From assembly GCF_009914755.1 (NCBI RefSeq), contig NC_060940.1: DNA of 64,000 nucleotides, one strand, 5' to 3'. The DNA comes from the human T2T-CHM13v2.0 reference genome, Homo sapiens. A model generated the notes under the pieces. It made no database searches and was not told the origin of the DNA. It was given only the letters and a program-made list of their open reading frames with translations. Positions 1 through 64,000 of the stretch are shown here, in pieces (position 1 is the stretch's first letter; each line of letters starts with the position of its first letter). A program made the position numbers and the translations under genes.

Positions 1-296
1 CAATGGCTCATGCCTATAATCCCAGCACTTCGCGAGGCCGAGGCAGGTGGATCACCTGAGGTCAGGAGTTCAAGACCAGCCTAGCCAAGATGGTGAAACC
101 CTGTCTCTACTAAAAATACAAAAATTAGCCAGGTGTATTGGTGCATGCCTGTAATCTCAGCTACTCGGGAGGCTGAGGCAGGGAATTGCTTGAACCCGGG
201 AGGCGGAGGTTGCAGAGCCAAGATTGTACCACTGCACTCCAGCCTGGGTGACAGAGTGAGACTCCGTCTCAAAAAAAAAAAAAAAAAAAAAAAAAT
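1..296 (+). mobile_element. Alu (S-type), cut by the window start
   Basis: Alu consensus and A-tail. Confidence 0.95.
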
Positions 297-888
297 CAAG
301 TTGTGGTTTATAGGCACTGGGGTGGCATAATTTAATTGGCAGTGTTTTTTTTCTTAGTGTTATGTTTAATAATCTTACAATCGATGGCATTTTAGATTTG
401 ATGAAAAACAATATATAATTTCTAAACAAAATTTTGATTGTCTTAGTCATATTACTTTAAACTTGCCTTTTCTACCCAATATATTGTAAATACCTGAACA
501 AGTCAATATTTATCTACAATGTTATTTTTAAGGAATGAATACCCATTATAGGAATAACATGATTTATTTGATTAACTCTCCATTTGGGGGTGTTTAGGTT
601 GCTTCCAGTTTTTCTGTAACTGCTGTAATATGACGTAACAGATGCACTTATAGCTAAATTTTTGACACCTAATTATTTCTTTGGGATATGTCCTAGAAGT
701 AAAGTAGCTGAGTTAAGGGCCATTCACAAGAAAAATAATTAAACGGTATTCACATAATAAAGGTTTTTTGGCCAAATTGCCCTTTGGAAAGAGTGTACCC
801 ATTTTTGCTCCCATTGATCGTTCTTGATAGTAACTGTCCCTATACTGCCAACCTTTTATCTGCAAAAATGTTAAAAAGAATTTTTTAG

Positions 889-2515
<1,627 letters not shown>

Positions 2516-4030
2516 AGAGAATTTATCTAAAATTCACTCGAACTCTTTGCCCAGCTTTAATCCCTTTTAGCTTAATCCTATTCTTGGTGAAATGTTGATT
2601 TGGTTCAAACAGGTGAATCTGACCAAGAAATATGGTGATCAGAATGGTTGAACACACACTGTAACAACGGGTAATTGAGCATTAATTTCCTGAAGACCTT
2701 TGGGAAACCTTTGACAAGAAAACATGGTTCAGGAGACCAGATGATTTCCTGTCTGATAACATGAGAGAGATGCTGATGTCATTCTAATAATGAGATGGAG
2801 ATGTTTAGCCTTTAACCTGTGAAGATGGCAATTGTGAGTGGATTGGGACGTAGGGTTGGAACATGGTTCATATACAACTGAACCAAGGGCAGCTACAATC
2901 CATCAGTGCAAAGGTAATTTAGGGAAAGGAAAAAGTACCTAAGATTAATTGCAGTCAGACGGAGACTGCTTTTAAAGTACTTTGAAGTACAAAGACCTCG
3001 TGTAGTCCATGATCCAACCAAATGTTACTCATTGAAGGCCAAGGAGCAATGTGTTGGGTAGGGACTGAAAACAAGCTTGGTGCTTTGAACACTGTTCCTG
3101 AGAGCATCAACGGAAGCTATCGAGGGGGACAGGAGATGACCCATGTGACCAAGATGCAGTGTTGAGACCCGTGGGTAGTTTGATTGAAAAGCCTTTTAAT
3201 CTCAGTGTGAAGGAGTTGCTTATAAGTGACAGAAATATAACCTCTGACAGGGATGCGCTGATGAAAAATTGATACCAGTGTCACTTTCTTGGCATGGGGG
3301 GGACCAAACCAAGACAGTCGGAGGCTCCATCTATGTGAGTCAGCGGCCACTGAGGAGGAACAGGAATCAGGAGGCTCGTCTGGTTGGTGATAGAATCCAC
3401 CGACTGTGCTGCCTGAATGAAGGGGAGAGATTTGTGTGAATTATGAATAGCCATGCAGGTGAGGGAGGAGTGAGGTTCTGTGAGAAAGGGAGGCAGGCCA
3501 GGTCATGGATCAGGGAGGACCCGCAGGGACATTTAATCTGAGCAGGGGTCCAACTGCAAAAGGAAAAAATGATATCAAAAAAGGTGATGGAAGAAAGGTC
3601 TTGTTCCTCTGGCAACTATTCTTCTCGCTAAGCCAGTTGAGGGGGTTCATAGAAGGACATTGAGCTTTGCGGGACAATAATAGTCCCTGAAAGAGAGACT
3701 TTCATTTCCAGCATCAGCCGTGATCAAAGATGGAAGGGTGGGCCTTATCTGGGCCTGTGTCCTCTGAAGACCTGCTGAAACTGTTGAATATAAGGGAAGA
3801 GGACTCAGCACTGATTTCATTTCTGGCAGTGTGTGGGAATACCACTGTGTCAATTACAGACATTTATTTCATGGAATTTGAAGCATTAGCCTACCTTCAT
3901 ATTAAAACGTTAGCCAAAGTGTAATAAAATCAGTGTTTCTCTCCTTGTCTCAAATGAACATAAAAGATGTCAAAAGTGGAGACTGCTGATAAGATGAAAG
4001 TTGAAAGAATTTTTGGAATAAAAGAAAAAT

Positions 4031-5215
<1,185 letters not shown>

Positions 5216-5416
5216 TAGTGTGCATTTTCATCTGGCCACTTTTGCCAGATCCTGCCCTTTTGGTAAAATACTAAATGAAATATGAAGATCTCCCTTTTGC
5301 AGTGGGAGGAACCAGGGCATCTGGGTCAAATCCCCAGGAGTCTCATCAGTCAGAGCCTTGAGCAAGAATGCCCGGGAGAGAAAACATCCCTACATGCTAT
5401 TTAATGGTGTTTGTCA

Positions 5417-5799
5417 TGTTAAATAAGTAAGCAAGAGGCCGTTAGCCTGAAGCTGTCTCCATACTTCCAGTTCTTACATAGCAAACTACAACCTAACTTA
5501 GTACGTAAACCAACCAAAACCCAAATTAGGAGTATATGTTTTTTGTAACAAATAGCTGGGTTCCAGCCAGTCACAGGCAGGCAGCTGATCAGACCACGCC
5601 CAAATAAGGCAGACGCCCAGCTGTAGCTGTTTAGATGATTTCTCTACCTTGCTTCCGTGTTCAGCCTCTAAAGACTTGCCGCTCACACTGCTTGGCAGCG
5701 CTCTCTGAGCCTCTCCTGGTTCTGAGTGCTGCCCAGTTCCTGGATCATTCTTAAATAAACTTGGTTAAATTTATTTTGTCTAATGTTTGTCTTTAAACA
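5417..5799 (+). mobile_element. Solo ERV LTR (ERV1/MER4-group-like)
   Basis: TGTTAAA...TTTAAACA termini, about 380 bp, internal AATAAA 5754-5759; subfamily not determined. Confidence 0.65.
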
Positions 5800-5980
5800 G
5801 TAGCACTCTGGTCCTCAACCAAGAGTTGTCCGCTTTGGGGGGTGTGTAGAACCTCCAGATCTCACTGTTCTTGGGGCCAGCCCTCCTAGTGGTGCAAAAT
5901 GTGTACCTTCTTCCAGGAGATCAGATCTGAGCAGAAGATTGTGATTAAAATGGAGCCTAGAAATGTCTGTGGACCCATTA

Positions 5981-6202
5981 CAGGTTGAGTGTTCCTGTTC
6001 TGAAATGCCCCCAAATCCAGAACTTTTTGAGTTCCGACATGATGCTTAAAGGAAATACTGGAGAATTTAGGATTTCAGGTTTTCAGATTAGGGATGTTCA
6101 GCTGGTATGTATTCTGCAGATATTCCAAAATCTGAAAACAAAAAATCCAAAATCTGAAACACTTCTGGTCCCAAGCATCTAGAGAAGGGGCTACTCAACC
6201 TG
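5981..6202. mobile_element. Tigger4a-like non-autonomous DNA transposon
   Basis: TA|CAGGTTGAGT...ACTCAACCTG|TA terminal inverted repeats with TA target duplication. Confidence 0.85.
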
Positions 6203-6521
6203 TATAATTCCTCCCTAGTCATCTTGATCCTACCTCAATGCCAGTGCTAGGGAAGGCTGCTCACTTTGAGATCAGGATTGGGAAGCCACCTGGCACATGG
6301 CCATGTAGTAGAGTCCTTATAAATTTCAGTTCATCTTCCTTTTCTGCCCATTCTTCCTTTCAGCAAAGCATGGTGAAACTCATGGGCTTGGGGGGCAGAG
6401 CTGAGTTTGAATCCCATTGAAGAGTTACATAGTTTCTCTGAGCCTCAGTTTCCTCAGTGGTGATGGTGATTCCACCTTAAAGGATGAAGGCAAGGATTGC
6501 ATACATGGTGTTAGCCTGTAG

Positions 6522-6915
<394 letters not shown>

Positions 6916-7076
6916 TTACGTATCTGTTTCTGGACTAGCTTCTGAGGGGCTGATCAATGCAGTCCACTAACCAGACATCCCAGTTTAAATAAGAAGTGGC
7001 AGTGAGTACAGGTAATATCTATCAGTGTAGATACATCAGGCTTAATAGTAGAAGTTAGGACTTTTTTCTTCATATA

Positions 7077-7977
7077 CAGTTAGCTCTGCTATAACATATG
7101 TGCTCCTAAAAGTCAGCACGTGATGCAAAATTATGCAGTTAAAAACCATAGAGGGTAGGCACGTTGGTTTGTGATACCAGCACTTTGAGAGGCTGAAGTG
7201 GGAGGATTATTTGAGCCCAAGAGTTCGAGACCAGCCTGGGCAAAGCAAGACCCTGTCTCTACGAAATAAAAAGATTAGCTGGGCCTCGTGGCATGCACTT
7301 GTTTTCCTAGCTACTTGGGAGGCTGAGGCAGGGGTATCACTTGAACCCAAGAATCAGAGGCTGTAGTGAGCTATGATCACACCACCACACTCCAGCTCGG
7401 GCAACAGAGCAAGACTCTGTCTTTAAAAAAATAAAAAGAAAAATATGTTAAAAGGATAAAAACCACAGGGCTTGTGGGGAAAAGTGAGTAGGAATGTAAT
7501 ACTAAAAATATTTGTCAATGACACATTAAAAAGGAACCTAATAATGATAGCAGTTTTACACATGTTAAATGATTACGAAATAGATAACACTACAGTAAAT
7601 ATGGCATTTTCTCTTGAGAAGACCTGAAGTTTGCTTGTGGAAGCAGGTGTCAGAAGTTGGAGCTTGTGAGTATTACTGTGAACTGGTGCATGGAGGGCTA
7701 TCTGAAATCAGATGGGAGTTGTAACTCCAGATGTTGACGGTGTAGCCTATTAATACATTGTAAACTGAGGAGGTTGCTAGATGCCTGTGGGTTTTGTGCA
7801 TTCTTGTGTAACTAGGTTTAGCTGGGGGAAGTCTTCTGTGTTCATCTAGTGTTTCTCACAGACAAAATCACGCATAAGCAAATAGAATTCCCATTATGCT
7901 CACATCGTCCGCTTCTATATCAATAGCATTGGAACAAATTTGCATTTTCAAAGCAAGCATTACCGCAGAACTGACTG
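7077..7977. mobile_element. TcMar/Tigger-like DNA transposon interrupted by Alu + (about 7157-7443)
   Basis: TA|CAGTTAGCTCTGC...GCAGAACTGACTG|TA imperfect TIRs. Confidence 0.7.
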
Positions 7978-8426
7978 TAGTAGCTTCCCAGAAAAGGTCA
8001 ACTTCTCCTAGACAGTACCCAAAAGTAGAAGTAAATAAATTCAGTGTAAAACATAAAGGCCCACAGCACCATTAATATCCTTGAGAAAGTGGTAAGCATT
8101 ATATAAATACATTTTTGCATCCTTTATATATAGGTTACTATATTCTGGGTAAGTAGAGTTATTGTCAGACTGCATGCAAATAACAGGAGTGTGGGGATAA
8201 GTGGTCCTTGGCTGTATTTTGTACTGATCGGGCTTGTGTATTATCTCTGAATCACCTGCTACCTTGGCATTCTTTCAGTAGTGCACATAAGCCATCCTCA
8301 GCACCTTGATCTTATATTAGCTTACAAACAGATTTGACTTCATAGGTAGAGCAGTATAAAATAACCATATGTTGTGTTTCTGTATTCACCCAGATCTCGT
8401 TTAAGATACTCTGTAAATGAATCTTA

Positions 8427-8823
<397 letters not shown>

Positions 8824-9247
8824 TTAACAGGTTGGGTAGACGAAAAAGCCTGGAGGGCCTATAGATGATCTTGTGGAGGGGTCTATGAAACCCAGAAATT
8901 GCAATACAAATTTTTGTCCTAAGTGCATTTTGAAGGGAAAGGGTCCTCAGCTTTCATCATGTTCCTAAAGGGACCTTTGTGAAATGGTGGAGAAATGCTG
9001 AATTTTTTTAAAAAATCCATGGAATATATATTCCTGTCAGTCATTTAGGGAAATTTAGAGTGATCTATAGTGGATCCTGGTCCATTGATTCCATACAGGG
9101 GAGCTATTATAGTTTCTTCAAGAAGCACTCCTGGCTGGCACCCTCAGCCACAGCAGGAACTGGCTTCGCCATTGGGTCGGCCTCGCATGTCATCTTTGAT
9201 GCTTCCTGTAAATTAGCCACATGAGTGATGAAGGTCTTCCTTTCTAA

Positions 9248-9394
<147 letters not shown>

Positions 9395-10431
9395 TAGGTC
9401 ATCAACTGAGAAGACCTGAGACTCTGGAACTGACACCATGAGTCACCCAATGGCTTCTTGAAACGGTCCCTTTCTGCGGAGGTAGCATAGCACAGTGACG
9501 TTTATTCCGGGTCACTTGATTGCTTTTCCTATCCACTTACCTTAATATTGCTCCCATGTCTTAGGACATATTAGAATTATTAGAAGATCTCTGGGAAACA
9601 AAAGGCGCATGGGAGGCCAAGATTTAGAGTGTTGATGCATTCCGCCGTACCCTATGCCCAGCCTGTCCCTAAAGGCAGAGTGCTTCTTATTCGGCAGGGC
9701 TTCGTGAGAATGCCGCCAAGTTATCCAAAACCAAAGGATGAGAGAGGCTTCCAAGAGAGGGAAGACTGTCCAAGTTCAAGGAGAAGGGGTTTGGTTCCCT
9801 GTCTGCCAGGGACAGAAAGTTCTTTCCACATGTGTCTCCTGGTCCCGAGAGCTTTCAAAAGGGGATGTATTCTGCTCCAAGAAAGAATCACCTCCCAGTA
9901 AAGTAGCCATGAAGGGCTCCTGTATAAAATATGCACACTTCCCCTGCCCTGAGTTTGTGGAGGGAAAGGCTGTCGGAAGTAGGGACTCTTAGGAGAGCCC
10001 GTGTGCCCTGTTTGGTTCAGCTGTCAGGCGTGTGCCACACACATCCCACCTCATCTTCTGGTCCCATAATTCTCCATGGATGGGCTGCTTTTAGCTCCAG
10101 TTTTCCAGTAGAATGCTTGAGTTTTCCTTTTTTCCGTACCTCCTGGAGGATGAAACTCATAACCTGTCATCATCAGTACTCACTGTGTTTTCCACTTTGA
10201 CTTGAAGTCAAATGAAGTTACCAAAGTTAAACATGGACTTCTCAAATTAGAAAAAAACAAACAACAAAAAAACAGGTTAAGTGTTTTGTTATGAAAATTA
10301 TGAAAATGTTCTTATTATTATGGAAAATTTCAAATAGATATAGAGAGAATAATGTTACAAACCCCCACATACTCAACATTTAGCTTCAAAAATTATCAAC
10401 TCATGGCGGGTTTTGTTTCATCTGTACAAAC

Positions 10432-10660
10432 TAGTCGGCACACTATGATGGCCTGTGGACAAAATCCGGCCCTCTGACTGTTTTTGTAAATAAGGTTTTA
10501 TTGGAACACAGCCACACATATTTGTTGACTTATTGTTTTTGGCTGTTTTTGTACTTCATTGGCAGAGTTGAGTAATTGCAGCAGACTCTATGGCTTGCAA
10601 AACCTAAAATAATTACTTTGTGTAGCGCTTTATAGAAAAAATTTGCTAACTCCCGATCTG
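10432..10660. mobile_element. MER58-like hAT-Charlie element
   Basis: Typical core ...tttttgtaaataaggttttattggaacacagccac... Confidence 0.65.
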
Positions 10661-12644
10661 TAACCCCCAACCTATCCGCCGCACCCTGATCTAGGTAATT
10701 TTGAAGCAAATCCCAAATGTCACATCATCTATCCATATTTCACTATGTATTTCTAAAACATATTCTTTTATTCAAAATAAAACTCTAATATCATTAACAG
10801 TATTTTGTTTATATTATCAAATACCCAGTCAATATTTGACTTTCTATAATTGTGTCACAAATTAAACATTGACTTTAACAGTATGTATTACACACTTGTA
10901 CTTTGTGTACTTTATAACATGTGCACTTTAAAACAGCAGGAGCTCTGTGTACTGTGGCTTTTTTTTTTTTAGACAGAGTCTCGCTCTGTTGCCCAGGCTG
11001 GAGTGCAGTGGTGCAATCTCCAGCTCACTGCAACCTCCACCTCCTGGGTTCAAGCGATTCTCCTGTCTCAGCCTCCTAAGTAGCTGGGATTACAGGCGCC
11101 CGCCACTATGCCCAACTAATTTTTTGTATTTTTAGTAGAGACAGGGTTTCACCATTTTGGCCAGGCTGGTCTTGAACTCTTGACCTTGTGATTCGCCTGC
11201 CTTTGCCTCCCAAAGTGCTGGGATTACAGATGTGAGCCACTGCGCCCAGCCTACTGTGGCTTCTTCTTAACCTCTCTTGTCTAGGAGGGACGTAGGCCTT
11301 GACCCAGTGAGCATTTGCATGGAATTTAAGTAAAGATATTCAGTGGTACCTTCTAAGGATCGCTGGGGACTTGCTCTCCTCTAGGTGTTGAGGTGGGACA
11401 CTACTAATCAAGCTGTCTTATTTCAGGGTAGTTTTCATGTTTTCCTGGGAGATGGCTCACCTGTACGCCCTGCATAGCTTACTAGTCCTTCCTGAGTTTT
11501 AGGTCAAGAACTTTGAGCCTCTAGCTCTCATTTCTGCTCTGTAATCACAGGGGATCCAGAGAGAACAGAATGAATGCTTAAGCTTTCATTTCTCATTAAT
11601 GGCAGAAGTCCTGCCTCCAGGGAAGTATTAACCATGGTGAAAACAATTTTGAAACTACAGATGGAGCCATGATCTCAACAGACCTAGTCCCTGGGGAGCA
11701 AGATTGAACCACCGATTCACTTAATCATGGCTGTCCCTGCATAGGAAACCCACAGGAAACTTGTATGAGAATGGGTCCTTTTATCCGGGAGCAATAAGTA
11801 TTGGACCTAGTAGCTCAGGGTGAATGCATCCATTTGCTCATCAGTCACTCTTAAGCAGTGTTCAGACCACAGGTAAGCAAAGAGTGATCACTGTGAAACA
11901 GGAGGATTGAGGAGGCCTCACAGAGGGAAGTGGCTCCAACTCTTGCAAGAAGATGATCCAGGTTGGGGGGACAGTGGAGGTGGCTGCCTGCATATGGGAA
12001 GGGAAAGGATGTGTTTGGGGAAGGATGCATGGGGTGGTTATGCTGGAGTGGAAGGGTTGTATGAAGTAAAGAAGTCCAAGTGTGCCCGGTGGGGCTCTCA
12101 GGTTTGGGGGAGATGCCCACCAGAGCCAAAGAGGGTGGAAGGGCTGACTGGGCCTCCAGTCACTGTTCTGTACAAGATTTCAACTGAAATAAAGAGTGCA
12201 ATCGTGCTTCTTAGAAGTGGAAATTCACCACAGCAGAGTACTTTTAGTTAAACATGTGGCTTGAACATGTGTTTATTTCTATTCTTCCTGAAAACCCACT
12301 AAAATAGTAATAAAAGTATTAAAAAGGCATAAACCTTCAACAATAAAGGGATGGAAGAGGAGAAACAGCATATGGGAGATGTTAATCAAAGTTTAGTTTC
12401 TGATAGATAAATGGCAGAGCCGAGAGAATGAAACCCACACCTGCAGGATGAGGAATCCACCAGGAAGCCGGCTGATGTGCACCATGGGGCTCTGGAAAGC
12501 CTCAGCGATTAGAGGCACCAAGGATGGGTGTGGAATGAGATTAAAACCTTGGCTGGGCTCGGTTGCTCACGCCTGTAATCCCAGCACTTTGGGAGGCCGA
12601 GGCAGGTGGATCATGAAGTCAGGAGATTGAGACCATCCTGGCTA

Positions 12645-12869
<225 letters not shown>

Positions 12870-12909
12870 TCAGTTGGAAGATGAGTTGGAAGTTTGTGCA
12901 GGGAGTTAG

Positions 12910-12912
<3 letters not shown>

Positions 12913-12946
<34 letters not shown>
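12913..12946. repeat. (CA)17 microsatellite
   Basis: Direct count. Confidence 0.95.
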
Positions 12947-12947
<1 letters not shown>

Positions 12948-13331
12948 CCTCATGACTGCCTCTGACATTGAGAAGCTGCAGAGAGAGTAGGAGGACCAGG
13001 TCGGGGGACACAAACTATAGCTGAAGGCCAGGATGAACTCAGAAACAAGAGATTAAATGCGGATGCTATCTCCATTCCCCAGGCTGAAAATTGGAGGGTA
13101 GTTTTGTTTGTTTGTTTGTTTGTTTTTGCTGGGGAAAGTGATAGTCTAAGAGAAAGAAACATAGATTGTGATATTTGGGAACCTTCTAGTGAAATAGCTG
13201 AGACTCTTCCTGGTCACTCTACAGTCTGCAGCCCTCATCTGAGGATACAGAACTCAGTCAGTGTTTTAGTGGCTCACTGTTAAATGCGAATGAACACAGC
13301 TGGGCACGGTGGCTCACACCTGTAATAGTAG

Positions 13332-13613
<282 letters not shown>

Positions 13614-13616
13614 TAA

Positions 13617-13814
<198 letters not shown>

Positions 13815-13816
13815 TA

Positions 13817-14188
<372 letters not shown>

Positions 14189-14228
14189 TTAGAAATTAAT
14201 ATATATGACAACAGAAATGAAAAATTCA

Positions 14229-14639
<411 letters not shown>

Positions 14640-14860
14640 TTAGCAAGAACTTGCGGAATAGCAGGAAAGAACAGAGAAACAGGCAATAGGAAATCATTAG
14701 AAAAGAAAATTGCCAGAACTCAAGTATCCAGATTCAAACAGCTCACCACATGCCTAGCCCAGAGGATAAAAAAAGACTCACCCCAAGGCTCATCTGATTG
14801 AATTTCTGAGTGCCAAGAGACAGCCTCAGAAACTTCCAGAGGGAAAAAACAGAGTACCTA

Positions 14861-15109
<249 letters not shown>

Positions 15110-17346
15110 CTAGCTACTTGGGAGGCTGAGGTGGGAGGATCACTTGAGCTGGGAGGTCGAGGCTGCAGTGAGCCATGATCATGCCACTGCACTCCAGCCT
15201 GGGCAACAGAGCAAGACCCTGTCTCAAAGAAACAAAAAAGAAAATGATTTCCTGTCTAGAAATCAACTTTGAGTTATTTTAACATTTGAATATGAGAGTA
15301 GAAGTCAAGGCATCTTCAGACATTCTGGGCTTCAAAAAATTAACCTTGATACATCCTGTCTTGGAAGCTACTCCATGATTTATCGCACCAAATCCCACCA
15401 GGAAGCCAAGAAAGAAGAATGAATGGGATGCAAGACACAGGGAACTTAACCCCGAGGCCATGGAATCTCCCAGGAGGAGGAGAAGGGAAGGCAAGTCAGG
15501 TCAAGGACACAGAGCAGGTGTGAGGTGGACACACAACTGTCCCCGTCAGATGAGGGAGAGATGTGGCCGAGAGAGGAAGGCCACTGCCAGGCCACCTGTC
15601 CCGTCTGAGAATCTGGGGATGCATCAGTGATAGGTTCTTGAAAACCACACAGAAGACGACAAGGAAGTTCTCACCTCCAGAAAAAAGAAAAAAGTTGTTA
15701 CAAGTAAGGAAATGTACTTATAGTATTCTACATTGTCATCCAAACCCTGAATATTGATTTAATGGTGAGTTTCCATATTGAGAGGACGAGGGGAGGAGAT
15801 AGTTGAAGGATGGAATACAATACCTACATCCTCATCCCTCATCTTTGGTAGTGGAAAGTCCATAAGCGATAGCAAATATGGCAAAAATCAAGAAATAATG
15901 AGCCAGGCTTGGTGGTGCACACCTGAGACTACTCAGCTACTCAGGAGGCTGAGGCTGGAGGATAGTTTGAGCCCAGCAGTTCAAATCCAGTTTGGGCAAC
16001 ATAGTGAGATCCTGTCTCTGTATTAAAGAAAAGACAAAAAGCAATGAAATAGACATGTTATTTAGAGACACAGATGTACACATATACTAGTAGAAGCAAT
16101 TGAGAGTTGAAAGTGGTTGCCTTCGGGGAACAGGAGTCAGCAATGGGGCAAGAGACCATCGTTTTTCATTATATTCCCTGCAGTCCTGTTTATGTTTCAA
16201 AACTATATACATATGACTTCGGGCCGGGTGCAGGGGCTCACACCTGTAATCCTAGCACTTTGGGAGGCTGAGGCGAGAGGATTGCTTGAGCCCAGGAGTT
16301 TGAGACTAGCCTGAGCCACACGGGGAGGCTTCCATGTCTACAAAAATTTTTTTTAAAAATTAGTTGAATGTGATGGTGCATTCCTGTGGTCCTAGCTATT
16401 CAGGAGGCTAAGGTGGGAGGATCACTTGAGCCTGGGAGGTGAGGCTGCAGTGAGCCATGATCCTGCTACTCTACTCTAGCCTGGACTAACAGAGTGAGAC
16501 CCTGTCAAAAAAAAAAAAAATCTTTGGTAACAAAAATAAATAAAAATCACTAGTTTAGACAAATTATGAGAAAGCTAGGAAGGTTCCAGATTTTTGTGAG
16601 CCTTGTGTACTTACTAAAGGATTTTGACTCAAGGGCAATGGGGAGTCAATGGAAGTGTTGTTGTTGTTGTTGTTGTTGTTTGAGACAGGATCTCACTCTG
16701 TCGCCCAGGCTGGAATGTAGCAGCATAATCATAGTTCACTGTAGCCTTGATCTCCCAGGCACAAGCAGTCCTCCCACCTCAGCTGCCCAAGTAGCTGGGA
16801 CCAAGGGCGCACACTCCACCACCCCCAGCTAATTTTTAAAAAATATTTTTGTAGAGATGGGGGTCTCCCTCTGTTGCTTAGGCTGGTCAATTGAAGTTTT
16901 TGAGCAGGAGTGTGACCGAAGGGCTCAGTCTAGTGGGTTACTCTGATGGCTATTTGTAGGCTGGATGGAGTGGGGAGGTTAATTCTGGGGTAGGAGCAGT
17001 AGTCCAGGGGTGAGGTGATACAGATCTGGACATAGGAATGGAAAATGGAAAGTCAGTGGCAGGGAGACTGAAAAAGCAGCAGTCAGGCTGAATGATTGAT
17101 AGCAGCGGGAATGATGTTGGCCTGGTTTCATCCCTGGGAGGAGAATTGACATGAGGAGACTGAAGAAAGGCCTGGGTGTGGGGAGAGAGCTGTGGCATTC
17201 AATTGAATGAAGGGTGACAGCCGGTCATGAAGGTGAGGCACTCTAGCAGGCAGAATCCAGACAAAATCTGGGAACTGACTGTGGGTCCTAGGAACCACTT
17301 GAGGGGAAACCATTTTTAGGGAGGCCTTGAGTTTAAAAAAAAATCA

Positions 17347-17496
<150 letters not shown>

Positions 17497-18109
17497 TCAA
17501 AACAAAACAAAACCAAAGACCATGCAACATGTTTACACTGGCACCTTATATCAGGTGAGTTTCAGTTGCAAGTAACAAAAGTTGTTAGCAACATTGGCTT
17601 AAATAAGGAAGGGAATGTATTGGCTCATGTAACTGAAAATTCTAGATATCAATCCTGATTCCAAGCGAAGCTTGGGCTACTCAACAATATCACCAAGGAA
17701 TTGGCTTTTCTCCCATTTTTCTGCTCTGCCATCCACTGGGTCAACTTCCTATTGTCTTCGGGTCCAAAATAATAGCCAGTGGCCCCCAGGACCACATGCT
17801 TCCTCAGTCATATTCAGAAAGGATGAGCAACTATTATTTTTCCTAGATTTGCTAGCGGATGTCCTGAGATTGGCTGTGGCTGGCTCAACATACATCACAT
17901 GTGCACTTCTGGTCCAGGCAACCATGCAACTCTGAGGTTGGGAACAGAGTCAGCTTCCCCAGAACCACATGGATCCCCAAATTAGAAATTGAGAGCTAAT
18001 GGCAAGGAGGGATTGGGTGCTGCAGAGGCAACCACAGATGTCTGCTATAATCAGCTAAGCCCCAGCAACCTCTGTGACAGGGCCTGCCCGGCTGTGCTAG
18101 GCATCCTGA

Positions 18110-18505
<396 letters not shown>

Positions 18506-18847
18506 TGAAATTCCTCAAATTCCAGTGTGCCTCACTCAGCAGCTCCATATCTAGCCTCTGTGTTTAAGGAATCAACGTGTCTAAAACTGAATTCCCCGTC
18601 TTTCTTCCGAGATCGGCTTTCATTTCTGCCCCCTTCATTCAAGTCCATTTTCCCTGACTTGCACCCTGACTTGCTTTGACTTCTCCCATCCCTCACCTTT
18701 CCAGATGAAAGCAATCACCAGGCAACATAGTGAGACCCTGTCTCTAAAAAAAAACAAAAACAAAAACAAAAACCTGCTACTGTTTTTTGTTAGATCTTTA
18801 TTATCTGACACATTCTCAGGGATGAAGGATCCTTGGGCTCATCTAGA

Positions 18848-19080
18848 TCAGGGATTGGCAAATAATAGTCCATGGGCCAAGCTGGCCTGCCACTTCATTT
18901 TGTTAATAAAGTTTCATTGAAACATAAGAACACCCAGCAGTTTACATATTAATGGTGGCTGCTTTCGTGGTACAATGGTAGAGTTAAGTATCACAATAAA
19001 GACTGTACAGCTCAGAAATCCTAAAGTAGCCTAAGCCTACTGTCTGACCCTTTGCTGAAAAAGTTTGTTATCTTTGGTCT
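18848..19080. mobile_element. MER58-like hAT-Charlie element
   Basis: cagggattggcaaa...aataaagtttcattgaaaca... pattern. Confidence 0.6.
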
Positions 19081-19287
19081 AGCTGAGCCTCCTTCTTTCT
19101 GATGCTTGATCATCTTCTGCCCCTTCCCATCTGAATTGCTAGAGCAGCCTCTAAATTGTTCTCTCCATTGGCCTTCTCTCTCTTCCAATCCATCTGGCCT
19201 GTTCCCCTCAGAGCAGTCTTCAAATGTTACTGTCATTGCATCCATTTACTGGCTCAAAACCTTTTGTGGTCTTTACCTAAAGAGTAA

Positions 19288-19726
<439 letters not shown>

Positions 19727-19762
19727 TAAATTTTCTTTTCTTTTCTTTTTTCTTTTTTTTAA

Positions 19763-20183
<421 letters not shown>

Positions 20184-20537
20184 TGAGCTGGAGGTGGGGA
20201 AGCCCAGCTGCAAAGCCTCTTTGGTAGGGAGACGTGGGACTCCCAAGTTGGCTGATTATATTTTCTCAGAGCACTTTAGATGCGAAGGTTGGGATCTACA
20301 GCAGAACTAACACAGGATATGATGGTGCATTGCAGGCTGGAAATGTTTTGAGCTGGGTCCCTGACTTTTTTTTTTTTTTTTTTTTGAGACAAGGTCTCAT
20401 TCTGTGTCACCCAGGGTGGAGTGCAGTGGCATGATCATGGCTTATTGCAGCCTTGACCTCCTGGGCTGAAGTGATCCTCCCACCTCAGCCCCCTCAAGTA
20501 GCTGGGACTACAGGCATGCACAGTCACACCTGGCTAA

Positions 20538-20711
<174 letters not shown>

Positions 20712-23392
20712 TAGCATCTCCCTTGGTTAGTTCTGTCTGTGGGGATGGATTGCTCATTGTACAGGGAGGAAACCATGGAGGACCTCAGTTTCCTTAGCAG
20801 AGGTGAGCAGAAAGTGTGGTGTTTGTCTTAGTAAGTTGCTCCAGGGTCGACGATCATGCCCCTCTCCAGCCAGGGCCCCGCTGTCTAGCCCAGTGCGCTC
20901 TGCACACTTTCTTGGGCTAGGCTTCCCACCCATGCCTGCCACACATGCCTGACATCCAATTCTGGCATGTTTCAGAATTGGATGGAATCTGGTCTTTCAC
21001 CACATTTCAGAGATTGCTCCTTTTGAGCTGGGCCCAAAAGATTTTGCCTGCCATTTTCTTGGGTGGTTGTGGCTGCAAAACTGGGAAGGTCTGGGGCATC
21101 TTTCTTCTTTGACCTATCTGTCCTTTGACTTAGAGACAAGGACGTATTTTAGGAGTTTCACATGGTTTTTGTCTACCTGATTATCCAAAATTTCTCATTA
21201 AAAAAAAAAAATGGAACCGAATGTTGTGGTGCACACCTGTAATTCCAGCAACTTGGAAGACTGGCGGGTGGGAGGATCACTTGAGCCCAGGAGTTTGAGG
21301 CTGCAGTGACCTATAATAGTGCCACTGCACTCCAGTCTGGATGACAGTAAGATCCTGTCTCAATAAATAAATAAATAAAATAAAATGCATTAAAGCAATT
21401 TTTTTTTCCCTTAAAAGCCCCACTAGTTAGGTTCTGTGGGTTGACCAAGATGTTGGTGTGTGAAAGGGAAGATTCCCAGATTCTGGAGCTCACATCTGCC
21501 TGGTCTTTTTGGAGTCTTCCTTCCTGCCTGCCTCTCTTAGCAACATTATTCTGGGTTTATAGAGGTAGAACTTTGACTTGGAGGGTTCCCTAGAAGTAAA
21601 AATTAAACACTAAAAAATTCTTCTTTCTGAGTACTCTAAAATGGTTTTCTCAGGCTCGCTGGGGATGTGGGAGGGTTCTGCATGGAGGTGATAGTTACCT
21701 TTTCTCCATGAAACAAAACTCATATTGAAAAATGTGGCAGGAATCTTTCTTTGGTCTGCTTTCAATGTCTCTCTGTTGATTTTCCTCCCCCTCTGGCATT
21801 GGTTTTCTCCTCTTGTTTGCTATGGTGCCATGTCCTGGTTACAAGTAAGAAGGGTTGCTTTCATATAGTTATTTTGGGGTTTGGCTTAGGCCCAGAGTTT
21901 GACTCGGAAGACTTAAGACCCAATACTAGACTAGCTAGCGGCCTCCCCTCCTCCTCTTGCTGGGCTTCAACTGAGACCTTGTTCTTCTTTGCTGCACTGC
22001 AGAGAACATGAAATACAGTTCAAAATGGAAATCAAGGGAATCCCAGATTGCAGTCTCCTGTAATTCCTTCCTGCTGTCTGCCTCAACACACACCTTCTCC
22101 AGTTCCTCTAAATTCTGGTTCTTAGTTTTTCTGCCATGTTTCCCTTTCCCAACTCCTAGTGTGCTAATGTTGCCCGTGATCATCGTGTATCTTTTCGTTT
22201 GCTTGCTTCACCGTTGCAGTTTCTTTTTGCCGTCTTGTGTCGTGTTCCTGCTGGGACCCACTGAAGATGCCTGGCACAGCCTTGCACATTGTGCTGTTGT
22301 GACGGGACTATCACACGGCCGACAATTTCTGGGGCATCTCTCTCTGCAGTATTGAAACAGATTGTTTTGACTGGGCGCGGTGGCTCACGCCTGTAATCCC
22401 AGCACTTTGGGAGGCTGAGGCAGGCGGATCACTTGAGGTCGGGAGTTCAAGACCATCCTGGCCAACATGGTGAAACCCCGTCTCTACTAAAAACACAAAA
22501 ATTAGCTGGGCGTGGTGGCGGGCACCTTTAGTCCCAGCTACTTGGGAGGCTGAGGCAGGAGAATCGCTTGAACTCGGGAGGCAGAGGTTGGTTGTGGTGA
22601 GCTGAGATCATGCCACTGCACTCCAGCCAGAGAGACAGAGTGAGACTCCATCTCAAAAAAAAAAAAAAAAAGGTAAAAGAAACAGATTATTTTGTGGCTC
22701 TTAGGGTGTGGACTCCAAATTGCATTATCGAGAAACAGACAACTTGTTTCTTACTCTGCAATGAGCCCCTTGCATTGAATTCTCAAGCACCTGGATTTTG
22801 TTCTGCATCCGTCTGGTGCATCCTTAAAAAAAAAAAAAAATGCCTGCGTTCCACGCTGCAACCTTTATGCCCTTCCCAGACCTTTCTTACCCTCAGCTGT
22901 ATTTGCTAGACATTCTTTATTTCTGAGTTTGTATCTTAAAATATTACTGGAACTTTGTGCTTAGTTCCCAAGGGACTTGAACTCTCATGAGCTCTCTGGC
23001 TCATGGCCTGCACCCCAGATCTCCCAACCCAGGGACCATTACCCGGGAAGAGGATTCCACAGTGTTCTTTTCTGTTCCTAGTGATAGAGAACATCTAGGA
23101 TCTCCCTTCTGGCTGCAGAGTCCCGCTTTCCCCCATCTCCATCCTTTTCTGCTCCACGTAACACCTTGACATCTCTCATTTTAGGGGAATGTGGTAGAAG
23201 AGGAGGGGCAGCCGGTTGGCTCATTGGAGGTGTGGGGTTTTTGGCTTTTGGTTTTCTGGCCATGATGCATAGTTTTTATTTTTCATTTCTTCTTGTTCCT
23301 TCCTTCTGGCTTTATTTTTCAAGTTGTACTGCGTACCTTAGGGAAGAAGTATCCAAAATCGTCAAGTGCTTCTATTTAACAATGAAAAGTAA

Positions 23393-23801
<409 letters not shown>

Positions 23802-25249
23802 TAAATGTTGTTTGTGTTTATCAGTCTCTGGTGTCTCTCCCTTTCCTGTCTGCCTCCTCTTCTCCTCGCTTCTTATAGGTGTGTGTGTTGGGGGGGTGGG
23901 TGGGGGGTGCGTTCTGATAGAATAACAAACAGAGGATACCAAGGAAATTTTTTAAAAACCCTTTAACGAAAGAGAGCCAACATTGCATGAAGGCTGAGAT
24001 TTTTTTTTAAAAGGCAAGGATTCAGAAAAGGGCTGATCAGTATTTTCTGATCCTAGTTCAGTGCTAGTCAGGGAGACTGTCAGTAAAGACCTTTTTGGTC
24101 TGTTGATTTGTAGAATTAAGCAAAAGATGACCATGCCCCTGTGGAAGCTGGGTTGGTACCAGCTGGTAGCTGATTTCCCAGGAGAACCCTGAACGCTTTA
24201 CAGATGATCTACTGACTCCAAAACAAGACCTGAAGCAGCAAACACTTTTACACCAAATGCGTCTTCTTTTAATGTCTTAAAATAACCTTTTCTATAGTCC
24301 TTCCCTTTTGCAAGGTCACTGCTGTAGCTCAGCACTTACCCAGTGCCTCTGGCTCCATGATGTAGAATACGTGTGTTTTCTCATTTGTTCCTTTGCCTCT
24401 GTTGCCGAATGTTTTTAATGTGTTAACTACAAAACAGAGTTGGAGGAACTTGGATTTTATGAAATGCTGTACCCTATCTCCCCCAACCCCCCAACACACA
24501 GACACACGCCCCCATGACTTGGAATTCGGGAGATTTTTTTCAGTAATGATTCAACGTGATTTGTGATGGAGAATTTTAGGCACAGCTTGAGATCAATGAT
24601 AAGGGGCCCTAAATCAAGGTGAGCTTCCCCCACCTCCGTGCACTTGCATTCTGTGTGGGCAGGAGGCCCTGCCCTGAAAGGGGGCTCCGTCCTGTCAAGA
24701 GCCTATGGTTTCAAGACTTAAACATCTTTGTTGGAACTTGCTTGGAAGAGGGGCCTGTGTTGCCACCTTGGAAAGAAAGTTTCTCTGTCCTTTCAGCTGG
24801 GGGTGGAGGGAGGGCTGTGGAAGGGGGCTTGCTGGCAGTTGAGTTCCACCAATGTTTTCTCAAGCCGACACTGAGCCCCATTCATCCTCCTGCCCATGTG
24901 TGGCTCCGGCACCCCTAGACGGGGCCAGCCCAGCAGCCTGAAGTCCGCATTTAGAACTTGATCCCCTCTTATAACGATTAAATTTTAGTAAGTAAAATAA
25001 AAATGCTTCAGAAAGAAAAAAAAGAAAGGAAGAAAGAGTGGAACAATACTTGTTTTATTTAACGACCAGAACTTTTTGACAACACCCCCCTTCCCCGCAG
25101 GATATGAGAATGCCTGGTCCACTGCAGTCCATCCCCAGGGACCTCGAAGCAGAATTTGGCTGGAGGGGGTGCGGGGGGGATTCTAATGTAAACAGTGACC
25201 CTGAAGCCCTGGAGCCAGTTCCCCCTTCTTTCCCCTGTCTCCCCTTCTG

Positions 25250-26009
25250 TCTTGCTGCCCCACCCCCAGCCCCAACACCCCCCACCCCCCCCACCCCCAC
25301 CCCGAGACAAACACAGAACACTGAGCAACTTCAGGTTCAGGCAGGGGAGGAATAAAGGTGCTTTGTAAAGGGGAAGGAAAACATTCCTGGGGGAGGTGAG
25401 GGCTTGGGGCATGAATGTGCCCTCAGTCTGGGTGGACGCTGCACACCCAGATGGGAGGTTGGGGGGGACGCCGAGGTGGAGGGAGGAGGGCCGGGCCCCA
25501 GCCAGGAAGCTCTGGGCGTGGGCAGGGCTTGTGGGAATGATTTCATTGGAAAGGCCTGCGATATTTTTTCCCCTCCTGCGTGTGGTTCTTGGAGAAAGTT
25601 GGAGGTGGTGGTGATTTCAGTCGCCTTGGCCGCCTTGAGCCGGAGCTGAGCGGAGGCACTGGGCCGAGCCTGCTTCCCGGGCCTTCCTACCATGCCAGGG
25701 CTGCTCCCTGCCTCCGCCACCCTGGCACACCTTCACCCGCGTACCGCCTCCTCCCCGTCGCTCTGCCTTTTCCAAAACTCACTTGGGCCCTCCGTGCGCA
25801 GGGTTCTTTTTTGGTTTTTCTGTAAAAATCAAAACAAAAAACAGAGACTTTTGAGAGGAGCAGATGCCACCTAAAGTCCCACTGCATTCCCTGCAAAGCG
25901 CTCAAATGTGGAAGCCAGTCATTGGCATTTTTATTTTTTATTGATTGATTGATTTTTTCACCAGTGGCTTTTTGTAACCTCTGTGTTCTGCTGTGTTTCT
26001 TGTGTTTAG
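25250..26009 (+). promoter_or_regulatory. Internal promoter / 5' region of the WWP2-C (pri-miR-140) transcript in intron 10
   Basis: GC/CpG-rich Alu-free block just upstream of exon 11 with paired inverted SOX-like sites (25351-25367, 25533-25550). Fits the established SOX9-driven WWP2-C/miR-140 promoter; the TSS cannot be fixed from sequence. Confidence 0.7.
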
Positions 26010-26064
26010 TCTTCGAGTGCTTCGACTGACCATGATCCCCTGGGCCCCCTCCCTCCTGGCTGGG
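26010..26064 (+). CDS. WWP2: WWP2 exon 11 (SSSASTDHDPLGPLPPGW)
   Basis: gtttag|TCTTCG...GGCTGGG|gtaagt; 55 nt. Confidence 0.95.
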
Positions 26065-28338
26065 GTAAGTACTGAGTTCTCTTCCTGGCCCTTGGCCTTC
26101 CGTCAGCCACGGTGCTCTGTCCTCTCCTCCCGCGTGTCTTCCTTCCCTGTTCCTGTCCCTCTGTTTTCCATCTCTCCCCTCTCCAGCACACTCTCTGGGC
26201 ATGCCCCACCAGAGCAATTACAGGTGATGGAGCTGGGCAGCTGGGAAAGTAACCAAGCTCCACCGAACCACTGTAGCATCCACCCACCATCGCTAAAGGA
26301 GTGTGACCCTAAGAAAAGATGTCCCTGAGCAGCTGGGGGGCTATTGGCTTTTGGTCTTGAGTTTCAAGGTGTCTACTCAAGAGTCCATGCTACCACTAAG
26401 ATATTTTGACACTGCCTAACTCCCAAATGGATTTGTTTCAGATCTGTGACCGTATGGTTGGAATGATCCACCCTAACAAATCTTTCTTTGCAGCTGACAT
26501 GTTGGAGGACTTTGGTCTAATTTTGACTAATAGAAGCCACCTTTTTATTTCTGACATAGCTGTGAAAGAGGCCAGAGGGAAGCAGATACGAGAGTTGAAT
26601 GCCAGGTGGTGACTCTGGAAACGCATCGCTGCTAGTTATTATCGCCGTGTAGATTTCTCCTCGCCCTTGGTAGCCGCCTCTTACCTATCCCAAGTCCTTG
26701 ATGTGATTTGCTGACAGTGAGTTAAGGGATGGACATCCATGACTTAGGAGAGATGATAGGCTTCATGGCTATTCTAGGAAAGAGTAGCCATGCAAAAAGG
26801 GTCATTAGAGATGATGAGACTTAGCGCATTTGATAGAGCTGGGGCAGAGTTTTATTTAATCTTGTGAGAGTCACTGGGAGCAGAAGAAAGCAGTTTTTGC
26901 GGGAACCAGCATGTGTTGGGTTTCATTTATTGGTTAGGCCGGCAGAAGACGGTAAACGTTGGTTTGGTGGTGTTGACAGATGGTGTGAAACTGGGAGGGG
27001 GTGCGCTCGACAACAAAGATGGAGAGGTGCATCCTGGGAAGTTGGCAGTGATAGGATGGGCATCTGATGCCTGGAAACATGCAGGTTTGGAGCTGGATCT
27101 TCTCGATGCAGACACTTCTGCTCTCGGGTAGTTATTTAAGAGGTTGTGTCAACCCTGTTATACCTGCAAGGTACCACTTAGTCAATGAGCACTGCAGTCC
27201 AGTGTGCCAGAAGGGCCTTCTGGTCCTTCTGATTGGAGAGATCATTTAGTGAAGCTTCCACACATTTGTTGATGTTCAGCTCGGGGATCCCTTACGCAGA
27301 TAGCTGCCCCACATGGCTCCCTGGACCAAAGAAAGATCATTAGTATCTCAGAGATTGGCAGCAACTCCAATGCGAGAGAGTAAAACTCTGAAGACCCTGC
27401 GTCGTCAGTAGGCAGGGGAAAATGCGTCAGATTAAACAAGAATCTGTACTGCTGTTTAGTAGCCAGTGGCATAGAAGCCGGGGACTTCTAGTGTATTTCA
27501 GGCTCTGTAGAGGCAGGTGATGTAGCCCAGTCAAGTGGGTTTTCATGCCAGTTCTGCTGAGTGATGGTCACCAGGTAAGCACAGCTGATGGAGACTTGAA
27601 AACAGCTCTCGAATGCTAAGTGTGGAAATATTTGAGATAGAAATGGAGGAGCCGTGGTCAGAGTCGATGCTGTTAATGAACGATCAGAAAAAAACCCACA
27701 AAACTGTCATAGTCTAGAATTAAGAGGAAGAACATTCTGGCTAAAGGCCAGGGCTCCTTCTGAATCTCAGATCCTTGGGGATCTGTGTTGGCTGCCCCAG
27801 GGCTGTGGCTGGGGCCGGCTCCCCAGGGCTCACCGAGAATGAACAGGAAGAACAGCCAGACCAAGTGAGAGTGATCGGCAGCTTGCTAACCCAGCCTGCT
27901 GGTGTCCCTCTCTGCTGCCCCAGGAGAGACCCCGCATCTTCCCCACACACTGCTGTGGGACTCAGGACACCTCGGGTTCAGATCCACATCTGCCCTCGGC
28001 AGCCCTGACCCTGGGCCTGTGGCTGAATATGTCTGAGTCCCTTTGTCCTAAAATGAGGTCGAGCCAGGTGTTCCTGGGGTCTTTCCCAGCCCCCAACTGA
28101 AACTGAATGCCGCGAGGCAGCCAGCCGGCCTTGGGAGGCCTCCACACAGCAGCAGTGCCAGAAATGACGACACAGGCCTCAAGCCCGCTGGACAGATCCC
28201 CCTGGCCCTGTGGTTAGCCTTGGCTTTGGCCCTTAACAGGGCAGACGTGGAGGATCTAGTTCAAAGCAGTAGCTTCGGGGCTGGGAGCAGCCCCTCCCCT
28301 GGAAACCTCTTGGGAAGCCTTCCTTCTGTGTGTTCTGA

Positions 28339-28590
<252 letters not shown>

Positions 28591-29909
28591 TGATTGACAA
28601 ATAATGTCTGTTTGTAAAATTTCAGTCGAGTCATAGATACCAGGTAAGGCAGAGAGTGGGAGGGAGACTGAGGCCTTGGTCTGGTGTTGGGAGCACTGCA
28701 GCTCGAGTCTTGGAGTCAGGAGGGGGTTGTTGCACTTCCCTGTTCTGCTCCTTTTTCAGCTTTCTGGTTCCCTGTAGCTTCTGGAACTGATTATTTTTGT
28801 TTCTTTAATGCTGCCCTGTCTTGTAAAAGGAGAGCCATTAGCATCGTTTGTTTTCAGGAGAGAAGCAGATTTGAAGGCTCAGGAACTTCCTGGGAAAGGT
28901 GACCTCTTTTGAGCCAAGAGCTTTACCCCCTAGTTTTTTGTTTTTTTTTTCTCCTGTCTACCTGGAGCTGAGAGGTTATCCCTTTCAATCCCTCTCAAGG
29001 TCCAGAATCACCAGCTAGGGTTGGGTCTGCCCCTGGAGCACAGACTCCTCCCTTGGGGACCCCAGAGCCCTTATCAGTATATCAGTAAAGGGCAAGAGAA
29101 CAGAGATTGTTCAGAGCAGAGGAAAAGTGTATTTGTTCCCCAGCCCCACTCCATGAATATTCCCCTGTCTCAAAGCACATACTTAGGCCTAAGAACAGGA
29201 TAGGCAGGCCAGGCACGGTGGCTTATTGCCTGTAATCCCAGTACTTTGGGAGGCTGAGGCGGGAGGATCACTTGAGGCCAGGAGTTCGAGACCAGCCAGG
29301 ACAACATAGCGAGACCCTGTCTTTATATAAAAAAGAAAAAAAAGATACAAGTCTAAGAAGAGGCTGGGCAGTGTAAGTGTCCTCAGCCCCAGATATCATT
29401 TATTTGCTTATAAGCAAGAAAGAGGCGTGCCAGGGTATGAGAGTTTTAGAACAAGACTTAGCCTGTAAGTGGGAGAAGAGGGAGAACTTGGAGGGTACAG
29501 GGGCGCAGGGTGCAGAGCACTGATCAGAGAGGTGCGAGGGAAATGCAGCCACTCCATAAGGACCACGCCCTGTAGGACAGAGGCGCCCAGGTTAGCTGCA
29601 TGCAGTGCAGAGGGTCCCAGGACCAGGGATCAGCTGTGAGGGACTTGGGTGGGGGGCCTGGCGGGTTAGGGACTGCCCGGCTTCCATGCTGCACACAGCT
29701 GGGAGCAATTATGCCTCTGGTTTGAGCTGTGCTGCTCCCTCTGGGTGGCCACACCACCCCCTCCCTCCGACCAACCAACCAAAGAAGTGCTTCATCTCGA
29801 GTTGGAAGTATGTCACCCCCGCCCCCCACCACCAACAAGGAAGGACCCTCTTTGTCCCTTTCCCAGTGACAAGTGTGAGTGAGCTTGGCTTTGGCTGGTT
29901 CTTCTCTAA

Positions 29910-30110
<201 letters not shown>

Positions 30111-30530
30111 TAAGGACTTGGGCTGAGAGGGGGGCCGGGCTGGGCTGGGTCTCTGTGCAGCTCCAGCACTGGGCAGGTGGCTTTGGACTGCATCGTCCCA
30201 GAGGGCTGATGTCAGGGACCTTTAGCCACACACAAGTGTCTTGAGACTCTCACCGTACAGATACACTGTTGGCCTGATGAGAGCTTAAAAGGGGTTTCTT
30301 AAATAGACCTTCCTGGTGGATGGAGGGCGGCCCGGCTGGCGGGTGTTGCTGGTCTCCATACTGATTGTGCTGGCTGCTGATAATTGGATTGCAAAAAGGT
30401 TGAGGGCATCCTGGTCTCCCAACACCCCCAAGTGAAGCTGTGCTGGGGCACAGGGTGCCTCAGGATTGCTGGTGGCTGCTCAGTCCAATGCCATCCATGC
30501 AGGGCTGGGTTTTTGGCCATGAGATAATAA

Positions 30531-30839
<309 letters not shown>

Positions 30840-31112
30840 TAAGGACTTTGTGCAGGTAGCAGCAGTGTCAGGAGCCGAGGCCCAGGCTGTCCTTGTTCTG
30901 GCTCTGGGAGGCCCACTTTGGGTGGCCCCTGTGGTGCGTTCTACTGCCCTTACTGCCCTCTAGTGGCCAATGTTGATGTCATATTAAAGGGGATGGGAGG
31001 ATAGCTTGAGCCCAGGAGTTTGAGACCAGCCTGGACAACATAGCGAGACCATGTCTCCACAACAATAAAAAAGATTAACCAGGCTGAGAAAAATGGCAAG
31101 ACCCCATCTCTA

Positions 31113-31277
<165 letters not shown>

Positions 31278-31731
31278 CTAAAAAATAATAATACATTTAA
31301 AATTAGCTCGGTGTGGTAGCACACTCCTGTAGTCCTAGCTACTTGGAAAGCTAAAGCGGGAGGATCGCTTAAGACCAGGAATTCGAGGCCGCAGTGAGCC
31401 ATGATCACACCACTGCACTGCAGCCTGGGTGACAGAGCAAGACCCCGTCTCTAGAAAACGAACAAACAAATAAATAAGATGGGATGGGGAGGAAGGGACT
31501 ATCCTGTTTATTCCGAATGACACTAGAGTTATTTCTCTAAAAGCAAGAAGTCTGGCTTTATTTCTAGATTTTCTTTTTTATTCTTCAAGGATCTTAATGA
31601 CAGTCACTTCCTCACCTTACATTACTAATCTTTAAATTAACATAGCACCAGCTTTCCTTAGGGCTGACAAAGACAAATTGTTCATTTTCTGAGAAATCGC
31701 TTGAACCCCTGAACATCTTTGCTCTTCCTAG

Positions 31732-31807
31732 GACGAAGCAAGGTTCCCCTGGTGCTTATGACCGCAGTTTTCGGTGGAAGTATCACCAGTTCCGTTTCCT
31801 CTGCCAT
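31732..31807 (+). CDS. WWP2: WWP2 exon 14 (TKQGSPGAYDRSFRWKYHQFRFLCH)
   Basis: cctag|GACG...TGCCAT|gtgagt; 76 nt. Confidence 0.96.
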
Positions 31808-32088
31808 GTGAGTTCTGGTACTGGGGCTCCCGTGGCAGTTGGGGTTATTGAGTTATTTCAGTGTGAGTTCCCGGCACAGCAGCAGGTATCGGAATGTTTG
31901 TGTCTTAGGCGGGCGCAAGACACTTGTCTAACCCGGAGCTGGCTGTCTCTAGGAAGCGAGTTTTCATTCCTAGGGCACATGCTATTGCCTCCTGGCCCAG
32001 CAGGCTGGGGAATGCCTGTTCATACAGACAGGAGAACAGATGACCACTTGAGGCTCGATTTAAAGTTCTTTTCTTTTTTTTTTTTCAG

Positions 32089-32160
32089 TCAAATGCCCTA
32101 CCTAGCCACGTGAAGATCAGCGTTTCCAGGCAGACGCTTTTCGAAGATTCCTTCCAACAG
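32089..32160 (+). CDS. WWP2: WWP2 exon 15 ([24 protein letters not shown])
   Basis: tttcag|TCAAAT...CAACAG|gttaga; 72 nt. Confidence 0.96.
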
Positions 32161-32306
32161 GTTAGATCATGGTGCCCGAAACCAGTGGCAGGCCGACGCC
32201 CTCCTCCCAGCACCCCATCTCCTATCGCGTGGCCTGTTAAACCCACACTGCAGACTTTCCAGGGCGTGGGTCTTGGTGACTGTGTCTGCTGGATATTGGG
32301 CCTTAG

Positions 32307-32471
<165 letters not shown>

Positions 32472-33660
32472 TGAGCTTGAGTGCCCCGGAAGGCTGCCCT
32501 GTACCCCGCTTCCCCAGGCTACAGCATCAATGGCCAGAAAGCTGCCTGCCCCCTGCTCACATTCCCTCCCAAAGCTCTCATGCATCTTCAGGAATGGGCA
32601 CAGTGTGGCATTCAAAATACGTGAACCCGCCAGGCGCGGTGGCTCACGCCTGTAATCCCAGCACTTTGGGAGGCTGAGGCAGGTGGATCACCTGAGGTCG
32701 GGGGTTCGAGACCAGCCTGACCAACATGGAGAAACCCCGTCTCTATTAAAAATACACAATTAGCTGGGCGTGGTGGTGCATGCCTGTAATCCCAGCTCCT
32801 GGGGAGGCTGAGGCGGGAGAATCGCTCGAACCTGGGAGGCAGGAGGTTGCAGTGAGCCGAGATCGTGCCATTGCACTCCATCCTGGGCAACAAGAGCGAA
32901 ACTCCATCTCAAAAACAAAACAAACAAAAAAACAAAATACGTGAATCCATGTGGCCAGTCCATTGGGCCTGGAACAGGGGCCTGGGGTGCCCCGCTGGGC
33001 TGGACATTAAGCCTTTAGTTACTGGGTCATGAGGCGACAGAGGACTCCTGGGAGGGGCGAGAGCTCAGTACAATGGCTCTGTTATCTACCAATGTGTCAT
33101 GTTTCTGTACTTTAACAACCAGGCCAGCAGCATCTGGGCAGTTGAATATAGGGGCCATGTGGTCATCCATTAGAGTTGACCCTGGGATCCCCTCCTCTTA
33201 AGGCAGCCAGGGCAGGTGAAGTCAGGTGTCCCCGTGTGGATAAGCTGTGTCACGATCCACAGGGCCTTGAGCAGGGCTCAACTGCATGTCACATGCCTGG
33301 GGTCAGTAAAACTGTAACGGCTTATGTCACCCTAAAAAGAGTCCAAAGCATTGTCTTGCCTTCACCCTGGTCCACCCATAAAAGTTAACAGGCCCTCTGG
33401 GAAATGCTGCCTTGGACAGCAGGGCAGAAGGGCCCCGGCAGAGAGAGAGAGCGCTGTGGCCCGCAGCGACCTCTCCGCTCGAGACCTCTCCCGGTGTGGG
33501 CATGTCTTCCCGCTTGGTGTTGGGTTAACTTGCTTCTGGTCCTCTGTTCGGTGGTGGCGTTGCCTTCTGCGCTGGCCCCGTGGATGGATGTTCCTTTTTT
33601 CCGTGGTGACCTCCTCTCCAGGCTCTGCTTGGTGGGCTTCTGGTGTGGCCGCGCCCTGTG

Positions 33661-33760
33661 TGTGTCTCTCTCTGTGTCCTGCCAGTGGTTTTACCCTATG
33701 GTAGGTTACGTCATGCTGTTCTACCACAGGGTAGAACCACGGACAGGATACCGGGGCACC
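33661..33760 (+). ncRNA. MIR140: MIR140 precursor hairpin; miR-140-5p 33683-33704 (CAGTGGTTTTACCCTATGGTAG), miR-140-3p about 33722-33742 (TACCACAGGGTAGAACCACGG)
   Basis: Both mature sequences recognised; arms are complementary (GTGGTTTTACCCTATGGTAG / CTACCACAGGGTAGAACCAC); intronic in WWP2. Seed A at 33684 is the wild-type base. Confidence 0.98.
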
Positions 33761-34463
33761 CTCTGCGTCAACGGACTCCTCGTCTGCCCAGCCACAAACA
33801 GCCCAGCAGCTGGGGACTGGCCCCCTTGGGACATCCCCTTGCTGGTTTAGCTCAAGCCCAAAAGGACTCTGAATTCATGCCTGAGGCTCGCACCCAGGGC
33901 ACGGGTGTTGGTTCAGATGAATGCGTGGAAGTGTGGGAACGGGGATGGTGTTGGGGTCTGGGGGTGAAGGGAGGGCAAAGTGCAAGAGTGTTACATAGCT
34001 GGTGGGCATGAGGTTTCTCATCTGAAGGCAGCATGGATTACATTGTCATGGATCGGGGTTGGAAATGTGTTGCTGTGTATTTACGTTATGTTGCCCGCCC
34101 AGGTAGAGTGGAAACAGGGTAGTTACTATTCAAACAGAACCTTTGCAGAAAAATTATTGTAATAAACATGCATCGTGCCCTTGTGCAGTGCACAGCCTAG
34201 GCAACTGAGCATGGTGACCCAGGGTACAAGGACCCCCTTTACCATTAGAAGCTCTGGATATTGTGATGTAAAGTCTTGGAACACATCACCTGGGAGCCGA
34301 CAATCACACGTTTTCCCAAATATCATCCTCAAATGCAGTTGCCGCCCTGGTTCACTGTAGGTCTGAGCCTGCCCTGTTCACTGACCAGCTGTTCATATAG
34401 GTTAGCCCAGGTGCTTGTCACAGGGCTCGACTCCCTGGGACACGTGTCCCCATACTAACCTGA

Positions 34464-34733
<270 letters not shown>

Positions 34734-34853
34734 TAGTTCCCTCCTCCTCTCCCTCCTCTTCCCTCTCCTGGTGAAGTGTGCCAGGGGCACCAGGGGAATC
34801 TGCTCTTTCTCTGAGACCTCCAGGAAGGGGCAGCATTGGAGGAGGCCCTGGGC

Positions 34854-35508
34854 CTGTTCACCAGGAGGCAGCGTGGCATGAACGGCAGCCCCCGTGGACT
34901 GGCTCACCCTCTCGGGGCTCCACCCTTTGCCCCCATAGAGCTCGTAACCTAAAAATGCAAGAAGCTAGAGAGAGTTCTGGAGAAACCAGAGCTTTCTCAG
35001 TGGCTGCCCTGTAGGTAGTGAAGAGTTTCCATGTTGCTTTGTATAGGACTTGTCAAGAGGGAGCCCAGGGTCTCTGGGCCACAGACTTTACTGAACATTA
35101 AATATGTGCTCTGTTGAGGGCCTTGGGATGACAGGGCCAGGTGAAACCATAGCTGCCCACCTGCTGCCTGTCTCTGGGAGGTGACACTGTCACGGCATTT
35201 GGGAATGTCCCACTGAGACACTAAGCCTTCTGGAAGGGCATTTGGAATCAACACTAGTGTAGAACAAAACGTAAAGTCTGTGGCCCACAGACCCTGGGCC
35301 CCCTCTTGACAAGTCCTATGCAAAGCAACATGGAAACTCTTCAGTACCTACAGGGCAGCCACTGAGAAAGCTCTGGTTTCTCCAGAACTATCTCCAGCTT
35401 TTTGCATTTTTAGGTTACCAGCTCTATGGGGGCGAAGGGTAGAGCCCAGAGAGGGCGCGCCAGTCCATGGGCGCTGCCGTTCACGCCACGCTGCCTCCTG
35501 GTGAACAG
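34854..35508. repeat. Long inverted repeat: arms 34854-35091 and 35271-35508 (238 bp each, ungapped, 16 mismatches), 179-nt spacer
   Basis: Base-by-base comparison of the left arm with the reverse complement of the right arm (position i pairs with 70362-i). Confidence 0.97.
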
Positions 35509-36258
35509 TAGACTGGCTGGTGCAGGGTGTAGGGACATCTGTCAGAAAGTGAGCCAGTTCTGGGGAGGAGCGTCCCAGCGTCTGTATTTAACTGGAAAGA
35601 GGGACACAATGTGAATATGGAAAGGGAGGTCCTGCCACGTGCCCCGTTGAGGGTCCTGGGAGCGTGGAGAACCCGGATTGAGAAGCGGAGCCCGTGGGAG
35701 GCACAGCGCGGGAGCCACATGCATAGCTGGAGATGTTTCAATTCTCCTTTCCTTCGCTTCTTCCCCTGCCTTCCTGAGTGTCCCACCCGGCTCCCCTCTT
35801 AGGAGGACCCAAGCGCCCCATGAGCCTGTGACTAAATATGGCCGGCCCTTCCCATCGTCGAGGAGTTCTTGGCCAAGGTGCTGGGCTCTGGAAATGGGCA
35901 CATTCTTCCCAGGTCTAGAGACCCGCCTGGCCCAGCAGCCAGCAGGACAGACCGGTAAAACCCTAGACTATTACTCACCATTGGCCGCCAGCTCTCGCTG
36001 TCGGCGGTGTCTGCATTATTTTTGGCTGCCTTTGCCACCCACCCTGAGCGCCAGTGAATCAGGGCTGCCACCTGCAGCTGTTCAGAGCAAGCCTTTTCTG
36101 TGAGCGTGGGGCAGACCTTTGCTAGGCCAGGAGCCAGCCGGCCAGCGTGCGGGGCAGATGCGGGCCCGGACGTGGGTTCCCGCACCAGCTGGCTCTGCCC
36201 AGTCCTTGCGGTCTGCAGGGCAGGGTGGGAGTCCCTCTGTAGGTACAAGTCAGGATAA

Positions 36259-36567
<309 letters not shown>

Positions 36568-36859
36568 TGAGTTCCCTGCCCCCTTGCCCCACCGCGCTGA
36601 TAGGAGGGACGTCTCTGGGTGGGAAGCAGGTACTGATGGCCTTTATTTTGTCTGCCAGTGTGGCCCCTGAGCTCTTGTCCAGCCTCTATAAGAGCTTGTG
36701 GAGAGGAATGTCCTCTGGGTTCCCTGGGGACAGTTCTAGAACCTTCTCCTTGAGTCAAGGAGCTGTCCCCTGTCACTGTTCAGGATTCTAGGCCACCTGT
36801 GGGCCCTTGGTGTCCCACGGGCAACAGAGCAGGATCCAGGAAAGACCCTGACACGGTAG

Positions 36860-37033
<174 letters not shown>

Positions 37034-37653
37034 TGAGTCTCAGGCGCCGGGGGCTCCGCTCCAGGGGTGGCGTGGAGATCTAGTGGGTTGCAGAGAAAGA
37101 TGGGCCCCCACCTGTGGCCCATCGGTCACTGTGGATGCCATTTGCATTTGCCTTGATGGTGGCTGCTGGTGGGCGGTCATGTGATGGCGCGAGCTGGGGG
37201 AACCAGAGCCGAGGTCCTTAGTTACCGACTCCCAGCTGTGCTTTTTCGCCATGTGGGAGACTTCAAGCCTGCAGCGTGGAATTTCTTTGAAGTGGCATCA
37301 AGCTGAGACATCTGCATCTTTCTCCGGGCCGAAAGGATCTCTGTGGCCTGTGTGCCTAGACCCACCGTCTCACGTGTGCCCGTTCTCCGTGCCTGTTCCT
37401 CAGGCCTCTTGCTTTAGTCTTTATCTCCACGCTTCCATACGTCTGAGGTTCAGTCGGCGCTGGGGGCAGGAGCAGGAGGAGGTGGTGGTGAGGATGATTT
37501 CAAAGACTCCGGTGTCTGCAGGTCACTGTGAGGTTTTCAGGGCCTCACTCTAGGTCCTCCAGCAGGCTGGGTCTGGGTGTGCGAAGTGGGCTCTGCTGAT
37601 CTGGTGGTCCTGCGCGGTAACGGCCACGCGGCCTGGCCGGGAGCCACCCCTGA

Positions 37654-37827
<174 letters not shown>

Positions 37828-38055
37828 TGAGGTTGCTGGGACCCTGAGCCCCTGCCTCTGGGGCGATCCTGCTCTGTGATACGCTCACTGTGTACCCACA
37901 GACACTCAGCGTAAAACTCCCACTTCGGCAGGGCAGATGGGTTTGATTTGGGACCCACCCTTCCCCAGACACTTGTTTCAAGAAAGCAGGGACTTACATT
38001 ACCCATATTATTAACGCTGACACCAAAAATAGCTAGTTGAATATGTTTGGGGTAA

Positions 38056-38424
<369 letters not shown>

Positions 38425-38709
38425 TGACAGGAGGTCGTCAGTGGTCAGCCTTGGGCCAGCTGGTGTGCAGGGACAGACCTGCAGGCAGACAGCAGCTGCC
38501 ACTGGTTGAGAGGTCCCCTGCCAGCCAGATGGGACAGGAAGGCAGGGGCTTGGCTCCAGAAACCAGAAAGAGCTGTCATCCTATGTATAATTAATGTGTT
38601 GATTCTTTTATACGTATGGGTTTTGTTGTTGTCGTTATGAAGTACAGCATACAAAAAAAAATAGCGATTACAGATATTCTTAGTACATGTCTGTGTGCAT
38701 ATGTACGTA

Positions 38710-39320
<611 letters not shown>

Positions 39321-39591
39321 TTAGTCATCTCTAAAAGCAGAACGTGGATGGGAAGAGAATACCCAGCCTGAGGTGTCCCTGAGACCCAGAGATGTCCCAT
39401 GGACTGGTGGGAATCTCATGCACACACAGCCTCTTAGCAAAAGCACTTCTGGGGTTTCTCAGGTTGGAGGCTGTCATCCCCTGGCCAACCTGGCTTTGTG
39501 TTCTCAGCCCCAAAGAGGGGCCCCGCTGAGCTAGAGAGCTCCACGTTCGGGCAAAGTACTGGGCCCCGTGGGTTGCCTGACTGTGCCTTGA

Positions 39592-39994
<403 letters not shown>

Positions 39995-40393
39995 TGAGCC
40001 TGCTGGTTTTAGTGGGAGGTCGGGGGGCCTCAGACCCGATGAGCTCCTGGGACAGCCCAGTGGGTGTAGCAGCTTCATAGCCTCGAGTCTGGCAGCTTTT
40101 GCGTGGCCCTGGGGTGTTGGGTTGGAGAGATGGGGCTGTGATGGGCATCTGATCTACCGGGTTTTACATATGAAGCACTTCTGTTCCAGTAGTCCAAGAG
40201 CTACTGCCCCAAGTGTCCCCCGCAACCAATTTCCAGCTGTCCTGGCCCCTCCCTTAACACCCCATGGTCCAGGCACCTGCAATGTGAAGGCCTGACTGGA
40301 GCCCCTGAGCCCTAGCCAGTGTGGTGCAAGGCCTGTGGCCCTGCTGCAGGCAGGCATGGTGGGGCTATCAGAGCCCTGGCCTCCTAGGGCTGA

Positions 40394-40519
<126 letters not shown>

Positions 40520-40718
40520 CCGAGGCCGCCCCTCCCACGCCCCCCAGCGCACATGTAGTCCTGAGTCCTCCCTGCCTGAGAGGCCACTGGCCCCGCAGCC
40601 CTTGGGAGGCCCCCGTGGATGTGGCCCTGTGTGGGACCACACTGTCATCTCGCTGCTGGCAGAAAAGCCTGATCCCAGGAGGCCCTGCAGTTCCCCCGAC
40701 CCGCGGATGGCAGTCTGG

Positions 40719-40724
40719 AATAAA
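40719..40724 (+). terminator. Possible proximal polyadenylation signal AATAAA
   Basis: Hexamer 200 nt after the stop; weak downstream U/GU element. Confidence 0.3.
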
Positions 40725-42299
40725 GCCCCCTAGTTGCCTTTGGCCCCACCTTTGCAAAGTTCCAGAGGGCTGACCCTCTCTGCAAAACTCTCCCCTGTCC
40801 TCTAGACCCCACCCTGGGTGTATGTGAGTGTGCAAGGGAAGGTGTTGCATCCCCAGGGGCTGCCGCAGAGGCCGGAGACCTCCTGGACTAGTTCGGCGAG
40901 GAGACTGGCCACTGGGGGTGGCTGTTCGGGACTGAGAGCGCCAAGGGTCTTTGCCAGCAAAGGAGGTTCTGCCTGTAATTGAGCCTCTCTGATGATGGAG
41001 ATGAAGTGAAGGTCTGAGGGAGCGGGCCCTGGGGCGAGGCCATCTCTGCCTGCCTCCCTAGCAGGCGCCAGCGGTGGAGGCTGAGTCGCAGGACACATGC
41101 CGGCCAGTTAATTCATTCTCAGCAAATGAAGGTTTGTCTAAGCTGCCTGGGTATCCACGGGACAAAAACAGCAAACTCCCTCAGACTTTGTCCATGTATA
41201 AACTTGAAGTGGTTGTGTTGTAGGGTTGCAGGTTTTTTGTTACGCTGCTGTCACTTTCTGTCCAGGAGCTGGCACCCCAGGTGTTCTGAGACCTTGAGGG
41301 ACCCAGACCTTTGGGTCCAAGAGTTTCCCAAACAGCCACGCCTCTCAGGAACCCACCTGGCGGTTCCGTGAGCTCAGGCAGGCCTGACCCGGCGGCACAG
41401 CCTGGCAGGGACCTCGTCCCCAAGCCTGGCAGAATGAGAGGGGTTGAGGTCCCGAGCGCCACTCCTAGCCTTGCCGCCTTCAATAGAGAAGAAATCCCTT
41501 TGCTAGATAGGGTCCCCCAGGCAGTCCCCAGTGGCGGGACACAGGGGTCCGGCTGTGGAGCTCCCCTGCCAGCCCCTGGAGCTCCAGGAGGGCCTGTTGG
41601 TCCCCTGTTCAGAATGGAGTGCAGCCCGCCAGCGGAAAGTGTTCATTCTGCATAGGTGTGAGGCTTTATCTGCACACAGGACATGAAAACCAGCAGAAAG
41701 GCCCTGAGCTGCTGCATAGCCCCATCTGATTTCTGCAGTTCCCGCCAGCCTCCAACACGGGGACTCTGCCGTAACTGGAATCTTCATAGGTCATATTGAA
41801 ATCTTCAAGGTGACCATGCCCCACCGGGGTGCTGGGGCAGTAGTCATGGCAGACTCCCGGCCTGGGCCCCCAGGATTCTAGGACCCCCAGGCAGCCCCTT
41901 GGACTGGTCCCGGGTGCCTTCCAAGCACAGTCTCCATGCTCCCAGATTCTCGACCTTCCCCCGGCCCGGGAGGTGCAGCCTGCGTCTGCCTCTGTCGTGT
42001 GTGCTGATTTGAGTGGCTTAGCTTGCCACAGCGCAACCTCTTCTGTCCCTTTCAGTCATTTGCTGTACTTCCCTGTGGCACGTTACCATGGAAGCCGCTC
42101 CAGGGTGGGTCAGGGTGCAAGCTGCTGGTGAGGTTTGGAAGCATCAGGCTCACGGGTGTTCATGTGTGTTCGTGCGTGTGTGTGCGTACGTGTATATAAC
42201 TGAAGTGTCTGTACGGAATGCCCTTTGCTAGCCATGGGCTGGTCACCAGATTGTTTTGTAATGCCCGCCCCTTGCCTCGATATTGCCAGTTTCTTGTGC

Positions 42300-42305
42300 A
42301 ATAAA
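42300..42305 (+). terminator. WWP2 distal polyadenylation signal AATAAA
   Basis: Canonical hexamer followed about 15 nt later by a GU-rich element (gtgggtggtgttgttgtggatgttt). Confidence 0.85.
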
Positions 42306-43645
42306 CTATCAGCAGCTGTGGGTGGTGTTGTTGTGGATGTTTACAAAGCCACAGTCCTCCAGTCAAGAGGACTCCGGGCCTCACAGACCCTCCAGGCCTG
42401 GATAGGGGTGGAAATTCCCTGACCTCGCTGGTTTTGAGAAGCATGTGTGTCATGGACCGAGGCAGCCCCCGACTTCTGGGCTGGGCAGCTGAGTCCTGGC
42501 CCAGGGGTCACCGGCTTCAGCCCTTGGTCAGCTGCCTCACCGTACCCTTTCGGCACCCTCTGCCTCCGCCTGCTGGACCCGGGGGTCTCCAAGCAGTTGC
42601 TGTGGGGTGCAGAACAATAACAGCTACAGACTGGGTGGGCTTCCGAAACTGGCTTGCAGGGAGAGTGTTCCAGGCAGTCATTCATTTGGGAAATACTCAG
42701 GTTTCACAAGTTCCACGACGGTCGAGGGACTCTGTGATCTTGACCTCAGGGTCACGTAAGGGCTCGCCACCCACTTTTTTTTGTTTTTGACAGATCACCA
42801 TGCTGGCGGGTCTTGATGCATTTGACAAGGAAGTGACTTTGTCATGGACCAAGCAGGGCCCCGACTGTGCCTCCGATGCTCAGCGGGGCAGACCTGTTCA
42901 GAGCGAGCTCCCTCCTGGGTTCGTCAGCTGGACTCACTGCCTCCAGCTCCAAAACCTTATTTTCAGGCAACAGGCCAAGGCTGTACTTGGACAAAATTAC
43001 TGGAAAAGGTCCAGATGTCTCATGATAAATTCAATAAGACATGCCCCAGTGGAAATCGTTCCCCCAACCCTTGTCCCCAGAGGGACCTACTATTCACAGT
43101 TGGCGGTGGCATTTCCAGACGCTTCTGTGCGGGTGGGCAAATCGTTTACACATACGATTTTTAAATATACCAAAAATGGAATATTGTACACACTGCGCAA
43201 CTCACTTTTTTCATTAAATGAGATGCTATGGACCCCTTTCCATGTTCATCGAAGTAGACACTGCTTAACTCTTTAGCCACAGTGTGATATTCTGTATGAT
43301 TGCAGTTCTGTAATATGCTCACCTCCTTCCTAAAGGAGGTGGCAGTTGTGTCCCACAGTTTGCTGGTGGCTGTGGAGCTCCGGGAAACGCCCTCGGGCAG
43401 GTCTGTGTGCTGCTGCTGCTGCTGCTCTCCTGCTAGGGGACGGTCCTAGAAGTTTGATTGTTGATCATGCACCTTTATTTTTCTTTAAAAATTTGGTGAA
43501 GGTTCAGTTGAAAGATGCAAAGGAGCTGCTGTGTAAGGCCTCCCTTACTCTTCTGTCCCTTGGCCACCCTGATGCCTTCCAGGAGGCAACCATCGCTGCT
43601 GGCTTCTTTTGGATCTTTCCAGATATACTTTAAAAATCCCAGCGG

Positions 43646-50510
<6,865 letters not shown>

Positions 50511-50616
50511 AATACATCAAAAAACAGGTAGCTATTAAGCATTGCTAGGACCCACACGCAGTGACCCTGAGGGTGCTGGGTTTCTGTTTGAGGGAGAAGA
50601 AACTCCTGAGCCCCTA

Positions 50617-51063
<447 letters not shown>

Positions 51064-51539
51064 CTAGAGGCGGACGTGATCCCAGCAGGACTGGAGTCAG
51101 CCCAGGGCATCACGTGCTCTGGTCCCCGCCTGCTTTGACTCCTCCTGCCTCACTCCCCCCCTGGCCTGTAGTCACGTGGGTGAGGGTGGTGGGCACCGGG
51201 GCTGGGCCCAGCCCCCGACCCTGCCCAGACAGACTTTCCTAAGGCACCCTTTTCCTCGTGCAGGTGCGGCCTCAGCCCACCCCCCTTTGAGCCCACAGAT
51301 TGCACCCCTCTGGTGTGCGGTTACCTCTTGCCTATGTTTAATTCATGGCTGGGGGGTTGGGACGAGCTTCCCAAGAAAGGAAAGAACTCCCCTGGGGTCT
51401 TGCCCAGTTCCTGCTCACCAGAAGGACCATAGCCGAGGTCCTCCTCCCAGGGCCCGGGGCTGGGGAGCGGAAGCCATCAGTGGGCTCGGAGGACACTGTC
51501 CCAGCCAGGACACGGCCATCGGTCACTAATCTGCAGCAC

Positions 51540-52040
<501 letters not shown>

Positions 52041-52543
52041 TAGGTGGAGGCACCATTACGAGCTCTGAGGAGTGGGTGCTAGGAGACTTCTGGAAGCCCG
52101 GTCCCAGGCCTGAGCCCCAGGCCGTGCGGGTGGTTTAATGAGGAAGCCCTGGGACAGCCCGGGGGCGGTGAGGGGTGGATGCTGGACTGGGGAGGAAGGA
52201 GGAGGAAGGAGGACCAGGGCTGGGGTCAAGGAGGAACGCCGAGGAGCGCTGTGGCTGGGGCCTGGAGAAACTCCGTGGCCCGGAGGAGCCCCAGACAGGG
52301 GCCTGCGGGAGCCGGGGCTGGCCCCTACACCCAGCCCGCACCGCTGTTCCCTCCCGCCACCCCAACCCCAGCACTCAGCCCACGCCTGCTGTACCTGGTC
52401 TCTCTCTCAGCCTCGCTCCATTGCTATGCCCCACGTCCCCTGCACCCACCACACTCCTCTCCCATCTTGTTTTCCAAGGGCAGGGACACATGCTTATTCT
52501 GCCGTGTGTTGGGTTCAGGTCCCCCCATCCTCGGGCTGCCTGA

Positions 52544-53095
<552 letters not shown>

Positions 53096-54061
53096 TGAGC
53101 CACGAGGACGGGCCTTGCCCATGTTCTCTGCTCACTCACTCGTCCACATTTTCCACATTTTCAGCAGGGGCCGGGGGTCGGGGGTATAGAGTTCCCCACC
53201 AGCCCGGCTGGGGCTGCGGGGTTGGGACTGTCATCTGGAGGCTCAGAAACGCTGCCCTCCATTGTCTGGGACCCCAGCAGCCCCAGCCCATGTTAGCAGG
53301 CCAGGGAGCCAGGGCAGGGTGGTGGGGGCGGGAGGGTTCCCCATGGCTGCTTCCCATGAACTCCTCCAAGGCAGGCGGCCACGGTGGCGACCTTGAGCAC
53401 TCTAGGGTCAGTTTCCCAAGAGGTGGGGGTGGGGTGGCTAAATGCGGGGGGTCGCTTCTCCCCCATTCCCAGCCCTGAGTGGCTCTGCCTCTCCTCAGGC
53501 TCAGACCCTGGGCAACCAGGGGTGCTCCCAGCTGTGACCTCCGTGGTTGGGTACTCCTGCCTGGGACCCCAGGAGGGGCTGCGGTGGTCGTTGGCTGGCA
53601 GCTGGCACCCTTTCCAGGGCCCTTTTGTCAAAGTCCTAGAAAACTTCATTTCCGTAAAGGTGCAAATGGAGCTCCATGGCTCAGCCTCCCTCGTGGCCCG
53701 GCCCCGAGCACCCTCCGGGCCTCTAGGGCTCCAGGGCACCCCCTCTTTGGACACAGTGGAGACTGAAGGTCTTGTGGGGGTGGAGGGCTGCTGAGGGACC
53801 CCGGGGAGCCCCCAGCTCCTGGCCCCAGCCTTCATCAGAGGTAAAACCCCGATGGACATTAGTGCAGGATGAAGTTGGCTTGGGGTGCAGCCCCGAGGGG
53901 CCCCCCTCCCTGCATCCACTCAGTGCTTGTGAGTCCTATCCTGCAGGCACCTCCCTGCTCCGTTTACAGATGAGCTCAGGGAGTCTCGGGAGATCAGGGG
54001 ACTGCACCAAGTCACCCAGGGGTGGTGATTGCCAGGCCCACTTGTTTAAGAAGAGGGAGGG

Positions 54062-59308
<5,247 letters not shown>

Positions 59309-59481
59309 GCCTTCCTGAACTATTCCCACCCATGCTTCTACCCCTGCCCAGGACAGCTGCTGCTCCTGAGCCCTCGAGGAGGTAAGGGAGCCCTCTGTTC
59401 ACCTGGATGATAGCGAAAGCTGTGTCCCCCTCCCCAGGGGTGGTTCACAATAAGGTTTCTGATCCCCTGTGTCTCCTGTAG

Positions 59482-59580
<99 letters not shown>

Positions 59581-59682
59581 TAAGCCCTGCTACACCCTCT
59601 GCTGGGATGTCTGGGAGACAGGGAGGGGTGCTTTCACCGAGGGTGAGATTCCCACACATCCACCCGAAAGTAGAGTCCCTGA

Positions 59683-60538
<856 letters not shown>

Positions 60539-60566
60539 TGAGCACTAGCTGTTTGCCAGACCCTGA

Positions 60567-61115
<549 letters not shown>

Positions 61116-61348
61116 TGACAACACGTTGAGATCTTGAAACTGGCCACAGCATGGATATTTACACCAAAGAAATTGGCAAATGCTATAAACCATGGATTTT
61201 TTTTTCTTTTGAGAGAGAGCAAGCTCAATATTCCAACTTACCAGCTCACTCCTGACCCTCACCACCCACTCTTTTGGAGCAGGTGGCCAGAGGAAGGGGC
61301 ACCCTGAGCTTAGCTCCCCGGCAGGGCAGGAAAGGGCAGGGATTCTGA

Positions 61349-61522
<174 letters not shown>

Positions 61523-62105
61523 TAGGGCCTCAAGTGAGGGTCTTAATGCAGGGACCCTGGAGTGAGAGGTGGTTCCTTCAACGTCTCTGACCTCACCCTA
61601 TTCATCAGCATAAAGCAGGGGTCGTGGACTCCAAGGCTCATAGAAGCCAGGAGGTCACTTATTGACCTGAGGGGCCAAGGTCAAGACCAACCTCCATCTA
61701 AGGGAGTTCCAGCCACTGGTTGCCTTGCAGGAATGCAAGGTCAGGGTGGCCAGAGCTCGGGGTTGTTCAAGAAAACCAGCAACCCAGACTTCCACTGGCA
61801 ACTCTCGAAACCACAATTAATTACTGGGGTTGGCAATCAACTTGGATATATTTAAGACACTGTGCAGGTGAAACAGAACCTCCTCAGGGGCCAGACCTTG
61901 CCTGGGCTTGTGGGCTGCTGGTCGCGCCCCCGTGCACAGGGAGAAGAGAAGCAGACGGGAGCAGAAGGGACCCCTGCTCTTGGAAGGGAGGCTGTGCGGG
62001 CTGGGGGTGATGATAGCCCGGCCAGCACACACACGTGGCATCTTAGGCCATGGGCAGGGGTGGCAGGAAGGGGCAGCCTGGGCTCTGGGAGACTTGCCTG
62101 TGTGA

Positions 62106-62623
<518 letters not shown>

Positions 62624-63278
62624 TAAGTGTGGGGTGCCTCCCTCCCCTGGGCCTCCTTCTCACTTGGGCCTGCCTGGTAGAGCCCCCCATCCCGCTGCCT
62701 GGCTGGGCCCTTTGAGGGTCTGATCCTTCCCTGGTGCCTGCCCAGGTGCCAGAGAGTTGTGGGCACAGCTGGTGTGGGCCGGTGGTGGGGTGAGGGAGAT
62801 GCAAGCCGGAAGGCACGTCACGTGGGGGAGAGAGGGACCCAGGAAGCCTCCATCCATCTGTCCATCCCCAGTGTCCCCTGGCTGTGACTCCATCCCTCCA
62901 ATTCTCATCCACTCACCCCTCCCTCTGCATGCCCTCTGCCTGCATCAGTTACACTGATGCCAGCATTCCTTAGCTGTCACCCACCTGCACTCATTCACAA
63001 TACAACCCTGCACCTGCAGACCCACCAGCCATCCTGTAGCAAGAACCCTCTGGTCACGTGGCCCCACCCTGCTCTTCAAAGCCCAGCAGTGCCCAGGGCC
63101 AGGGTGGAGGTGGTCCGGCTGCGAGGCCACCAAGGGCTCCAGCGATTTCAGCCAGCCCTCCTTGCCAACAGCCGGCCTGTGCCCCTGGCCTCTTGCCTGG
63201 AGGAAGTCTGGGCCTTGTTGGGTTCCCAGGTGTACCTCTCAAGTGGGCTGTCTATTCCAATCCCCACCATCCCCACAG

Positions 63279-63305
63279 GCTGGTGTGGCTGAGTGCTGCC
63301 ATGGG
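63279..63305 (+). CDS. CLEC18A: 27-nt cassette microexon (adds LVWLSAAMG after QPDNHG)
   Basis: ccccacag|GCTGGTGTGGCTGAGTGCTGCCATGGG|gtaggc; phase 2-2 matches flanking exons; peptide recalled from the longer CLEC18B protein. Confidence 0.7.
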
Positions 63306-63456
63306 GTAGGCAGAGCTGTTACCCCAGGAAGGGGCTTCCCTGAGAAGTGGAGCAGGGCTGGGGGCTTGGGGACGGGCCTGGCTCCCAGCAGCCCCGTCGG
63401 CAGGTGGGGGCACTGGAGCCCCTGAGATGCAGGGTCCTGATGGGTGGAGGGCTTAG

Positions 63457-63636
<180 letters not shown>

Positions 63637-64000
63637 TGATCCCTGACCCTGGGGGTGCTGCTGACCCGGTCCAGCCTGCAAGGGTATCTAGGTGGCAGGT
63701 TCAGAGTGGGTCTGGGCACACGGGGCCATAGAGGATGCCCTGTTGATGGCCTTGTACCTGTGGGCTCCTGAGCCCAGAGGGGTAATGACGGGCCCAGCTT
63801 CATACAGCAAGGCCACGCAGGAAGGACTAGAGCTACAGCTCTGCAGGGGATTTCTCCAAGGACCCTCTCCTGTCATGAAAGCTGCTGCCTGGGAACCTGT
63901 TGGGTTCCTTGGTGTTCCCGGGAGCCCCATGAACTGTGGTGGAGGCGGAGGTGAAACCTAGCATGGCACCAGCTCCCAGCAGCCTCTGCTAGGAAGGCCT

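What the first reader, a model, noticed from the sequence alone, without database searches (positions are those of the whole stretch)
34854..35508. 238-bp ungapped inverted repeat of unique sequence in WWP2 intron 17: a long hairpin RNA co-transcribed with miR-140
Seen: 34854-35091 is the reverse complement of 35271-35508 with no indels and 16 mismatches (93.3%), around a 179-nt loop; the longest perfect run is 45 bp (34973-35017). On the sense RNA 4 mismatches are G-U wobbles (34894, 34928, 34961, 35042) and 5 are A-C pairs (34878, 34906, 34921/35441, 34967, 35062). The arms match no Alu, L1 or transposon TIR that I recognise, and there is no TSD. The stem starts 145 nt after the exon 17 donor and about 1.1 kb after pre-miR-140. 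Established: WWP2-C/pri-miR-140 is highly transcribed in cartilage; stems this long are substrates for ADAR (A-C mismatches preferred) and Dicer/Drosha and can activate PKR. Inference: this may be an undescribed hairpin-RNA module (endo-siRNA source, non-Alu editing site, Microprocessor partner or competitor of miR-140, or splicing modulator), or a cruciform-prone DNA element. I know of no report of it but cannot search.
Basis: partly seen in the sequence, partly recalled or inferred. Interest (0 to 1): 0.88.

Follow-up and report, generated by a model that had tools for sequence, protein, structure and literature searches.

The report
Single-copy inverted duplication in WWP2 intron
A 238-base stretch of ordinary, non-transposon DNA in an intron of WWP2 was copied in reverse next to itself, probably tens of millions of years ago, so the intron RNA can fold into a long hairpin, but nothing seen here shows that the hairpin has a function.

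Summary
Arms 34854-35091 and 35271-35508 are 238 nt, ungapped, with 16 mismatches around a 179-nt spacer. The sense RNA folds at -534.8 kcal/mol, z = -28.

It is not a transposon:
- The arms, the spacer and the whole intron match nothing else in T2T-CHM13.
- No masked repeat lies there.
- There is no target-site duplication.
- No Rfam family matches it.

Mismatch pattern fits neutral decay of one duplication:
- 8 of the 16 mismatches sit at CpG positions.
- G-U and A-C outcomes split 4:5.
- The antisense strand folds equally well (-529.8 kcal/mol).
- The 45-bp perfect run is what chance gives (P = 0.48).

Divergence is 7% (JC 0.070), which suggests roughly 20-60 Myr, depending on the rate used.

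Best reading: a lineage-specific local inverted duplication, probably from replication template switching. Its intronic hairpin is an incidental nuclear double-stranded RNA (dsRNA), probably edited by ADAR.

Genome-wide catalogues already cover this class (non-repetitive dsRNAs, inverted duplicates). No searched paper names this one. It is below the published MDA5-substrate thresholds and has no trans target. Function, editing, small RNAs and orthologues could not be tested here.

The parts
34854..35091 (.). Left arm of the inverted duplication (238 nt); 5' strand of the RNA stem on the WWP2 sense transcript
   Evidence: 222 of 238 positions identical to the reverse complement of the right arm, with no indels. 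Unique in the genome apart from the other arm.
35092..35270 (.). Spacer or loop (179 nt), unrelated to the arms, single copy
   Evidence: only a self match in the genome; about 8 of 24 matches when pairing is extended inwards, which is chance; it folds into small local stems only.
35271..35508 (.). Right arm of the inverted duplication (238 nt); 3' strand of the RNA stem
   Evidence: It holds 7 CpG against 5 in the left arm.
34765..34791 (.). Small upstream sequence that pairs across the left-arm boundary (with 34841-34867). Its 11-nt core at 34765-34775 is identical to the outer end of the right arm. It may be linked to how the duplication ended; this is uncertain.
   Evidence: pair I2, 27 nt, 78%; an exact 11-mer, simulated P = 0.014, post hoc and uncorrected.

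Best explanation
This is a single-copy local inverted duplication of ordinary intronic DNA. One 238-bp segment of WWP2 intron 17 was copied in reverse orientation 179 bp away from itself. The most likely cause is a replication template switch or fold-back event (inferred). It probably happened in the primate lineage some tens of millions of years ago (inferred from 7% arm divergence). The two copies have since drifted apart neutrally. Because both arms lie in one intron of WWP2-FL and of WWP2-C/pri-miR-140, the pre-mRNA can fold into an imperfect 238-bp duplex (shown by folding). From general knowledge of nuclear dsRNA, its expected fate is binding by nuclear dsRNA-binding proteins, promiscuous A-to-I editing by ADAR1 p110 or ADAR2, removal with the intron and decay, with no selected function and no role in miR-140 biogenesis. 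Shown: the structure, its uniqueness, its non-transposon nature and the neutral-looking mismatch pattern. Inferred: the origin mechanism, the age, the editing and the lack of function.
For: The repeat is real and exact. In the genome search with an arm, only the arm itself and the other arm match, 2 of 2 scored candidates. The spacer matches only itself, and the whole 1723-nt intron has one locus. A sequence-only covariance model of the two arms finds nothing else below E = 0.28, and the best extra hit shares 114 invariant columns of 251 with the two arms in a three-row alignment, which is chance level. No masked repeat of 100 nt or more lies between 32943 and 38749. No direct repeat of 5 nt or more flanks the element within +-6 nt of the arm ends. 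Rfam finds only mir-140 in 33400-36500, plus one sub-threshold match elsewhere. Neutral signature: 8 of 16 mismatches fall on the 21 CpG positions, against 8 on the 217 others. Among the 9 transitions, G-U and A-C split 4:5. Sense pairs 226 of 238 and antisense 227 of 238, with MFE -534.8 and -529.8 kcal/mol. P(longest perfect run >= 45) = 0.48. Template switching is documented to create new inverted repeats and stems in primate genes: 53,666 putative events, 31,007 forming new stems (PMC10710096 passages).
Against: No outgroup sequence could be consulted, so the age, which arm is the copy, and the absence of compensatory evolution are all untested. Documented template-switch events are mostly miRNA-sized or smaller, so 238 bp would be unusually long. 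I saw no microhomology at the inner junctions (contexts). Gene conversion between the arms would make the element older than its divergence suggests. The transition:transversion ratio of 9:7 is lower than usual for primate neutral DNA (usual ratio recalled), but the numbers are small. In my local control this was the best-paired inverted pair of 247, and one of only 2 with both arms outside masked repeats. It is therefore unusual, and unusual things can be selected. Expression, editing, small RNAs and protein binding were not testable here.
Confidence: 0.65

Rival explanations
1. The hairpin is a functional RNA module. It would act as an endo-siRNA source, a Microprocessor partner or competitor of miR-140, a dedicated ADAR-binding or editing platform, or a splicing modulator of intron 17, and would be maintained by selection.
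For: The structure is very stable, z = -28. It is co-transcribed with pri-miR-140 on NM_199424.3 and on the full-length isoforms, which are abundant in cartilage (PMC10988806 passages). It is the best-paired inverted pair of 247 in 264 kb of local sequence. Chen et al. 2017 argue that expressed, structurally stable inverted duplicates may be functional (PMC5398296 abstract).
Against: There is no strand bias in wobble against disruptive changes (4:5), and the antisense strand folds equally well. The arms have no other genomic match, so there is no trans target. It sits in a different intron from pre-miR-140, 1093 nt away with an exon between them. It resembles no miRNA family. The apparent age lies within primates, whereas miR-140 function is conserved across vertebrates (recalled). 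Human somatic Dicer processes long dsRNA poorly, and the RNA is intronic and nuclear (recalled).
Confidence: 0.07
2. It is the relic of a low-copy non-autonomous DNA transposon (MITE-like) with long terminal inverted repeats.
For: The architecture of two long terminal inverted repeats around a short unrelated core resembles foldback or MITE elements. The boundaries are sharp.
Against: No second copy was found by BLAST-type or profile search of the complete T2T genome. There is no TSD of 5 nt or more; the best is a 4-nt match at shifted boundaries. The region is not masked. Arm identity of 93% is higher than expected for human DNA transposons, which ceased activity roughly 37 Myr ago or earlier (recalled). 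Caveats: only 150 of 14,538 first-look candidates were scored, closed regions are not shown, and I had no Dfam library.
Confidence: 0.04
3. It is an older inverted repeat whose arms are kept similar by gene conversion or by selection on pairing, so the 7% divergence underestimates its age.
For: Closely spaced inverted repeats are known to undergo intrachromosomal conversion (recalled). [quoted passage not shown] There are no indels in 238 bp.
Against: Mismatch spacing is as expected at random: P = 0.48 for the longest run, and non-CpG mismatches split 4 and 4 between the arm halves. Zero indels is unsurprising when only about 2 are expected (recalled indel:substitution ratio).
Confidence: 0.12
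4. Its main significance is at the DNA level, as a hairpin- or cruciform-prone site that promotes breakage, deletion or inversion of the spacer.
For: Single-stranded DNA folds at -304.8 kcal/mol, z = -27. In yeast, inverted repeats cause rearrangements, and in long ssDNA even widely spaced repeats with up to 25% heterology do so (PMC10164571 abstract).
Against: The same abstract states that spacing and divergence normally reduce IR-induced instability. This repeat has a 179-bp spacer and 7% divergence, and it has evidently persisted long enough to collect 16 substitutions.
Confidence: 0.08

Closest known systems
Non-repetitive intramolecular dsRNAs of the human dsRNAome (dsRNAscan; Andrews & Bass 2025, PMC11838218)
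   Same: An inverted repeat within 10 kb, with arms outside annotated repeats, predicted to form a long imperfect duplex in pre-mRNA. That catalogue holds 497,429 such predictions, of which 4,597 are edited on both arms with a median length of 144 bp.
   Different: This one is longer (238 bp), better paired (93.3%, or 95.0% with G-U) and has a shorter loop (179 nt) than the medians given for edited non-repetitive dsRNAs (144 bp, 87.5%, 509 nt). WWP2 is not mentioned in the main text. I could not see the supplementary tables or the web resource.
Inverted Alu pairs (IRAlu) in introns, the standard ADAR substrates
   Same: An intramolecular intronic duplex of roughly 200-300 bp. Dozens of such pairs lie in the same window: 74 pairs of 120 nt or more within 5 kb, and the 25 longest that are listed are 73-93% complementary.
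   Different: The arms are not a repeat family, so they are unique in the genome. Complementarity is the highest and the spacer the shortest among the 25 pairs listed, and identity is the highest of 247 pairs.
Template-switch mutations that create hairpins and de novo miRNAs (PMC10710096; PMC8794818)
   Same: An inverted copy of adjacent unique sequence, intronic, arising in the primate lineage, which creates a perfect stem in a single event.
   Different: Those events are mostly of miRNA size or smaller, whereas this arm is 238 bp. The ancestral state could not be examined, so the mechanism is inferred and not shown.
Hairpin-RNA (hpRNA) endo-siRNA loci of Drosophila and mouse oocytes (recalled)
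   Same: A long inverted-repeat hairpin made from duplicated unique sequence.
   Different: Those loci derive from, and target, another gene, and they depend on a Dicer able to process long dsRNA. Here there is no other genomic match to target, and small RNAs were not testable.
Genome-wide inverted duplicates (Chen et al. 2017, PMC5398296)
   Same: It fits their definition: arms of 10-10,000 nt and a spacer of 0-1,000 nt. They report 4,315,271 in human, at a density of 0.82 per kb in non-repetitive DNA.
   Different: Their functional analysis covered intergenic cases, and this one is intronic. Most of theirs score far lower (minimum IRF score 20).

Membership tests
Non-repetitive intramolecular dsRNA (dsRNAscan class) | Inverted repeat within a 10-kb window scoring at least 75 by einverted-type scoring | tested here: met
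   222 matches and 16 mismatches with no gaps give 602 at +3/-4. The threshold and window come from PMC11838218 section 20. I did not run their G-U-aware scoring.
Non-repetitive intramolecular dsRNA (dsRNAscan class) | Neither arm intersects an annotated repeat | tested here: met
   No masked_repeat row overlaps 32943-38749, and the arms are unique in the genome. Caveat: the table lists only stretches of 100 nt or more and gives no family names.
Non-repetitive intramolecular dsRNA (dsRNAscan class) | A-to-I editing sites on both arms (the 'edited' subclass) | not testable with these tools
Candidate MDA5 substrate (long, highly paired dsRNA) | >300 bp and >96% of nucleotides paired | tested here: not met
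   238 bp, with 93.3% Watson-Crick pairing or 95.0% including G-U. The criteria come from PMC11838218 section 10. It is also purely intronic in RefSeq (the annotation supplied with the finding).
DNA transposon / MITE | Target-site duplication flanking the terminal inverted repeats | tested here: not met
   The longest flanking direct repeat is 4 nt, and only at boundaries shifted by -2/+4.
DNA transposon / MITE | Multiple related copies in the genome | tested here: not met
   Only the two arms match. The profile search gives nothing below E = 0.28. Caveat: 150 of 14,538 candidates were scored, and closed regions are hidden.
Inverted Alu pair | Arms are Alu elements | tested here: not met
   The arms are not masked and are single copy. 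An Alu would have very many genomic matches.
pri-miRNA or other Rfam RNA family | Match to a curated covariance model | tested here: not met
   cmscan of 33400-36500 at E <= 1 gives mir-140 at 33673-33751 on both strands and a 19.7-bit mir-1545 match at 36385-36439. Nothing falls in 34854-35508.
hpRNA / endo-siRNA locus | A trans target complementary to the arms | tested here: not met
   There is no other genomic match to the arms.
hpRNA / endo-siRNA locus | 21-23-nt small RNAs from both arms | not testable with these tools
   No small-RNA data is available.
Template-switch (fold-back) inverted duplication | Inverted copy lies next to its source with sharp breakpoints | tested here: met
   The arms are 179 nt apart, and identity drops to chance at all four ends.
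Template-switch (fold-back) inverted duplication | The ancestral or outgroup sequence lacks one arm, with switch points showing microhomology | not testable with these tools
   No primate or mammalian outgroup genome is available. Only an 11-nt match between the arm terminus and upstream sequence was seen.

The most novel reading that the evidence does not exclude
The hairpin is a primate-specific cis-regulatory dsRNA in the WWP2/pri-miR-140 transcript. By recruiting ADARs or other nuclear dsRNA-binding proteins next to exon 17, it would tune intron 17 removal, WWP2 isoform output or co-transcriptional miR-140 processing in cartilage. WWP2 protein targets ADAR2 for degradation (Marcucci et al. 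2011, as described in PMC10666284 passages). An ADAR-bound hairpin in the WWP2 pre-mRNA could therefore close a feedback loop.
Probability: 0.04. Interest if true: 0.55.

Novelty: new member of a known kind. Interest (0 to 1): 0.2.

Why it matters
If it is only a neutral inverted duplication, its value is as a clean example. It is a single-copy, non-transposon, 238-bp ungapped hairpin in a highly transcribed intron. That makes it a convenient natural substrate for studying non-Alu ADAR editing, with uniquely mappable arms. It also illustrates how long stems arise in one mutational step. Its position beside miR-140, in a gene tied to osteoarthritis risk, makes an arm-deletion test cheap to add to existing chondrocyte CRISPR systems. 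On present evidence I expect no effect.

Tried and rejected
Transposon origin. I tested this with a BLAST-type genome search of an arm, the spacer and the whole intron. I also ran a sequence-only covariance model of the two arms. The best extra hit, on chr17 at E = 0.28, was aligned and shares 114 invariant columns of 251 with the two arms, and its locus has no comparable inverted repeat. I rejected it as chance. A TSD scan over shifted boundaries found nothing of 5 nt or more.

Known RNA family. Rfam at permissive E found nothing in the repeat.

The spacer as a decayed continuation of the palindrome. Rejected, because about 8 of 24 bases match, which is chance.

Gene-conversion tracts. There is no signal (P = 0.48 for the longest run). 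Twelve of the 16 mismatches lie in the outer half (two-sided P = 0.077), but all 8 CpG-associated mismatches are there, and the 8 non-CpG mismatches split 4 and 4.

Rarity control.
- I planned about 1 Mb of chr16.
- One search returned 20 pieces cut to 10 kb each (200 kb).
- The control therefore rests on 264,000 bases that include the window itself.
- That is a small sample, and it is ascertainment-biased for the window part.
- In the 200 kb of independent sequence, 0 pairs have 200 nt or more at 90% or more in unmasked DNA.

Literature.
- Nine searches were run.
- Every WWP2 hit that I opened concerned the WWP2 protein and ADAR2 or OA genetics.
- From the titles in the listing I took the 'palindrom' hits to be the CRISPR acronym or SOX9 motifs; only PMC10988806 was opened.
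- The coordinate search used hg38 and hg19 number prefixes that I derived from a recalled MIR140 position, so it was approximate. It returned 1 paper, which is unrelated and does not mention WWP2.
- These searches do not cover supplementary tables, which were closed. The supplements of PMC11838218, PMC7006430 and PMC5398296 and the dsRNAscan website may list this locus.

Junction analysis for microhomology was inconclusive without an outgroup.

Full report
**Observation.**
- The repeat finder gives arms 34854-35091 and 35271-35508: 238 nt, 93% complementary, 179 nt apart.
- A base-by-base comparison finds 16 mismatches and no indels, made up of 9 transitions and 7 transversions. The longest perfect run is 45 bp, at 34973-35017.
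- On the sense strand there are four G-U and five A-C or C-A oppositions, at exactly the listed positions.
- The stem starts at intron base 145 and ends 924 nt before the acceptor. It starts 1093 nt after pre-miR-140.
- The upstream exon is exon 17 of 24 in RefSeq Select NM_001270454.2. It is exon 18 of 25 in NM_007014.5 and exon 7 of 14 in WWP2-C NM_199424.3.
- The 695-nt sense RNA folds at -534.8 kcal/mol, against -256.9 +- 9.9 for 20 shuffles, z = -28.
- Pairing ends abruptly at all four arm ends.

**What it is not.** It is not a transposon pair.
- Against the complete T2T-CHM13 genome, an arm matches only itself and the other arm, 2 of 2 candidates.
- The spacer matches only itself. The whole 1723-nt intron has one locus.
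- A sequence-only covariance model built from the two arms retrieved the arms at E ~1e-70 and nothing else below E = 0.28.
- The best extra hit shares 114 invariant columns of 251 with the two arms, and its locus has no comparable inverted repeat.
- Caveats: only 150 of 14,538 first-look candidates were scored, matches in closed regions are not shown, and I had no Dfam library.
- The masked-repeat table has no entry between 32943 and 38749.
- No flanking direct repeat of 5 nt or more exists within +-6 nt of the ends.
- Rfam at E <= 1 finds only mir-140 (110 bits on the plus strand, 51 bits on the minus strand) and a weak mir-1545 match at 36385-36439.

**How it looks evolutionarily.** The mismatch pattern is what mutation alone would give.
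- Eight of the 16 mismatches fall on the 21 positions that are CpG in either arm. The other 8 fall on 217 non-CpG positions, which is 3.7%.
- Among the transitions, pair-preserving G-U against disruptive A-C is 4:5 on the sense strand.
- The antisense strand pairs 227 of 238 against 226 of 238 for sense, and folds at -529.8 kcal/mol. The transcribed strand therefore shows no bias towards keeping pairs.
- A perfect run of 45 or more is expected by chance with P = 0.48.
- The Jukes-Cantor distance is 0.070 (from the 95% interval of the mismatch fraction: 0.040-0.115). That corresponds to about 35 Myr at 1.0e-9 per site per year (range 20-58), 29 Myr at 1.2e-9 and 70 Myr at 0.5e-9.
- I read this as an event within primates. 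The rate is uncertain, and gene conversion would make the element older.
- The sixteen differences also exclude a fold-back assembly artefact (inference).

**How unusual it is.**
- The window holds 74 inverted pairs of 120 nt or more within 5 kb. The 25 longest are listed. This pair is the most complementary of them (93%, against 73-89% for the other 24) and has the shortest spacer.
- In 264,000 bases (20 pieces of 10 kb from chr16:75.30-75.69 Mb, plus the window) there are 247 inverted pairs of 100 nt or more with a spacer of 2 kb or less.
- Of those, 239 have both arms at least half masked. Only 2 have both arms less than half masked: this pair and a weaker one in L021 (153 nt, 87.6%, spacer 1623). 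This pair has the highest identity of the 247.

**What is known.** The class is catalogued genome-wide.
- Andrews & Bass (PMC11838218; outline, passages, sections 10 and 20) ran an einverted-based scan of the whole human genome, with a score threshold of 75 and 10-kb windows.
  - They report 5,134,754 dsRNAs. Of these 497,429 are non-repetitive, and 4,597 of those are edited on both arms (medians 144 bp, 87.5% paired, loop 509 nt).
  - Their candidate MDA5 substrates need >300 bp and >96% pairing (2,018 cases). This hairpin meets neither criterion.
  - WWP2 does not occur in their main text.
- Barak et al. (PMC7006430, passages) show that inverted duplicated sequences are tolerated in introns. 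They also show that most ADAR activity falls on intron-intron pairs that never reach the cytoplasm.
- Chen et al. (PMC5398296; abstract, sections 6 and 12) list 4,315,271 human inverted duplicates.
- Mönttinen and colleagues (PMC10710096, passages; PMC8794818, search listing only) document replication template switching as a one-step source of new stems in primate genes.
- No paper found by nine searches names this WWP2 repeat. Supplements were closed.

**Mechanism proposed.**
- Origin (inferred): a template switch or fold-back during replication copied 238 bp of intron 17 in reverse, 179 bp from its source.
- An 11-nt exact match links the outer end of the arms to a site 79 nt upstream (34765-34775). 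It is the core of a 27-nt imperfect inverted repeat that straddles the left-arm boundary (P = 0.014, post hoc). It might mark a pre-existing small hairpin where copying ended. I cannot test this.
- Consequence (the structure is shown, the fate is inferred from recalled knowledge of ADARs, Dicer and PKR): in WWP2-FL and WWP2-C/pri-miR-140 transcripts the intron folds into a 238-bp imperfect duplex. Nuclear ADAR1 or ADAR2 would be expected to edit it promiscuously, especially at the five A-C sites. The intron is then spliced out and degraded.
- Because the RNA is intronic, cytoplasmic PKR, MDA5 and Dicer should rarely meet it.
- Because the arms are unique, any siRNA would lack a trans target.
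- I see no basis for a link to miR-140 processing beyond co-transcription.

**Verdict.** This is a real, clean and locally exceptional inverted duplication of unique sequence. It is a new member of a known, catalogued kind, and there is no evidence that it has a function.

Noticed in passing
window 34765-34791 with 34841-34867: A 27-nt, 78% inverted repeat straddles the left-arm boundary. Its 11-nt core at 34765-34775 is identical to right-arm 35496-35506 and is the reverse complement of left-arm 34857-34867. Simulated P = 0.014, post hoc and uncorrected. It may be a trace of how the duplication ended.
   Followed up: partly
L021:3368-3520 and 5144-5296 (chr16:75,463,368-75,465,296): This is the only other inverted pair in the 264-kb control with both arms outside masked repeats: 153 nt, 87.6% identity, no gaps, spacer 1623 nt. 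I did not examine what it is.
   Followed up: no
window 33674-33752, minus strand: The mir-140 covariance model also scores 51.3 bits on the antisense strand, below its gathering score of 70. This is the usual consequence of hairpin symmetry.
   Followed up: no
window 35181-35193: A small 13-nt quasi-palindrome (5-bp stem, 3-nt loop) lies in the spacer, centred 6 nt from the axis of symmetry of the large repeat at 35181. It was read and is seen as a small stem in the folds. The rest of the spacer shows no symmetry.
   Followed up: partly
window 34854-35508: The right arm keeps more CpGs than the left (7 against 5), and only 2 are shared by eye in the alignment. Four of the 7 transversions lie in CpG contexts, which gives an unusually low transition:transversion ratio of 9:7. 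The numbers are too small to interpret.
   Followed up: partly
window 1-64000: There are 74 inverted pairs of 120 nt or more within 5 kb. The other 24 of the 25 longest, which are the ones listed, are 73-89% complementary. Several lie in WWP2 introns (for example 19393-19604 with 22379-22590, 89%) and around the CLEC18A 5' region. Where I compared them, their coordinates fall on Alu-sized masked stretches. The same pre-mRNA therefore already carries many conventional dsRNA-forming pairs.
   Followed up: no
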